Of a stretch of 56,267 nucleotides of DNA, positions 1 through 56,267 are shown one piece after another. Numbering within the stretch: the first letter of the stretch is position 1; the number at the start of each line of letters is the position of its first letter. Both the position numbers and the translations under genes were made by a program. Below the pieces are notes generated by a model. It saw only the letters and a program-made list of their open reading frames with translations. It made no database searches and was not told where the DNA came from. Source of the DNA: Candidatus Yanofskybacteria bacterium (lineage in GTDB: Bacteria > Patescibacteriota > Minisyncoccia > 2-02-FULL-40-12 > IGHO2-12-FULL-4); the NCBI GenBank assembly GCA_016185525.1, contig JACPNK010000004.1, positions 17,712 through 73,978 of the forward strand. The letters are read 5' to 3'.

Positions 1-132
1 TTATGCCCGCGCTTTCGCGATTGACCGTCAGCAAAGCCCCAGCAAGCTGCTTTCGCTTTTGGTGTTCCGTGCGATATCAACGGATTTCACCCCTACACCG
101 CACGTTCCGCTTGCCTCTGACTTGCTCTAGTT

Positions 133-294
133 ACAAGCCGTGCCTCGCTACCGCTCGCCACGAAATTTTTAATTTTACAATTTTCTAATTTTCAATCAAT
201 TCTTAATGTTTTAATTTTTAAACATTTTAAATTCAATGAAAATTTTAAATTGAAAATTCTAAATTGTGCCGAACGAAAGTGAGGCACAGATTGC
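133..294 (-). other. Hairpin intervening sequence in 16S (about E. coli 645-650) with an AT-rich inverted-repeat loop
   Basis: Stem GTGCCTCGCTACCGCTCGCCAC...GTGCCGAACGAAAGTGAGGCAC encloses degenerate AATTTT(C/A)N repeats. It interrupts GAAACGGCAA / AACTAGAG. Confidence 0.85.
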
Positions 295-604
295 CGTTTC
301 CGATGCGGCCTCACAGTTAAGCCATGAGATTTAACATCGGACTAGCAAAACCGGCTACTCGCTCTTTACGCCCAGTAATTCCGGATAACGCTTGGGGCCT
401 TCGTATTACCGCTCCTGCTGGCTAAAGTTACAACATAACTTAATTTTTATGTCTAACGTTGGACTATCTCACCATCCTTAAATAATTAAGGATGCTCAGC
501 GTATTATGGGAACTTAAAAATTCCCATCTCCAGGCACTTTCTAAGATTTCAAAAAAAGTGACTGGAAGTCTCTGAGGGGTTAATTTGTTCAAATTTTTGA
601 AGAC

Positions 605-633
605 TTGATTTTATACAAGTTACTATGTACAAT
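605..633 (+). promoter_or_regulatory. Sigma70-like promoter for the intron-internal antisense ORF
   Basis: TTGATT-17 nt-TACAAT, followed by GGAGG (656-660) and ATG at 665. Confidence 0.6.
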
Positions 634-664
634 TTTGTGGCACATTACCAAAATTGGAGGCCTA

Positions 665-856
665 ATGATTTATTATATCCTCGAAGGTAAATGGTCAAAC
701 AGTATAGCGGAAACATCTGGAACAGAACTCCACATTTTCCAAGCATACTCTGATGAACATGCCACAGAAAAGGCGCAAAGTTATGCCAATGCCCTTCGAT
801 TCAAAATTTCAAAGTTGCTTAAAGTAACTGCGGTAGAAAGAGTAGAAGTAGAATAA
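665..856 (+). CDS. Small hypothetical protein (63 aa) inside the S516 intron, antisense to the rRNA
   Basis: ORF with SD and promoter, enclosed by the inverted repeat TTGTTCAAATTTTT/AAAAATTTGAACAA. No homing-endonuclease motif recognised. Confidence 0.6.
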   Translation: MIYYILEGKWSNSIAETSGTELHIFQAYSDEHATEKAQSYANALRFKISKLLKVTAVERVEVE

Positions 857-1255
857 ATACAAAGAAAATCAAGGCCACAATCTTTCACTGAGCTTGAAGC
901 TCGGTTTTTTTCTCCAAAAATTTGAACAAATCAACTTCCCTGCTGATTTTCCAGTAATTTTGTTAATAAAAACCAACAAAATTTTAATTCAGATTGTCAC
1001 CTCAAAGGGTACTGAATTATTAACTGGGTTTTCCAGCATATAAGCCAAGTTTTTCCTTATTGCCTTACAGCAATAGGTCGCGCCCCCGCCCGAAGTGGCG
1101 GGAGTTTCCACGAAGTTAGGAGCCCCTTATTCGCCAGGTACCGTCACTCCGCCAAAAGGCGGATTCTTCCCTGGCAAAAGCGGTTTACAACCCTAAGGCC
1201 TTCTTCCCGCACGCGGCGTCGCTCGATCAGGCTTTCGCCCATTGTCGAAATTTGT

Positions 1256-1979
1256 CCACAATCACTTGTAGTATAGACTATGTCTTCTTCCCCAAAATAA
1301 TTGAGGAGCTAGCATATTATGGCCTCTAAAAAGAGCGCCATCCAAGTTTAACTAAACTTGAGTCGTTACGGGGTTAATGACCTCATAATTCTTTTTACCG
1401 CCTGCGCCTGAATTTATTTTCCTAATTTCCAGTGCCATGGAAAATAACTTTTCGAAATCTTTATCGGAGAGTGAACTTCTGATGTTCACTAGACCCTGAT
1501 CAAAGATATCAATCATGGCAAGCATTATTTTTGCTTGCCTTTGTTTAAGAATCAAATGCGGTAAAAGTCGCTCTAATACTCTTTTCAGATCTTCACGTTT
1601 CTGAATAACTAGTTCCGAAAGATTATGAGTTGGAGTGTATCTGACTGAACCAACCTTGCCCAAAGATTCTTGAAGCAGAAGCATTAAATTTTTATGCCTA
1701 ACATGCTGTGTAAAATTTATTTTCAATCTCACACGATATGGAAACCGGCGTCTATCTGGCCGCTTTTCTATAACAGCTACAATAGATCCGTCTCCATCAA
1801 GAAAACCGGCAATATATTGATCCGATACATTTTTTCCATTAACTTCCCACGGCGTTGTCTCCATATGGGGTATTATACTATAACCACTTATTTATGGTTA
1901 TAGTTGCTTATCCACAAAGAGGTTTCGCCGTTATAAGCTAGATTTTACTTCAACGTTACCGCTGAAGGAGACAAAATTT
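1256..1979 (-). mobile_element. Group I intron (IA3-like core) in 16S after about E. coli position 328; 3' boundary uncertain
   Basis: P1 GAGAT/GTCTC has a U.G pair. Core motifs: P AACGGCGAAA, Q AACGCCGTGG, R CGTAACGACT, S AAGACATAGTCT. P9 is CTACAA-GTGA-TTGTGG. Confidence 0.88.
1352..1864 (-). CDS. LAGLIDADG homing endonuclease (single motif), intron-encoded
   Basis: YIAGFLDGDGSI motif, FTQH, LLPHLILKQRQA. The C-terminal NPVTT overlaps the intron R element. Confidence 0.95.
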   Translation of the reverse strand: METTPWEVNGKNVSDQYIAGFLDGDGSIVAVIEKRPDRRRFPYRVRLKINFTQHVRHKNLMLLLQESLGKVGSVRYTPTHNLSELVIQKREDLKRVLERLLPHLILKQRQAKIMLAMIDIFDQGLVNIRSSLSDKDFEKLFSMALEIRKINSGAGGKKNYEVINPVTTQV

Positions 1980-2102
1980 ATCTCAGTTCCGTCGTTGGGG
2001 GCCGTGCTCTCACACCCCCTACCCGTCATAGCCTTGGTGAGCCATTACCTCGCCAACAAGCTGATAGGACATAGGCCGCTCACCGAGCAGATTGCTCCTT
2101 TA

Positions 2103-2227
2103 ATCGTGCCTCGCTACCGCGAGCCACTGGGCCAAAGTCTAAAGTCAAAAGTCTAAAGCCAGAAAATTCTTGCCTTAGTCTTTAGTCATTAAGCTTTAGT
2201 CAGTGACTCACAATAGTGAAGCACGAT
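2103..2227 (-). other. Hairpin intervening sequence in the 16S V2 region containing GACTAAA-type heptamer arms
   Basis: Stem ATCGTGCCTCGCTACCGC...GTGAAGCACGAT. Loop AAAGTCT-AAAGTCA-AAAGTCT...GCCTTAGTCTTTAGTCATTA. Confidence 0.85.
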
Positions 2228-2234
2228 GCCATTG

Positions 2235-2266
<32 letters not shown>

Positions 2267-2503
2267 ATCTCGGTGGTACGTACCAATGTGTTACTAACTC
2301 GTTCGCCACTGTGCAGAGTATTGCTACCCTGCACCGTTCGACTTGCATGCATCATCCACGCCGCCAGCGTTCATCCTGAGCTAGGATCAAACTCTCAAAA
2401 TAATTCGTCTAAGCTTAGCCGAAAGCCAAAATTAGACGAATAGTAAGTCTAGTTGACTGTAATAAATAACAACCTATTCAATTCTCAAAATGCTTTCCCT
2501 AAA

Positions 2504-2545
2504 GACAACCACGATTGAATCTTTAAAGATTCAATCGTGGTTGTC
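2504..2545. repeat. Perfect 42-bp palindrome in the rRNA leader
   Basis: GACAACCACGATTGAATCTTT|AAAGATTCAATCGTGGTTGTC. Confidence 0.9.
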
Positions 2546-2583
2546 CACGCCAATCTAAATTGTCTTTCAATTCATTTCAGACA

Positions 2584-2611
2584 ATTCTAGCAAATGGAAA
2601 AACATTGTCAA
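2584..2611 (-). promoter_or_regulatory. Probable rrn promoter
   Basis: TTGACA-16 nt-TAGAAT on the minus strand, about 180 nt upstream of 16S. Confidence 0.75.
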
Positions 2612-2653
2612 CCACCCCGTAGAACAAAAAAAACAAAAAGAGGCCAATGACCT

Positions 2654-3016
2654 CTAACTGACTGCCGCATCCATTATTTCTTCTATTCTATTTTTTCTGT
2701 CGGTTAATTCTTTCTCTGTCGGCAGTACCGGTACAACTTCGATATTTTTTCTGCTCCAACCCCGATACTCCAAACGCCTCTTCTTTATAATCTGCCCAAC
2801 TTCTTCAGCCAAATTTTTTAAACCGGGCAGACCCTCAATCAACAGCCACGACTTGTCGTCAACCTTGCGTACAAACAACTTGCGTGATGACAGCAACCAC
2901 CACTGACAGTCATTAAATTGCGCCCTAAAAGAAATCCCGAACTTGAACCAAAATATTTTACGATCTCGGCTTAATGCCAAAAGAATATCAATAAGTTCCG
3001 ATTCAAGTTCCAGCAT
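2654..3016 (-). CDS. Hypothetical protein
   Basis: ORF of about 120 aa from ATG 3016; no recognised motif. Confidence 0.55.
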   Translation of the reverse strand: MLELESELIDILLALSRDRKIFWFKFGISFRAQFNDCQWWLLSSRKLFVRKVDDKSWLLIEGLPGLKNLAEEVGQIIKKRRLEYRGWSRKNIEVVPVLPTEKELTDRKNRIEEIMDAAVS

Positions 3017-3135
3017 AATCGTCAACCCCCAAAACAAAGAACAGGTACCACCAGACTATTTGAATAATAAAAATCAGTCAAACTGTATAAAAATAAAAAA
3101 GGGCACTGTGGGATGCCCTATGACTGTGACTTAAG

Positions 3136-6090
3136 TTAATTATTTGGAGGCGGTTGAGGCAAAGGCGGCAGAACAGGTTGTGGGGGCCTGTTGCTGTTGC
3201 CGTTACCGCTATTATGAGTATTGTTGGCGCTACCGTTGCCAACATTTACAACCGGATCAGGCGACGGCTCTCTCGGCGGCCCAACTGTCGGTGGCACAGT
3301 CGGATTACCCGCCGTACCGCCGCTGTTATTATTTGTAGATGCCTGATTCTGTGCCTGTCCTTGATTCTGTTGATTGCTATTATTATTGCTGTTAGTTCCT
3401 GTATTGCTGTTTCTATTGTCATTGCTAGCCGAATTATTTGAAGTATTAGTGCTGGTTACTCCGACATTAGTCGGATTGTCGTTTTGATTGTTGTTAACAC
3501 TGGAATTTTTGTTATCATTGCTGGCGCTTGCGCCACTATTGCTGTTTGCGCCGCTGACGGCCGTATTGGTATTGTTGGCCGTGCTGTTTGCCGAATTGCT
3601 GGCATTGCTGTTACCGCCTTGAGCGTTGCCGCCCTGCGCATTTCCGCCTTGTGCAGTATTACTTGCTGTATTGTTACCGCCTTGCAAACTGCTGGCAACA
3701 TCTATGACTGGGTTGTTCTGGACATTGGCGTTATTGGTATTACTAAGAGCTGGGTTGCTCGTCAAAGTTTGAGTAAGATTAAAAACCACTCCGTCTAAAT
3801 CTGTACCGCCACGGCCTCTAAAAGCAGCTATGCCGCTGAAAACCGAACTTGTTATGCCGGTTGTATACAAGACAAACCTATCAAGTTTTGTAAAGCCGTC
3901 ATTTCTCGGCCTTTGCAAGTTAACAACATTTTCTAAATTCTGCTGACTTGTTTTTTGATTGAGCGATAAAAATTCCAAAAACTTTCCCTGCTGTTCAATT
4001 TGCTTTTCCTGCAACTCTTGCTGTTTTTTCTGGTAGTCTGACATCTGGTCAAAGTAGCGGTCCAAAATATGACCCGCCATCTTCTCTGCGTCTTTTACTA
4101 CAACCACTGTTTCTTGAGTTAATCCCTCGGCTGGCATCGCCGTCTGTTGGATCCTGATCTTACCAACAATTACCTCATTCCCACATTGGGCATATTTTAT
4201 ATTTCCGTCTTCGTCTGCCAAGACTCTTGTTCCCGGTGTCAAAAGGAAAGCCTTAAAACTACCCGCCAGTTCCATAACTACTTGGGTTAAATCTTCAAGG
4301 GTGTAAAAACCTAATTCCGGATGCTCCTTGGCTAATCGGTTAAACATTAACGGATTATTTTCGGGCGTATAAATTTCAACACGATCCACTTTTCCTGTTG
4401 CTCTTTGACCTTGAGCAGACACGGGGAAACTCCCAAGAAATAAAGCAAAGACTAAGCCAAGCGCCAGATTTTTTCTCATTTTTTTCTCCTTTTTTGTTTG
4501 TTGTTTTTGTTTTCTTTGTTTTTGGTTTTTTGATTCACGCCGGGTTGTCCGGTCAGTCTTCATCGCTCTGAAATTGTTTGCAAATACTCCCAAAAGTAAA
4601 ATACCCAAAAATGACACCGGCAAAAATCTACCCAAGTCCGCTAAACCAGCTAATCCTGCTTTTTTAACTTCTGTTTTTTTCTTCTCTTCTTTCTTCAAAC
4701 TTACAATTTGGGAGTTGTTTTTTGTCTCGTTTTTTCGTTCCAGACTGGTTAATCTTGCTTCAAAAAAAGTAGTTGAATTTTTAACTTCAGAATACATTTC
4801 CCTAATATTCGCGAGTTCGGCCGACTGAACAATGCTTTTCTTTTGTAAAATTCTGACCTTGGCAGATTCTGCCGTAATTTGTTCCTTAAGCTGGATATTT
4901 TCTTTTTGAAGTTTTTCCGAGTCATTTCTTGTGACTCGCAACACCTGCGTCAGCGCAAATTCTCTCTCCTGATTTTGTCTTTGTTGTTCCGCCAAAGCGG
5001 AGCCCATCAGGATGATTTGCGTTTCAAGTTCTTCTATTTTTTTCTGTTTTTGAGCCAGCTGGTCAGATTGATTTACAGTCGCTTGTTTCAAAACGGAAAT
5101 TTCTTCGGCAATCAGCGAGTTGGTTTTTCTCAAGTCAACCATGTTGCGATAAAAAACTTCCTGCGCAACCTGATTGTCGCAATAAATATTAAGTCCGGTC
5201 GTTTGTTGTTGCCCCTGCCTTCCCACAAAGGAAGAAGCAACATTCAAACTGCTGGACATAATAAAATTGGAAGCAATCAAGTTGCCGTAACGCAAACCCA
5301 TACTGACAAATGGAATAGAGTTTATAATTTCTTTTTTTAACCTTCCTCTTGTTTTCTCAAAAAAGGTTACCTCCGCTTTGTCGTAGCCCTCTTCAGTTAA
5401 AACAGTCCCTTTGTGGCCAAGCTCCGAGGAATTTGCAACCAGATAAATCAGCTTTTCAATTTTTTTGTCCGTTTCTGAATTTTTCTTTACATACCTGACG
5501 CCATTTCCCCCGTCCTTAAATACCGCCCCCTTGGGCTGAAAATTTTCCTGATCTACATTGTTTACCTCTCTCTGTTCCCAAACCATTCCAAGGGGACCCC
5601 TTGGATAAAAAATATGACTGCCATCGTGGCACAAAAGAAAAAATCTTTTTTCTTTATACTTTGCAAGTTTTGCGACATCATCCGACTTCGTAATCAAGGC
5701 AACCAATTTCTGTTCTCCCACAAGAACAAAAGAGTTGATCTGCTTTGAATCTTTGTCAAAGTAATGAAGCGTTGAAGCAAGAGTTTTCGCAACTATTTTT
5801 TCTTTTCCGTTATCATTAGCGGTTACAACCAGTTCCCACGAATTGCCGGTTTCCGCGCCGACATTTCTTAATTCCTTAAGCTCTTCCGGCATGGAAGAAA
5901 CAACAACAATATATTCTGCTGACCTAGAATCAAACTCCGGCACAACCGTATTTTTATTCTTTTCCTTTACCTCAAAAGGTAAACGCCTTAGGGCGTCAAG
6001 TTCGGAAATACGATAATTAGTGTTGCCAAAAACAGACACACCAAAAAACCCAAGAACAAACCACACAAACAAAAAGCCTTTTTTCAGCAT
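3136..6090 (-). CDS. Large secreted/membrane protein: signal peptide, coiled coil, TM segments, Asn/Gln/Ser/Gly-rich and Pro-rich tail; possibly two fused genes
   Basis: 984-aa ORF with an N-terminal hydrophobic signal, an internal second signal peptide MRKNLALGLVFALFLGSFPVSAQ, and GGNAQ repeats. Confidence 0.8.
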   Translation of the reverse strand: MLKKGFLFVWFVLGFFGVSVFGNTNYRISELDALRRLPFEVKEKNKNTVVPEFDSRSAEYIVVVSSMPEELKELRNVGAETGNSWELVVTANDNGKEKIVAKTLASTLHYFDKDSKQINSFVLVGEQKLVALITKSDDVAKLAKYKEKRFFLLCHDGSHIFYPRGPLGMVWEQREVNNVDQENFQPKGAVFKDGGNGVRYVKKNSETDKKIEKLIYLVANSSELGHKGTVLTEEGYDKAEVTFFEKTRGRLKKEIINSIPFVSMGLRYGNLIASNFIMSSSLNVASSFVGRQGQQQTTGLNIYCDNQVAQEVFYRNMVDLRKTNSLIAEEISVLKQATVNQSDQLAQKQKKIEELETQIILMGSALAEQQRQNQEREFALTQVLRVTRNDSEKLQKENIQLKEQITAESAKVRILQKKSIVQSAELANIREMYSEVKNSTTFFEARLTSLERKNETKNNSQIVSLKKEEKKKTEVKKAGLAGLADLGRFLPVSFLGILLLGVFANNFRAMKTDRTTRRESKNQKQRKQKQQTKKEKKMRKNLALGLVFALFLGSFPVSAQGQRATGKVDRVEIYTPENNPLMFNRLAKEHPELGFYTLEDLTQVVMELAGSFKAFLLTPGTRVLADEDGNIKYAQCGNEVIVGKIRIQQTAMPAEGLTQETVVVVKDAEKMAGHILDRYFDQMSDYQKKQQELQEKQIEQQGKFLEFLSLNQKTSQQNLENVVNLQRPRNDGFTKLDRFVLYTTGITSSVFSGIAAFRGRGGTDLDGVVFNLTQTLTSNPALSNTNNANVQNNPVIDVASSLQGGNNTASNTAQGGNAQGGNAQGGNSNASNSANSTANNTNTAVSGANSNSGASASNDNKNSSVNNNQNDNPTNVGVTSTNTSNNSASNDNRNSNTGTNSNNNSNQQNQGQAQNQASTNNNSGGTAGNPTVPPTVGPPREPSPDPVVNVGNGSANNTHNSGNGNSNRPPQPVLPPLPQPPPNN

Positions 6091-6198
6091 ACTTTTTCCT
6101 TGTTGTCAAAGATGCTTTGTAAGGAGATGGTATATTAAGTTGACATTTGTGTCAAGCCCGTACACATTAATCCAAGGGCCGCCCTTGAATTAATTAAA

Positions 6199-6222
6199 AA
6201 ATCACCCCAGGGGGTGATTTTC
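6199..6222. terminator. Putative intrinsic terminator
   Basis: AAAATCACCCC-AG-GGGGTGATTTT hairpin downstream of the 6248-6985 ORF. Confidence 0.6.
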
Positions 6223-6247
6223 AATTTTACTGCTACACTAGGCTTCA

Positions 6248-6985
6248 CTACTTGTTGTAGTACCCACAATCTCTTTCAGCAACCGCAGCTGCGCTCGAAT
6301 AAGAATTCCAAGATGCCTCAGATCCTGTAAAAGCACCCCGCGAACTTGCGGACCCAAAGGATTCATGCCCTGGCTGTGACGGTCCGGTCATCTGGCTACT
6401 CGACTTGCCACTAGAACTACCGGAGTCTCGAGAGCTACTGGTACTGGGGTTTGACGATCTGTCTACATTATCCGCCTTTTCAACTTTGTAAACCATTGAT
6501 CTCTTAACTATAAAACTACTACCATCACTTTCCTTAATTCCAATCATCCCGTCGTGTCTTTCTTCTGGAGATCCGTTTACGTACTCAAACGGTAAAGCTG
6601 TCCCCCTTGATACTTCCTGTCCATCCTTCATAAAAACGACAGGTTCTCCCTCTAATATCGTAGGACCATCAACCCAACTTGCTCCTATTGGTGTTAGCTT
6701 TTCTTTTTGTTGACTGCATTGACTGGATGTCTTTTGTCCACCAGCAACAGAAACAGAAGAATCTCCTGATTGATAACTACAACAATGCCCGTTTTCAAAC
6801 CCACCAGCATTTATTTCTTGAACCAACTTATCAACATTGACATTGTTGAACTCATATATAATATTTTTTAATTTTTCTGCAGTTTCTATATCCCCCTCCC
6901 TCTTCTTTGTTTCTATAAGCGATTGTGTTAAGTAGGTTATTTTTTGCATTAAAACTCGTATTTCATTTTCTCTTGTATCCAACAT
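6248..6985 (-). CDS. Hypothetical protein with Ser-rich C-terminus
   Basis: 245-aa ORF with SD AGGAG upstream. Confidence 0.7.
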   Translation of the reverse strand: MLDTRENEIRVLMQKITYLTQSLIETKKREGDIETAEKLKNIIYEFNNVNVDKLVQEINAGGFENGHCCSYQSGDSSVSVAGGQKTSSQCSQQKEKLTPIGASWVDGPTILEGEPVVFMKDGQEVSRGTALPFEYVNGSPEERHDGMIGIKESDGSSFIVKRSMVYKVEKADNVDRSSNPSTSSSRDSGSSSGKSSSQMTGPSQPGHESFGSASSRGAFTGSEASWNSYSSAAAVAERDCGYYNK

Positions 6986-7088
6986 GGTTTTCTCCTTTTT
7001 TTGTTTTTGTTAAGTTTCTCAGCCCACGAAAATTGGGCTGTCTCATTAGTAGACTTTTTAATAAGTTTTGTCAAGTAGCTGCGCTGGT

Positions 7089-7760
7089 TCATATGATATT
7101 CTTACGCCACTCCTTAATTTTTTTGTGGTCGCCTGATAAGAGGACTTTTGGCACTTTTAGTCTCTTTTTTCCCATAATAAAAACCTCTGGACGGGTATAC
7201 TGGGCGTGATCAGCTTTTTGCGCCGACTCTTTTTTAGCAATAAAACCGGGTATCAGTCTGGAAACCGACTCAATTACCGCCATGGCCGCCACTTCGCCGC
7301 CATTCAATACATAATCACCGATTGAAATAACTTCATCGGCAATATAATCAGCAACTCTTTCGTCAACTCCTTCATAACGTCCGCAGATAAAAATTAGCTG
7401 ATCTAGTTTAGCCCATTTTTTTGCCAACTCTTGCGTAAGTTTTTTACCTCGAGGGCTAAACAGTATTACTCTCTGTTTTAAGTTATAAGTTTTAGGTTTT
7501 ACGTTTTTGGATCTCTTACTTTTAACTTTTAACTCAATACTCTTAACTGCTTTAAAAATCGGCTCAATCTTTAACACCATCCCCGGTCCCCCGCCGTAAG
7601 GATTGTCGTCAACCGTCTTGTGCTTGTCTGTCGTCCATTTTCTTAAGTTGTGCAGACCGATTCTGATAATCTTCTTTTTTTGCCCGCGCGCCAAAAGAGA
7701 CTCACTCACAAAGCCTTTAAAAATTTCCGGGAAAATTGTAATAACATCAAATTGAATCAT
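7089..7760 (-). CDS. trmD: tRNA (guanine-N1)-methyltransferase
   Basis: VDDNPYGGGPGMV, CGRYEGVDERV, SIGDYVLNGGE, YTRPE, VPKVLLSGDH. Confidence 0.98.
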   Translation of the reverse strand: MIQFDVITIFPEIFKGFVSESLLARGQKKKIIRIGLHNLRKWTTDKHKTVDDNPYGGGPGMVLKIEPIFKAVKSIELKVKSKRSKNVKPKTYNLKQRVILFSPRGKKLTQELAKKWAKLDQLIFICGRYEGVDERVADYIADEVISIGDYVLNGGEVAAMAVIESVSRLIPGFIAKKESAQKADHAQYTRPEVFIMGKKRLKVPKVLLSGDHKKIKEWRKNII

Positions 7761-7823
7761 ACTTAAATTTGTGTTCTAATATAACACATTGCGGTTCTTT
7801 TTAAAACAAGGAAAGAGTCAGTC

Positions 7824-8327
7824 ATGCTTAAAATAATTTTTATTTTACTTTTGCCGTTATTAGGCCAGACTACTGGCACCGAACAGCAAAATGGTCTCCC
7901 CGAAAACAAACAATTAATTCTGATAAACCTAACTAAAAGAACTTTAGAGTTCTACGACCAAGACAAAATTATTTTTAAATGCCGAATAAGAGTTGGCAAA
8001 AGAGGAACCCCTACGCCAGTCGGTTCGGGTTATGTTTACGAAAAAAGAGAAAGACCGGTTTTTAGATATGTTGATCCGGGACCGCAACAAGGAGAAGTTA
8101 TAAATTATGCCGAATGCGCCGACGGCCTCAAAAAAGTTGTTCATTCCAAAATGAGAGCCTTGGGTATAAGAATTAAAAATACCGACCGCTACAGCATCCA
8201 CTCAACCACTTGCAGTGAAACTATCGGAAAGCCTCTTTCCAACGGCTGTATCGGAATGACAGTCCAAGATATGTTAAAACTTTACCCACTGGTCCAAGAT
8301 AAAACCATAGTTAAGATAATAAAATAA
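7824..8327 (+). CDS. L,D-transpeptidase (YkuD-family) domain protein
   Basis: Signal peptide, GKRGTPTPVG, and catalytic IHST...SNGCIGM (HxxxxxxxxSxGC pattern). Confidence 0.88.
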   Translation: MLKIIFILLLPLLGQTTGTEQQNGLPENKQLILINLTKRTLEFYDQDKIIFKCRIRVGKRGTPTPVGSGYVYEKRERPVFRYVDPGPQQGEVINYAECADGLKKVVHSKMRALGIRIKNTDRYSIHSTTCSETIGKPLSNGCIGMTVQDMLKLYPLVQDKTIVKIIK

Positions 8328-8355
8328 ACAGTCAACCTTTTGGCTGTTTTTAAGT

Positions 8356-8388
8356 AATCAAAAACCCCATATTTTGGGGTTTTTGATT
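8356..8388. terminator. Bidirectional terminator between convergent genes
   Basis: AATCAAAAACCCCA-TATTT-TGGGGTTTTTGATT. Confidence 0.7.
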
Positions 8389-8407
8389 TGAGCATTCGCT
8401 CAAAAAA

Positions 8408-8731
8408 TTACATGTCCAGCTCGCCCATAACGTCTTCAACGTTTTTGGTCTTGCCGCCTGCAGCTACTGGTCCTCTTCCGCCTTCCGGCTCTTCAATGCG
8501 CAGATTAACTCTGGCATTGTTCCTCATGCCGATTATTCTGGCAAGAGTTCTGATAGCCTTGGCGGTAGAACCTTGTCGGCCGATCAGCAAACCCATATCT
8601 TCTGGGTCAACCTTGACCGAAAGCAGGACTCCCATCTCATCAACTTGTCTGGCAACTGTAACATCATCAGGCTTGTTGACGATAGCTTTGACGATAAACT
8701 CTACAAAATCTAGATCTTTATCTTTAGCCAT
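8408..8731 (-). CDS. khpA: KH-domain RNA-binding protein KhpA (YlqC)
   Basis: DMGLLIGRQGSTAKAIRTL; located directly after rpsP. Confidence 0.92.
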   Translation of the reverse strand: MAKDKDLDFVEFIVKAIVNKPDDVTVARQVDEMGVLLSVKVDPEDMGLLIGRQGSTAKAIRTLARIIGMRNNARVNLRIEEPEGGRGPVAAGGKTKNVEDVMGELDM

Positions 8732-8842
8732 ACTGTTAATAATCTTTTTTAAATATTAAACAATCTTTCGACCTGCCATCTCTTTCTTTCCGTGAGTGGC
8801 CTTAAACTTATATTATAATTCTATCACTTATTAAAACTGGTG

Positions 8843-9250
8843 TCAAGGTGTGGCTATTGACTGTTCGGCCGGAGTTTCAACAACAGACACTTCCTCAACC
8901 ATAACTTCTTTAATTTCCTTCGACGGAATCACAGCCTCGGTTTTCAACTTCGGCAATTCAGAGACTTCAGACTTCAACGGCTTACTTTTAGCTTTCCAAG
9001 CCTGGACTTTTTTACCCTCAATGACTTTTCTGCCAACTAACAGATTATGTGTTGTCGGCGAGGCTTGCGCACCTTTTGATAGCCAAGATAACACCCTTTC
9101 TTTATCTACATTAACCTTGTCTTCGTGAGGATTATATGTACCCAAAAGCTCCAAATATCTGCCTTTTGGTTTCTGGGTGTGTTCAGTGACAATTATTCTA
9201 AAATAGGCCTGACCCCTCTTGCCGATTCGCTGTAGTCTAATCTTTAGCAT
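8843..9250 (-). CDS. rpsP: 30S ribosomal protein S16
   Basis: MLKIRLQRIGKRGQAYFRI...LGTYNP...WLSKGAQAS. Confidence 0.98.
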   Translation of the reverse strand: MLKIRLQRIGKRGQAYFRIIVTEHTQKPKGRYLELLGTYNPHEDKVNVDKERVLSWLSKGAQASPTTHNLLVGRKVIEGKKVQAWKAKSKPLKSEVSELPKLKTEAVIPSKEIKEVMVEEVSVVETPAEQSIATP

Positions 9251-9306
9251 TGTTTCAAGAGATTATCATAAAAAACTTTTCTTTGCAACGTAAACAAAAA
9301 GAGAGG

Positions 9307-9474
9307 TTATTCCTCTCTCAACCTGCGGGCGGCTTCTTTAACTTCCTGTCTGGTCAGATTTGGTCTGGACAATTTAAGATTGCCGTATGCCCAACTTATT
9401 CTTTGCTCTTCCAATTCTTCTTCGGTCATCTTTATATTTTTAACTCTTTCAATAAGTCTTTCCAGATCGTCCAC
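9307..9474 (-). CDS. Small protein (55 aa) missed by the ORF track
   Basis: GTG start with AAGGAG SD 8 nt upstream. Translation: MDDLERLIERVKNIKMTEEELEEQRISWAYGNLKLSRPNLTRQEVKEAARRLREE. Confidence 0.7.
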   Translation of the reverse strand: MDDLERLIERVKNIKMTEEELEEQRISWAYGNLKLSRPNLTRQEVKEAARRLREE

Positions 9475-9571
9475 TGACTAGTCTCCTTACTAAAATATAA
9501 GTAACTTGAATGAATGTAGCATATTTTTAAAATTTTACCACCCCTTTTTATTCAACACCTTTAAATTAAAT

Positions 9572-9916
9572 TTAGTTCGTAGATTTCAGCATTTGTTCGA
9601 TAGCTCTTTTTAAAGTCGGTAAATCGTTTTGAACCGTTGACCAGACCACTACCGAATTGACGCCGAAATACTCATGGATTAATTTATTCCTCATATCAGA
9701 AATATCTCTCCAAAGTAGAGTTGAATTTGTTTTCTTAATTTCACCAGATAAACGACCCACAGCCTCGCCAATAATTTCAAATTGTCTAATAACAGCATCT
9801 CTTGTTATTTCATTATTTCTTCCCAAAAATTGCTCCTTATCCAAGCCTTTGGTATAAGTCTCAATTTTAGAAATAGCATCGAGTATGTGTTTCAGGTAAG
9901 CTTTATCTGGAGACAT
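9572..9916 (-). CDS. HepT-like (DUF86) HEPN ribonuclease toxin
   Basis: DAVIRQFEIIGEA, and the Rx4H motif RNKLIHEY. Confidence 0.93.
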   Translation of the reverse strand: MSPDKAYLKHILDAISKIETYTKGLDKEQFLGRNNEITRDAVIRQFEIIGEAVGRLSGEIKKTNSTLLWRDISDMRNKLIHEYFGVNSVVVWSTVQNDLPTLKRAIEQMLKSTN

Positions 9917-9923
9917 AAAATTA

Positions 9924-10211
9924 TCATTGATAGATTACTTTAATGTCCTTTGTTATGTATTCTTCAATGTATGGGCTAATTGCTTCTTGAGTCACTAAAT
10001 CTACTTTTTGTTTTAATGCTTCTGACAACTTTCGTTCCAGCGCAATATAACCAAACAATCCCGGTTCTTTATCTTTTTTAAATCTAACCAAGATATCTAA
10101 ATCGCTATCTGGCCGGTTATCGCCCCGAGCGCGCGAACCAAAGATAGCGGCATACTCAATGTCGTTTTCAGCAAAAATACTTTTGATTTTTTCTACCGCA
10201 TTTTCGTCCAT
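9924..10211 (-). CDS. MntA-like minimal nucleotidyltransferase antitoxin
   Basis: FGSRARGDNRPDSDLDILV and KVDLVT; lies upstream of the HEPN gene. Confidence 0.93.
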   Translation of the reverse strand: MDENAVEKIKSIFAENDIEYAAIFGSRARGDNRPDSDLDILVRFKKDKEPGLFGYIALERKLSEALKQKVDLVTQEAISPYIEEYITKDIKVIYQ

Positions 10212-10229
10212 AAAGTAATTATAACATAT

Positions 10230-10919
10230 TTACCACCCCTTCTTCTTCAACGCTTCTTCTGCGGCTACTTGTTGGGCTTCCTGCTTGCTTAAGCCTTCGC
10301 CTTTAGCAACAAGTTCATCGCCCAAGAAAACTCCGACGTCAAAATGGCGGGCATGGTCCGGTCCCCATTCTTTGAGAACTTCGTAAGTCGGGGTAATACC
10401 AACTCTATCTTGCGCTTCTTCCTGAAATAAACTTTTCGGGTCGCGATAGGCTTTTTGCTCAATTATTACCGGCAGTTCTTCAATAATAAACCTGTTTATA
10501 AACTCTTCGGCTTTTTTGTAGCCTTGGTCTAGATAAATCGCCCCAATCAGAGCCTCTATGGCATTGGCCAAAATATATTGCCGAGCACGGCCGACATCTT
10601 TAGCTTCGCCGCGAGAAAGCAGAATGTAGTCGTTTAGATTAAATTTCTCACAAATTTTTGCCAGTATCACCGCATTGACTATCGCCGCCCGCCAGTTAGT
10701 CAGCTCGCCTTCCGGGTTGGGATAGTTATTATAAAGATAATCCGTCACAACCAATTCCAAAACCGCGTCGCCTAAAAATTCCAGACGCTCGTTGTGGTCC
10801 AAATACCATTTGGTATTTTCGTTCAAATAAGAACGATGGGTGAGGGCTTGCAGAAGAAGGTCCTTGTTCTTAAAAGTAACACCTATTTTATTCTCGAATT
10901 CAGAGAGTTTTTCCTGCAC
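10230..10919 (-). CDS. rnc: Ribonuclease III
   Basis: ALTHRS, NERLEFLGDAVL, and dsRBD DPKSLFQE...GPDH. Confidence 0.98.
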   Translation of the reverse strand: MQEKLSEFENKIGVTFKNKDLLLQALTHRSYLNENTKWYLDHNERLEFLGDAVLELVVTDYLYNNYPNPEGELTNWRAAIVNAVILAKICEKFNLNDYILLSRGEAKDVGRARQYILANAIEALIGAIYLDQGYKKAEEFINRFIIEELPVIIEQKAYRDPKSLFQEEAQDRVGITPTYEVLKEWGPDHARHFDVGVFLGDELVAKGEGLSKQEAQQVAAEEALKKKGW

Positions 10920-10927
10920 TTGTTTAA

Positions 10928-11046
10928 AATGACAAATGACAAAAATTTAATGACTAATCAAATCCAAAGCTCAAATGACAAATTGGGTCTTTTGTCATTT
11001 GGATTTTGTCATTGAATTGTCATTAGTAATTTGGATTTTGTCATTA
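10928..11046. repeat. Inverted degenerate heptamer repeats (AATGACA/TGTCATT)
   Basis: Several AATGAC units followed by several GTCATT units fill the nusB-rnc spacer. Confidence 0.85.
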
Positions 11047-11550
11047 ATTATTTTTATTTTCCTGTTTCTCTTCTGTCACATTGTTTGCCACGTTGTCATC
11101 CTCTGAAGTTTTTACGTGGTCTTTCCCCGGCTCGCCTATTTCCCTGTATATCGTGCCCAAAACTCCGTTGACGAATTTACCCGAAGCGTCGCCGCCAAAG
11201 GTTTTGGCAAGTTCAATTGATTCGTTGATTGCCACTTTAGGCGGAACCTCATCACGATTACCGAAAAGCAACTCGTAAATACCAAGCCTTAAAACATTTC
11301 GGTCAACAATCGCAATTTGCTCCAGCGGCCACTGTGGCGCGGCTTTTTCAATTATTTTATCCAGTTCTTCTATCTTAGACAAAACTCCGTCAACCAAGTC
11401 GGAAACAAATTTTGTATCTTCTATGCCCGGACCGAATTCTTTTATATTTTTTTCAATAATTCCCGCCAGCATTTCATTATGCCTACCACGAAAGTCCCAC
11501 TCATAGAGAGACTGCATTGCGATACTTCTTGAAAGATGACGTGAAGCCAA
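11044..11550 (-). CDS. nusB: Transcription antitermination factor NusB
   Basis: [46 protein letters not shown]. Confidence 0.97.
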
Positions 11551-11553
11551 CTT

Positions 11554-11625
11554 GTCTAATGACTAAAGACTAACGACTAAAGCTAGAGTTTCTGGCCTTA
11601 GACTTTGGTCTTTAGACCTTAAGCT
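11554..11625. repeat. GACTAAA/TTTAGAC heptamer hairpin; gene-less copy of the four-helix-bundle flanks
   Basis: 11595-11625 matches the reverse complement of 27611-27641 at 30/31 nt. Confidence 0.9.
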
Positions 11626-11839
11626 ATCTCTTCTTGTGTTTCTCCTTCTTCTTCAATTCTTTAGCTAAAACATTTATTTTCTCCTCGCCTTTGTAAAATC
11701 CGCAAGACGGACAGACTGCGTGAGGCAGTTTTAGCTTACGGCACTGATTACAGGCAACAAGCCCTAACGGTTTTAGAGCCAAATGGCTTCTCCTTCTTCC
11801 TTTTTGTCCACGCGTAGAATGCGCTCTGGGAACTCCCAT
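11624..11839 (-). CDS. rpmF: 50S ribosomal protein L32
   Basis: MGVP...RRRSH...CNQC...PHAVCPSCGFYKG. Confidence 0.96.
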   Translation of the reverse strand: MGVPRAHSTRGQKGRRRSHLALKPLGLVACNQCRKLKLPHAVCPSCGFYKGEEKINVLAKELKKKEKHKKR

Positions 11840-11840
11840 A

Positions 11841-11921
11841 ATCTACTAATTACTAATCAAATACGAATACACTAATTAAGATTTTATTCGTAAATTCGTA
11901 ACGGATTCGTAATCAGTAGAT
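11841..11921. repeat. Inverted degenerate repeats (TACGAAT/ATTCGTA type) upstream of rpmF
   Basis: ATCTACTAATTACTAAT..TACGAAT...ATTCGTA x3...AGTAGAT. Confidence 0.75.
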
Positions 11922-12072
11922 AGATTAACACTTTTCAGAAAAATTTGCAAAAATACAACGCCCGCCTTAGTTGGCGGGCTTATCAAAAACATCTCTACTC
12001 AAACGGGAACTCGCAATGGTTCAATAGCTTGAAAACACCCAAAATCTTTAATCTTGTTAGGCAATAATAGTA

Positions 12073-14379
12073 TTATCTGTCCGGGTAACACTCCTTGCAG
12101 AGCTGATAGTTTTGGGAATCCGGTGATCCGACGAAAGAACAAGAAGGGACGCTGGAAAAACTAGCGCAAAGCTCCGGCGTTACTGGAATTTCAGACGGCG
12201 ATCCGCTGGGAGACGGCACCGGCAATTGAGAACCGACTGGCGGTTGCTCTCCGCCGCCCTTGGGCTGACACGACATAAACTTAGCTTGGACAGCCGGATC
12301 AGCTACGCCTTGCTGTTGCTCTCCGCCGCCGCCTAAGGAATTGAGACAGGCCTGAAATTCACCGCATGGTTTCGTGAGACACGCATCCATTTTTTCTTTT
12401 TGACAGGCCTGAAATTTTGCACTGATTGCCGGATCAGAAGCGCCTTCCCCTTGTTGGTCCCCGCCCTGTCCCCCACCGCCTGACTGCAGAGCTTTTAGAC
12501 AAACCTCGAACTCTGAACAGGAGAGCGCCAGACAGGCAGCCTGTTTTTCCTGAGCCATCTTGCTCCCACATTTTCTTTGCGCCACTTCCAAGGCGGGAGA
12601 TTTTGCTTCTGATTGTGTTATTTTTCCTGTCTTGAATCGCCCAAAAAATTCAGTGCCCAATTCTTTCTCCATGCAGGCAAGCCATTCCGGAGAAGCTTTA
12701 TCAAGCATTGCCATAAACTCACGCTGTTGCTCGATGTTTTTAAGATCTTCTTCGCTAAGCATCCCGTGTTCCTTGGCAAAGTTAAAGCAGGTGTCCTGAT
12801 TTTCTGGAAGTACACAGAATGCTTCACATTCAGTTTTACTCTTGCATCCGCCAGGACCAGACTGGATATTGAATTTTTTGGCCATTTCCGCGTCTTCCGC
12901 CGATATAAAACCGGCTTTTACCGCAAAGTCAACGCATTCGCCAGTATGCGTTTCGTCTTTGCAATAACTGTCGCACGCTTCTCTTGACCTGCAATTTCCC
13001 GGACCTTTACCATCGGTCTTTTTTACTATTTCAGCATCCTCTTGTGTCATAAAACCGGCTTTTACCGCAAAGTCAACGCATTCGTTGGTGTGAGTGTCAC
13101 TCTCGCAATATGCGTCGCACGATTTTTTTGTGGTGCATCCGCCGGGCAATTTCCCGCCACTCTTTAGATACGGCAGAATTTTGCTGACTGCTTCAGCGTC
13201 TTCTTTTGGTATAAATCCGGCCTTTTGGGCAAATTCCATACACTCAACCGCGTGAGTTGAATTTTCACAATAGGCAAGACAACTTTCTTTGGTTTTACAG
13301 TTTCCCGGAAACTGCACACCCGCCTTTTTGACATCGGCCATCTGACGTATTTCCTTTAACTCATCGGGACTGGCCAAACTAAATTTTTCGGCAAAACTGA
13401 CGCATTCCTCTATGCGGTCAATGTCTTCACAATAATTTCGACAGGAGGCCTCGTCCTTGCACTGACCAGGACCTTCCCCTTTTTGCATCGCCGCAACAAC
13501 GGCTTTTTTGTCATCGGGTATTTCTACCGTCAGATTATTTTTTTGAGCAAATGCGATGCATTTTGAATAATTGCTTGATATGCCGCAATAGGCTTTACAA
13601 TTTTGCTGGTCGGTACAATTCCCCAACTCTGTTACCGGGTATGTGACTGTGCTCAACGCTTGAGCTATTGGTGATTTTGTTGGCGTAGGAGATGCTGGGC
13701 ACTTCATCGGCTTGCTACCAAAGGCGCTGCCCCCGACTGATTGGGGTCCGCCCCCTCCTCCGTATACAATCACTTCTGGAGAAGCCTGCTTAGAATTTTG
13801 CTTGCAATAATCAATCAAAAGTTTTTCGTAAACCTCGCGTGTACAAACTTTTCGCAAATCCGCAATTGAATTTACTCCGGGCTGTCTCTTTTTTATATAA
13901 CCAACTCCGATATCTGGATCAAAAAATCCTGGCGCGCTTGCTTCGCCGCTACGAAGTCCGCACGCACCGGTTATTGCAGAAAGATCAGCGCCAAGAGCGT
14001 TGCAGTAAAAAATAAAACCACTGCCAAGAGCGCCGCTTGATCCAGTAGAACTAACTTTACCCGCCTCGTTATACGAAATCACTCCGGCAGAAACAGGCTG
14101 AGAATTTTGCTTGCAGTACTGCTGAAACAGTTCTTGATAAACCTCTTTTGTGCAAGTCGCTCTCAATTCAGCAATAGTGTTAATTCCGGGTTGTGTTTTT
14201 TTCGCGTATCCTACGCCGAGATCGGGAAGATTAAATGTAGGCGCATTGACAAAACTATTACGGACAACGCAGACGCCCGAAACCGTCGTTTGAGCAAAAA
14301 CGATATTAGAACTCGCAAACAAAGAAAAAATCAGAACCGGCAGGACGACAAAAAGATTTTTTTTGAAAAAAATGTCCAT
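12073..14379 (-). CDS. Secreted cysteine-rich repeat protein
   Basis: Signal peptide and about 6 repeats of ~48 aa, (G)PGxCKxxxxCxAYC...ECxxFAxKxG. A 36-bp identical DNA repeat occurs at 12905 and 13049. Confidence 0.85.
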   Translation of the reverse strand: MDIFFKKNLFVVLPVLIFSLFASSNIVFAQTTVSGVCVVRNSFVNAPTFNLPDLGVGYAKKTQPGINTIAELRATCTKEVYQELFQQYCKQNSQPVSAGVISYNEAGKVSSTGSSGALGSGFIFYCNALGADLSAITGACGLRSGEASAPGFFDPDIGVGYIKKRQPGVNSIADLRKVCTREVYEKLLIDYCKQNSKQASPEVIVYGGGGGPQSVGGSAFGSKPMKCPASPTPTKSPIAQALSTVTYPVTELGNCTDQQNCKAYCGISSNYSKCIAFAQKNNLTVEIPDDKKAVVAAMQKGEGPGQCKDEASCRNYCEDIDRIEECVSFAEKFSLASPDELKEIRQMADVKKAGVQFPGNCKTKESCLAYCENSTHAVECMEFAQKAGFIPKEDAEAVSKILPYLKSGGKLPGGCTTKKSCDAYCESDTHTNECVDFAVKAGFMTQEDAEIVKKTDGKGPGNCRSREACDSYCKDETHTGECVDFAVKAGFISAEDAEMAKKFNIQSGPGGCKSKTECEAFCVLPENQDTCFNFAKEHGMLSEEDLKNIEQQREFMAMLDKASPEWLACMEKELGTEFFGRFKTGKITQSEAKSPALEVAQRKCGSKMAQEKQAACLALSCSEFEVCLKALQSGGGGQGGDQQGEGASDPAISAKFQACQKEKMDACLTKPCGEFQACLNSLGGGGEQQQGVADPAVQAKFMSCQPKGGGEQPPVGSQLPVPSPSGSPSEIPVTPELCASFSSVPSCSFVGSPDSQNYQLCKECYPDR

Positions 14380-14622
14380 TTATTCAAAAGGGTTTTTATA
14401 GATTGTATCCAAGGGATTTTTCTGGTTTTTGAAGGGGTTAGTATTTGGTATCTGACCTTCAAGCGGACTCTGTGTCTTGTCAAAAATTTCGCCGCCCAAC
14501 GAAAAGCTTTTTTCTGAGGATGGGGCTTGCTTGCTCTTTGACCAGTACCAAAAAACACCGACGGCAACAATAATCGCAATAACGACAGAGGTGAGAATTA
14601 TCGGTTTTGATTTAAAATCCAT
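14380..14622 (-). CDS. Small single-TM hypothetical protein
   Basis: MDFKSKPIILTSVVIAIIVAVGVFWYW...YKNPFE; its stop abuts the next gene start. Confidence 0.7.
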   Translation of the reverse strand: MDFKSKPIILTSVVIAIIVAVGVFWYWSKSKQAPSSEKSFSLGGEIFDKTQSPLEGQIPNTNPFKNQKNPLDTIYKNPFE

Positions 14623-14857
14623 ATTATACTTTAACAATATCACATCCCACCAAGTTGAGAAATCCACAACTTCGTGAACTTGTCGGTGCCTGTCATGGTT
14701 ATCCACCCCGAAAGAAATTTTGGGTTGTGGATAAAGTTTTTCTTAGGACAAAGAAAAACTTAATAAAGTTAGCATTTATAAGCTGAAAAAATTTCTAACG
14801 GGGCAGGCAAAAACTGCTTGTTGTGGCAAAAACTGTGAATGCTAAAATAGAGTTACT

Positions 14858-17800
14858 ATGTCATCTCGCTTCACACATCTCCACACTCACTCTCATTACT
14901 CTCTCTTAGATGGACTCTCAAAGGTTGGGGAATTAGTTAAGAAAGCGAAAGAAACGGGAATGGACTCTATGGCAATCACCGACCACGGGGCGCTTTATGG
15001 CGCCATAGAATTTTATCAAAAGGCAAAAAAAACTGGAGTTAAACCAATAATAGGATGTGAGATGTATGTTACCGAAGACATGCGCAACAAACAGCCCTCA
15101 AGCGACAGAAGAGACTATTTCCACTTAGTGCTTTTGGCCAAAAACAACACTGGCTACCAAAATTTAATCAAACTTGTCACCGCTTCTCACCTTGAAGGCT
15201 TCTACTACAAGCCCCGCATAGACAAAAACCTTCTCCGCCAGCACAGCGAGGGACTGATCGCTCTTTCCGCCTGCCTAGGCGGAGAGCTGTCCCGAGCCAT
15301 ACTGGCAAACAAATACGACAAAGCCAAAAAAATCGCTTCGGAGTATTCGGAAATTTTCGGACCGGAAAACTATTATATTGAAATCCAGCAGCACGAGAAT
15401 ACTCCAGAACAAAAAACGGTTACCCCGCAGTTGGTGAAATTAGCGAAAGAACTCGGCCTGCCTTTGGTAGCCACCCAAGACTCGCACTATCTGAACAAAG
15501 AAGACGCTCACGCCCACGATGTTCTGCTGGCCGTGCAGACCGGCAACAAACTTGACGACCAAGACCGCCTGACCATGCGCCATGACAACTTCTCTTTGTG
15601 TACTCCCGAAGAAATGGCCGAAAAATTTAAAGAGTGGCCGGAGGCGATTGCAAACACACAAAAAATCTCTGACCAGTGCAACGTGGATCTTACTCTGGGT
15701 AAATTTATCTTTCCCGATTTCGCTCTTGAACCGGGAAAAACTGCTGACAAAATGCTTGACGAGCTGACTCTGAAAGGAATATTGGAAAAAGGCTTGAATA
15801 ATAGGCCTGAAGTTCAAGAAAGAAGACGCTATGAACTTGATATCATCAAAAGCAAAAATTACGCGCCGTATTTTCTCGTAGTCGCCGATTTGCTCCGTTT
15901 TGCCCACGAGTCAAAAATTTACACCACAGTCCGCGGTTCAGTCGCTGGCTCCCTTGTCGCCTATCTTTCGGGAATTACCAATGTAAATCCTCTTGATTTT
16001 CAACTTCCTTTTGAAAGATTTCTCAACCCATACCGGCCGTCAGCGCCCGATATTGATATGGATTTTGCCGACAACCGGCGGCAAGAAGTTATTGAATACG
16101 CCAAGAAAAAATACGGCGCTGACAAAGTCGCCCAAATCGGCACATTTGGCACCATGTTAGCTCGCGGAGCAGTGCGCGACGTAGCCCGAGCGCTCGGCAA
16201 ACCTTATGACGTCGGCGACCGGATCGCCAAACTTATTCCCATGGGCTCACAGGGTTTTCCCATGACTATAAAACATGCCATGGAAATTGAGCAAGAACTT
16301 AGAAAGATTTACGAAACAAACACAGAGGCCAGAGAAATATTAGATATTGCTAAAAAACTGGAAGGCACAGTTCGCCACGTATCAGTCCATGCCGCAGGCG
16401 TAGTCATAGCTCCCAAACCGCTGACCGATTACGTGCCGATACAATTTGACCCCAAAGGTGAAGACAACCTCATTACTCAATATGACATGTATACCGTCGG
16501 CGAAGACGGCGTCGGACTGACTAAACTTGATTTTTTGGGCATCCGAAATTTGGCCATTTTAGAAAATGCTGTACGGCTGGTTGAAGAACATCAAAACGTT
16601 AAAATTGATATTGAAAAAATTCCGCTTGACGACAAAAAAACATTCGCCATGCTTGCCAAAGGCGAGACCGAAGGCCTTTTTCAATTAAACGGCGACGGTA
16701 TGACCAAGCACATTATGGACTTAAAGCCGACGACCATACACGACATCAACGCCATGGTCGCTCTTTATCGTCCCGGACCTATAAACAACATCACAGAATA
16801 CATCGCCCGCAAGCAAGGACGAAGCAAGATTACATATTTTCACCCTAAAGCAGAAAAATTCCTTGCCAAATCATATGGTATCTTGGTTTACCAAGAAGAT
16901 CTGTTGTTTACTGCTTTGGAACTGGCCGGCTACAATTGGGAGTCAGTTGATAAGTTCAGAAAAGCGGTTGGCAAAAAAATTCCGGTTGAAATGGCTAAAC
17001 AGCACGAAATTTTTGTTGAAGGCTGCCAAAAACACAGCGCTATGAGCAAACAGCAAGCAGAACAAATATGGAATCTTTTTGAGCCGTTTCAGGGTTACGG
17101 CTTCAACAAAGCCCATGCCGCCTGTTACGGCCGAGTGGCTTACCAAACCGCCTATATGAAGGCTAATTTTCCAGCAGAATATATGTGCGCCGTTCTGACA
17201 GCAGAAGCCGGTGATACTGAAAAAATAGCCGAAGTCATTGATGAGTGCCAGCACATGAATATCCCGGTTTTACCGCCAGACATTAACAGCTCTTTCAAAG
17301 ACTTCACGGTTTTAAAACAAGCAGATGGCGACCAGATTAGATTTGGCCTCCTGACAATAAAAAATCTTGGCGAAGGAATCGCTGAAGCAATCATTGCTGA
17401 AAGAAAAACAGGCGGACCCTTCAAAACTATAGACGAACTGGTGCGCAGAGTAAAAAACAAAGACCTCAACAAAAAATCTCTGGAAAGTCTTATCAAGTGT
17501 GGGGCATTGGACAATTTGGGCGAAAGAAATTTATTTTTAAACAACGTTGACCAGCTTCTAGCTTACGCCCGAGACAGCCAGAAACAGCATGCCAGCGGAC
17601 AAACCAGCCTTTTTGGCGACCAGCTGAACGTTCCCCTGCCTCCGTTGCGTCTATCGTCCGCCAGCCCAGCCTCTTCAGCTGAAAAGTTGGTCTGGGAAAA
17701 AGAATTGCTTGGACTTTTCGTTTCCGGCCATCCGTTAAGAAACTACCAAACACAGCTGGCCTTAGAACAAGGCCTGACGGCAATCAGGGATATTGTAGAG

Positions 17801-18106
17801 GCAGTTCACCCCGTCAAATCCGGTCAGACCGGAACTGCAAAGCAGTTATTTGACGGGGTAAAAATCGGCGGCATAGTAACTAAAGTCCAAAAAATCGTAA
17901 CCAAAACCGGCAAGCCCATGCTTTTCTCATGGCTGGAAGATCTGACTTCAAAAATTGAAGTTGTTGTTTTCCCCGGTGTACTAGAAAAAAATCCCGCCGC
18001 TTGGCAGGAAAATTCCGTACTTGTAGTAAAAGGCAAAATCAACGAGCGAGACGGCTCCCCGAAAATTTTGTGTGACGAAGTCAAACTTTTAACATCACTT
18101 GCGTAA
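14858..18106 (+). CDS. dnaE: DNA polymerase III alpha subunit
   Basis: PHP domain HLHTHSHYSLLDG, RGSVAGSLVAY, PDIDMDF, YGFNKAHA, C-terminal OB fold. Confidence 0.99.
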   Translation: MSSRFTHLHTHSHYSLLDGLSKVGELVKKAKETGMDSMAITDHGALYGAIEFYQKAKKTGVKPIIGCEMYVTEDMRNKQPSSDRRDYFHLVLLAKNNTGYQNLIKLVTASHLEGFYYKPRIDKNLLRQHSEGLIALSACLGGELSRAILANKYDKAKKIASEYSEIFGPENYYIEIQQHENTPEQKTVTPQLVKLAKELGLPLVATQDSHYLNKEDAHAHDVLLAVQTGNKLDDQDRLTMRHDNFSLCTPEEMAEKFKEWPEAIANTQKISDQCNVDLTLGKFIFPDFALEPGKTADKMLDELTLKGILEKGLNNRPEVQERRRYELDIIKSKNYAPYFLVVADLLRFAHESKIYTTVRGSVAGSLVAYLSGITNVNPLDFQLPFERFLNPYRPSAPDIDMDFADNRRQEVIEYAKKKYGADKVAQIGTFGTMLARGAVRDVARALGKPYDVGDRIAKLIPMGSQGFPMTIKHAMEIEQELRKIYETNTEAREILDIAKKLEGTVRHVSVHAAGVVIAPKPLTDYVPIQFDPKGEDNLITQYDMYTVGEDGVGLTKLDFLGIRNLAILENAVRLVEEHQNVKIDIEKIPLDDKKTFAMLAKGETEGLFQLNGDGMTKHIMDLKPTTIHDINAMVALYRPGPINNITEYIARKQGRSKITYFHPKAEKFLAKSYGILVYQEDLLFTALELAGYNWESVDKFRKAVGKKIPVEMAKQHEIFVEGCQKHSAMSKQQAEQIWNLFEPFQGYGFNKAHAACYGRVAYQTAYMKANFPAEYMCAVLTAEAGDTEKIAEVIDECQHMNIPVLPPDINSSFKDFTVLKQADGDQIRFGLLTIKNLGEGIAEAIIAERKTGGPFKTIDELVRRVKNKDLNKKSLESLIKCGALDNLGERNLFLNNVDQLLAYARDSQKQHASGQTSLFGDQLNVPLPPLRLSSASPASSAEKLVWEKELLGLFVSGHPLRNYQTQLALEQGLTAIRDIVEAVHPVKSGQTGTAKQLFDGVKIGGIVTKVQKIVTKTGKPMLFSWLEDLTSKIEVVVFPGVLEKNPAAWQENSVLVVKGKINERDGSPKILCDEVKLLTSLA
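17805..17862. repeat. Branched palindromic element inserted in frame in dnaE
   Basis: ACCCCGTCAAAT...ATTTGACGGGGT encloses two small hairpins; translated as HPVKSGQTGTAKQLFDGV. Confidence 0.8.
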
Positions 18107-18512
18107 CTTCTTTTTCCGGCGTAAGCGCCCACACCTCCAGTCCCTTCAAGAGAAGCTGTAAACTTTCCTCACTGTAATTACTAAGAATAAACAAAGACTT
18201 TTGTTTGTCTCTTGCTCTTTCAAAATCTCTTACACTGCCTTTTGAATCTTCCCAGCCCGGAAGAACAATTATTCCGTCGCAAACTCTATCATATACAACA
18301 TCGTCTAAGGCGTAGTAATAATCCTCGCTCGCATTAGCCAGCTTCTCAAAGTTGGCTGTGTGATTGTGGAGACAAAAGAAACCTACCAGTTTTGAATCGG
18401 AAAAATAATTTGCAATTCTAATTGCAACATACAGCGCGTTAGCAATGTTGTGGTCAATAAGCCGTCTATTGCCGCCGCTAAAGTAAGGCCCGACAATCCC
18501 AACAACACGCAT
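18081..18512 (-). CDS. DUF4406/nucleoside-deoxyribosyltransferase-like fold protein
   Basis: VGIVGPY...CLH...CDGIIVLPGWEDSKGS. SD AAGGAG precedes ATG 18512. Confidence 0.7.
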   Translation of the reverse strand: MRVVGIVGPYFSGGNRRLIDHNIANALYVAIRIANYFSDSKLVGFFCLHNHTANFEKLANASEDYYYALDDVVYDRVCDGIIVLPGWEDSKGSVRDFERARDKQKSLFILSNYSEESLQLLLKGLEVWALTPEKEVTQVMLKV

Positions 18513-18555
18513 TGAGTTCTCCTTTTGAAAAACAACTAAACGTCTTTTACCACAT

Positions 18556-18584
18556 TTGAAACCAAAACTCAATTTTGATATGAT
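18556..18584 (+). promoter_or_regulatory. Sigma70 promoter upstream of the structured leader and thrS
   Basis: TTGAAA-17 nt-TATGAT. Confidence 0.7.
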
Positions 18585-18596
18585 TTCTCATATTAA

Positions 18597-18780
18597 GAAG
18601 TGTAGCAGATACAGCCTTTGAGGTCACTGTGAGCTCGCGGTTGGCTCGGTTGGAAGGAGTATAATGTTTCTTTAACTCCTTCCACAACCCGAGCGAACAG
18701 TGAGTGAGTCTGCCGCCTGCCTGCCGGCAGGCAGGCTGGAATCAGCGAAAGTACCGAAAAGGCTGTATCTGCGAAGCTTC
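18597..18780 (+). ncRNA. Long rod-like structured element upstream of thrS (ncRNA/leader or MITE-like)
   Basis: Outer stem GCAGATACAGCCTTT/AAAGGCTGTATCTGC and inner stem TGGAAGGAGT/ACTCCTTCCA. Shares motifs with 28574-28740. Confidence 0.6.
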
Positions 18781-18785
18781 AGATT

Positions 18786-20591
18786 ATGGACGATAAAATA
18801 AACAAAATTCGCCACTCTTTAGCTCATGTCATGGCCGCCGCGGTGCAGGAAATTTATCCTGATGTAAAATTTGGCATTGGCCCTGTCATTGAAAACGGCT
18901 TTTTTTATGATTTTGATTTTCCCTCTCAAGAAGGCAACAAGACACAGTTAGCCGCCGACATTCTGCCGGAAGCAGAAAAAAGGATGAGAAGTATTATCAA
19001 AAATAACCTGCCGATTGAGCAAGTATTTTTAGATATTGATAAAGCTGAAAAAGACGCAAAGATTCAAGGACAGATTTACAAAGCCGAATTGCTTGAAGAA
19101 ATCAGAAAAGGCGAACGCCCAAGTGCAGAATCTGATACCGAAAAAACAAAAGATGGAAAAATTAGTTTTTATAAAATCGGCAACTTCATAGATCTCTGCA
19201 AAGGCCCTCACGTCAAAAACACCAAAGATCTGCCCGCTGACGGCTTCAAACTGACTCGCCTTGCCGGCGCTTATTGGAAAGGAGACTCCTCAAAACCGCA
19301 AATGCAAAGAATTTACGGAGTCGCTTTTAGCTCTAAAAAAGAACTGGAAAGTTATCTGGAACTTCAAAAAGAAGTAGAAAAAAGAGACCACAGAAAGTTG
19401 GGCGCGGAACTGGATTTGTTTGTTTTTTCGGATCTAGTCGGTAGCGGCCTGCCACTCTGGACCCCCAAAGGTACTTTACTAAGAGACGCTCTAGATAATT
19501 TTGTCTGGGAACTTCGCAAAAAACACGGCTATGAAAGAGTTGACATACCCCACATCACCAAAAAAGACCTCTACGAAAAAAGCGGGCATTGGGAAAAATT
19601 CAAAGATGAGCTGTTTAAGATTACTACCAGAGAAGGTCATCTTTTTACAATGAAGCCCATGAACTGCCCGCATCATGCTCAAATTTATGCCCGTAAAACA
19701 TTCAGCTACCGCGAACTGCCCCAACGCTACGCCTCAACCACTAAAGTTTACCGAGACGAACAAACCGGGGAGCTGGCCGGCCTTTCCAGAGTCAGAGCCA
19801 TAACACAAGATGACGCTCACGTTTTCTGCCGCTATCCTCAAGTTAAAGAAGAGATTCTGAAAATTTGGGAGATTGTAAAAGAATTTTATGAAGCCGCCAG
19901 TTTTAAGTTAGAAATTCGGCTGTCTTTGCATGACCCCAAACATATGGAAAAATATTTAGGCAATGAACAAACTTGGGAAAAAGCCGAAAACCAACTTAGA
20001 GAAATTACAAAAGAAAAAAAAGCCAAAGCCGTTGAGTCTGTTGGCGAAGCGGCTTTTTATGGGCCCAAAATTGATTTTATGGCGAAAGATTCAATCGGCC
20101 GAGAGTGGCAAGTCGCCACAATCCAGCTTGACATGAACCTACCGGAGCGTTTTGACTTAACTTGTGTCAACGAAAAAGGAGAAAAAGAAAGAATCGTTAT
20201 GATCCACGCCGCCATAATGGGTTCCATAGAAAGATATCTATCAATTTTAATTGAACATTATGCCGGCGCTTTCCCCGTTTGGCTTGCCCCAGTCCAAGCA
20301 ATTGTTGTACCGATTTCTGACAAATCAACTTCCTACGGACAAAGCGTCTACGAAAGACTGGTTAAAGAGAACCTAAGAGTAGAAATTGACTCTCGAAGCG
20401 AATCTGTCGGCAAAAAAATAAGAGAGGCTGAAATGCAAAAAATTCCATACATTTTGATTGTGGGCGAAAAAGAGCAAAAAGCCAAGTCGGTTGCCGTAAG
20501 ACAAAGAGGGAAAGGAGACACCGGCTTAGTGAAAATAGAAAAATTCGTAGAAAAAATAGCCAAAGAGATAAAAGAAAAAAAGAGCTCCTAA
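18786..20591 (+). CDS. thrS: Threonine--tRNA ligase
   Basis: RHSLAH, DLCKGPH, RDHRKLG, KPMNCPHH, FYGPKID. Confidence 0.99.
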   Translation: MDDKINKIRHSLAHVMAAAVQEIYPDVKFGIGPVIENGFFYDFDFPSQEGNKTQLAADILPEAEKRMRSIIKNNLPIEQVFLDIDKAEKDAKIQGQIYKAELLEEIRKGERPSAESDTEKTKDGKISFYKIGNFIDLCKGPHVKNTKDLPADGFKLTRLAGAYWKGDSSKPQMQRIYGVAFSSKKELESYLELQKEVEKRDHRKLGAELDLFVFSDLVGSGLPLWTPKGTLLRDALDNFVWELRKKHGYERVDIPHITKKDLYEKSGHWEKFKDELFKITTREGHLFTMKPMNCPHHAQIYARKTFSYRELPQRYASTTKVYRDEQTGELAGLSRVRAITQDDAHVFCRYPQVKEEILKIWEIVKEFYEAASFKLEIRLSLHDPKHMEKYLGNEQTWEKAENQLREITKEKKAKAVESVGEAAFYGPKIDFMAKDSIGREWQVATIQLDMNLPERFDLTCVNEKGEKERIVMIHAAIMGSIERYLSILIEHYAGAFPVWLAPVQAIVVPISDKSTSYGQSVYERLVKENLRVEIDSRSESVGKKIREAEMQKIPYILIVGEKEQKAKSVAVRQRGKGDTGLVKIEKFVEKIAKEIKEKKSS

Positions 20592-20621
20592 AAAGCCCTC
20601 TCTCGCTTGGCTACTATTTTG

Positions 20622-21164
20622 TCAGTAACCAAGCAAAGAAAATATTTTGTTCCACCCCCAAACAATTACTGCCACATGAAGTATGTCGCTGAAGATAAGA
20701 GTATAAATACCTCCTCTCCAACCGATAGAATCGCAAAAAATAAGACAGAGAGTTCTCAATGCCGGCAGAGGTTCCGCTCCTAAACCAAAAACTGCCAAAT
20801 GGCCGTATCTTTTAACCCATTTGATAAGTCTGTTATTCGGGTCGGTTGCTTTTGAAAAACTTTTTGCAAATTTTACAATAAGATTCCACTGGCCGGAAAT
20901 TTTTAAGACTTGATGGGTTTTTTTGCCTAATTTAATCGCCTCTTGCATTTTAGCATTTTCTTCAATAATTTCCGGTATGGCTTTCCGCCTGAACCAATGC
21001 CAGAAAGCCCACCAGCCCAACATTCCAACCAAAGCCGTCGGTAAAAGTACAAAAAATATTTTCCACGGCCCCACGCCTAACCATCTCAACACCGGACACC
21101 AAACATCAACATTTAAAGCCGCTAAAACCAAGGCTCCCTTAAATTGCCAGTGTCGTTTAAACAA
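20622..21164 (-). CDS. Hypothetical membrane protein
   Basis: Several hydrophobic segments; start codon uncertain. Confidence 0.65.
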   Translation of the reverse strand: MFKRHWQFKGALVLAALNVDVWCPVLRWLGVGPWKIFFVLLPTALVGMLGWWAFWHWFRRKAIPEIIEENAKMQEAIKLGKKTHQVLKISGQWNLIVKFAKSFSKATDPNNRLIKWVKRYGHLAVFGLGAEPLPALRTLCLIFCDSIGWRGGIYTLIFSDILHVAVIVWGWNKIFSLLGY

Positions 21165-21251
21165 AAACTTTACGGGAACAAGCGTTCGGTGTCATATTTC
21201 CCGCCTCCTCGCTTTTCAAATTGCTGTGTTTGTTTTAGATTATGAAAAAAT

Positions 21252-22166
21252 ATGCAAAAAAGCAATCCGCCGGCTGGCGAACCCAAACTTGTGGTTATTC
21301 TCGGACCAACTGCTTCCGGTAAGACATCTTTGTCTTTAAAATTGGCTAAAAAATTTAACGGCGAAATCGTATCAGCCGACTCAAGAGCGATTTATAAAGG
21401 GTTAAACATCGGTTCAGCCAAACCGACCAAAAAAGAAATGGCTGGTATTCCCCACCACTTGATTGATGTTGTGCCGCCTAACAAAACCCTAACTCTTGCC
21501 CAATACAAAAAACTTGCCCTCGCCCAAATTCGTTACATCGCAAGTCACGAGAGGGTGCCTTTTTTGGTTGGCGGGACAGCTTTGTATATTTATTCCGTCA
21601 TAGATAACTGGCTGATTCCTGAAGTTTCACCAAACAAAAAACTTCGCGCCAAATTAGAAAAACTGTCCGCCGAAAAATTGTATGAAAAGTTAGTCAAAAA
21701 AGACCCGGAAGCCAAAAAATTTGTTGACCCCAAAAACAAGCGGCGCATAGTCCGCGCTTTGGAAGTCATTGCCGCCACCGGCAAGCCTTTTTCCCAACAA
21801 AGAGAAAAAGGGCCAAAGCTTTTTGACGTCCTTATTTTGGGAATTAAAAAGTCTCCTAAAGAAACTAAAAAAATAATCGTCAAACGCACCAGACAAATGT
21901 TAAAAGCCGGACTGGTTGCAGAAGTTAAAAATTTGCTAAAAAAGGGTTACTCTCCCAAATCTCCCGCTCTTTCTGGCATCCACTATAAAGAAATTATTGA
22001 ATACCTAAATAAAAAAATATCCCTGCCTGAAGCCGTCTCTCTAATAAACAAAAACGATGAACAACTTGTTCGTCGCCAAATGCAATGGTTTAAAAAAGAC
22101 TCAAGAATCAGGTGGATAAAAAGTCAAAAAGAAGCAGAAAAATTAGTTAAAACTTTTCTCAAGTAG
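21252..22166 (+). CDS. miaA: tRNA dimethylallyltransferase
   Basis: GPTASGKT, SADSRAIY, IPHHLIDV, VGGTALY, RRQMQWF. Confidence 0.98.
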   Translation: MQKSNPPAGEPKLVVILGPTASGKTSLSLKLAKKFNGEIVSADSRAIYKGLNIGSAKPTKKEMAGIPHHLIDVVPPNKTLTLAQYKKLALAQIRYIASHERVPFLVGGTALYIYSVIDNWLIPEVSPNKKLRAKLEKLSAEKLYEKLVKKDPEAKKFVDPKNKRRIVRALEVIAATGKPFSQQREKGPKLFDVLILGIKKSPKETKKIIVKRTRQMLKAGLVAEVKNLLKKGYSPKSPALSGIHYKEIIEYLNKKISLPEAVSLINKNDEQLVRRQMQWFKKDSRIRWIKSQKEAEKLVKTFLK

Positions 22167-22333
22167 TTCCTGCACTATCTGCGTAATACGTGCCTGGAAT
22201 TCGGCCGCCGAAGTCCTTGAACTCCGACAGATTCGCCTAGTATCCATAAACAATTTACAAGAAATTATTATAAAAGAAAAGTCCGCACGGTAAACCGTGC
22301 GGACAAAAAACCAAGATTCTGAGAATCCTAGTC

Positions 22334-22939
22334 TCAAAAACACTTGCGAAAGAAGACCTGGAAGTCACCGCACCACCGGCGCGGATGGCCGAGTGGATCG
22401 GCATTGAAGCTCCAACCAAAGCCGCTCCGTAACACAAGCACCAGCCAGAGGTTGCCATTCACGCCATAGGACAGAAAAAAATTGCCCCAACCGTTAATGA
22501 GCAGACCGGAGTGGCCGCCGGCTTCGTGTATACGGACCAGCTGATAAATCTGGCCCGTCTTAACGACTCGCCTTTCTCTCGGAATCGCTCCTGCGATCTC
22601 AAGAGCGTCGGCCTGTCGCTGAAGACGGCTAACTGTGAGCTCGGCTTCCGGGATATTCTCCTCGACGATACCTCCGAACTGCTCCTGGAAGTTTTTGCCG
22701 AGAAAAGCTACCCTTATGCCGTCTCGGTTGGTTCCGGTACGACCGAGGACTTCAGAAGCGACAAAACGTTTGATAGCCGGGACTCGCACTGTGATAACAT
22801 GTGCGAGTAGGGTCGAAACAACCCCCTTCAGCCACAGCTTGAACTCGTCAAACCGAGCTCGACCATTCTCGCCAGAGCACTGGTCATAGAGTTCTCCGAG
22901 CGGTCCCTTCATTTCTGCAATAGAGACTTCATTTTTCAT
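22334..22939 (-). CDS. Hypothetical protein, GC-richer than its neighbours; C-terminus resembles a variable-region-type tail
   Basis: 201-aa ORF with SD AAGGAG. Ends W..G.FQVFFR. Downstream hairpin at 22281-22304. Confidence 0.75.
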   Translation of the reverse strand: MKNEVSIAEMKGPLGELYDQCSGENGRARFDEFKLWLKGVVSTLLAHVITVRVPAIKRFVASEVLGRTGTNRDGIRVAFLGKNFQEQFGGIVEENIPEAELTVSRLQRQADALEIAGAIPRERRVVKTGQIYQLVRIHEAGGHSGLLINGWGNFFLSYGVNGNLWLVLVLRSGFGWSFNADPLGHPRRWCGDFQVFFRKCF

Positions 22940-23077
22940 AACAATCTCCTTTCAAGATTGGCTAGCGGACCACCGGTATGGCAGTCATAGCTATAAATCC
23001 CCAATTTAAATTAGAAACTTATAGCTATGACTGCTTACAGTAAAGATTAAAGAACAGTAGACATGGTTTTAATTATA

Positions 23078-24655
23078 TCATAAACCAAATAATTCTGTCA
23101 ATATTTCCTGGACCACTTGCGGGTTTGCCTTGCCTTTTGTTGCCGCCATAACTTGGCCGACCAAAAATTTTAGAGATTCTGTTTTTCCTTTTTTGTAATC
23201 CTCAACGGCTTTGGGATTTTTAGCAACGACTTCCTCCACAGCTTTTTGCAATTCACCGGTATCAGAAACCTGGCCCAGATTTTTTTCTTTCATAATCGCT
23301 TCGGGATGCAGACCAGTCTCGGCCATTTCTTTCAAAACAGCTTTAGCTCCCGTAGAAGAAAGTTTCTCGTGAAAAATCAAAACCATAAGCTCGGCAAAAG
23401 CTTCAGGTGAAATTTTGAATCCTTCCAGTTCGTCAACTTCCAAACCCTTAGCGCTCATTAGCGACGGAAATTCTGTGATAATATAGTTAGCGGAAAGAGT
23501 ATGCAGTTTTGCTGGTAAATGGGCTTCTGTTTTTTCGTTTTGGTTTTGATGAATAACTTTTGCCGCTACATCAAGTTCTGTGGCAACTCTCTCGTAATAA
23601 TCCCCCAAATGCTTAGCAATGGTAAAAATTTCAATTTGAGAGTCATTTAGACCGTACTGTTTTTTAAATCTAATCTTCCTTCCTTCCGGCAATTCCGGCA
23701 TCAAATATTTAATATCTTCCAAATACTTCTCGTCAAAATTTAGTACCGGCAAATCCGGCTCTGGAAAATAGCGATAATCATGCGCCTCTTCTTTGCTTCT
23801 CTGACTGAAAGTTTTTTGTCCAGCTTCATCCCAACCCCGAGTTTCTTGTTTAACTTCTTTTCCCTCTTCCAGCAATTCTGTTTGTCTTTTAATTTCATAT
23901 TCCACAGATTGAGCCGCCGCTCTAATGGAGTTTAAGTTTTTAATCTCAACCTTCGTTCCCAACTTTATAACTTGGGACTTAGAACTTAGAACTTCCGGTC
24001 GAAGTGATATGTTCACTTCGATCCGGTATTGTCCTTTTTCCATGTTGGCATCCGAAACACCAAGATAACGCAAAATCAAACGCAATTTCTCGGCAAATTC
24101 TTTAACCTCTTCCGCGCTGTTTAAATCCGGCTCCGTCACAAGCTCCATCAACGGCACCCCTGCCCTGTTAAAGTCCACCAAGCTATGATCGCCTTTGCTG
24201 TCATGCTGAAGCCGCCCAGCATCTTCCTCTAAGTGAATCCGTGTGATTCGAATGCGCTTAAAGTCTAAGGTCGAAAGACTAATGCTCTGATTATTCTGGC
24301 CTTGGTCGTTAGTCTTTAGACTTTTGTCACTGATCTCCAACCAGCCGTTTGCGCAAAGCGGTCTTTTATATTGGGAAATTTGATAGCCTTTGGGCAAATC
24401 GGGGTAAAAGTAATTTTTTCGGTCAAAATTAGTCTGCTTAGCAATCTCACAATTCAAAGCAAAACCGACTAAAATGGTTTTCTTTATCGCCTCTTCATTT
24501 ATAACCGGGAGAACCCCCGGAAAACCCATACAAATAGGGCAAATGTTTGTATTCGGGTGTTTCTCGTCCGGATCGTTCAACGAATCGCAGAACATTTTTG
24601 TCCTGGTTTTCAGCTCTGCATGAATCTCCAGCCCGATTGTGGGTTTATAGTTCAT
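23078..24655 (-). CDS. gatB: Asp/Glu-tRNA amidotransferase subunit B
   Basis: IGLEIHAEL, RKNYFYPDLPKGYQISQ, HLEEDAG, DYRYFPEPDLP. Confidence 0.99.
   Translation of the reverse strand: MNYKPTIGLEIHAELKTRTKMFCDSLNDPDEKHPNTNICPICMGFPGVLPVINEEAIKKTILVGFALNCEIAKQTNFDRKNYFYPDLPKGYQISQYKRPLCANGWLEISDKSLKTNDQGQNNQSISLSTLDFKRIRITRIHLEEDAGRLQHDSKGDHSLVDFNRAGVPLMELVTEPDLNSAEEVKEFAEKLRLILRYLGVSDANMEKGQYRIEVNISLRPEVLSSKSQVIKLGTKVEIKNLNSIRAAAQSVEYEIKRQTELLEEGKEVKQETRGWDEAGQKTFSQRSKEEAHDYRYFPEPDLPVLNFDEKYLEDIKYLMPELPEGRKIRFKKQYGLNDSQIEIFTIAKHLGDYYERVATELDVAAKVIHQNQNEKTEAHLPAKLHTLSANYIITEFPSLMSAKGLEVDELEGFKISPEAFAELMVLIFHEKLSSTGAKAVLKEMAETGLHPEAIMKEKNLGQVSDTGELQKAVEEVVAKNPKAVEDYKKGKTESLKFLVGQVMAATKGKANPQVVQEILTELFGL
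24256..24328. repeat. Heptamer hairpin element inserted in frame in gatB
   Basis: The two arms match the four-helix-bundle gene flanks at about 24/30 and 25/30 nt, with a 13-nt loop. Confidence 0.85.
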
Positions 24656-24678
24656 GTTGGTTATCTTATCACCATTTT

Positions 24679-25194
24679 TTATAACAAAAAAGAGCCCACA
24701 AGGACTCTTTTTTTTAGAGTCAAGAACGTATAAGGGACTGGATTTTCATCGTCTGGATCATGTACTTCTTTTTCGACCTCCAGCCAATCATCTACATCAA
24801 ATTCCGGGAAAAACGCATCCCCTTCAAATTGAGCATCAACTAGCGTCAGATACATTTTGACTGTGGCAGAAAGAAATTGCCGGTATATTGTCGAACCCCC
24901 GATAACCATAACTTCTTCTGTATTTTCTTGAGCTGCATAATAAAGCGCTTCTCTAACAGAATGTGCAACAACGATATTTTTTAAGTGGCACTCTAAGCCC
25001 CTCGTTATAACAATGTTTAGACGTCCGGGAAGTATTTTTCCAATAGACTGGTGTGTCGTACGGCCCATAATGATGGGCTTTCCCATTGTGCATTCCTTGA
25101 AATGCTTAAGATCTGCCGGAAGAAGCCACGGTATACGACCCTTGTTTCCGATAACTCGATTATTATCAAACGCCGCAATTATTGAGATGGTCAT
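24679..25194 (-). CDS. folA: Dihydrofolate reductase
   Basis: VIGNKGRIPW.LPADLKHFK, IMGRTT, LPGRLNIV, IGGSTIY, GDAFFP. Confidence 0.97.
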   Translation of the reverse strand: MTISIIAAFDNNRVIGNKGRIPWLLPADLKHFKECTMGKPIIMGRTTHQSIGKILPGRLNIVITRGLECHLKNIVVAHSVREALYYAAQENTEEVMVIGGSTIYRQFLSATVKMYLTLVDAQFEGDAFFPEFDVDDWLEVEKEVHDPDDENPVPYTFLTLKKRVLVGSFLL

Positions 25195-25197
25195 AAT

Positions 25198-26031
25198 CTA
25201 AACAGCCATCTCAGCCTTAATCGAAGGATGGTATTCATAGCCAACAAGCTCAATATCATTCATTGTAAATTTATTAATATCCTTTACTTCGGAATTTAGC
25301 CAAAGCCTAGGAAGCGGAAGAGGTTCCCGAGAAAGTTGTTCGCGTACTTGGTCTAGGTGATTATGATAAATGTGGGTATCAGCAAGCACAATAATCAGCT
25401 CATGTGGCTCCAAGCTAGTAACTTGAGCCACCATGTGTAAAAGAAGCGCATATGAAGCAATATTAAACGGCACTCCGAGAAACATATCACAACTACGCTG
25501 ATACATCGCAAGTGAGAGTTCCTGTTGAGGTGAAACAAAAAATTGATAGAACATATGACACGGGGGAAGAGCCATATTATCAAGTTCGCCAGGATTCCAG
25601 GCAGTAACCACAAGTCGGCGATTGTAAGGATCATTTTTAATACGCTCAATAACTTGACCAAACTGGTCTATCTCTCTACCATCGGGCGCGCGCCACGAAC
25701 GCCACTGTACGCCATATATTCGGCCAAGATCGCCATTGAATCGAGCTTTCGGTTTCCAATATTCCGATTGAGCATTTAGCGTCCAAATAGTTCGGTCATT
25801 TCCCACAAGTTCTCTCAAACGATTATCATCCGAACTGCCTTCAAGAAACCACAGTAGCTCGGCTTTTACCGACTTAAATGCCAGTTTTTTTGTTGTGATA
25901 GCAGGAAATCCATTTCTAAGATCAAACCTCATCGGTTTCAAAAATAGAGCTCGGGTATTTACCCCTGTCCGATTTGGCTTATCGACACCACGCTCAATAA
26001 CCTCTTTAAGAACATCGAGATACTGTCTCAT
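25198..26031 (-). CDS. thyA: Thymidylate synthase
   Basis: ELLWFL, IYGVQWR, MALPPCH, YQRSCDMFLGVPFNIASY. Confidence 0.99.
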   Translation of the reverse strand: MRQYLDVLKEVIERGVDKPNRTGVNTRALFLKPMRFDLRNGFPAITTKKLAFKSVKAELLWFLEGSSDDNRLRELVGNDRTIWTLNAQSEYWKPKARFNGDLGRIYGVQWRSWRAPDGREIDQFGQVIERIKNDPYNRRLVVTAWNPGELDNMALPPCHMFYQFFVSPQQELSLAMYQRSCDMFLGVPFNIASYALLLHMVAQVTSLEPHELIIVLADTHIYHNHLDQVREQLSREPLPLPRLWLNSEVKDINKFTMNDIELVGYEYHPSIKAEMAV

Positions 26032-26106
26032 GTTTTTTCCTTTTTTAAAGAACGGTTTTAGAATCTTATCAAAAATAAAAATAAAAAAAAGAGGCCAGCG
26101 GCCTCG

Positions 26107-26844
26107 TTACTTTGCAAATAATTTCTTAACTTCCTGCCAAGCCAGCTCATGAACTTCTGGAATTGTCAGAAGCCTCTGCTCTTCTTTGCTAAAGACATTG
26201 ATTATTTTCCAATAGTCGGGAAATAATTTAGCCGCATACATATACGCCCACCACGATTTCTCTAACATTTCTTTATTAGACTCATGGGCATCCTTTTCCT
26301 TCTCTTCTTTTTTAAGCTGTTCTTCCTTAAGCTCCCAAGCAATCTTCGGCGGTACGTTAAAAAGCAAAACTAGATCGGGCTTTGGTATCTCTAAAAGCTC
26401 ATACTCTGTTTCAAGAAGCCACTTAATAAATTTCTCCTGTTTAACGGTGTCTTTTGCCTTAGCTCCCTGATGACCTATATTGGATTCCATATAACGATTA
26501 GAAACCACCACAAAGCCATCTTTCAAAAGATTAGACAGGCTGAATATGTTATCTTGAGAGAAAGCGGCATCAAATCTGTCTAACGCATAAGCCAAAGAGG
26601 CAAAAAACTTATTGACCTTGTCTGCCGGACCATAACCAGGACGCTCAAAACCGCCATCTTTTTTGCCCAAATATTTTTCAACAAACCAAGCTGCAGGATG
26701 TCCATATCTAGGAAAATCAGTTGTAAACACTTTTGTGACACCATCCGCCCTTAGCCTTTTTTGTAAAAGTCCAAATTGCTCTGTCTTTCCGCTACCGTCT
26801 ATTCCCTCACAAACAATTAACTTGCCGGGATATTTCGCTGACAT
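26107..26844 (-). CDS. tmk: Thymidylate kinase
   Basis: EGIDGSGKT, FPRY, YALDRF, NRYMESNIGHQG, PDLVL. Confidence 0.92.
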   Translation of the reverse strand: MSAKYPGKLIVCEGIDGSGKTEQFGLLQKRLRADGVTKVFTTDFPRYGHPAAWFVEKYLGKKDGGFERPGYGPADKVNKFFASLAYALDRFDAAFSQDNIFSLSNLLKDGFVVVSNRYMESNIGHQGAKAKDTVKQEKFIKWLLETEYELLEIPKPDLVLLFNVPPKIAWELKEEQLKKEEKEKDAHESNKEMLEKSWWAYMYAAKLFPDYWKIINVFSKEEQRLLTIPEVHELAWQEVKKLFAK

Positions 26845-26920
26845 ATTTGCTCCTTAAAAAATAGAGAAAGCAACAAGCTTTCTCTATTATAGTCGCAAAA
26901 TATTTTAGCGCAAGCGCGGA

Positions 26921-27148
26921 CTAGCTTTTAATATTTAAGGATTGTTCTATGCGAGACATTCTGCGATTAAGGTTCTTGACTTCACTTCTAACATCCAAAT
27001 CTTTTTTAATTTCTTCAAAGCCATTGGCAGTCATTATTGCTAATTTTCCGACTTCTTCAGTAACTAAACTTTTGACGTCTTCAATATCATCTTTCGTTGC
27101 CAATTTATTTAGTTGTTTATCTAGATATTCCTTAGTAAGTTCTGACAT
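26921..27148 (-). CDS. Small coiled-coil hypothetical protein
   Basis: 75-aa ORF, LATKDDI...LAIMTANGF. Confidence 0.65.
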   Translation of the reverse strand: MSELTKEYLDKQLNKLATKDDIEDVKSLVTEEVGKLAIMTANGFEEIKKDLDVRSEVKNLNRRMSRIEQSLNIKS

Positions 27149-27189
27149 AACAATTCAATTATATAACTCCTAACAATCTTGGCAAACCA

Positions 27190-27609
27190 CTATTTCACCT
27201 CTACCCCCATATTTCTTGCTGTGCCCTCAATGATTCTCATGGCTCCCTCAACGTCATTGGCATTTAAATCTTCCATTTTCAGTTGAGCTATCTCTCTGAC
27301 TTGACCCTTCGTAACACTGCCGACCTTTTTTTTGTTCGGCTCACCGGAGCCTTTTTCAACTTTAGCCGCCTTGAGCAAAAGACTGGCCGCCGGAGGGGTC
27401 TTTAATTTAAAGTCAAAAGTCCTGTCTTCATAAACGGTAATTTCAGCCGGAATAACCTGCCCCATCTTGTCCCGAGTCGCCTCGTTAAACTTGAGAACAA
27501 ATTCCTGGATATTTAATCCGTGCTGTCCTAAAGCCGGCCCAACCGGAGGCGCCGGTGTTGCCTTACCGGCATCAATCTGAAGTTTTAATACAGTTTTAAT
27601 TTTCTTCAT
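27190..27609 (-). CDS. rplK: 50S ribosomal protein L11
   Basis: [34 protein letters not shown]. Confidence 0.99.
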
Positions 27610-27610
27610 A

Positions 27611-28016
27611 AGCTTAAGGTCTAAAGACTAAAGTCTAAGGCTAGAAATTAAAGATTTAATTTTAGAAGCCAACAAACAACTGTCTTTATAAAAACCGTCA
27701 AATTCGCTTTTCACAATAAAATTTAGATCTAAGGAAATATATAATCCGGTTACGGTTTCGTTAAGTGATCCCAAAGAAATTCTTAGAAATCTTTTAAACT
27801 CTGGGTCCGACTTCTTGTCACTACCTTCCGCTATATTTAAAGCTATGGAAACTGCCGCTCGTCTTAATTGGCTTGTTAGTCCAAAAAGTTCGCTCTTTGG
27901 AAACTTACCTGTAATTTTATAAATATCGGCACTAAACTTTTTTGCTAATTTCCAAATTTCTAAATTCTCAAATCGATAATACATGCCTTAGTCTTTCGTC
28001 ATTAGACTTTAGTCTT
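27611..28016 (-). mobile_element. Candidate element: heptamer-repeat inverted arms bracketing a four-helix-bundle gene
   Basis: The 5' arm AAGACTAAAGTCTAATGACGAAAGACTAAGGC ends at the ATG. The 3' arm GCCTTAGACTTTAGTCTTTAGACCTTAAGCT contains the stop codon. It sits between nusG and rplK. Confidence 0.65.
27628..27984 (-). CDS. Four helix bundle protein (23S rRNA IVP family, TIGR02436/PF05635-like)
   Basis: FENLEIW, FPKSELFGLTSQLRRAAVSIALNIAEG, FLRISLGSLNE. Confidence 0.95.
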   Translation of the reverse strand: MYYRFENLEIWKLAKKFSADIYKITGKFPKSELFGLTSQLRRAAVSIALNIAEGSDKKSDPEFKRFLRISLGSLNETVTGLYISLDLNFIVKSEFDGFYKDSCLLASKIKSLISSLRL

Positions 28017-28562
28017 TTATAATTTCTTAATCTGCAAAAAGTCCAATTCAACCGGTGTCTCTCTGCCAAACATCGTCACTAAGACCTTGATTCTGCCACG
28101 CTCTTCATCAACTTCCGAAACTCTGCCGTCAAAGTCCTTGAACGGACCGTCTGTAATTTTGACGTTATCGCCTACCACAATATCAAACTTATACTTGGGC
28201 TCGTCCACGCCCGTTCTTTTTATGAGGGCCTCGGCCTCCTCTTTTGACAAAGGTGTCGGAATAACACCGGCGCCGATAAAACCGGTAACGTTCGGCGTGT
28301 TTCTGACGACATACCACGAATCATCGGTAACAATCATCTCAACCAAAACATAACCCGGAAAAATTTTTTCTTCAACCGTCTCTCTCTTACCGCCTTTTAT
28401 TTTTATCTTTTTCTCCTTGGGCACCAAAACATTAAAAATCTTGTCTTCATACCCTAAAGACTCAATACGCTGTCTCAAGCCGTTGGCAACATTATCCTCA
28501 TAACCTGAATAAGTATGTATAGCATACCAATGTTTTTCCCCGGTTGTAGCTTGCTTTGCCAT
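28017..28562 (-). CDS. nusG: Transcription termination/antitermination factor NusG
   Basis: WYAIHTYSGYE, FPGYVLVEM, VRNTPNVTGF, MFGRETPVELDF. Confidence 0.99.
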   Translation of the reverse strand: MAKQATTGEKHWYAIHTYSGYEDNVANGLRQRIESLGYEDKIFNVLVPKEKKIKIKGGKRETVEEKIFPGYVLVEMIVTDDSWYVVRNTPNVTGFIGAGVIPTPLSKEEAEALIKRTGVDEPKYKFDIVVGDNVKITDGPFKDFDGRVSEVDEERGRIKVLVTMFGRETPVELDFLQIKKL

Positions 28563-28573
28563 TTTTATTAAAC

Positions 28574-28740
28574 TCAGCGTAGTGTCTGTTGCTTTTGGAG
28601 GCTCTGAAAGCTGTGGATTGCATGGTTGCGAGCAGTATAATGTTGCAAAGCAACTGCGAGCAAATCCACAGCTTTCAAAGAGTGCAGCTTTCCCGCTGGG
28701 GAAAGCAAACGTCCGGAAAAAGTAACAGACACGAAGCTGA
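28574..28740 (+). ncRNA. Long rod-like structured element between secE and nusG
   Basis: Stems GTGTCTGTTGCTTTT/AAAAGTAACAGACAC and TGAAAGCTGTGGATT/AATCCACAGCTTTCA, with apical AGTATAATGTT. Confidence 0.6.
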
Positions 28741-28743
28741 CCA

Positions 28744-28926
28744 TTATCTTAAAAATATTTTGTTCAACAGAAAAGTAAAAACAGCATCTAGGCCGCCTAA
28801 AAATGCCGCCACAAACAAACTTAAACCAATCACAATACTTGTGTATTTTATAGTCTGCTGTTTTGTCGGCCAGTCTACCCGGCCCAATTCACCTCTAACG
28901 TCTTTAAGAAAACCAGGAACATTCAT
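28744..28926 (-). CDS. secE: Preprotein translocase subunit SecE
   Basis: ELGRVDWPT followed by one TM segment; directly upstream of nusG. Confidence 0.95.
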   Translation of the reverse strand: MNVPGFLKDVRGELGRVDWPTKQQTIKYTSIVIGLSLFVAAFLGGLDAVFTFLLNKIFLR

Positions 28927-29012
28927 TTTTTCTATTTTAAAACCCCTCGCGGGGGCTTATTTAATTAACCCCAGTATAGCACCCGGCAAACCATAAAGTC
29001 AAGTTTACGTTA

Positions 29013-31091
29013 TTATACATCTAGGTTTTTGACATTCTTAGCGTGAGTCTGGATAAATTTCTTTCTTGGCAAAACTTCACTGCCCATAAGAGTGTCAAAA
29101 ACTTCGTCAGCTAATTCGGCATCCTTCATGGTGACCTGAAGCAAGACCCTATTTTCCGGATTCATCGTCGTTTCCCAAAGCTGTTCGGGGTTCATCTCTC
29201 CAAGACCCTTGTATCTCTGCAGAATGATTCCCTTCAATTTGGCGGGACTCTCTTCAAACGCTTCAATTTCTTCTCCGGCTTTTCCGTTAATTTCACTAAC
29301 CTCCCATTCTCCCTTTTTTATTTTTTGAGCTTTTTCAGCCGGCATAAGTTCTTTCGAAATCTTTTCTTTCGCTTCGTCGTTATAAGCATATCTTACCTCG
29401 CTACCCTTTTGCAAACGGTACAGCGGCGGCTGGGCGATATAGATATGCCCGGCAGAAATTAACTGCGGAAAATATCTGTAAAACAAAGTCAAAAGCAGAG
29501 TACGAATATGCGAACCATCGCTATCAGCATCAGTCATAATAACAACTTTGTGATAACGCAATTTTGTGAGGTCAAACTCCTCGGCAATAGCAGTACCGAT
29601 GGCAATAACCAGCGATCGGATTTCTTCGTTGGCCAGCATTTTGTCCAAACGAGCTTTTTCTACATTTAAAATTTTACCCCGCAAAGGAAGAATGGCTTGG
29701 GTTCTGCGACTTCGACCTTGGGTTGCGCTTCCGCCGGCTGAATCACCCTCTACAATAAACAGTTCCGATTCTGACGGATCACGACTGGAACAATCTCGTA
29801 GTTTGCCCGGCAAAGTGAAGCCCTCCATAGCGCCTTTACGAATAACTGTCTCGCGAGCGGCTTTAGCGGCAATTCTAGCTTTGGAGGCCAAAATCACTTT
29901 TTCCAGCATCCCGCGGGCATCTGAAGGATTTCTTTCCAGCCAGTCAGGAATCTCCACGTTTAAAACACCCTCCACCGCCGTCCTGGCTTCGGGATTGCCC
30001 AACTTGGCCTTGGTTTGTCCCTCAAATTGCGGCTCTCTTAATTTTACGGAAACAACAGCAGTTAAACCCTCTCTGATATCGTCTCCGGTCAAATTTTCGT
30101 CTTTATCTTTGAGATAGCTGTTTTTGCGCGCGTAGTCATTCAAAGCTCTGGTGATAGCCGAACGAAAACCGGTAATGTGCATACCGCCTTCTAATGTGTG
30201 AATATTGTTGGCAAAGCCCATTTCTTTGCCTTGAATATCATCAGTGTATTGAAAACCGACTTCCACCTGCATATCTTCCAAATCTTTGGAAACATAAAAA
30301 ATGTTTGGATGCTTCGCTTCCTCCTTGCGGTTCAGGAAATATTTTATGTAAGAAACCACGCCGCCTTCAAAGTAGAAGCCATGGCTCAAGAAAAAAGTTG
30401 ACTCTTCGTTATTTTCTGGCCTAACAGATTTTATAGGCAAACGCTCGTCGGTGATATTGATCTTAACCCCCTTTATCAGATAAGCCTGCTGGCGCAAGTG
30501 AGTAATAATTTTATCCCAATCCCAGTTAATTTCTTTAAAAATTTCCGGATCAGGCTGAAAAGTTACCGTTGTCCCAGTCTTATTGGTCTTACCAACTTTT
30601 TTAACCGCCGCCAAAGGTTTGCCTCGTTTGTATTCTTGGGCAAAAACATCCGGTTTGCGGTTGACTTCCACTTTCATCCAAGAAGACAAAGCGTTGACCA
30701 CAGACAAACCGACACCATGCAAACCGCCGGAAACTTTGTAGGCCGAATGGTCAAACTTACCGCCGGCGTGAAGCATGGTCGCCGCCACCTCCAAAGCTGA
30801 CTTTTTAATCTTGGGATGAGTATCCGTAGGAATACCACGGCCGTCGTCTGATATGCGCACCTGGTTTTCGGGCAGAAGAGTTACGGTGATATTTTTAGCG
30901 TGACCGGCGAGAGCTTCATCATATGAATTGTCAAAAATTTCCCACAATAAGTGGTGCACGCCCTCTGCGCCGGTTGAACCGATATACATACCCGGTCTTT
31001 TCCTGACCGGTTCCAAACCCTCCAAAACATCTATATCAGCGGCTGTGTAGCCGCCTTTTTTTCCGCCAGCCGGCGGACTTTTTTCTGCCAT
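29013..31091 (-). CDS. gyrB: DNA gyrase subunit B
   Basis: VRKRPGMYIG, LHAGGKF, VEGDSAGG, PLRGKILNV, QRYKGLGEMNP. Confidence 0.97.
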   Translation of the reverse strand: MAEKSPPAGGKKGGYTAADIDVLEGLEPVRKRPGMYIGSTGAEGVHHLLWEIFDNSYDEALAGHAKNITVTLLPENQVRISDDGRGIPTDTHPKIKKSALEVAATMLHAGGKFDHSAYKVSGGLHGVGLSVVNALSSWMKVEVNRKPDVFAQEYKRGKPLAAVKKVGKTNKTGTTVTFQPDPEIFKEINWDWDKIITHLRQQAYLIKGVKINITDERLPIKSVRPENNEESTFFLSHGFYFEGGVVSYIKYFLNRKEEAKHPNIFYVSKDLEDMQVEVGFQYTDDIQGKEMGFANNIHTLEGGMHITGFRSAITRALNDYARKNSYLKDKDENLTGDDIREGLTAVVSVKLREPQFEGQTKAKLGNPEARTAVEGVLNVEIPDWLERNPSDARGMLEKVILASKARIAAKAARETVIRKGAMEGFTLPGKLRDCSSRDPSESELFIVEGDSAGGSATQGRSRRTQAILPLRGKILNVEKARLDKMLANEEIRSLVIAIGTAIAEEFDLTKLRYHKVVIMTDADSDGSHIRTLLLTLFYRYFPQLISAGHIYIAQPPLYRLQKGSEVRYAYNDEAKEKISKELMPAEKAQKIKKGEWEVSEINGKAGEEIEAFEESPAKLKGIILQRYKGLGEMNPEQLWETTMNPENRVLLQVTMKDAELADEVFDTLMGSEVLPRKKFIQTHAKNVKNLDV

Positions 31092-31206
31092 AAGTTGAGT
31101 AAATTTAACTCTCTAATTATATCAAATTTAAAAACAAAAACAAGTCAGGCACTTTTTGAAAAAGTGCCTGACAAGCCAAAAATAGACCTGTTTTAAGTTA
31201 ACTTAT

Positions 31207-32337
31207 TTATCTAATTTCCGCTCCAAACTGCTTAGCAGTTTCCCGGTAAATTTTTTCCTGAATCGGGTCAATTTCACTTGTCTCTAAAGTCCTTTCGTTT
31301 GAACGATATGTTATCCTGTAAGTATAACTCTTTTTGTCAGCGCCGAATTTTTCGGCGTTTTCGTAGCTGTCCAGCAACTTAACTTCTTCCACCAAATTAC
31401 CTCCCAAGTCCCTGATTAAATCAAAATAATTATTAGGCACGAAATCTTTTTTAACTACAAAAGAGATATCGCGGGTTATGGCCGGATATTTTGAAACCTC
31501 TCTATATTTTTTTCCGAGTTTTAATTGTTTTTTAACCCTTTCGTCTTCCGACCACAAAAGCCTAATATCGGGCAAATCCATGCTGGCCATAGCCAACCTC
31601 TCTAAACCAAAACCAAAGGCCCAGCCGTGATAGCCGGTTAAACCAAAATTTGCCAAGACGCTTTTTCTGGCCATGCCGGACCCTAACATTTCCATCCATT
31701 GCCCGTTTATCTCCGCCTCCATCTCAAAGCTTGGGTCGGTGTATGGGAAATTGTGCTCGTAGAAACGAAAATTAACGTCGCCGAAAATACTTTTGGCTAT
31801 TTCCGAAAGCGCATTTTTTAAATCATCGGGAGTAATTTTTACTTTATCGTCGGGACCGATATAGAGTCCGCCGAATTGATGAAAGACATTCATGTGTTTT
31901 CTGTCTATCTCATCTTTGCGGTAAACTTTTCCATGACACAGCACTCCTAAAGTTTCTTTATTCTCAATTCTCTTCTTAATCGTCTCGTCATTTAAATAAT
32001 AGTACCAAAAAACTGTATCGTGAGTTCTAAGAACATGATTTTCATCAATATAGTAAGTGTCCGATTTACTGCGGGCGGGATGGCCTTCGGGCATATTGAA
32101 AAGGTCAAACAAAATATGAGTGGAAACGATTTCTGGTACTTTAATAATGTCAAATCCATCCAAACTTTTGACTTTAGATGCCCGGTCAACAATTTCTTTT
32201 AAGGGACTCCCTTGTGTCCGCGACAAATCCGGCATATTCAAAAAGCGCTTCAAGCGAAGCCCTTCTGCATCCTGCCGACTTTCCAATTCTTTTTTTATCT
32301 TCTCCTCTTCTTTTGAATCTATAACGATTGTCTTCAT
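31207..32337 (-). CDS. pheS: Single-chain phenylalanine--tRNA ligase (catalytic alpha domain plus C-terminal FDX-ACB), organellar-like architecture
   Basis: HPARSKSDTYY, LRTH, VYRKDEIDRKH, FPYTDPSFE, AFGFGLERLAM, then SKYPAITRDISF...YRSNERTL. Confidence 0.9.
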   Translation of the reverse strand: MKTIVIDSKEEEKIKKELESRQDAEGLRLKRFLNMPDLSRTQGSPLKEIVDRASKVKSLDGFDIIKVPEIVSTHILFDLFNMPEGHPARSKSDTYYIDENHVLRTHDTVFWYYYLNDETIKKRIENKETLGVLCHGKVYRKDEIDRKHMNVFHQFGGLYIGPDDKVKITPDDLKNALSEIAKSIFGDVNFRFYEHNFPYTDPSFEMEAEINGQWMEMLGSGMARKSVLANFGLTGYHGWAFGFGLERLAMASMDLPDIRLLWSEDERVKKQLKLGKKYREVSKYPAITRDISFVVKKDFVPNNYFDLIRDLGGNLVEEVKLLDSYENAEKFGADKKSYTYRITYRSNERTLETSEIDPIQEKIYRETAKQFGAEIR

Positions 32338-32377
32338 ATCGGAGTCTTGTAAATGAGTTTAGCAATATTTGCTAAAC

Positions 32378-32680
32378 TCATAAATACCTTCTAGTAAAAA
32401 ATAGGCTAAAAATTAAAATTGTAGTCAATAGCCCCCACCAAAAAGACGACTTAAAAGCTTCGTTAAAAGGTTGTCTTTTAGACCAAAGACAGCGGATAGA
32501 CAGAAATACAAAGCTAAAAATTCCCCACAAAGCTATAAAAAAAGAAACAAAGAAAATGGCTTTTTCCAACTCACCTGTCTCAAAAGGGTCTACCTTGAAA
32601 ATTATTATGCCAAGCGCCGCTACGGCAAAAATTGTAGCAACAACAACACCGCTAAACAAGGTTCTGTCTCCAAAGATCAT
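32378..32680 (-). CDS. Small three-TM membrane protein
   Basis: Three hydrophobic segments; extended -10 box 6 nt before the ATG. Confidence 0.75.
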   Translation of the reverse strand: MIFGDRTLFSGVVVATIFAVAALGIIIFKVDPFETGELEKAIFFVSFFIALWGIFSFVFLSIRCLWSKRQPFNEAFKSSFWWGLLTTILIFSLFFTRRYL

Positions 32681-32937
32681 GCAAAGATTCTAGCAAAAAA
32701 ATTTATAAAAAAACAGTCGCTTATCCGACTGTTTCAGTAGACGACACCGAGATAAAGCGGAGGAACAATGCTGTGAAAAATATCGCGAGATTCATTTTCT
32801 GACAAAATCTTCTCCTTTTTAAAACAACCCAACCCCCGCGAATATACTTCAAAAAAAACAAAAGTGGCAAGAGTAGCGCAAAGATATGAGGGATTACTAA
32901 CGCAACAAAAAAGCCGACTTGTTAGTCGGCATGGTTA

Positions 32938-33255
32938 CTATAACTCTACAACCGTAACCCCACATCCAGGAGGAGCATTTTTATTAAACTCATCCTCCGT
33001 CACAGAATTTATTAGTTCACGAGCTGTTAAAGGATTGAAAAGTTCTTTCAAGGGAAATAGTTTTCTAACCTCTTTCCCTGTGGGGCTATCCTCGGCTTTC
33101 AGGCCAACGGTAGCCACGCCACCATCTACTGAAACCAATTTGTAAGTAATCGGGTCGTCTGGATGAGCAACCGTCTTACCAGGAAGCAACCCCTTCTCTT
33201 GAGCGACTTTTTGGGCTCTTCGAACAGCCTCTGCGACAATGGTTTTGTCGTTCAT
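32938..33255 (-). CDS. Hypothetical protein
   Basis: 105-aa ORF followed by hairpin GCCGACT..AGTCGGC. Confidence 0.65.
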   Translation of the reverse strand: MNDKTIVAEAVRRAQKVAQEKGLLPGKTVAHPDDPITYKLVSVDGGVATVGLKAEDSPTGKEVRKLFPLKELFNPLTARELINSVTEDEFNKNAPPGCGVTVVEL

Positions 33256-33349
33256 ATTTTTTCTCTTTTTTTAAGAAATAACAAAACAATATCACATCGT
33301 GGTAGCATTGTCAATTTAGTTTTGGAAATTAAAAAGCGGCTATTCACCG

Positions 33350-33553
33350 CTAAAAAGATGGCTTGCCCTGATCCTTATCACATAAATCAATTTGAGCATC
33401 TGATATTGAGTCTAGATTTGGAACAGAAGAAATATGTTTTTCGCAAAACCAATTCTTACATTTACCGCACTGTTTCAGCTTATCTGATGTTATATCTTCA
33501 CGACATTGGTAACAGTAGCCATCCTGTTGAGTGTTTGCCCTGAAAGTTGCCAT
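33350..33553 (-). CDS. Small Zn-finger-like protein (AN1-like pattern)
   Basis: CYQC...CGKCKNWFCEKH. Confidence 0.5.
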   Translation of the reverse strand: MATFRANTQQDGYCYQCREDITSDKLKQCGKCKNWFCEKHISSVPNLDSISDAQIDLCDKDQGKPSF

Positions 33554-33774
33554 TCTTCCGACCCCCCCTAAATATTAAACAACTAAAAAGTAAAATATAC
33601 CCAATCGGTGTATTTTACAAGATGCCAACTTTGTCTCATTTGTACATTCGGCCTACTGACCTCAGTACTTCCTCACCTTCGTTCGTCAGTTGCGGGGGGC
33701 TTAGTTGGCATTTGTTAATACCGAGTATCAAAAGAAATTTATCAGTTTGCGGGTTTATAAAATAAAACAGAGCT

Positions 33775-34257
33775 TTATGCTCTGATGTTTTTGATGAAAT
33801 CTCTAACATTGTTCGGAAGATAGCCGTCAACCGCTTCATTATTAAGAATTAATTCCCTGACGGCAGTAGAACTCATATGAAAGTGTTCTTGTCTGGCAGG
33901 TAAATAGATCGTAGTAAGACTTGGCGCAATCTGTTTATTAATCAAAGACATTTGAAACTCATACTCAAAATCCATTGTCATTCGTAAGCTTCTAACAATA
34001 AATTTTGCGCCTATGGACTCTGCAAAACGCACAAGTAAACCGCTAAATTGAGACAATTCAACGTTCGGAAACTTATTGGCTAGTTTCATCATTTCTGACC
34101 TTTGCTCCAAAGTGAACATTGGCTTCTTGGTTGGATTAATACCAACTGCCCAAATAACCTTGGAGAATATCTGTGAGGCATCCCCTACCACATCAAGATG
34201 TCCATTGTGAACTGGATCGAACATTCCCGGGTAAATTGCAACTGTGTGTTGTTCCAT
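33775..34257 (-). CDS. coaD: Phosphopantetheine adenylyltransferase
   Basis: IYPGMFDPVHNGH, KKPMFTLEQR, DFEYE, SSTAVRE. Confidence 0.95.
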   Translation of the reverse strand: MEQHTVAIYPGMFDPVHNGHLDVVGDASQIFSKVIWAVGINPTKKPMFTLEQRSEMMKLANKFPNVELSQFSGLLVRFAESIGAKFIVRSLRMTMDFEYEFQMSLINKQIAPSLTTIYLPARQEHFHMSSTAVRELILNNEAVDGYLPNNVRDFIKNIRA

Positions 34258-34268
34258 TTCAGCCTCCC

Positions 34269-34667
34269 TTACAATAAGAATTTGATAACAAGCCATAAGC
34301 TCAAAAGATGAAATGTGTTATCAGTTACAGCGTAAACAAGTGACGTAAAAGCAACATCAAATTCTCTGTATTGATCTTTGGAAAGATATGCGGCTTCAAA
34401 TGTTCTGCCCTTAATAAATTTTAACCAGACAGATGCAAGCGACCAGCGATCTATTATCCAGTGAGGAATAAAAATTACCAGCCAGACCCAAACATTGGAT
34501 GTCCAGAGCATCAAACCAACTGATACTGTGTAAGTAATGACATGCCGAGAACAGGCCTCAATGCCGAGCCAACCTTTGGCCGATTTGTTTAAGGCCATAT
34601 ATTTTGTTTGAAAAAGATAATCACCGATTAAGTGTCCCAGAAGAGCAAGAATGAATAATTCTGCCAT
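34269..34667 (-). CDS. DUF3307-family membrane protein
   Basis: LGHLIGDYLFQT..MA..K, HWIID, DNTFH. Confidence 0.85.
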   Translation of the reverse strand: MAELFILALLGHLIGDYLFQTKYMALNKSAKGWLGIEACSRHVITYTVSVGLMLWTSNVWVWLVIFIPHWIIDRWSLASVWLKFIKGRTFEAAYLSKDQYREFDVAFTSLVYAVTDNTFHLLSLWLVIKFLL

Positions 34668-34740
34668 TTATTCTTCTCCTAATTTTCAAGTTGCTAAGTA
34701 AAAACAAAATACCACGAAATTGGTATTTTGTAAATATCTT

Positions 34741-34898
34741 GTTGCGGGGAGGGTTTGGTTTCGCCTCTCCTTCGGACCCCGGCAAAAACCCGGGGAGCCC
34801 AATAACGGCTCCCTTCAAATCCCACTTTCTACAAAATTAAGAAAACTAAAAGCACCCTTCGATAAACTCAGGGCACTTTTAGTTTTCTTATGTTGCGG
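34741..34898. repeat. Second copy of the tRNA-fMet 3'-end/hairpin module
   Basis: GTTGCGGGGAGGGTTTGGTTTCGCCTCTC...TTCAAATCC...IR...TTTTCTTATGTTGCGG; the same layout as 36831-37046. Confidence 0.8.
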
Positions 34899-34985
34899 AA
34901 CTGTTACGTTGGCATCAAGTAATACTAAATATCAAGATCAAGGAAATCTATCAGTTTAGTTTTGCAAATTAAAAAGCGGGCGAGA

Positions 34986-35177
34986 TTATCGCACCGCTGG
35001 TCGTTCCCTAGCTAATTTATTGTAAACTCTAGGGCGATGTATTTTTAGATGTTCCAATAACTCAGACCAACTCAATTCATTCTTGTGCATAGTAAAAAAT
35101 TTCTCAATATCAAGACGAGAATGATGTCTATTCCTGACAAAACTATTGACCATTGACCACTGCTCAAGCTCATTCAT
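34986..35177 (-). CDS. Small hypothetical protein
   Basis: 63-aa ORF with GAGG upstream. Confidence 0.45.
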   Translation of the reverse strand: MNELEQWSMVNSFVRNRHHSRLDIEKFFTMHKNELSWSELLEHLKIHRPRVYNKLARERPAVR

Positions 35178-35371
35178 TATCCATACCTCTTTTTCAAGAA
35201 ACTAAAAACCGTGCCTTATGATAGCATGGCTTTAGTTGGATGTCAACATTCCTTGGTTGCGGGGACAATCAATCGTTGGAACCACTTTAGCATGCAAAAG
35301 ATTGGTAGAAAAGGTGTTTAAGTATTACTTGAGAGAAAAATAAAAGAGGCTTTATGCCTCGATTTTTACTA

Positions 35372-35740
35372 TTATCTTTTGAAGTTTTCAGTAACTTCTT
35401 TGAATATGTTTGCGGTAGAGAAATGGTGACCGTCCACAAGTTCAACAATCTTGTCTTTTTGCGGATGGTTGTAGATGTAATTTTCACTATTACACTTAGG
35501 ACACACAATATCGCAGGTTTCAGTCTTGCTATAATTCCAATAATCTCCGCCAGTACACGAATATGGCTCTACGTACCATCTGTCTTGAATAAAAGACCAA
35601 GTACCCAATCTACTTTTTTTGTGGCACTTAACATACTTTACTAAAATCCTTTGAATTACTTGCAGTTTTTGTTTCAGAACGCCAACTCTATCATTATCTA
35701 ACTTATCCAGTTGACGCTGAAGTGTTGTGATAACAGCCAT
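35372..35740 (-). CDS. Hypothetical protein with CxxC motif
   Basis: 122-aa ORF, CTGGDYW...CPKC; SD GGAG. Confidence 0.7.
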   Translation of the reverse strand: MAVITTLQRQLDKLDNDRVGVLKQKLQVIQRILVKYVKCHKKSRLGTWSFIQDRWYVEPYSCTGGDYWNYSKTETCDIVCPKCNSENYIYNHPQKDKIVELVDGHHFSTANIFKEVTENFKR

Positions 35741-35911
35741 TAAAACTCTCCCAAGTTCTTAAATTTCTAATCAGAATATTAGTATTTTAAATCACTGCAG
35801 TCAACGTCCTCATTGTCACTCACGACACTTGTCCGTCCGAAGCCTTGACGAAGAAGGATTCACCAGGTTCACTATCTTTAAAGTTTTGAAGGAAGATGAT
35901 AGTATCTGAAA

Positions 35912-36544
35912 ATGCCATACATTTTGTTAGATGAATCTGGTGATTTGGGATTTTCTTTTAGGAAGGGCTCTTCTAAGTTTTTTATTGTTACTATAATTTT
36001 CACTGAATCAAAGAGAAATTTGGAGAAAATTGCCAGAAGAGTTCATAAGACATTAAGGAAGAAGTTTAAGAAAGTCGGCGTTTTGCATGCCTACAAAGAA
36101 GCATCGATAACTCGACAGAGGTTACTAAAAGATTTAGCGAAAACAGACTGCGGTATTTTGTTGGTAATTTTAAATAAAAAAAAGGTTTTTACAAAGTTAC
36201 AAGACGAAAAGTCAGTTTTATATAACTATGTTACGAATATTTTATTGGAGCGCTTAATGAATAAGAAGCCTATCCCTATTGATAAACCCATTATTCTTAT
36301 TGCCGCTCAAAGAGAAACTAACAAATTCCTGAACGAAAATTTTAAGAGTTATTTGTCTAAACAAATTAACAATAATCACAAAATTTCACTAAAGGTAGAG
36401 ATTGCTACTCCAGCGGAAGAGAAGTCGTTACAAGTAGTTGATTTTGCTTCTTGGGCGATATTTCGTAAATATGAGTTCGGAGATGATAGTTACTATAATT
36501 TGGTCAAAGTGAGAATTATCGAGGAAGCATCACTTTTCCCCTAA
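35912..36544 (+). CDS. DUF3800-family protein (RNase H-like fold)
   Basis: N-terminal YILLDESGDLG and C-terminal LQVVDFASWAI. Confidence 0.92.
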   Translation: MPYILLDESGDLGFSFRKGSSKFFIVTIIFTESKRNLEKIARRVHKTLRKKFKKVGVLHAYKEASITRQRLLKDLAKTDCGILLVILNKKKVFTKLQDEKSVLYNYVTNILLERLMNKKPIPIDKPIILIAAQRETNKFLNENFKSYLSKQINNNHKISLKVEIATPAEEKSLQVVDFASWAIFRKYEFGDDSYYNLVKVRIIEEASLFP

Positions 36545-36610
36545 AAACAAGGCCCCGCCGCTTGAATGAGACGCCTTACGGTATCCCAACGGTGAGGTCT
36601 TACTTGTTAA
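36543..36610 (-). ncRNA. Candidate small structured RNA convergent with the DUF3800 gene
   Basis: Promoter TTGCAT-18-TACAAT with extended -10 (36644-36615). Stem AGACCTCACCG/CGGCGGGGCCT, inner CC-GTAA-GG tetraloop, U-tract end. Confidence 0.55.
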
Positions 36611-36830
36611 TCCTATTGTATCACAATATAGGTCCGTAATGCAAATTCTGTTGATAAAGTTAGAACCGCTCTTAAAGGATTCAAAAAAACAAGCATTTCC
36701 TTGAAGGAAACGTATACTTACATTTCTGAAGAGCAAATAAATATAGTATCTGAAAGTTCTAGGTTAGAACTTTCAAGTAATGGCGTGGATAAAAGAAAAG
36801 AAGGCATTTCGGTGCCTTCTTTTCCGTCTC

Positions 36831-37040
36831 TGTTGCGGGGGGAGGATTTGGTTTCGCCTCTCGTCGGCTTCCGCCTCCTCGAGCTAACCACCGCCTCGCG
36901 TCCCGACTCCCCGAAAGGGTCGTCGGGACAAGCTCCGGCGTTCAAATCCTCATGAAAGTGGCGCAAGCCACTTTCTTCCCCTCGCGAGCATAAAGCAAAA
37001 TTAAAACCGCCTAAAAAAGGCGGCTTTAATTTTTCTTATG
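36831..37040. repeat. tRNA-fMet downstream module: long inverted repeat complementary to the tRNA 3' half, plus a duplicated tRNA 3' end
   Basis: TGTTGCGGGGGGAGGATTTG occurs at 36831 and 37039. GTTCAAATCCTC at 36940 is the inverse of 37050-37061. Confidence 0.85.
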
Positions 37041-37080
37041 TTGCGGGGGGAGGATTTGAACCTCCAATCTTTTGGTTATG

Positions 37081-37869
37081 CTTACTACTTCAGCTTTCGC
37101 TGCTCCTTTCGGATTTGTAGTCTGGACTATCCCTTTACCAGTCCTTATTTTATTAGAACAAGGATTGTGGTATCTGCCAACTAGTCTCTACACCTGCCTA
37201 CGCCAAAGGCTGCGGCAGGCAAGCCTTCTCTCTTGCGAAGTAAGCTTGCTTGCAATCCAAAGCTTTAGCGAAGGATTGGTTCGGGATTACCACTATTATC
37301 CAAACAAGACAGTAAAGGCTTCCCCGAATTTGACAGATTATCTTCTAAGCTATTCCTAACTTAGACGCCCTAAGTTGTTTAAAATACGAATTCTTGGTAT
37401 ACTACCAACACATGAGAAAGTCTTTAACTAGAAGTGCTTCTATCTACAAGTACAAAAATCCTTCGGGCGACCCTTTTGATTATAAACCAGAAATTAGTAG
37501 GGAATTGGAAATTGTAGGCTTGCTACTCTGGGTCACAGAAGGAGATCGAACACAGTTATCTCTTGCAAACGGAAACCCCACTATAATTCTACGTTATCTG
37601 GATTTTCTCCGTAAGATTTGTGGTCTAAAAGAAGAAAAAATCAAAGCTGTAGTACACTGCCACGATACATTGCCCTACAAAAAATGCCTGGGATATTGGT
37701 CTGAAATTACCAACATACCAAAAACCCGATTTACAAAACCTTACATTAAACCGGACAAAGGAGGACATAGAAAATATCCCTATGGCATCCTTAGAATAGC
37801 GGCAATGAATATCAAGCTAATCCGTATTTTTAACGAACGATTGAGAGAGTTGGGTCTCTCTAAAGATTG
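37081..37869 (-). mobile_element. Group I intron (IC3-like) between U33 and C34 of tRNA-fMet
   Basis: Exon ends in U and intron ends in G. Core motifs: P AAATTCGGGGAA, Q AATCCCGAACC, R GTAGAGACTAG, S AAGGGATAGTCC. Confidence 0.93.
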
Positions 37870-37870
37870 A
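37412..37870 (+). CDS. Divergent LAGLIDADG-like putative endonuclease, antisense within the tRNA intron
   Basis: VGLLLWVTEGD helix motif, NGNP, YWS..TNIP...F.KP, YG. Promoter TTGTTT-17-TATACT (extended -10) lies 8 nt before the ATG. Confidence 0.7.
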   Translation: MRKSLTRSASIYKYKNPSGDPFDYKPEISRELEIVGLLLWVTEGDRTQLSLANGNPTIILRYLDFLRKICGLKEEKIKAVVHCHDTLPYKKCLGYWSEITNIPKTRFTKPYIKPDKGGHRKYPYGILRIAAMNIKLIRIFNERLRELGLSKD

Positions 37871-37995
37871 GCCAAACGAGATACCGGATTTCTCTACCCC
37901 GCGATATTTAAAACCTATTTGAAAATAGGTTTTAAAATTATAACAGTATTGAAAAATCAAGTAAAGTCATATAAAATTTAACTTAACTAAAATAT

Positions 37996-38070
37996 GTCGG
38001 CGTAGCTCAATGGCAGAGCGAGCGTTTCATAAGCGCTAGGTCGCAGGTCCGATTCCTGCCGCCGACACCA
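37996..38070 (+). tRNA. tRNA-Met (CAT), probably elongator; Ile2 not excluded
   Basis: GTCGGCG/CGCCGAC acceptor stem, anticodon loop TTCATAA, T-arm GCAGG-TCCGATT-CCTGC, encoded CCA. Confidence 0.9.
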
Positions 38071-38078
38071 AAACACAG

Positions 38079-38111
38079 AACACTGCCCCGCTTTTTAAGC
38101 GGGGCAGTGTT
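38079..38111 (+). terminator. Intrinsic terminator after the tRNA
   Basis: AACACTGCCCCGCTT-TTT-AAGCGGGGCAGTGTT. Confidence 0.75.
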
Positions 38112-38179
38112 TGCTTGTGGCTAAAAGATTATGTAAAATCATTGAGACTTTACACCTTAAAAAAAGAGGGAGCGGAAAA

Positions 38180-39637
38180 ATGCAATTTCACGTTGAAGAT
38201 GTCTTTGTCGGTAAAACATTTGACGATTTTTCTATAGAACCACAGCTGGGAGTAGTTGAACACAGGAAAAATATCCAGCTAAAAACTAGGTTCTCTAAAA
38301 ATATTGAACTGAACTTGCCATTAGTTGCATCAAACATGGATACGGTAACTGGCCCCAAAATGTGCATTGCCTTAGCCCAAAACGGAGGAATTGGCATCTT
38401 GCCGCGAAGCGGCGCTATCTCAATCAACCTTCAGACAGAATGGGCCAGAGAAGTAAAAAGAGCGGAAAACTTTATTATCAGAGACCCCTACACAATCTTG
38501 GAAAGCCAAAGCGTGGGTGAGGCTCGCAAAAACATGAAAGAAAAAGGCGTTGGCACATTGCTGGTTGTCAGCGAAAAAAAAGAATTGGTCGGCATGGTGA
38601 CCGAAAGAGACACAATGCTTTGTCTCAACGAAACTGAACCACTGACAGATTGGATGCAAAAAGTAACAAACGGCAACTTGAGATTTATAAAAAACCCAGT
38701 CACGTCTATTGAGGAAGCCGCAAACGAGCTAAAAAAATACAGGGTAAGCAAACTGCCCATAATTGACGGATTGACATTCAAAATTTTGGGCTTAATAACC
38801 GCTAAAGATATAGCCAGACTGCTTAAACACAAATGGGCAAACAAAGACAAAGAAGGCAGGTTGAGGGTCGGCGCGGCCATCGGCGCAACCGGAGACTACA
38901 TGGAAAGAGCAAGTGAACTGATAAAAGCCGGAGTGGATGTAATCGTAATGGACATGGCTCACGCTCGCAATAAAGCGGTGACCGTTAAAGCTATAGAAAA
39001 TTTTAGAAAAAGTTTTGAAAGCTTTGAGCTGGTTTGTGGCAACGTGGCAACATTTGAGGGCGCTGAATTTCTAAAAGACCTAGGCGTGCAGGGCATCAAA
39101 GTCGGCATTGGTTCCGGACACGGTTGTCTGACAAGAATAAAAACAGGAGTAGGAGTTCCGCAAATACAAGCCGTCAGAGCCGTTTGGCACGCTCTGAAAG
39201 ATTCTGATATTCCAATTATTTCAGATGGCGGGATAAGACAGACGGGTCATATTTCCATGGCCTTGGCAGTCGGAGCGTCAAGTGTTATGGTCGGCAGTAT
39301 TTTGGCCGGCACAGAAGAAGCTTTGGGACAATTTATCCAAGACCCTCTAACTGGTGCCAGAAAAAAAGAATACAGAGGCATGACTTCCCCGCAAGCCAAA
39401 CTTGAAGCAAACAGGTCAGAGGACCTACCGAGCAACATAGAAGGTAAATCAGAAAATATCCCCTACCGTGGAAGCGTGACCGGAATCCTTAAGGCAATCC
39501 AGCAGGATCTGCAAAGCATGGTCAGCTATTGCGGAGAAAATGATTTAGAGAAAGCAAGATTAAAACTAGCCAAAGATCCGACAAAATTTTTAATTCCGCT
39601 TTCGCTGGCGGCGACGCAAGAATCCTATCACCGATAA
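38180..39637 (+). CDS. guaB: IMP dehydrogenase/GMP reductase family protein with CBS pair
   Basis: ASNMDTVT, CBS domains, GNVAT, KVGIGSGHGCLTR, ISDGGIR, YRGM. Confidence 0.88.
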   Translation: MQFHVEDVFVGKTFDDFSIEPQLGVVEHRKNIQLKTRFSKNIELNLPLVASNMDTVTGPKMCIALAQNGGIGILPRSGAISINLQTEWAREVKRAENFIIRDPYTILESQSVGEARKNMKEKGVGTLLVVSEKKELVGMVTERDTMLCLNETEPLTDWMQKVTNGNLRFIKNPVTSIEEAANELKKYRVSKLPIIDGLTFKILGLITAKDIARLLKHKWANKDKEGRLRVGAAIGATGDYMERASELIKAGVDVIVMDMAHARNKAVTVKAIENFRKSFESFELVCGNVATFEGAEFLKDLGVQGIKVGIGSGHGCLTRIKTGVGVPQIQAVRAVWHALKDSDIPIISDGGIRQTGHISMALAVGASSVMVGSILAGTEEALGQFIQDPLTGARKKEYRGMTSPQAKLEANRSEDLPSNIEGKSENIPYRGSVTGILKAIQQDLQSMVSYCGENDLEKARLKLAKDPTKFLIPLSLAATQESYHR

Positions 39638-39706
39638 TCCCGTATTTGACGGGATTATTTTTTAATGATATAAGTTTAAAGATTTTTAAAAAATCGGGGA
39701 AAGCAA

Positions 39707-40441
39707 GTGGCAAAAGAACGAGTCCTTTTAAAAATCTCGGGTGAGACGCTTTTGAAAGTTTTCGACGAACCTTTTGAAGCTCAAGCTAAAGTTGGCTATA
39801 ACAGAAAAGCGATAAACTTTATTGCCAAAGAAATTGTTTCTGTTAAAGATTTTTTTGAGTTGGCTATTGTTATCGGCGGCGGCAACCTGGTTCGCGGAAC
39901 ACAACTAAAGGAAGAAGTCCTTCTGCAAGATGGGGTGGTGGCTGACTATGCCGGTATGCTGGGAACAGTTGTTAACGCCATAGTTTTTCAAGAAATTTTG
40001 GAAAAAGATTTTGGTTTGGAAACAAGAGTTCAGACCGGACTGGAAGTCAGGTCAGTCGCTGAGCCTTACATCAGACGAAAAGCAGTTAGTCATTTAAGAA
40101 AAGGGAGGGTTTTGATTTTTGCCGGCGGGACGGGTCATCCGGACTTTTCAACTGACACCGCTATGGTTTTAAGAGCGCATGAAATAGGGGCCGTGCTTGT
40201 TTTGAAAGGAACAAAAGTTGACGGAATTTATGACAAAGACCCTAATAGTTTTTACGATGCTAGATTTCTGGCGCGAATTAGTTATATGGACTACCTAAGC
40301 GGACACCTAAAAATTGTTGACGAAACTGCGGTTACCTTAGCAAGCAAGCACGCCTTGGCCATAAGAGTTTTTAATATTTTCAAAGAAGGCAACCTAAGAA
40401 AAATTTTGACGGGAGAAAAAATTGGATCAGAAATCAGTTAG
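39707..40441 (+). CDS. pyrH: UMP kinase
   Basis: LLKISGE, VIGGGN.VRG, DYAGMLGTVVN, GTGHPDFSTDT, KVDGIYDKDP. Confidence 0.96.
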   Translation: MAKERVLLKISGETLLKVFDEPFEAQAKVGYNRKAINFIAKEIVSVKDFFELAIVIGGGNLVRGTQLKEEVLLQDGVVADYAGMLGTVVNAIVFQEILEKDFGLETRVQTGLEVRSVAEPYIRRKAVSHLRKGRVLIFAGGTGHPDFSTDTAMVLRAHEIGAVLVLKGTKVDGIYDKDPNSFYDARFLARISYMDYLSGHLKIVDETAVTLASKHALAIRVFNIFKEGNLRKILTGEKIGSEIS

Positions 40442-40670
40442 TTCAACATCTTTACTGCTGGATTTTTTAAACCATCCGGGTTCAATAAGATCTGCCAGAG
40501 AAGAAGCTTCGGCTGACGCATTGCTTCTAGAAACGAATGGGAGTTATGACTTAGATAAGTTAAGAGAAGCCTACAAAAAGAGGCTTTGGAAAAATCCAGA
40601 GGATGCTCCAAAGTAAAAGCCCAAATGGGCTTTTGTTTTTTGTAAAGTGTGTTAAATTAAAAGAAAAATT

Positions 40671-40745
40671 GCGGGCGTGGAACAGCCTGGAGTGTTCGTC
40701 TCCCTGTCACGGAGAAGATCGTGGGTTCAAATCCCATCGCCCGCG
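40671..40745 (+). tRNA. tRNA-Asp (GTC)
   Basis: GCGGGCG/CGCCCGC acceptor stem, anticodon loop CTGTCAC, GGTTCAAATCC; CCA not encoded. Confidence 0.95.
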
Positions 40746-40878
40746 CAACTTAACTAAACAAAAATGTCTCTGATGAGACATTTTTGTTTAGTTAACCCCA
40801 TCAAGCAACGTTTGCTGTTGGTGTTGATTTCTGCTAGTAATACCTCAAAGACACTAGCACTTTAAAAAAGAGGCAGTC

Positions 40879-41778
40879 GTGTTCAACTCTCCGGAATTTA
40901 TTCCTTCTATCATTTCCGGTTTTGAAAAAACCGAAAAAGAAAGAATTAAGTTTAAAAAAAGACACAGGCAGGCCACCTTGGTTTCACTTTTTTTTCATAT
41001 CGCTTTGTTCAGCCTGGTCATTTCCTTACTGATCAAACAAAAAGACGAAGCAGACCGGGTCATAGTCATAGTCAGCAACACTCCCATGTACCTACCTCCC
41101 GGCAACAGCAAAGAAGGCGGCGGAGGCGGCGGCGGAGGAAAAAAAGAAAAACTTCCTCCAGAAAAGGGCAGATTGCCGGAAACAATTCGGCCAAAATTAG
41201 TGGCACCTGACCCAAAAGAACCCCAACCCCTAATCCCCCCGGAAAACAAAGAAGACCCCGGCCAAAAAATCGTAACTCCCATAGAAATCCCGCAAGATTC
41301 AACATTGCCCGTCGGCGACATACAGGCGCCGCCCAACAATCAAAAGTCTTCCGGATCGGGAACTGGTGATGGTGTCGGCACCGGCAAAGGTGACGGATCA
41401 GGCTCGGGTTCCGGCAGTGGAGGCGGGTCTGGCAGTGGCGGCGGAGTTGGCTCCGGCACCGGCGGAGGAACCGGCGATGGTATCGGTCCGTATTCGGCGG
41501 GCAGTGGTGTCATTTTACCGGTCCCCATCCTGCAACCTAAGCCGCCCTACACGGAAGAGGCGCGCAGACAAAATATACAAGGAAATTTAGTTCTTCAGGT
41601 TATCATCAGAAAAAACGGCAGAGTTGAAGATATTAAAATCATAAAAAGCCTTGGCTACGGCTTAGACGAATCAGCGGTTGAGACCATAGCAAACAAATGG
41701 CTTTTCAAACCGGCTACACTCAAAGGAAAGCCTGTCGATGTGCAAGTGCAAATTGAGGTTACTTTTAATCTCTTATAA
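40879..41778 (+). CDS. TonB C-terminal domain protein
   Basis: N-terminal TM with SLFFH, Pro/Gly-rich linker, PPYTEEARRQNIQGNLVL...GLDESAVE...W.FKPA..GKPVDV. Confidence 0.9.
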   Translation: MFNSPEFIPSIISGFEKTEKERIKFKKRHRQATLVSLFFHIALFSLVISLLIKQKDEADRVIVIVSNTPMYLPPGNSKEGGGGGGGGKKEKLPPEKGRLPETIRPKLVAPDPKEPQPLIPPENKEDPGQKIVTPIEIPQDSTLPVGDIQAPPNNQKSSGSGTGDGVGTGKGDGSGSGSGSGGGSGSGGGVGSGTGGGTGDGIGPYSAGSGVILPVPILQPKPPYTEEARRQNIQGNLVLQVIIRKNGRVEDIKIIKSLGYGLDESAVETIANKWLFKPATLKGKPVDVQVQIEVTFNLL

Positions 41779-41847
41779 AGATGACGGTTATTTTGTTTGA
41801 CAGTAACCGTTTTTTATTTTACAATTCAGCAAATAGTTCCTTAACTT

Positions 41848-43050
41848 ATGTCCATCAAGGAGAGCAAGATGACTGACCCTAAAGTTTTAGCCGCCCAGTA
41901 TTATGAAGACTTTAACAGGTTCGCCGGAGACTTGTACCCCAACCGATACAGTCATATTTTTTGCCTGCAACTGGCAGAACAGACTCTTGAGATAAAGCGT
42001 TTAGCTCAAGAAAAAAATTCTAAATTAGCCGTTCACTACTACCCACCCCCGGAATTTCATGAGATAGCCGATAAACTGGGAGATTCTCTGGCTTTAAGCA
42101 GATTTATAAATGAGGCCAAATCTCCCAGAGTAGACTTCCAAGCGGTATTTTTCATGGCCGCCACAGCCAAAATGCTGGCCGGTGACGCAACCAGAGTCTT
42201 TGTTTCCGGAGGTCCGGAAGAGCTTGGCTGTTCTTTGGTCTTCGGTACCGACCACATCTGGCTTGAAAGTTGGAAAAGAAAAAACCCCGAAGGGCTTTTG
42301 ATAACTTACATAAATAGCGACGCTTATACAAAATCTATAAGTGATTTTATCTCAACTTCTCGCAACACCGCCCAAATCATCGCTCACGCCGCCACGCAAT
42401 ACCCCGGAAAAAAAATATTGGTTCTGCCGGATAAATTTCTGGGTTATGTTATGAAAGCAAAAGCGGTTGAAATTTTAGAAAAAAAAGATTTTTCTATAGA
42501 CCCCGATTTAATTGAAGTTTACGAACAGAGTTTTGGCGGCTTCAACGCCTGCTGTTACGTTCATGAACAGTTTGGGCATGATGCGATTGAAGTAGCCATG
42601 ATTGAACATCCGGAAGCTGTAATAATGCTTCATCCGGAGTGCGGATGCTTTAGTTTATGTCTAAGCAAACTGCAACAAGGCATCATTCCCTACGAAAAAG
42701 CTATAATAGCATCGACCGAACAGATGATTAAATTTGCCGAATCGTCGGAATCGGAAGAGTTCATTGTCTCCACCGAACCGGGCTTGTTGTACGCCTTACG
42801 CAAACGGTTACCGGACAAAAAGTTTATTCCGGTTTCGGCGGAAGCCCATTGCCGGTACATGAAGTCCAACACCTTTGAAAAACTTATCCGGTCACTGAAA
42901 GAGGATCGCATGGAAGTAATCCTTTGCGATAACTGCAAATTCTGCACTAACCCCAAAGTAACTTACAGAGACGAGAGGACGATTCATATCCCAAGAGAAG
43001 TAGCCAATCTGGTCAAACCAAAAATTGAAATAATGAACTCCTTTCAGTAA
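41848..43050 (+). CDS. nadA: Quinolinate synthase
   Basis: HYY, GDSLALS, FMA, GCSL, YINS, TSRN, PDKFLG, CYVH, HPEC, CRYMK (three 4Fe-4S cysteines present). Confidence 0.92.
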   Translation: MSIKESKMTDPKVLAAQYYEDFNRFAGDLYPNRYSHIFCLQLAEQTLEIKRLAQEKNSKLAVHYYPPPEFHEIADKLGDSLALSRFINEAKSPRVDFQAVFFMAATAKMLAGDATRVFVSGGPEELGCSLVFGTDHIWLESWKRKNPEGLLITYINSDAYTKSISDFISTSRNTAQIIAHAATQYPGKKILVLPDKFLGYVMKAKAVEILEKKDFSIDPDLIEVYEQSFGGFNACCYVHEQFGHDAIEVAMIEHPEAVIMLHPECGCFSLCLSKLQQGIIPYEKAIIASTEQMIKFAESSESEEFIVSTEPGLLYALRKRLPDKKFIPVSAEAHCRYMKSNTFEKLIRSLKEDRMEVILCDNCKFCTNPKVTYRDERTIHIPREVANLVKPKIEIMNSFQ

Positions 43051-43686
43051 CTAACCCAGCACTCCCAATTCGCGGAGTGCTTTTTCATAGTCGCGAATAG
43101 CCTCCCGAGCGTCATTATATCTAATCTGATAATCCGGATCGTGGACGATAAGATTTCTTAATTTGTGAGCTGACCAAAGAGAGTCAATTGAGGCTAGTTG
43201 ATTCTTGTTTATCTGCTTTAATTTCTCGCCAAGTGTCTCACCCGGATAGCCGGCTTGAGTTAAAATGTCTTCTACAATATTGTCCGCTTCTATAACCGCA
43301 AACTTCCACTCGGCATCGCGCAACGACTGGAGATGCTCCAAAACCTCTTTCCACCTGGCATCATATTTGCTCTCGCCGACAGCTGGGGGGTTGACTTGGT
43401 CTTTGAGCTCAACAATCTTTTCTGTGTATTTGTTTCTCATTTTGACCACCAGCCAAATAAGCAAAACTCCAAAAAATAGCGATAAGCTAATGCCGATTAT
43501 TTTTAAAATTAAAACTGTTTGGGAAACATCAAAGTCTCTGACAGTTTGCAGTGTGTTTGCCGCAAGTTTTTCAAACCCTGGCTGGCTGCCATCTCCGGGT
43601 CCGCCAAGAGCCGGCCCAACGCCGCTGTAAATATTGCTCAAAGCTTGGTTTGTTATTTCGTCTATATCGTTTAAATCAAGAGCCAT
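43051..43686 (-). CDS. Conserved hypothetical membrane protein with HEPN-like C-terminus
   Basis: One TM segment; AVIEAD...GETLGEKLK...AHKLRNLIVH. Confidence 0.75.
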   Translation of the reverse strand: MALDLNDIDEITNQALSNIYSGVGPALGGPGDGSQPGFEKLAANTLQTVRDFDVSQTVLILKIIGISLSLFFGVLLIWLVVKMRNKYTEKIVELKDQVNPPAVGESKYDARWKEVLEHLQSLRDAEWKFAVIEADNIVEDILTQAGYPGETLGEKLKQINKNQLASIDSLWSAHKLRNLIVHDPDYQIRYNDAREAIRDYEKALRELGVLG

Positions 43687-43694
43687 AACTTGAG

Positions 43695-43835
43695 AATTTC
43701 TAATTAACCTAACTGCTCTAATTGATCTAAATAACTCCCAATGTCTGAATTTCTAACATCTAAACTGGGTTTTGGGTTATTAGGATTTGGAACTTGATTA
43801 GAACAATTACGTCAATTAGAGTAATTAGGTCAATT
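43695..43835. repeat. Inverted degenerate ~9-mer repeats (CTAATTGAC/GTCAATTAG)
   Basis: CTAATTAACCTAACTGCTCTAATTGATCTAA...TTAGAACAATTACGTCAATTAGAGTAATTAGGTCAATT. A half-copy is at 46520-46555. Confidence 0.75.
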
Positions 43836-43844
43836 TATTTATAA

Positions 43845-45236
43845 CTAACTAGCCATTTCATACTGATGCGCCACTCTCAAAATTGTCTCCTCATCAAACT
43901 TTTTGCCGATAATCTGAAGACCAACCGGCAAATCGCCGACTTTGCCGCAAGGCACGGAAATTGCCGGTAAACCAGCCAAATTAACTGAAACCGTGTAAGT
44001 ATCAGATAGATACATGGACAAAGGATCTTCTTTCTCCCCTATTTTAAAAGCCGGTGTCGGCGTAGTCGGTCCGACAATTATATCAAACTTTTCAAAAACT
44101 TTTTCAAAATCCTGCCGTATCAAAGTTCTCACTTTTTGAGCCCTTAAATAGTAAGCGTCATAATATCCCGAAGACAAAGCGTAAGTTCCTAAAATTATTC
44201 TTCTCCTGACTTCTTCGCCAAAACCTTCAGAACGGCTTTTAATATAAGTGTCCAGTAAATTCTCCCCTTCTTTGCGCAAGCCGTACCTGATACCGTCATA
44301 GCGGGCCAGGTTTGAAGAAACCTCCGAAGGAACAATCAAATAGTAAGTCGCTAAAGCATAGTCGGCATGGGGCAAACTGACTTGGTCAACATGAGCGCCC
44401 AAGCTTTCAAGTTTAGAAATAGCTTGTTCAACCTTGTTGTTAACTTCAGAGTCCAAACCCTCGCTAAAATACTCTCTAGGCATGGCAATTTTTAAACCTT
44501 TTACTGACTTTGTCAAGTCTTCTGTAAAATCCGGGACTCTCTCGTTGGCAGTGGTAGAATCCAACGAATCTTTTCCGGCCAAAAAATTAAGAATCAGAGC
44601 CGAATCGTAAACATTTTTAGTCAACGGCCCGATCTGATCCAAGCTTGAAGCCATTGAAATCAAACCGTAACGGGAGACGCGCCCGTATGTCGGCTTAAGG
44701 CCGACTACCCCGCAAAACGCCGCCGGTTGTCTGATTGAGCCGCCAGTGTCCGAACCCAACGCCGCCACCGTTAAACCAGCCGCCACAGCCGCCGCCGAGC
44801 CCCCGCTTGATCCGCCCGGAACACGACTGTGGTCATACGGATTTTTGGTTACGCCAAAAGCGGAATTTTCCGTAGAAGCGCCCATGGCAAATTCGTCCAG
44901 ATTTGTTTTACCCAAAAAACTTGCCCCGGCAGATCTCAACTTGCTAATCACCGTAGCGTCATAAACAGCTCTGTGATTTTTCAAAATCTTAGAGCTGGCA
45001 GTCGTAACCATATCTTTCATGCAAATATTATCTTTAACCGCCAAGGGTACCCCGGCAAGTTCTCCGTCGACTGGTTCTTGAAATTCTGCCACACTAAGAT
45101 AGGCATTGAGTTTGCCATTTTCTTTTTCTATCAAATCCAAAAACTTTTTATACAATTCTCCAGCCGAAAATTCTCTCTTCCGTATTCCCTCTTGAACACC
45201 TCTGACAGTGAGTTTTGTCATTTGTTCATTTGTCAT
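43845..45236 (-). CDS. gatA: Asp/Glu-tRNA amidotransferase subunit A
   Basis: [44 protein letters not shown]. Confidence 0.99.
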
Positions 45237-45531
45237 TTGTCATTAAAATAGATTTTACTTTAATAAAGCCGTCTTTTTTATCCGGCGCTTGCTCTAAAAT
45301 ATTTACCACAATTTCCGGATCGTAAACGCTGTTGCTAAAATCGGAACGCATTACATTTGCAGTGCCGCTGCCGCTAACTGTCGGCTCAACTTGGCTGACA
45401 TCAAGTTCATTAAGCTTGTCAATATAATCCAAAACCAAAGAAAGCTCCTTTTGGAACTTGACTTTTTCCTTTTCATTGAGTTTTAAGCGGGCAAGTTGAG
45501 CAATATGTTCAACTTCTTTTTCTGTAATCAT
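45226..45531 (-). CDS. gatC: Asp/Glu-tRNA amidotransferase subunit C
   Basis: [10 protein letters not shown]...[12 protein letters not shown]; lies upstream of gatA. Confidence 0.95.
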
Positions 45532-45550
45532 GCCTTGATTATATGTTTTT

Positions 45551-46498
45551 TTAGTTTTTCAGCAAATATTTTACACGGTTGCGCGCATGCTCTTCCGCTG
45601 TTTTGCTGAATATTGTCCGACCGTCTTCTTTTGCCGTAAGATAGTAGAGATAATCACTGGCTACCGGATTTAAAGCGGCACTTAACGCTTTTAATCCTGG
45701 GTTAGAAATGGGGCCTGAAGGCAGTTCCTTTCTGGTGTAAGTATTGTATTGACTATCTATTTTAATATTCTCAATAAGATTAACTTGTGAAACGTCGCAA
45801 GCTTTTTGATTTAGCCATTTTAGCAAACAGACTCCGTAAGCTACCGTCGCATCAATTTGCAAAAGCATACCCAGTTCCAGCCGCTTATAAATTATCCCCG
45901 CCACCAGCGCCATGTCTTCCGGCTTTCGCACTTCTTTTTCCAGCATTGAAGCGACGACTACCGCCTCATAAAGCTTGGAAACCGAAATCTTGGGCACCAA
46001 TTCTTTGGTTTTGATATTAAAATTGTCGGCCATTTTTTTGATAATTTCTTCCCCATTTTCCTCGTCATCAAACCAATAAGTGTCTGGGAATAGGTAACCT
46101 TCGTTTTTTTGAAAGTCTGAAATCTTTAGACCTTTAAAATTTTTCCCCAATACTGCGACTATTTCTCCCGAGTTCAGCCCTTCAGGAATAGTCACCTTAA
46201 TCCCCTCCGGTTCAGCTCTGCCTTCGGAAAAGATTTCTACAATTTTCGGAATGCTCATAGCTGAAGAAATAAGATAGCGTCCGGCTTTAAAATCCTTTTC
46301 TTTGCCAACCAGCAGAGTGTAACCAATAAAAAGATAACGGTTCCTGACTAAGCCTTGTTCGTCTAAAAGTCTTGCCACTTTTGCCGAACCGTCACCTTTT
46401 TGAACCACAAACTCCAGCGGCTTATCCGCTGACCTATCCAGTGGCAAAAAAACGAGACCAGCCACGGCAAAAAAGACAGACAATAAAATAGTCGGCAA
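45551..46498 (-). CDS. mltG: Endolytic transglycosylase MltG
   Basis: VTIPEG, EGYLFPDTY, ASMLEKE, LQIDATV, SQYNTY, GPISNPG; start codon uncertain. Confidence 0.95.
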   Translation of the reverse strand: MPTILLSVFFAVAGLVFLPLDRSADKPLEFVVQKGDGSAKVARLLDEQGLVRNRYLFIGYTLLVGKEKDFKAGRYLISSAMSIPKIVEIFSEGRAEPEGIKVTIPEGLNSGEIVAVLGKNFKGLKISDFQKNEGYLFPDTYWFDDEENGEEIIKKMADNFNIKTKELVPKISVSKLYEAVVVASMLEKEVRKPEDMALVAGIIYKRLELGMLLQIDATVAYGVCLLKWLNQKACDVSQVNLIENIKIDSQYNTYTRKELPSGPISNPGLKALSAALNPVASDYLYYLTAKEDGRTIFSKTAEEHARNRVKYLLKN

Positions 46499-46562
46499 TA
46501 TTAGACTTTTTAGAAGATGTTTAGAAATTAGAATAATTAGGTCAATTAGAAATTGTAGCCTG

Positions 46563-49157
46563 TTACAACGGCTTCTTGCTGGTTATTTTGCCCGGCGGAA
46601 ATTCCCTCTTGCCTTTTTCCAACGCGGCTATTTTTTCCAGAACCACAGGGTTGTCTTTGTTGGCTTCAAGCTTCAAAATTTCCTGCAATTGTCCAATAGC
46701 TAAATCCATTTCTCCTTTTTCCTCAAGCATCAAGGCTAGATACCATCTGGCGTTGGAGTAGTCTTTAAACAAGCTCACTGCTCGGGCCATTTCAGCCAAA
46801 GCTTTGTCTTTCTGATTATCACGATAGTAAAGCAAGCCCAACTCAAAAGCCAAACCAGGATTGTTCGAATCAAGAAGCTTGGTCAGCTCAAGCTGTTTGA
46901 CCGCTTCTTTCAATCTGGCCTCTCTTTCGTAAACTGTACCCAGATTATAAAGAGCCGTGGCTAGATCACCCTTGAGCTGAATGGCTTTTTTAAAATTATC
47001 TTCGGCATTTTTGTAATCTTTGGTAATTGCTGTTTTTATCTCTTCTTCATTTTTAATTTCCTGACCCCTTGATTTTGCGTCCCGCAAAGCCACGCTGGTG
47101 TTGTCCGCCCGTAAAAGATAAATGTTGCCAATTCTAACATAACCATTTGGGTCTTTGGGTGATTTTTTTAAATACTCTTGATAAGCCGCCAAAGCAGCTT
47201 CGTCGGCACCACCAACAAAACCCACTAAGTTTTCGTAAATTAAGCCGGCATTAAACCAGCTAACCGAATTATTTTTCTGGACCACCGTCATTTGATTAGC
47301 CGCTTGTATAATTGCTCTGGTGTTATCTTCAATCCTCTTTTTAACTTCCTCCGGCTTACCCGTCTTGTCTTTTATATCCAAACCCACCTGCCTTAAAAGC
47401 AAATCTGCCAAGCTGTTCAGGTAAGAAATATTGTTTTTGTCAGCCTTAACGGCTTTGCCAACCAACAAAACCGTGTTATCAAGTTCTGCTCTGTCAGCAC
47501 CACTCATTCTGGCCGCTTGAGCAAAATATATCTCGCCTCTGTACTTTTGCGCCAGCACAAAAGCGCCAACTAAACCGGATACTAAAACTAAAACAAAAGC
47601 CAAAGAAGCAAAGATGGAGGAAAACGAGGCGTCATCCATTTTGACTTTTAACTCCTGCCGATTGGCACTGACCGAAACAGCTACCAAAGCAACCAAAAAC
47701 CAAAATCCGAAAAGCAGAGTCAGATTGAAAGGTAAAAGAAAGAATAGCCCTAAAACCGCCACAAAAGCCGGAGCAACTTCGCTGGCATACCGCCAAACAA
47801 GCCGAAAGACCATGAAAAGTAAAAACATCAAAGCCGCCATAGCTAGCGCCCCTCCTTCAACAAAAAGACTAAAAAACTCTGAAACGCTGTTATTAAACCG
47901 ACTGTTCCAAAACAAAGTATTATTTATAGATTCCGGCTTAAACTGGTCGTAGGCCAGACTATAGTTACCTGGACCAAAACCAAAAAACGGCTTTAATTTT
48001 AAAGAGTCAACAGCAACATCAAAAGAGTTTCTTTGTGAAAGACCAACTTCTATGACCGGCCTTCCTTTTAAAAAAACTCCGGAAAGTCCAAAATCAAGAT
48101 ATTTGCTGCTCAAAGCAAAAACTCCGGACAAAACCAAAATCACTAAAGGCACCACCAATTGAGATGTTTTTATCTTAACCTTTTGACCCTCCATCTTCTG
48201 TAACAAACCCGGAGCCAAAACTACGCCAAATATGCCTACCACCAAAACTACAAACAAGATCCACCAATTTAAGACAATCAGAAAGAAAGCTAAAATTAAA
48301 CCGGCAACCAATTTCAAGCCCTTGCTCCAGCCCTCAGAATTAAAGTAACTGCTTAAAATCAAAACCAAAGCTAAAACTGCAAGCGCGCCAAGATCAACAG
48401 AAGAACCGACTGAATTGAATTGACTGCCGACCACTAAGTCTTTGTAGAAGAACGAGGAGACCCACTTAAAAACCGGCAAACCGAAAAGATTGAGCAAACC
48501 GGCCAAAACTGCCAGCGAAACCGAAGCGACAAAAACATTTATAATTTTCCCGATATCTTTCTTTTCAAAAAAATTCAACACCAAAAAGAAAAATAAAGCC
48601 AGAGAAGCGGTAACCATAAAACTGGAGCTGGAAACAAAACTCCCATATACTTGAGAAGAAAACACGGAAGAAACCAGACTGGCCGCCACCACTGCCAGCA
48701 CTCCCCACTCCAAACTGCTTCTACGCAAAACCAGCCCGCCCTCTTGGACAACTATCACAAGCCAAGCAACCAAACCAATCAAAGACAAACCGAAAATTAA
48801 AATCTGCTTATTAAAGACCAAAACATCTCCCGGCGCAGTAAAAGGCAAAAAGAATAACGGCACCAAAAAAATTAATACCAAAAGCAGGCCACGGACTATT
48901 TTACGAGGCAAAACAAGTTTTTTTTCAAACTCGGTACTGGTTTCCCCATCTCCGACATCCCCGACATCGGATGCCTGCCCCGTACCGTCCGAGCTTTGCT
49001 CGGTCTGGTTCGGGGTCCCGCCATCCGATGTCCAAATATTCTCCCCGTCCGACACCGGCACCACCTTAGGCTCTTCCGAAACCAAAACCGGTTCTTTAAA
49101 GTTTACATACTCATACTTTCCAAAAACTTTCCCTTTTTTTCTAAACGGGTTCCACAT
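46563..49157 (-). CDS. Polytopic membrane protein (O-antigen-ligase-like) with C-terminal TPRs
   Basis: About 13 TM segments, PFFGFGPGNY, and TPR motifs ALYNLG and FELGLLYY. Confidence 0.8.
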   Translation of the reverse strand: MWNPFRKKGKVFGKYEYVNFKEPVLVSEEPKVVPVSDGENIWTSDGGTPNQTEQSSDGTGQASDVGDVGDGETSTEFEKKLVLPRKIVRGLLLVLIFLVPLFFLPFTAPGDVLVFNKQILIFGLSLIGLVAWLVIVVQEGGLVLRRSSLEWGVLAVVAASLVSSVFSSQVYGSFVSSSSFMVTASLALFFFLVLNFFEKKDIGKIINVFVASVSLAVLAGLLNLFGLPVFKWVSSFFYKDLVVGSQFNSVGSSVDLGALAVLALVLILSSYFNSEGWSKGLKLVAGLILAFFLIVLNWWILFVVLVVGIFGVVLAPGLLQKMEGQKVKIKTSQLVVPLVILVLSGVFALSSKYLDFGLSGVFLKGRPVIEVGLSQRNSFDVAVDSLKLKPFFGFGPGNYSLAYDQFKPESINNTLFWNSRFNNSVSEFFSLFVEGGALAMAALMFLLFMVFRLVWRYASEVAPAFVAVLGLFFLLPFNLTLLFGFWFLVALVAVSVSANRQELKVKMDDASFSSIFASLAFVLVLVSGLVGAFVLAQKYRGEIYFAQAARMSGADRAELDNTVLLVGKAVKADKNNISYLNSLADLLLRQVGLDIKDKTGKPEEVKKRIEDNTRAIIQAANQMTVVQKNNSVSWFNAGLIYENLVGFVGGADEAALAAYQEYLKKSPKDPNGYVRIGNIYLLRADNTSVALRDAKSRGQEIKNEEEIKTAITKDYKNAEDNFKKAIQLKGDLATALYNLGTVYEREARLKEAVKQLELTKLLDSNNPGLAFELGLLYYRDNQKDKALAEMARAVSLFKDYSNARWYLALMLEEKGEMDLAIGQLQEILKLEANKDNPVVLEKIAALEKGKREFPPGKITSKKPL
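48963..49032. repeat. Nested palindromic element in frame in the TPR membrane protein
   Basis: GACATCGGATG...CCCCGTACC..CCGAGC-TTT-GCTCGG..GGTTCGGGG...CATCCGATGTC. Confidence 0.75.
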
Positions 49158-49250
49158 AAAATTTTTACAGTTCGGTTTTCGCGTCAGTGTCCCCGACCCT
49201 GAAACTTGTCCGAATCTGAATTAAACTATTTTAAACTATTTTATCCACAT

Positions 49251-49335
49251 TTGACATCTTGGCCGTCTTTGCTATACTTAATTTAGAAATGGCTTCGGCC
49301 CGACTCCGTCGCAAGACGGAGGAAAAAACCCAAAA
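49251..49335 (+). ncRNA. Promoter and candidate small RNA convergent with the PemK-like toxin
   Basis: TTGACA-16-TATACT with extended -10, and hairpin CTCCGTC-GCAA-GACGGAG. Confidence 0.55.
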
Positions 49336-49725
49336 TCAAGGCAACAATGCCTTGATTTTGTTTATAAGGTTATTGAAGTCTTCTACACTTATTTCCCCTA
49401 TTTTACGGCTTAGCCGTCGTGCATCAAGTAATCTGACTTGGGATATTATGGCAACACTCGTAGCCACAGCATCAAACTGAAAGGCAAAATAGTATTTATT
49501 TCGCTTTTTAGTTTTAGATAAAGGAATAACCCAGCAGACCTCATTATTAAATTTGCGAATGACAACGACTGGTCGCTGAAAGTCATCACCAACCCCGTCC
49601 TGCTCAAAACCAACGTTAACACCCAAATAACAAAACCATATTTCACGCTCATGAAAAAATGGTCTTCTTCCAATATCATCAACTTGCTCTTTCTTTTTGT
49701 GCCATTTTTGGAAATCTTTTTTCAT
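49336..49725 (-). CDS. PemK/MazF-like endoribonuclease toxin; no protein antitoxin adjacent
   Basis: EREIWFCYLGVNVGFEQDG...RPVVV..K...IPLS...SQVRLLDARRL. Confidence 0.85.
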   Translation of the reverse strand: MKKDFQKWHKKKEQVDDIGRRPFFHEREIWFCYLGVNVGFEQDGVGDDFQRPVVVIRKFNNEVCWVIPLSKTKKRNKYYFAFQFDAVATSVAIISQVRLLDARRLSRKIGEISVEDFNNLINKIKALLP

Positions 49726-49780
49726 TGAATTAAACTATTTCAAACTATAACTTTTAAAAATAGTAATCAACTTGCCAGCA

Positions 49781-51856
49781 TCATTTAGTCACTCCTGCCC
49801 CGATAAGATAAAGTCGTTTAACTTCGGCGGCAGAGAGGACACGGTTGTAAATGCGGACGTCGTCAATGGTGCCGTCCCAATAAAATCTTTCGGCTCTGCC
49901 ATCTGCGCCAATTGATGTTTCCCGGTCATTGGCGTCATCGCCGTTCCATAAACCATTAAAAGTGCCGGTTGCAGAATTAAGGAACGCTCCGTCTTTATAT
50001 AGACTAAGCGTAGTGCCGTCCCAGACTAACGATAAATACTGCCATTGATTTACACTTACCGTGCCCACAGCCGAATTAACAGAGATCAGGTTCGTCCCGT
50101 CACTAACCGTACCTCTCCATCGGGTTGCGTCCGTGTTCAAAACAGCCAAATAATAAATAACGGTGTCGGCAGAACTAAAAGTACCGCCTCTGGAAAAAAC
50201 ACCGTCCGAAGCATTGCTGCCGTCAGGCCGAACCCACGCACTGATGGTAAAGGCATTCTCTTGAGAGAAATCTAGATCGGTTAGATTATCAAGAACAACT
50301 TCGTCATCGGTGCCGTCAAAACTTAGTCCCTGCCCTACTTTGCCAACGGCTTGGACCGGGCCATTGGTTAAAGTACCGTGGTTATTGTTGCCAGAACTAT
50401 CTTTGGCGCGAGTGCCGGAAATATTAGAACCATCAAGAGTCCAGTAACCGGTAAGACCTCGGGTCAAGCTTTCCACCGGAGTATGGTTCTCTTTTGATCC
50501 TGCCCCGATAAGATAAAGTCGTTTAACTTCGGCGACAGAGAGGACACGGTTGTAAATGCGGACGTCGTCAATGGTGCCGTCAAAAGCAGTAGTTGTCGCG
50601 GTATTATTTCCAATAGCCATATCTGTAGTTCCCGTTGCTGGCGTTCCACTGCTTTGGTCAGCAGTCCCAGTTCGCACTCCATTTAAATAAATATTAGCAA
50701 CTCCAGTTGCATCTCGCGTGGCAAGAACGTGTAACCATGGGCCAATCGTGAAAGCATTGGTAGCTGAAACGGCAATAATTGCACCGTCACTAATAAACGC
50801 TAAACGATTGGAGCTTGCCATCCTAAAGATTGTTTTGCCGTTGTTTACGATAGACCCAGTAGAACCCTCACCTAATGAACTCGGTTTAATCCATGCAGAA
50901 ACTGTAGCTGCAGAACTACCGATAACTTCATTGTTTGGGTCAATCCAATCATCCACCCCGTCAAATTTCAGCGCCTGCCCGATTTTGCCTGCAACTCGAG
51001 TCGGCCCGTTGGTCAAGGTGCCAGTATTGTTATTCCCAGAGCAATCAGGGGCTTTGGTGTAAGAACCGTCAAAGGTCCAACAACCGACCAGACCTTGGGT
51101 CAAGCTTTCCACCGGAGTGCGGTTTTCTTTTGATCCTAAACCAATATTATAGAGCCGTTTAACTTCGGCAGCAGAGAGGGCGCGGTTGTAAATACGGACG
51201 TCGTCTAATATGGCATTGACAAAGCCCAAAGAACCGCCGGCAATTCTTAAATTTCCAGTCGTTGCATTTGCCACATACGCATCTGTGTCAAGTGTGCCAG
51301 CTACAGTATTGGTATAGAAAAAAGTACCAGCCGAGTCCCCCACCAAAACAATGTGTGTCCATTTATTAAGAGTCAAATTGCTACCAGAAGCCCCAGTAGT
51401 ACTGTTAAATAAAAACTCAGGAGTACAGGGCGAGACAAGTTTACACCGAATACGGTATCCAGTTGAAGTATTTTTCTCTAATATGCTCATATTGTTATTT
51501 GCCGGCGCCGCAAGCAAATATATCCAAAATGAAATTGTGATCACGGAAGGATTGAGAGAAGAGTTATGAGAAATAGCAACTTCGTCGTTACTTCCGTCAA
51601 AATTAAGTCCCTGCCCGATTTTTCCTGCAACTCGAGTCGGCCCATTGGTTAAAGTGCCAGTATTGTTATTCCCCGAACAATCGGGAGCCTTGGTGTAAGA
51701 ACCGTCAAAAGTCCAACAGCCGACCAGACCAGAAGACAAACCAACGTAAGACGGGGCGTGAACGATGAAGCCGGCATAGGCCGAAGATGCAAAAATAGAA
51801 AACGCAAAAACTAAAGTGAAAAATAGTAACCAAATTTTAATTTTTTTATTTATCAT
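49781..51856 (-). CDS. Secreted protein with three LamG/concanavalin-A-like domains
   Basis: Signal peptide and three copies of GLVG.WTFD...GKIGQ.L.FDG...DDVRIYNRxLS.AEVKRLY. Confidence 0.93.
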   Translation of the reverse strand: MINKKIKIWLLFFTLVFAFSIFASSAYAGFIVHAPSYVGLSSGLVGCWTFDGSYTKAPDCSGNNNTGTLTNGPTRVAGKIGQGLNFDGSNDEVAISHNSSLNPSVITISFWIYLLAAPANNNMSILEKNTSTGYRIRCKLVSPCTPEFLFNSTTGASGSNLTLNKWTHIVLVGDSAGTFFYTNTVAGTLDTDAYVANATTGNLRIAGGSLGFVNAILDDVRIYNRALSAAEVKRLYNIGLGSKENRTPVESLTQGLVGCWTFDGSYTKAPDCSGNNNTGTLTNGPTRVAGKIGQALKFDGVDDWIDPNNEVIGSSAATVSAWIKPSSLGEGSTGSIVNNGKTIFRMASSNRLAFISDGAIIAVSATNAFTIGPWLHVLATRDATGVANIYLNGVRTGTADQSSGTPATGTTDMAIGNNTATTTAFDGTIDDVRIYNRVLSVAEVKRLYLIGAGSKENHTPVESLTRGLTGYWTLDGSNISGTRAKDSSGNNNHGTLTNGPVQAVGKVGQGLSFDGTDDEVVLDNLTDLDFSQENAFTISAWVRPDGSNASDGVFSRGGTFSSADTVIYYLAVLNTDATRWRGTVSDGTNLISVNSAVGTVSVNQWQYLSLVWDGTTLSLYKDGAFLNSATGTFNGLWNGDDANDRETSIGADGRAERFYWDGTIDDVRIYNRVLSAAEVKRLYLIGAGVTK

Positions 51857-51866
51857 TTTTGAAGAT

Positions 51867-52520
51867 TTACTTAAACCGCCAGGTTTTTAACACTTCCAGG
51901 GCGAACTCTTTTTGATTAGCATTAATCATAACTTGGTAAAGCCAGCCCTTATTTACCATCCACACTTCATATACTTTTTCGGGACTTTGGCCCTGGCTGT
52001 AAAAGGCAAGCGCCTCTACTCCGTCAACGTCAATATATGCCGGGTCTTCTATCACTAAATCCGGAATGTTTCTTTTTATTCTTTCGGGTGTTAACGGTTC
52101 TTTTTCTTCAAATGACATAACAAAAATTTGAAAACTTGCGTCCGAATCCGACCCTTGAACTAAAATTATATCCCCATTTTTTTCAGTCAGCTCGCTTACT
52201 GCAAATTCCTCCGGAAGCTGAAGGGTAAAGTTATATTTGGAGTTGCTGTATAATTGAGGTCGACTCGCACTGACATTTACCTCGTCGGTTTCCGCTCCGG
52301 ATACAGCGTCATTTTCGTAAATATCCGCTGGTTGGGCTGGTTGACTCTCAATCGCGATGTTGTTCAGTCCTTGACCACCCAAAACCCCAGTTAAAGCAGG
52401 ACTCGAGAAAGACTTTCTGCCTAGGAACAGGGCCGTAAACCAGACCGCCAGTAAGGCCGTCAGAAAAATCATGGAAAACATCACAATTTTTGATTTTAGG
52501 CTTTGGTTTTGATTTTTCAT
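51867..52520 (-). CDS. Single-TM extracytoplasmic protein (PsbP-like fold possible)
   Basis: TM segment, YSNSKYNFTLQLP, C-terminal VLKTWRF. Confidence 0.7.
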   Translation of the reverse strand: MKNQNQSLKSKIVMFSMIFLTALLAVWFTALFLGRKSFSSPALTGVLGGQGLNNIAIESQPAQPADIYENDAVSGAETDEVNVSASRPQLYSNSKYNFTLQLPEEFAVSELTEKNGDIILVQGSDSDASFQIFVMSFEEKEPLTPERIKRNIPDLVIEDPAYIDVDGVEALAFYSQGQSPEKVYEVWMVNKGWLYQVMINANQKEFALEVLKTWRFK

Positions 52521-52577
52521 TTGTTCATTGGGGTCCTTGGCAGGGTCATCCTGCCAGTGTTTTGCCAGTGTTGGTAA

Positions 52578-54371
52578 TTATCTAAAAATAACCCCGCCTT
52601 TTATTTTTAGCAGCGGTTCAGAAATGTTTGCTACCTCCTGCCCACCAACAGCATAAAATGTACTAGAGCTTGACTGATTGTTGTACTCGGTCGTAATCCA
52701 GTCGGCAGAACGGGCAGAGCCGGAGATGCGGACTTCATCCATTAGATTCTCAAAAACCTCCCCAGACCCTCCATTCGCTCCCAGGAAGAGTTTTTTTGCC
52801 GAGTTATCAATAGCACCACTTACATCGGTGGTACACCGCTCGACTCCATCTACATACGTTTTCATCGATGAACCGTTGTACACACCGATAATGTAATACC
52901 AAGAACCGGTACTGATATTAACAGTGGATGCACAGTTTCTTCCATTATTCGAACTACTGGTCCAGAATCTTGGAGTAAGCGTCGAAGCATCAACACGCAA
53001 CAAATGAATGCTGTAATCAAAATATGGATTAGTGTGACTGGTGTCTGACTCTGGCTTGGCAATGATTACTTGTTCACTGCCTGAATCTGTAACATTAACC
53101 CATGCAGATAGTGTAACGCTGCCGGTAATTTCAAGTGATGTGGTACTGGCTCTATTTAGCAAATCATTACTCCCATCAAAATTTTGAGCACCGTTCATTA
53201 GGCCGGATGAGGATTGGGTGGGAACATTGGCTGCGGTGCCACCACCACCCTGTAGGTTATTGGCGTTGGTGGTGCTATCAAGATAATCATTCCCAGTACT
53301 GTCCCCGCTTTCCGGTAAGTGCCATACACCTTTGTAATCGGAGTCCCACACTCCGGTTTTATTCTGGTTCGTTGCTCCAGACGATGGTCCGCCATAATAT
53401 ACATAGATTGCTGTATCCGTGATAGCCCCCAGGGTTGGCACTTCTACCCAAGCTAGTAGTTCTCCCGATGAAGAAGCGTATTTTTCTATCTCATGGTCTA
53501 ACTTGGTGGTTCCATTGGACGAGGTAAAAACAAAGTCTCCCCCGCCGCCGCTTACTCCAGCTGAAGCCGATGCCACGTTGCCGCCGAAGGAAGTGTGTCT
53601 GAAGTCGGAGTCAGTTCTTGAAAATAGTACCGGGAAATTGGTGAAGTCAGATGAACCGGAAACCTTGTTATTATCAATCGTTATCTTTTTTCGATACGAC
53701 CAACTACCAGAGTACCAACCAGCAGCCGTATCGGTGCTGATAGTCGTCCCATACACTGGATCCAGCAATCCATAAGCGCCTTTGTCTCCCAAGGTTTCTA
53801 TCCAGAATTCGCCGCTCGTTCCTGGAGCATATTCCAATCTAGCCACAAAATAAGTTACTGAATTAGCGGGAATATTTATTTGCGTACCGGACTTAACTTC
53901 AAAAGTTTCAGGAATGGTCTCTCTCTTTGCAAGAGCTAGATCAAGCTTAGGTACGTTAAATTTTATACTGTTTTTATAAAACGTCAGATACTGCCACTCA
54001 TTCTTATCAAATTGCTGAAGAGTTACCATGTTGTCCTGTTTTTTTTCTTTCAAAAAATAGAAAAGCAGGGCGGCATTCTGACTCAGGTTTGTGGTGTTAG
54101 TCAGACTGATATAGACATTAGACCAAGCATTTCCCCGGTAGTGTTTTTGGTTGGTTTTAATAATAATATTTTCGTCGGCGTTATCATCAGTATAGAGGAA
54201 CTCAATTCGCTGGTTGGCTAATTTAAGCGGAACAATATCTGTTTTGACTTCGGAATTAAGAGCTGGGATGACGGAAGGAGCTATCGCAGGATTGTTGAAT
54301 TTGAGTAAAACTAAAATCACCGGCATTGCTATCAGGACGAGAACTAAGGACTTAGGGTTTAAAAATTTCAT
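52578..54371 (-). CDS. DUF2341 plus LamG domain surface protein
   Basis: WSYRKKITID, NFPVL, DFVFT, LAWVEVP, IYVYYG, DEVRIS..ARSADWI.TEYNNQ. Confidence 0.9.
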   Translation of the reverse strand: MKFLNPKSLVLVLIAMPVILVLLKFNNPAIAPSVIPALNSEVKTDIVPLKLANQRIEFLYTDDNADENIIIKTNQKHYRGNAWSNVYISLTNTTNLSQNAALLFYFLKEKKQDNMVTLQQFDKNEWQYLTFYKNSIKFNVPKLDLALAKRETIPETFEVKSGTQINIPANSVTYFVARLEYAPGTSGEFWIETLGDKGAYGLLDPVYGTTISTDTAAGWYSGSWSYRKKITIDNNKVSGSSDFTNFPVLFSRTDSDFRHTSFGGNVASASAGVSGGGGDFVFTSSNGTTKLDHEIEKYASSSGELLAWVEVPTLGAITDTAIYVYYGGPSSGATNQNKTGVWDSDYKGVWHLPESGDSTGNDYLDSTTNANNLQGGGGTAANVPTQSSSGLMNGAQNFDGSNDLLNRASTTSLEITGSVTLSAWVNVTDSGSEQVIIAKPESDTSHTNPYFDYSIHLLRVDASTLTPRFWTSSSNNGRNCASTVNISTGSWYYIIGVYNGSSMKTYVDGVERCTTDVSGAIDNSAKKLFLGANGGSGEVFENLMDEVRISGSARSADWITTEYNNQSSSSTFYAVGGQEVANISEPLLKIKGGVIFR

Positions 54372-54383
54372 ACTACAAAATAC

Positions 54384-56267
54384 TTAAAGATTTGGTTCCG
54401 GTACTGATGCCGGTTCCAGACTCGGTTCTGGGATGGACTCGGAGGTTGATTCGGGTATGGTAGACACAGTGGGCTCGGGGGTAGGATTTTGCTCTGGAGT
54501 TGGCTCCGGGACTGGGGAGGCAGTAGGCTCTGGCGTAGATGTCGGGCTGGTTAATGGACTCGGCGAGGGTGACGGTTCGGGAACGGTCGGCGGGGTGGGA
54601 GTCGGCGATTCACTGGTGGCTGGTGTTGGACTGGCTGATCCGGACGGTTCAGGTGTAATTGAAGGTTCCGTTGTTGGTATAGGCGTTGGCGTCGCAATCT
54701 GGTTTTGGACACTCGGACTTGGCGTAGCTATCGGTATTCCCCCGTTGTTCTGCATCAACCGTTTCAGCTGTTCCTTGGTTACACACACTTCCTCTAGACA
54801 CAATTCCTTGGCGGTAATTTTGTCAGTAAATATCTGCGCCACTTTTAACAAGCCATTTTCAAAAACGATATTCATTGCCTCGCTAAACTTTTTAACAATT
54901 GACGCAAATAAAATTTTCAGGTCAAATATTGCCCCTGCCTCTCCTAAAATTTCTGAATCTGGATCACCGGCGGTGTCAGGCGAAGGGAGCCAATAACTTA
55001 AGTCCATTAGAATCATAATTTTCCCATAGCTATTCGGGGTGGAAAAATCAAAAGAAGCTGAAGCCAGCGGTTCAAGGGCAATACCTAAGGTCGGGCCAGT
55101 TTTAGTCGCTTTCATGGCTACACCTGGGATAGACGAAGTGGTAAGTCTATCCCCCTCCTTAATTGAGCCATTTTCCAGCGATACCTTAACCGGAACACGT
55201 CCGGAAAGAGTTATTTCATAATCGTTTTTAGTTGGTTCAAATCCTCCCAGAGTAATGCCCGGTTTAGTTGAAACTACGCCCACTATTGAAGATTGATAAC
55301 TTTGCTCTGACTTCTTGACTCCCAGTTCGTCTATATTTTTTCGGGTACCAAGTTCTTTCGTTCTTCTTTCTTGCTCGTAATTTCTTGGAGAAGCGTTTTT
55401 GAAATCAGGGTCTGGTATTACAATATCGCCCGCTTCGAGTTGATAAGCAGACCGCATAAATTCAGCTAAGTCGTCAGTCAAGACAGTAGCGTTGATGGCG
55501 TATAACCTTCCGGCGGTTGGTGACGCAGGACAGCCAGTATTGTCGTTGTCAACACAAAATGCTCCATTCCAAACTGCCGTATTGCCATTCACAGTATCCA
55601 CCGAAAAGTCAGGAACGCCTGAGGTTTGAACTAACAAAGCTGAAGTTGAACTCACGTTGATATCTAACCCTCCTTCATCGCTGAATTTAGTTAGTAATGT
55701 TCCACCAGAACTTTTAAGCTCGAATAGTGCTCCGGTCTGCGTCGTACCGGCAGTTATTGTTATTCCAGAATTTGAGTTGGAAGCAGTGGTGTCAACCACA
55801 AATATATCATTGCGGGCGCCGCCGGTGTCAGTTACCGCAAAAGCTCGTGTATTGCTGTTTGAAATTCTGACAAAAGAATCAAATTGAGCCGAAGCATCTA
55901 CTTCCAAATCTCCAGAGATAAGTAAATCATTGGTGGTGGTGATAAAGTTAGAATAGCCGGTGGTGGAGGTGCCGAACCTAGAATAAGCCGCACTGGCAAA
56001 GCCCCCGACTTGCAATGTGTTGGCTGAAAGCAGATAGCTTGCACTAGCCGTGCCTTGGACTTCAAGTATAGTAGTAGGGTCGGTAGTTAAAACTCCAACC
56101 CTCTTATTTGTTATTATGTTAGACGCCCCTGTCAATCCATAGATTGTCAAAATATTCTCGGAGTCAATTTGAGCGCTGTAACTCATAATGGTACTGGTAG
56201 ATGATGAGGCCACCTCCATATTTACCCAGCTGACTATTCCGGCGTCGTCCTCAAATGATAAGGGTCC
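54384..56267 (-). CDS. C-terminal part of a large surface/fibre-like protein (runs off the window end) with a peptidase-G2/chaperone-like domain and Pro/Thr/Glu-rich tail
   Basis: Frame is open to base 56267. DLAE...GVVSTKPG...GRVPVKV...GDRLTTS...MKA; PEPT repeats. Confidence 0.85.
   Translation of the reverse strand, partial: GPLSFEDDAGIVSWVNMEVASSSTSTIMSYSAQIDSENILTIYGLTGASNIITNKRVGVLTTDPTTILEVQGTASASYLLSANTLQVGGFASAAYSRFGTSTTGYSNFITTTNDLLISGDLEVDASAQFDSFVRISNSNTRAFAVTDTGGARNDIFVVDTTASNSNSGITITAGTTQTGALFELKSSGGTLLTKFSDEGGLDINVSSTSALLVQTSGVPDFSVDTVNGNTAVWNGAFCVDNDNTGCPASPTAGRLYAINATVLTDDLAEFMRSAYQLEAGDIVIPDPDFKNASPRNYEQERRTKELGTRKNIDELGVKKSEQSYQSSIVGVVSTKPGITLGGFEPTKNDYEITLSGRVPVKVSLENGSIKEGDRLTTSSIPGVAMKATKTGPTLGIALEPLASASFDFSTPNSYGKIMILMDLSYWLPSPDTAGDPDSEILGEAGAIFDLKILFASIVKKFSEAMNIVFENGLLKVAQIFTDKITAKELCLEEVCVTKEQLKRLMQNNGGIPIATPSPSVQNQIATPTPIPTTEPSITPEPSGSASPTPATSESPTPTPPTVPEPSPSPSPLTSPTSTPEPTASPVPEPTPEQNPTPEPTVSTIPESTSESIPEPSLEPASVPEPNL

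What the first reader, a model, noticed from the sequence alone, without database searches (positions are those of the whole stretch)
18597..18780. Rod-shaped ~185-nt element forming the whole thrS leader, sharing terminal and apical motifs with a second element
It starts just after a sigma70 promoter and ends 5 nt before the thrS ATG; no T-box consensus is visible. Its ends AGTGTAG...CGAAGCT and its apical AGTATAATGTT recur in 28574-28740, although the stem sequences differ completely. Conserved structure with changed sequence suggests a functional family. Size and shape recall 6S RNA, and the GUA/GAA opposition recalls a loop-E motif. A -10 hexamer shown in the loop without a correctly spaced -35 could be a sigma-factor decoy.
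Basis: partly seen in the sequence, partly recalled or inferred. Interest (0 to 1): 0.7.

Follow-up and report, generated by a model that had tools for sequence, protein, structure and literature searches.

The report
Dispersed palindromic repeat in thrS leader
The structured stretch in front of thrS is not a thrS-specific regulator but one recent copy of a roughly 170-base palindromic repeat found about thirty times in this tiny candidate-phyla-radiation genome, a kind of repeat not yet described for that group.

Summary
Window 18597-18780 folds very strongly (z -10), fills the space between a sigma-70-type promoter and the thrS ATG, and shares its end and apical motifs with 28574-28740. No Rfam family matches: no T-box, no 6S.

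It is not a private thrS leader. A covariance model built from 22 copies finds 32 copies in this 812-kb genome (0.7% of the DNA). It also finds copies in 40 of 105 genomes of the same order, with up to 25 or more per genome.

All copies share a three-way-junction fold:
- a long, hypervariable closing stem;
- a conserved arm with a 7-nt bulge and an apical AG-TATAAT loop;
- a short hairpin with a CGCUGGR loop.

Covariation is heavy: 46 of 47 pairs show double changes across 26 genomes.

Several results mark it as dispersed, mobile-type DNA:
- Sister species lack it at thrS.
- E1 is 99% identical to a copy whose own site is ancestral.
- One copy sits in frame inside a UvrD-type helicase gene.
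- Other palindromes are nested in its loops.
- Orientation is unrelated to neighbouring genes' needs but biased with respect to GC skew.

Its closest analogues are RPE, ERIC, Correia and REP/REPIN elements. The mobilising enzyme and any RNA-level role remain unknown.

The parts
18556..18584 (+). thrS promoter-like site TTGAAA-N17-TATGAT. In sister species the same promoter sits 12-13 nt from the thrS ATG.
   Evidence: 10 of 12 matches to consensus; conserved in G001, G002 and G003
18597..18780 (+). Element copy E1 (class I, with a nested GC palindrome). Layout: outer helix 18597-18601/18776-18780; GTA/GAA internal loop 18602-18604/18773-18775; 15-bp closing stem 18605-18619/18758-18772; long arm with TATAAT loop; short hairpin.
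   Evidence: 176.5 bits, E 4.5e-44; 99% identical to G000:C8:13567-13748
18660..18665 (+). Apical TATAAT hexamer of E1, preceded by AG. Its reverse complement reads TATACT.
   Evidence: TATAAT is present in 27 of 32 copies in this genome
18716..18735 (.). Nested 20-bp GC palindrome CCTGCCTGCCGGCAGGCAGG in the loop of E1's short hairpin. It belongs to a separate small repeat family.
   Evidence: 12 places in the genome; 7 of them lie inside copies of the element, 6 in the short-hairpin loop and 1, in C7:26093-26335, at a position that was not worked out; found alone in many genomes of the order
18786..20591 (+). thrS coding sequence (601 aa)
   Evidence: relatives found with it
28573..28742 (+). 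Element copy E2 (class I). It lies between secE and nusG, antisense to both. TATAAT is at 28636-28641.
   Evidence: 142.4 bits, E 3.3e-35; 94% identical copy at G000:C1:4348-4510
28017..28562 (-). nusG
   Evidence: Pfam NusG, KOW
28744..28926 (-). secE
   Evidence: Pfam SecE
32353..32381 (+). Solo 13-bp hairpin ATGAGTTTAGCAA-TAT-TTGCTAAACTCAT. It is orthologous to the outer closing stem of a full element in G003. It is either a target hairpin or a deletion remnant.

Best explanation
Window 18597-18780 is one copy of a lineage-specific, dispersed, structure-defined palindromic repeat. The family behaves like the small non-autonomous repeats of other bacteria (RPE, ERIC, Correia, REP/REPIN).

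Shown here:
- The family has about 32 copies in this genome and is present through much of the order.
- Copies keep a three-way-junction fold by compensatory change.
- Copies are gained, lost and overwritten between sister species.
- One copy is tolerated in frame inside a helicase gene.
- Other palindromes nest inside the loops of copies.
- E1 is a recent copy (99% identical) of the element at G000:C8:13567-13748. That site is shared with a sister species, so E1 landed between the thrS promoter and the ATG after the species split.
- As a result, a leader of about 6 nt became one of about 190 nt.

Inferred, not shown:
- The element propagates at the DNA level through a folded single strand, the TATAAT-bearing one.
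- Hairpin loops are preferred landing places.
- The conserved unpaired motifs (RYAG...GAAGY at the foot, the UGCWUGG bulge, the AG-TATAAT loop and the CGCUGGR loop) are recognition or cleavage sites for the enzyme that moves it.

A candidate enzyme, held with low confidence (about 0.3), is one of the four RAYT-like HUH tyrosine transposases in the genome. The reason is that class I copies such as E1 and E2 start with the REP signature GTAG followed by a palindrome.

For thrS the element is most likely a passenger. If transcribed from the thrS promoter, it would give a highly structured leader. Its 23-bp closing stem could be a substrate for a double-strand RNase, as with Correia elements.
For: Copy number and spread:
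- Local BLAST finds 29 places in the genome.
- Model R1 finds 32 distinct places at E below 1e-6, 28 of them at E 2.8e-13 or better.
- 40 of 105 genomes of the order have matches: f1 8/8, f4 19/26, f2 4/8, f3 8/62.
- Only 4 of about 145 genomes of other orders in the class have matches.

Structure:
- 25 copies fold at -71 to -123 kcal/mol.
- 33 of 47 pairs are compensatory among 22 copies of one genome.
- Across 26 genomes, 93.8% of cells are paired against 60.2% in shuffles and 32-41% when partners are slid. 46 of 47 pairs have double changes, and 0 of 500 shuffles reach this.

Mobility and turnover:
- The thrS leader is empty in G001 and G002, and holds a different subfamily member in G003.
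- The secE-nusG spacer holds different palindromic elements in G001, G003 and G004.
- Three filled-versus-short sites were found for this family. The short site keeps the outer stem as a solo hairpin in one, a piece of the stem foot in the other two.
- E1 is 99% identical to the C8 copy. The C8 site is orthologous in G001, where the copy is 84% identical and lacks the GC palindrome.

Insertion in a gene:
- Copy C7:9233-9399 adds 57 in-frame residues to the UvrD_C domain of a UvrD / PD-(D/E)XK helicase.
- G002 keeps the same closing stem there but with a replaced interior.
- G001 has another small palindrome at that spot.
- Six remoter genomes have linkers of only 12-29 residues.

Not an independent gene or leader:
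- Copies fill intergenic gaps.
- Flanking genes are both opposite in 12 of 25 copies, both the same in 6, and mixed in 6; one copy is inside a gene.
- A promoter-like site lies upstream of only 5 of 28 copies.

Strand-specific fold and polarity:
- There are 179 G.U pairs on the TATAAT strand against 128 on the other, with 30 elements against 11 (p 0.004).
- The TATAAT strand is the more stable in 49 of 54 copies.
- The TATAAT strand lies on the negative-GC-skew strand in 21 of 28 copies (p 0.013).

Candidate enzyme and REP-like signature:
- The genome has four Y1_Tnp genes, each flanked by its own REP hairpins.
- RYAG...GAAGY ends occur in 15 of 28 copies, and exact GTAG in 9 of 28.
- REPs are defined by a 5' GTAG or GTGG followed by a variable palindrome (PMC4690160, passages read).
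Against: - The termini are the most variable part of the element, the opposite of a classical MITE. No target-site duplication could be defined.
- No transposase gene lies next to any copy. In the 126 loci fetched up to that point, only the three loci fetched for the Y1_Tnp (RAYT-like) genes themselves matched a RAYT query.
- The four RAYT-like genes are flanked by other hairpins, not by this element.
- Y1_Tnp presence does not track the element across the order: 23 of 40 genomes with it against 30 of 65 without (Fisher p 0.32). Two nearly complete genomes have 15-16 copies and no Y1_Tnp hit.
- The 'empty' sites keep pieces of the closing stem, so they may be deletions rather than pre-insertion sites.
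- Conservation of loops, bulges and tandem G.A mismatches across a whole order, optional extra arms with their own conserved motif, and compensatory change at orthologous sites (6 and 5 double changes against 1 broken pair each in the two pairs of 81% and 91% identity; the 84% pair gave 1 double change against 3 broken, the 99% pair none) would suit a functional RNA at least as well.
- The orientation bias could reflect transcription rather than replication. Copies run against the local gene direction in 22 of 28 cases, and in this genome the two directions are confounded.
Confidence: 0.75

Rival explanations
1. The family is a multicopy functional RNA. In this reading each copy is transcribed and acts at the RNA level. 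It could be a protein-binding decoy, or an RNA module in cis that is cut by a double-strand RNase and so insulates, stabilises or uncouples neighbouring messages.
For: - Covariation is very strong.
- RNA-like features are conserved: tandem G.A mismatches, a 3x3 RYA/GAA loop, and a 7-nt bulge.
- An optional extra arm carries its own conserved motif.
- G.U pairs are in excess on one strand.
- Orthologous copies change by compensated pairs.
- RNase III processing and effects on mRNA stability are documented for Correia and ERIC (PMC10969869, passages read).
Against: - Only 5 of 28 copies have a promoter-like site upstream, and copies fill their intergenic gaps, leaving no room for one.
- 22 of 28 copies run against the local gene direction. 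Read-through transcripts would therefore mostly carry the less stable complementary strand.
- One well-preserved copy lies inside a coding sequence.
- The thrS and other sites are dispensable in sister species.
- No Rfam family matches, 6S included.
- G.T wobble also stabilises folded single-stranded DNA, so the strand asymmetry is not specific to RNA.
Confidence: 0.12
2. The element is a portable promoter. The apical AG-TATAAT gives a -10 hexamer on both strands (TATAAT on one, TATACT on the other). In duplex or extruded-cruciform form it would start transcription outward, as Correia elements do. This role could coexist with mobility.
For: - TATAAT is present in 27 of 32 copies here and in 20 of 26 copies from other genomes.
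- The few variants seen (TATAGT, TAAAAT, TACAAT) keep the A at position 2 and the T at position 6.
- Some copies sit 5-23 nt in front of start codons that have no other visible signal: thrS, uvrB, alaS and an RNase J-like gene.
- Sigma-70-like promoters are known in Correia, including one serving a uvrB gene, and in other MITEs (PMC10969869).
Against: - No conserved -35 lies at 16-18 nt on either strand. The best match on the top strand is at most 3 of 6 in all 42 copies scored. On the bottom strand it reaches 4 of 6 or more in only 9 of 42.
- There is no TG extension.
- At thrS the host promoter is intact just upstream, so no new promoter is needed.
- A promoter alone does not explain why 47 base pairs covary.
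- No RNA data exist.
Confidence: 0.15
3. The element is a thrS-specific leader. Candidates are a T-box, a tRNA-mimic operator for ThrRS autoregulation, or another riboswitch.
For: - It occupies the whole leader.
- One other copy lies in front of alaS.
Against: - No T-box match was found.
- Identical or similar copies stand next to unrelated genes and antisense within operons.
- The thrS leader lacks the element in G001 and G002.
Confidence: 0.02

Closest known systems
Rickettsia palindromic elements (RPE)
   Same: - About 100-150 bp palindromic repeats in a reduced genome, in tens of copies, with no linked transposase.
- Found between genes and also in frame inside protein-coding genes (PMC10969869, passages read).
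- Here one copy adds 57 in-frame residues to a helicase.
   Different: - Here only 1 of 32 copies is inside a gene, whereas RPEs are frequently so.
- The host phylum is different.
- This family has a three-way-junction fold with an invariant loop hexamer.
- No sequence relation to RPEs was tested, because no RPE sequence was at hand.
ERIC and Correia elements (bacterial MITE-like repeats)
   Same: - Imperfect palindromes of 127-200 bp in transcribed intergenic DNA, in either orientation.
- Internal insertions occur at set places.
- They carry promoter-like hexamers, and their stems are cut by RNases (PMC10969869).
- That ERIC keeps its RNA fold by compensated changes is recalled and comes from no call.
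   Different: - Correia and classical MITEs have conserved terminal inverted repeats and a TA duplication. Here the termini are the most variable part, and no duplication was found.
- The conserved parts here are internal loops and bulges.
REP / REPIN elements with RAYT transposases
   Same: - Extragenic palindromes defined by a 5' GTAG or GTGG followed by a palindrome in which only the ability to pair is conserved (PMC4690160).
- They persist vertically in a lineage (abstracts listed).
- Here exact GTAG stands at the foot of 9 of 28 copies, including E1 and E2.
- Four RAYT-like genes are present, each with its own flanking hairpins.
   Different: - REPs are 20-40 nt GC-rich hairpins, and REPINs are two of them. 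This element is 160-190 nt and branched.
- The RAYT-like genes here are flanked by other hairpins.
- RAYT presence does not track the element.
6S RNA
   Same: Similar length (about 185 nt), and mostly double-stranded with unpaired purine-rich loops.
   Different: - No match to Rfam 6S models.
- Branched rather than a rod with a central bubble.
- 32 copies rather than one or two.
- Most copies have no promoter.
- Lies within a coding sequence in one case.

Membership tests
6S RNA | Match to the 6S covariance models; long rod with a central open-promoter-like bubble | tested here: not met
   No 6S hit at gathering score or at E up to 10. The fold is a three-way junction.
6S RNA | One or two independently transcribed genes per genome that bind RNA polymerase holoenzyme | tested here: not met
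   There are 32 copies. A promoter-like site lies upstream of 5 of 28. Binding cannot be tested with these tools.
T-box leader | Stem I with specifier loop, plus the conserved T-box sequence in an antiterminator or anti-sequestrator | tested here: not met
   No T-box hit. The same element stands beside unrelated genes.
REP / REPIN | 5' GTAG or GTGG tetranucleotide followed directly by an imperfect palindrome | tested here: inconclusive
   Exact GTAG occurs in 9 of 28 copies and RYAG in 15 of 28, in register at the stem foot. The other 13 copies lack it.
REP / REPIN | Short (20-40 nt) GC-rich hairpin, or two such in inverted order | tested here: not met
   The element is 160-243 nt, branched and 40-57% GC.
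REP / REPIN | A cognate single-copy RAYT gene flanked by members of the family | tested here: not met
   Four RAYT-like genes are present, but they are flanked by other hairpins. No RAYT lies near any fetched copy. There is no co-occurrence across 105 genomes.
Classical MITE | Conserved terminal inverted repeats related to those of an IS, and a target-site duplication | tested here: not met
   The termini are hypervariable. No duplication is visible at three filled-versus-short comparisons or at thrS. No parent IS was looked for beyond Y1_Tnp.
Classical MITE | Multicopy, non-coding, under about 300 bp, with presence/absence between close relatives | tested here: met
RPE-like palindromic repeats | Palindromic repeat able to sit in frame in coding genes as well as between genes, with no linked transposase | tested here: met
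   helicase; 31 of 32 intergenic.
RPE-like palindromic repeats | Sequence relation to the Rickettsia families | not tested

The most novel reading that the evidence does not exclude
These elements may be a new class of structure-addressed mobile DNA peculiar to Patescibacteria. In this reading:
- A folded single strand, not a terminal sequence, is both the moving unit and the target.
- Modules land in the loops of earlier hairpins and so build nested palindromes.
- The invariant single-stranded TATAAT loop is a working signal. It could be the nick site of an HUH enzyme. It could instead be a -10 element presented ready-melted to sigma factor, making each copy a supercoiling-sensitive hairpin promoter or a polymerase trap in a genome with very few regulators.
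Probability: 0.12. Interest if true: 0.85.

Novelty: new variant of a known kind. Interest (0 to 1): 0.5.

Why it matters
Candidate-phyla-radiation genomes are among the smallest and most tightly packed known. This one still spends 0.7% of its DNA on about 32 copies of a single elaborate repeat, and the family is kept across an order. It also carries several smaller palindrome families and four RAYT-like genes.

I found no description of such repeats in Patescibacteria:
- Three full-text searches named the group (as 'candidate phyla radiation'). No listed paper was about such repeats; none held the word 'Patescibacteria', one did hold 'candidate phyla radiation' (on Borg elements of archaea).
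- A search on structured RNAs in Parcubacteria listed no paper on such repeats.
- A 2024 review of prokaryotic MITEs does not mention the group.

Practical consequences:
- The repeat breaks assemblies. Contigs of four runs end at both copies in the window.
- It can be mistaken for riboswitches or small RNAs, as happened here.
- It inserts into leaders and even into genes, so annotation pipelines for these genomes should mask it.

Biologically, it offers a system in which structure, not sequence, seems to be what is inherited and perhaps what is recognised. That bears on how REP-like elements move and persist.

Tried and rejected
- RNA evidence: no RNA holder was listed for the region, only four DNA runs from one study.
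- Laying those runs gave contigs that stop at both elements. There was no usable joint across an element, and so no excision or empty-site variant.
- Earlier findings of this scan were not open.
- Known RNA families: none matched.
- RAYT adjacency: none was found in the fetched loci.
- RAYT co-occurrence: not significant.
- Canonical -35 hexamer: not conserved on either strand.
- External promoter as part of the element: 5 of 28 copies against a 6.4% background (p 0.03). This is too few to be a feature of the family.
- Target-site duplication: the candidates seen by eye at thrS (ATT) and at the C8 copy (TAA) do not agree and were dropped.
- Resemblances considered from the sequence alone and dropped because they hold for only some copies or failed Rfam. 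None was tested further: hammerhead, hairpin and twister ribozyme cores; the archaeal bulge-helix-bulge motif; DnaA box; dif site; sigma-54 promoter; integron attC; CsrA-binding GGA hairpin.
- Literature searches found no description of these repeats in this group. Supplements were not consulted.

Full report
**What is at the coordinates**

A sigma-70-type site, TTGAAA-N17-TATGAT, lies at 18556-18584. The thrS ATG is at 18786. Between them lies a 184-nt stretch, 18597-18780.

As RNA, this stretch folds at -102.1 kcal/mol, with z -10.1 and 0 of 200 shuffles as good. The second stretch, 28574-28740, folds at -85.3 kcal/mol, z -9.2. Its complementary strand folds less well, at -74.9 kcal/mol.

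Both stretches have the same plan:
- a short outer helix;
- a 3x3 internal loop, GUA opposite GAA;
- a perfect closing stem of about 15 bp;
- a junction;
- a long arm ending in AG-UAUAAU;
- a short GC-rich hairpin.

Rfam has nothing for either stretch at gathering thresholds or at E up to 10. There is no T-box and no 6S. The fold, however, is branched rather than rod-like.

**It is a repeat family**

The apical 11-mer occurs four times in the 812-kb genome. The two extra sites are near-identical copies of the two window elements.

BLAST with either element finds 29 places in the genome and many in related genomes. I aligned 22 copies. RNAalifold gave 47 pairs, 33 of them with compensatory changes within this one genome.

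The covariance model R1 gave these results:
- 32 distinct places in the genome at E below 1e-6, 28 of them at E 2.8e-13 or better;
- only the two known copies within the window;
- matches in 40 of 105 genomes of the order: f1 8/8, f4 19/26, f2 4/8, f3 8/62.
- one or two matches each in 4 of about 145 genomes of other orders in the class.

On 26 copies from 26 other genomes, 93.8% of cells pair. The figure is 60.2% in shuffles and 32-41% with slid partners. 46 of 47 pairs show double changes, and 0 of 500 shuffles reach this. That alignment was fitted to the model, which favours the structure somewhat.

The copies total 5,777 nt, or 0.71% of the genome.

The nearest ThrS-encoding records carry titles such as Candidatus Yanofskybacteria and Paceibacterota. 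The host is therefore a Patescibacteria (CPR) bacterium from groundwater.

**Anatomy**

- **Closing stem.** It is 20-25 bp, nearly perfect, and the most variable part of the element.
  - In 15 of 28 strong copies its foot reads RYAG...GAAGY. In 9 of those the motif is exactly GTAG. E1 and E2 are of this class.
  - The other copies have plain long stems.
- **Junction.** A tandem GA/GA mismatch is followed by a 2-bp helix that covaries (GG:CC, AG:CU, GA:UC).
- **Long arm.** It has a further GA/GA mismatch and a conserved 7-nt bulge, UGCWUGG.
- **Apical loop.** It begins AG-UAUAAU.
  - TATAAT is present in 27 of 32 copies here.
  - It is present in 20 of 26 copies from other genomes.
- **Junction strand.** GAGUG follows the long arm.
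- **Short hairpin.** Its loop reads CGCUGGR.
- **Closing strand.** It reads GAAMGUACYRAA.

Some copies carry an extra arm that grows out of the bulge. This arm has its own conserved motif. Another subfamily has a different apex.

Seven of the twelve copies of a separate 20-bp GC palindrome lie inside elements. In six of these, E1 among them, it sits in the loop of the short hairpin; for the copy in C7:26093-26335 the place was not worked out.

**Where the copies lie**

Copies fill intergenic gaps almost completely, with typically 0-20 nt to each neighbour. Of 25 copies:
- 12 lie between two genes that both run opposite to the element;
- 6 lie between two genes that run the same way;
- 6 are mixed;
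- 1 is inside a gene.

E2 was corrected by hand in this count, because the ORF list shows a spurious frame over secE.

Only 5 of 28 copies have even a loose promoter-like site upstream.

Some sense-oriented copies end 5-23 nt before start codons. The genes are thrS, uvrB, alaS and an RNase J-like gene (gene names are read from the N-terminal translations by eye, apart from thrS).

**Turnover between species**

- **thrS.** In G001 and G002 the same thrS promoter stands 12-13 nt from the ATG, with no element. G003 has a different subfamily member there.
- **secE-nusG spacer.** It holds other palindromic elements in G001, G003 and G004.
- **A site filled in G003.** In G000 it corresponds to a bare 13-bp hairpin at window 32353-32381. 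That hairpin is exactly the outer part of the G003 closing stem, and a 4-nt direct repeat (GCAA) flanks the missing part.
- **Two sites filled in G000.** They are short in G002, where bits of the stem foot remain.

These pairs fit either of two histories: insertion of a core into the loop of an older hairpin, or deletion that leaves a solo stem. I could not tell which.

E1 is 99% identical over 182 nt to the copy at C8:13567-13748. That site is shared with G001, where the copy is 84% identical and lacks the GC palindrome. E1 is therefore a recent copy that arrived at thrS after the species split.

At orthologous sites, changes are often compensated, though not in every pair:
- in the pair of 81% identity: 6 double changes, 5 wobble changes, 1 broken pair;
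- in the pair of 91% identity: 5 double changes, 0 wobble changes, 1 broken pair;
- in the pair of 84% identity: 1 double change, 2 wobble changes, 3 broken pairs;
- in the pair of 99% identity: no double change, 2 wobble changes, no broken pair;
- over all eight pairs: 45 double, 25 wobble and 56 broken. The low-identity pairs are poorly aligned and may be replacements rather than descendants.

**A copy inside a gene**

The copy at C7:9233-9399 scores 144.6 bits. It lies antisense and in frame in a 1099-residue UvrD / PD-(D/E)XK helicase gene, where it adds 57 residues within the UvrD_C domain, just before the conserved DDERRLFYVALTR motif.

At the same spot in relatives:
- G002 has the same closing stem with a replaced interior.
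- G001 has another palindrome of about 87 nt.
- G003's contigs break there.
- Six remoter genomes have linkers of 12-29 residues.

This behaviour recalls the Rickettsia palindromic elements (PMC10969869, passages read).

**Strand and polarity**

Folding each of 54 copies on both strands gave these results:
- 179 G.U pairs on the TATAAT strand against 128 on the other;
- more on that strand in 30 elements, fewer in 11, equal in 13 (p 0.004);
- the TATAAT strand is the more stable in 49 of 54.

One strand is therefore the folded one, whether as RNA or as single-stranded DNA.

That strand lies on the negative-GC-skew strand in 21 of 28 strong copies (p 0.013). It runs against the local gene direction in 22 of 28 (p 0.004). 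In this genome gene direction follows skew, so the two explanations cannot be separated. Several skew values on contig C6 are also near zero.

**Candidate machinery**

The genome has four Y1_Tnp (HUH tyrosine transposase) genes of 212-263 residues. Their best NCBIfam match is the REP-associated tyrosine transposase model, but below its cut-off: 48.5 and 33.5 bits against 80, with two of the four tested.

Each gene is flanked by its own small hairpins or repeats, which recur 2-7 times in the genome. None of the four is flanked by the element.

In the 126 loci fetched up to that point, only the three loci fetched for the Y1_Tnp (RAYT-like) genes themselves matched a RAYT query.

Across the order, Y1_Tnp is found in 53 of 105 genomes. 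That is 23 of 40 genomes with the element and 30 of 65 without (Fisher p 0.32; tallied by hand).

The link to RAYTs therefore rests on three points only:
- the GTAG-plus-palindrome signature (PMC4690160);
- the single-strand polarity;
- the habit of palindromes landing in loops.

I rate this link at about 0.3.

**Promoter idea**

AG-TATAAT gives TATAAT on one strand and TATACT on the other. The few variants keep the A at position 2 and the T at position 6.

No -35 hexamer is conserved at 16-18 nt:
- On the top strand the best match is at most 3 of 6 in all 42 copies scored.
- On the bottom strand it reaches 4 of 6 or more in 9 of 42.

Promoter activity is known for Correia and other MITEs. It remains possible here but is unsupported.

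**Verdict**

The finding is a true and strongly structured element, but it is not a thrS riboregulator or a 6S-like RNA. It is a copy of a dispersed, structure-conserving palindromic repeat family of a CPR lineage.

The family is closest in behaviour to RPE, ERIC, Correia and REP/REPIN elements. It differs from them in four ways:
- a branched fold;
- hypervariable ends;
- invariant internal loops;
- nesting of other palindromes in its loops.

What moves it, and whether the host uses it, is open. The lack of any RNA data is the main gap.

Noticed in passing
G000:C7:7284-10583 (outside the window); element at C7:9233-9399: A UvrD / PD-(D/E)XK helicase gene carries a full copy of the repeat in frame, adding 57 residues. 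Sister species have other palindromes or short linkers at the same spot.
   Followed up: yes
G000:C1:74799-75437, C7:3152-3943, C1:100015-100713, C2:149345-149989: Four RAYT-like Y1 (HUH) transposase genes in an 812-kb genome. Each is flanked by its own small hairpins or direct repeats, which recur elsewhere 2-7 times.
   Followed up: partly
window 18716-18735, plus 11 other places in G000: A 20-bp GC palindrome, CCTGCCTGCCGGCAGGCAGG, forms a separate repeat family. It is often nested in the short-hairpin loop of the large element, and it occurs alone in many genomes of the order.
   Followed up: partly
G000:C2:106409-106582, C7:34709-34885; G003 secE-nusG spacer (L121): A sister subfamily of about 140-175 nt keeps the junction and the short hairpin. 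It has a different apex, which holds a TTGTCAA...TTGACAA palindrome. It is also multicopy in G001 and G003, and the G000:C2:106409 site is empty in G001.
   Followed up: partly
L115 and L116 (thrS upstream in G001 and G002): Without the element, the thrS promoter's -10 lies only 12-13 nt from the ATG and there is no Shine-Dalgarno sequence. This suggests a nearly leaderless thrS message in these bacteria.
   Followed up: no
window 1-2394, minus strand: The 16S rRNA gene matches Rfam in two pieces (1-533 and 1075-2394), with about 540 nt between them. This fits an insertion in the gene, as is often reported for this group (recalled).
   Followed up: no
window 37100-37391, minus strand: A group I intron match just above Rfam's gathering score (51 bits against 50). 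Its host gene was not worked out.
   Followed up: no
window 18631-18750 and 28616-28686: Assembled contigs of all four public DNA runs stop at both copies of the repeat, and word depth is several-fold higher there. The repeat fragments assemblies of these genomes.
   Followed up: partly

Follow-up and report, generated by a model that had tools for sequence, protein, structure and literature searches.

The window analysed here, a whole stretch of 56,267 nucleotides, is part of contig C5 of a Candidatus Yanofskybacteria genome (G000; 812 kb in 8 contigs, 42% G+C), and this DNA was found in groundwater metagenomes. On the minus strand, secE, nusG (28017-28562), an ORF of 118 amino acids (27628-27984) and rplK (27190-27609) follow one another, and the ORF is bracketed by two inverted arms (27610-27641 and 27985-28016) of 32 nt each, which are 81% complementary and contain a perfect core of 16 nt. 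Read in gene sense on the minus strand, the 5' arm (27985-28016) consists of four to five tandem GWCTAAR heptamers and extends from the nusG stop to the ATG of the ORF (27982-27984), which it abuts; the 3' arm (27610-27641) is built of complementary heptamers, holds the final codons of the ORF together with its TAG stop (27628-27630) and ends at the ATG of rplK. Both the neighbour coordinates and the profile matches agree with a first-pass annotation of this DNA, which had placed a gene of the TIGR02436/PF05635 family between nusG and rplK, with one arm ending at its ATG and the complementary arm holding its stop. Searches of the window with the core AGACTAAAGTCTA, allowing up to two mismatches, gave 10 matches against 1.28 expected, a number reached in 0 of 100 shuffles. 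In the computed fold of a 427-nt RNA stretch with the cassette, the arms were paired in both the minimum free energy and the centroid structure (z = -2.99). No terminator-like sites were seen in the cassette arms, and promoter-like sites were at background level. In addition, metagenome contigs from four DNA runs of one study covered the element at 100% identity, and two of these runs may be its source. A joint from 27442 to 28036 in two runs, skipping 593 nt, was discarded; its sides were 35 nt long with undetermined letters between them, and it may come from a relative.

The product of the ORF is a four-helix-bundle protein of the S23p/Avd-like type, which matched PF05635 (E = 1.2e-34, 119.2 bits, curated cut-off 33.8) and TIGR02436 (E = 2.4e-33, 114.6 bits, cut-off 24). 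Its relatives in the PDB, 2gsc (E = 1.3e-19) and 2rld, were both deposited with five chains. The conserved GxxRxxxSxxxNxxE motif of the family (Zhang 2013, PMC3936711) was present, and Q39, R42, S46, N50, E53 and E76 were invariant across 17 aligned sequences; these invariant polar residues suggest a binding or catalytic site. Avd is described in the available text of PMC10053308 as a homologue of PF05635 with a pentameric four-helix-bundle fold, and judged from that paper and the PDB sequence matches, the cargo protein is related to Avd. PADLOC gave no match.

Gene-less hairpins in the same genome

A scan of the genome for arrays of three consecutive GWCTAAR-type units yielded 25 arrays pairing into 13 loci; tandem arrays at lag 7 numbered 25, where lags 5, 6 and 8-11 gave 0-13. 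One of the 13 hairpin loci in the 812 kb bears the gene and 12 are gene-less, with arms and a short loop. Four of the gene-less hairpins form rRNA helix tips (one in 16S and three in 23S), five occupy tight operon junctions (rpoB|rpoC, groES|groEL, rplC|rplD, hisS|HIT and 71-aa ORF|nusB-rnc), and three lie in frame within gatB, an EF-G/LepA-like GTPase gene and the RNase HII gene. All 13 GWCTAAA hairpins are found on three of the eight contigs (C1, C2 and C5; 368 of 812 kb) and within rRNA or core information-processing genes. Compared with the Rfam models, the 16S hairpin takes up 104 nt in place of 3, and the 23S inserts lie near model positions 583, 1890 (110 nt for 13) and 2820 (108 nt for 5), sites that we take to be near H25, H68 and H98 in E. 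coli helix numbering.

Both the 16S and the 23S rRNA genes of this genome are also interrupted by group I introns. The 16S gene (window 1-2394) contains a LAGLIDADG ORF (1352-1864, minus strand) and large insertions, and the 23S gene (C2:13216-22823) spans about 9.6 kb with at least three group I introns. A further group I intron match (51 bits) lies outside rRNA, at 37100-37391 of the window (minus strand), near tRNA-Met.

Three gene-less hairpins of the window were compared with the cassette. The first (11554-11625, z = -2.29) is situated between the 71-aa ORF, named rpmF in the first-pass annotation, and nusB-rnc, and its reverse complement matches one cassette arm at 30/31 positions and the second at 23/27; earlier values were 30/31 and 19/20. 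The 16S copy (2131-2201, minus strand, z = -3.55), at a helix tip in the V2 region, matches at 22/26 and 27/30 over both arms, where 19/20 in one arm had been given. For the gatB copy (24256-24328, minus strand), translated in frame as amino acids 110-131 of 525, the approximate 24/30 given earlier for one arm was recovered, and the second arm, put at about 25/30, came to 24/27 on rechecking. This copy was rightly called in frame: its ORF frame is free of stops, and the two remaining frames contain 2 and 3. All three in-frame copies of the genome are stop-free in the ORF frame and carry 1-4 stops in the others, and in each of them the in-frame unit reads GAC CAA, not GAC TAA.

Among the copies, fold z-scores extended from -1.6 in the most degenerate one, that in gatB, to -9.2, and mismatches recurred regularly along the stems, about every 7 bp. 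Heptamer copy number differed among copies, with 8 units in rplC|rplD for example. The orientation of the gene-less copies relative to host transcription was ambiguous in 9 of 12, and the three clear cases comprised two in the same and one in the opposite direction. By eye, no conserved target tetranucleotide was seen beside the 13 copies. Of the 12 gene-less copies, 7 retained a AATTTCTAGCC-like stretch that is the same as the gene's inner 3' junction, which bears out the earlier suggestion that arm-only hairpins are related to the gene-bearing element; such remnants would fit an internal deletion and also a gene lodged in an older loop. The 11554 hairpin and nusB are followed by the RNase III gene rnc (10230-10919, minus strand; PF14622, E = 1.4e-44), and it is presumably this host enzyme that would act on the stems. 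Tandem heptamers of other unit types were also observed as single arrays in ORFs, translated in frame and in several cases within membrane proteins; they lie at window positions 7479-7507 and at C2:161552, C3:37138, C3:45343, C3:50780, C3:57140, C3:57401, C7:90360, C7:90554 and C8:18356.

Filled and empty sites in related genomes

The nusG|rplK interval, taken to include the rplK ATG, was compared in 30 genomes. It measures at most 11 nt in 10 of them; in G003, a genome of the same genus with 99% identity in NusG, it is 7 nt long. A PF05635 cassette with GWCTAAR arms is present in G000, G006 and G018. At the same junction, G001, G029 and G014 (L055, L060 and L061) carry a cassette of about 450 nt with CGAAT-type arms that encodes a GxxExxY protein (TIGR04256, E = 5e-23), G011 (L059) carries a 72-aa GIY-YIG-like ORF (a weak match), G005 has a gene-less 9-mer hairpin, and the remaining compared genomes have other inserts. 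These GxxExxY and GIY-YIG-like genes have arms similar to those of the PF05635 cassette, so that the arms are not private to PF05635, which weakens the case for a function of the arms that is specific to PF05635; judged from these sequences, the hairpin design also carries other cargo.

Empty sites were sought in relatives at the other positions, and presence/absence polymorphism was found at gatB, rpmF|nusB, 16S and groES|groEL as well as at nusG|rplK. Exactly 66 nt are missing from gatB in the same-genus genomes G003 and G001, which makes the copy in G000 a net insertion of 66 nt; G018 has an insertion at the same residues, G005 has none, and G037 has just an unrelated stretch of 7 residues there. 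The GatB of G018 (L321) also contains a further insertion of about 50 residues between its N-terminal and C-terminal domains, which is absent in G000 and G005 and shorter in G037. In G002, the rpmF|nusB spacer is empty at about 8 nt, and the 16S hairpin site is empty as well, with a helix about 115 nt shorter. No target-site duplication was detected at the filled-versus-empty junctions of nusG|rplK, gatB, rpmF|nusB and 16S. The arms and the gene behave as a single unit, as had been proposed when they were taken together as a full element.

The groES|groEL junction (L324-L353) is a second hot spot, with spacers of 1 to 202 nt. Its spacer is at most 5 nt long in 6 of 30 genomes, and hairpins of four unrelated units (GWCTAAA, TCTAAAT-type, CAATTTT-type and a 9-mer type) occur there in others; four unrelated units together with empty sites argue that hairpins of this class were inserted there independently and more than once. 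An insert of another kind, about 190-200 nt long, is common to G003, G005 and G026 at this junction.

Hits to GWCTAAA arrays numbered 53 in G000 (control 3), 101 in G018 (control 8) and 21 in G006 (control 0), against a background level of 0-2 in the same-genus genomes G001-G003. Such arrays were also present in G030 and G037, in smaller numbers; GWCTAAA hairpins occur in both genomes, though none of their detected PF05635 genes has GWCTAAA-type arms. G018 belongs to another family and nonetheless has at least three sites in common with G000: the cassette at nusG|rplK, the insertion in gatB and the hairpin at groES|groEL. Between these two genomes the element is as diverged as its nusG and rplK flanks (nucleotide identity of about 0.7), and no conversion tract or identity peak was found around the shared insertions. 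The lack of an identity peak leaves recent transfer by recombination unsupported, and the equal divergence of element and flanks suggests that the family is old and gives no sign of recent movement. Judged from these comparisons, the hairpin family is old and is cleanly gained or lost; the shared sites would reflect either many clean losses or more than one site-specific insertion, gain being indistinguishable from loss. The first-pass annotation had proposed a candidate mobile or RNA-processing system, and its reading is supported in part, for the unit, the family and its polymorphism; RNA processing and an action of the protein on the hairpins are putative, and the element is old and not recently active, given the equal divergence of element and flanks in G000 and G018.

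Repeat arms around PF05635 genes in other bacteria

At least one PF05635 gene was detected in 29 of 41 sampled relatives. A locus was called positive for arms when its score exceeded the 99th percentile of shifted controls. Among the PF05635 loci of relatives, 22 of 29 scored at least 13, and the shifted controls never exceeded 11.5. A cross-phylum sample, drawn from Patescibacteria, Gammaproteobacteria, Bacteroidota, Elusimicrobiota, Acidobacteriota, Verrucomicrobia, Kiritimatiellaeota and Firmicutes, gave 60 positive loci out of 78 (80 were sampled and two lay too close to a contig end); it was fetched with an alignment of three sequences and is biased towards relatives of the paralogue on C6. 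Pooled, 82 of 112 PF05635 loci in at least eight phyla carried inverted tandem-repeat arms and 30 had no detectable arms, so that homologous genes are indeed flanked by such arms, as the earlier reading anticipated. The median arm length was 28 nt, and the repeat period among 79 arms of at least 16 nt was 7 in 61, 8 in 14, 9 in 3 and 5 in 1.

The stop codon lay in or touched the 3' arm in 39 of the 82 armed loci. In 67 of 113 loci (59%), each of the three frames contained a stop in the 42 nt before the start, versus 13 of 138 control ORFs. The upstream neighbour was co-directional in 99 of 112 PF05635 loci, with a median gap of 39 nt. One gene among 114 sampled was borne by rRNA; this sole case (L039, G021:C10) is a PF05635 gene with repeat arms in the 5' region of a 16S rRNA gene. 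Sharing of arm 7-mers rose with protein identity (Spearman 0.247; 0 of 500 permutations reached this value), in line with the proposal that heptamer type follows the phylogeny of the protein; co-variation of this kind would also arise from linkage alone.

Individual genomes illustrate the range of arms and satellites. The two other PF05635 genes of G000 have heptamer arms of their own, of TAGGTTC and GACAAAT type. Four of five PF05635 genes inspected in Moorena (of six matches) had arms of distinct repeat units. The 9-mer arm pattern of the gene in G005 gave 46 hits against 0 in the control, and the GAGACAA arms of the cassette in G003 gave no genome hits beyond the gene itself, that is, no satellites. 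PF05635-type matches were present in 30 plasmid records, mostly cyanobacterial, and the three plasmid genes inspected comprised one with clear inverted heptamer arms, one with non-complementary arrays and one with a downstream array alone; in phage records, tblastn at 1e-6 gave no match to a PF05635-type protein.

These arms resemble heptamer repeats that have been described as orphans, namely GGGAATC in Xanthomonas, GGGGAYT in Nostoc, TAACTGA in Beggiatoaceae and STRR in Calothrix. According to the available sections of PMC4692102 and PMC4679880, such repeats often form convergent inverted pairs, lie between genes and within operons, contain stops in three frames and often abut start codons, features that are shared by the arms in G000. 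For the Xanthomonas repeat, 186 sites with 70 inverted pairs are given, and no associated gene is reported in the available part of the paper (Rehm et al., PMC4692102). In contrast, we found in two Xanthomonas species a single PF05635 gene between accB and accC that is bracketed by GGGAATC-type arms, and a related arm at the accB-accC site of Luteimonas. In the full-text literature, subscription journals lying outside its coverage, no paper was found that links PF05635 genes to repeat arms or to dispersed gene-less copies.

The closest likeness is to the 23S intervening sequences (IVSs) with an S23p ORF in Coxiella and Leptospira, which share with the cassette the protein family and an ORF held in the stem loop of terminal inverted repeats. 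In the Coxiella IVS, as described in the available portion of PMC4990558, tandem GACAGAT heptamers lie directly before the S23p ATG, their number varies among strains, and the IVS is cut by RNase III. The G000 cassette has the same long-stem terminal inverted repeats around its insert, and four gene-less copies sit at rRNA helix tips. It differs from rRNA IVSs in that the gene-bearing copy lies in an mRNA operon junction (nusG|rplK) instead of at an rRNA tip, and in that the family also has copies in frame within proteins.

Nature of the cassette and competing explanations

Taken together, we consider it probable, at roughly 0.6, that the gene at 27628-27984 is the cargo of an IVS-type selfish insertion cassette of about 407 bp that rides host operons. 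The cassette is a promoter-less small ORF of the PF05635 family in the loop of a tandem-heptamer hairpin of about 30 bp, placed in a tight junction of an essential operon.

First among the alternatives, the hairpins might be REP-like sequences moved in trans by Y1 (HUH, RAYT/IS200-like) transposases through single-strand "peel and paste", with the four-helix-bundle gene as a passenger in the loop. The first-pass annotation had noted no transposase, integrase or reverse transcriptase (RT) in the window, and this is correct for the window; the genome holds two RT genes and four Y1-transposase-like genes of 212-263 aa matching PF01797 (C1:74799-75437, C7:3152-3943, C1:100015-100713 and C2:149345-149989; best E = 4.3e-12). 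One of the four lies directly upstream of the hairpin-bearing GTPase gene, and at least three have their own flanking perfect hairpins or tandem repeats of 13 nt. The clean empty sites and the missing target-site duplication also suit IS200/IS605 chemistry, and REP/RAYT and IS200/IS605 systems share with our family short, dispersed intergenic hairpins and clean excision. However, the hairpins and repeats at the Y1-like genes are unrelated sequences and not heptamer arrays, no Y1 gene lies in or beside the armed cassettes, and the G000 arms are tandem repeats with copies that also occur in rRNA and ORFs. Since the by-eye inspection of the 13 copies gave no common target tetranucleotide, and the association of PF05635 with arms spans phyla and co-varies with the protein, we regard this explanation as unlikely.

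Second, the hairpins could be non-mobile regulatory or processing signals of the host under selection (RNase III sites, mRNA stabilisers or coupling devices), one of which is used by the gene. Such a role would suit the placement of the 13 copies, all of them in rRNA or in operons for transcription, translation or chaperones, as well as the copy upstream of nusB-rnc and the three sites common to the distant genome G018. Against it, same-genus genomes are without any GWCTAAA hairpins, the same junctions hold hairpins of unrelated units in other genomes (four types at groES|groEL), and copies in frame within three enzymes are hard to view as regulators; we hold this account to be unlikely as well.

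A third possibility, that nothing moves and that slippage of simple-sequence repeats during replication creates the arms on the spot, selection for complementarity coming later, draws on the variable heptamer number among copies and among Coxiella strains (PMC4990558, in its available part) and on the bacterial excess of heptamer repeats, ascribed to polymerase slippage in work cited in the available sections of PMC4692102 and PMC4679880; it is very improbable, as copies share non-repeat bases (the 30/31 match includes AGCTTAAGG, and loop remnants occur in 7 of 12) and the distribution of GWCTAAA across genomes is all-or-none. Equally improbable is a role of the protein as a diversity-generating retroelement (DGR) accessory factor acting with the two RTs of the genome on retro-copied hairpins: the homology to Avd (PMC10053308, available text) and the presence of the two RT genes speak for it, but neither an RT nor a template or variable repeat adjoins the cassette, the three armed PF05635 genes of G000 have no RT in their vicinity, the RTs are on other contigs, and the DGR on C2 has an Avd-like ORF of its own, whose similarity to the PF05635 profile is marginal (hhalign probability 26%). 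In that DGR (C2:42634-46239, L050), a target gene whose C-terminus resembles a variable repeat is accompanied by a template-like copy, an Avd-like ORF of 115 aa and an RT of 314 aa; the second RT gene, at C8:33175-33783, contains an internal TGA.

Other palindromic elements offer partial parallels. Rickettsia palindromic elements are likewise insertions tolerated in frame in protein genes, and Correia elements and similar MITEs are co-transcribed palindromes cut by RNase III; both differ from the present family in having no tandem-repeat arms. We know of no "full-length" form of this kind with a small ORF for either group. As to MITEs and transposons more generally, there is no target-site duplication at the filled-versus-empty junctions, and the cargo is not a known transposase.

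Under the selfish-cassette reading, the cassette would be transcribed together with the operon of the host. With a TAA or TAG in every repeat unit, any arriving ribosome would stop in the arm; incoming ribosomes would end in the 5' arm and restart at the abutting ATG, and the 3' arm would supply the stop of the cargo and pass ribosomes on to the next host gene. Such a hand-on to the downstream gene would also hold the cargo ORF under selection. By analogy with the rRNA IVSs of Coxiella (PMC4990558, available part), the folded stem may be a substrate of RNase III. Copies may spread or be lost through a hairpin-dependent, duplication-free DNA mechanism, and the protein, presumably a pentamer, most probably binds arms built of its own family's repeats.

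A wider proposal, which we put forward tentatively and regard as rather doubtful, is that PF05635 pentamers are sequence-specific repeat-binding factors of hairpin cassettes across phyla, which insert cleanly into transcribed DNA and are cleanly excised from it. About one protomer would bind each repeat unit, because the median arm of 28 nt corresponds to about 4 units. Gene-less offspring of these cassettes would account for rRNA IVSs and for the excess of heptamer repeats in bacteria (GGGAATC and STRR-like), and related cassettes would carry small nucleases (GxxExxY and GIY-YIG).

PF05635 genes are common and have been without an assigned function since 1993. The locus joins three puzzles, PF05635 genes, rRNA intervening sequences and heptamer simple-sequence repeats, in one anatomy of repeat arms, a small ORF and gene-less derivatives, and, as far as comparative data go, the evidence suggests that selfish insertion cassettes of an undescribed kind are widespread. 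Essential enzymes are seen here to tolerate a palindromic element within their reading frames, and the hairpin family accounts for some of the rRNA insertions that characterise groundwater bacteria with small genomes. As a caution for annotators, PF05635 genes in operons, including those that occur within cas loci (PMC3936711), may be insertions and not partners of their neighbours. In addition, the anatomy yields predictions on binding, RNase III processing and translational relay that are testable in culturable hosts.
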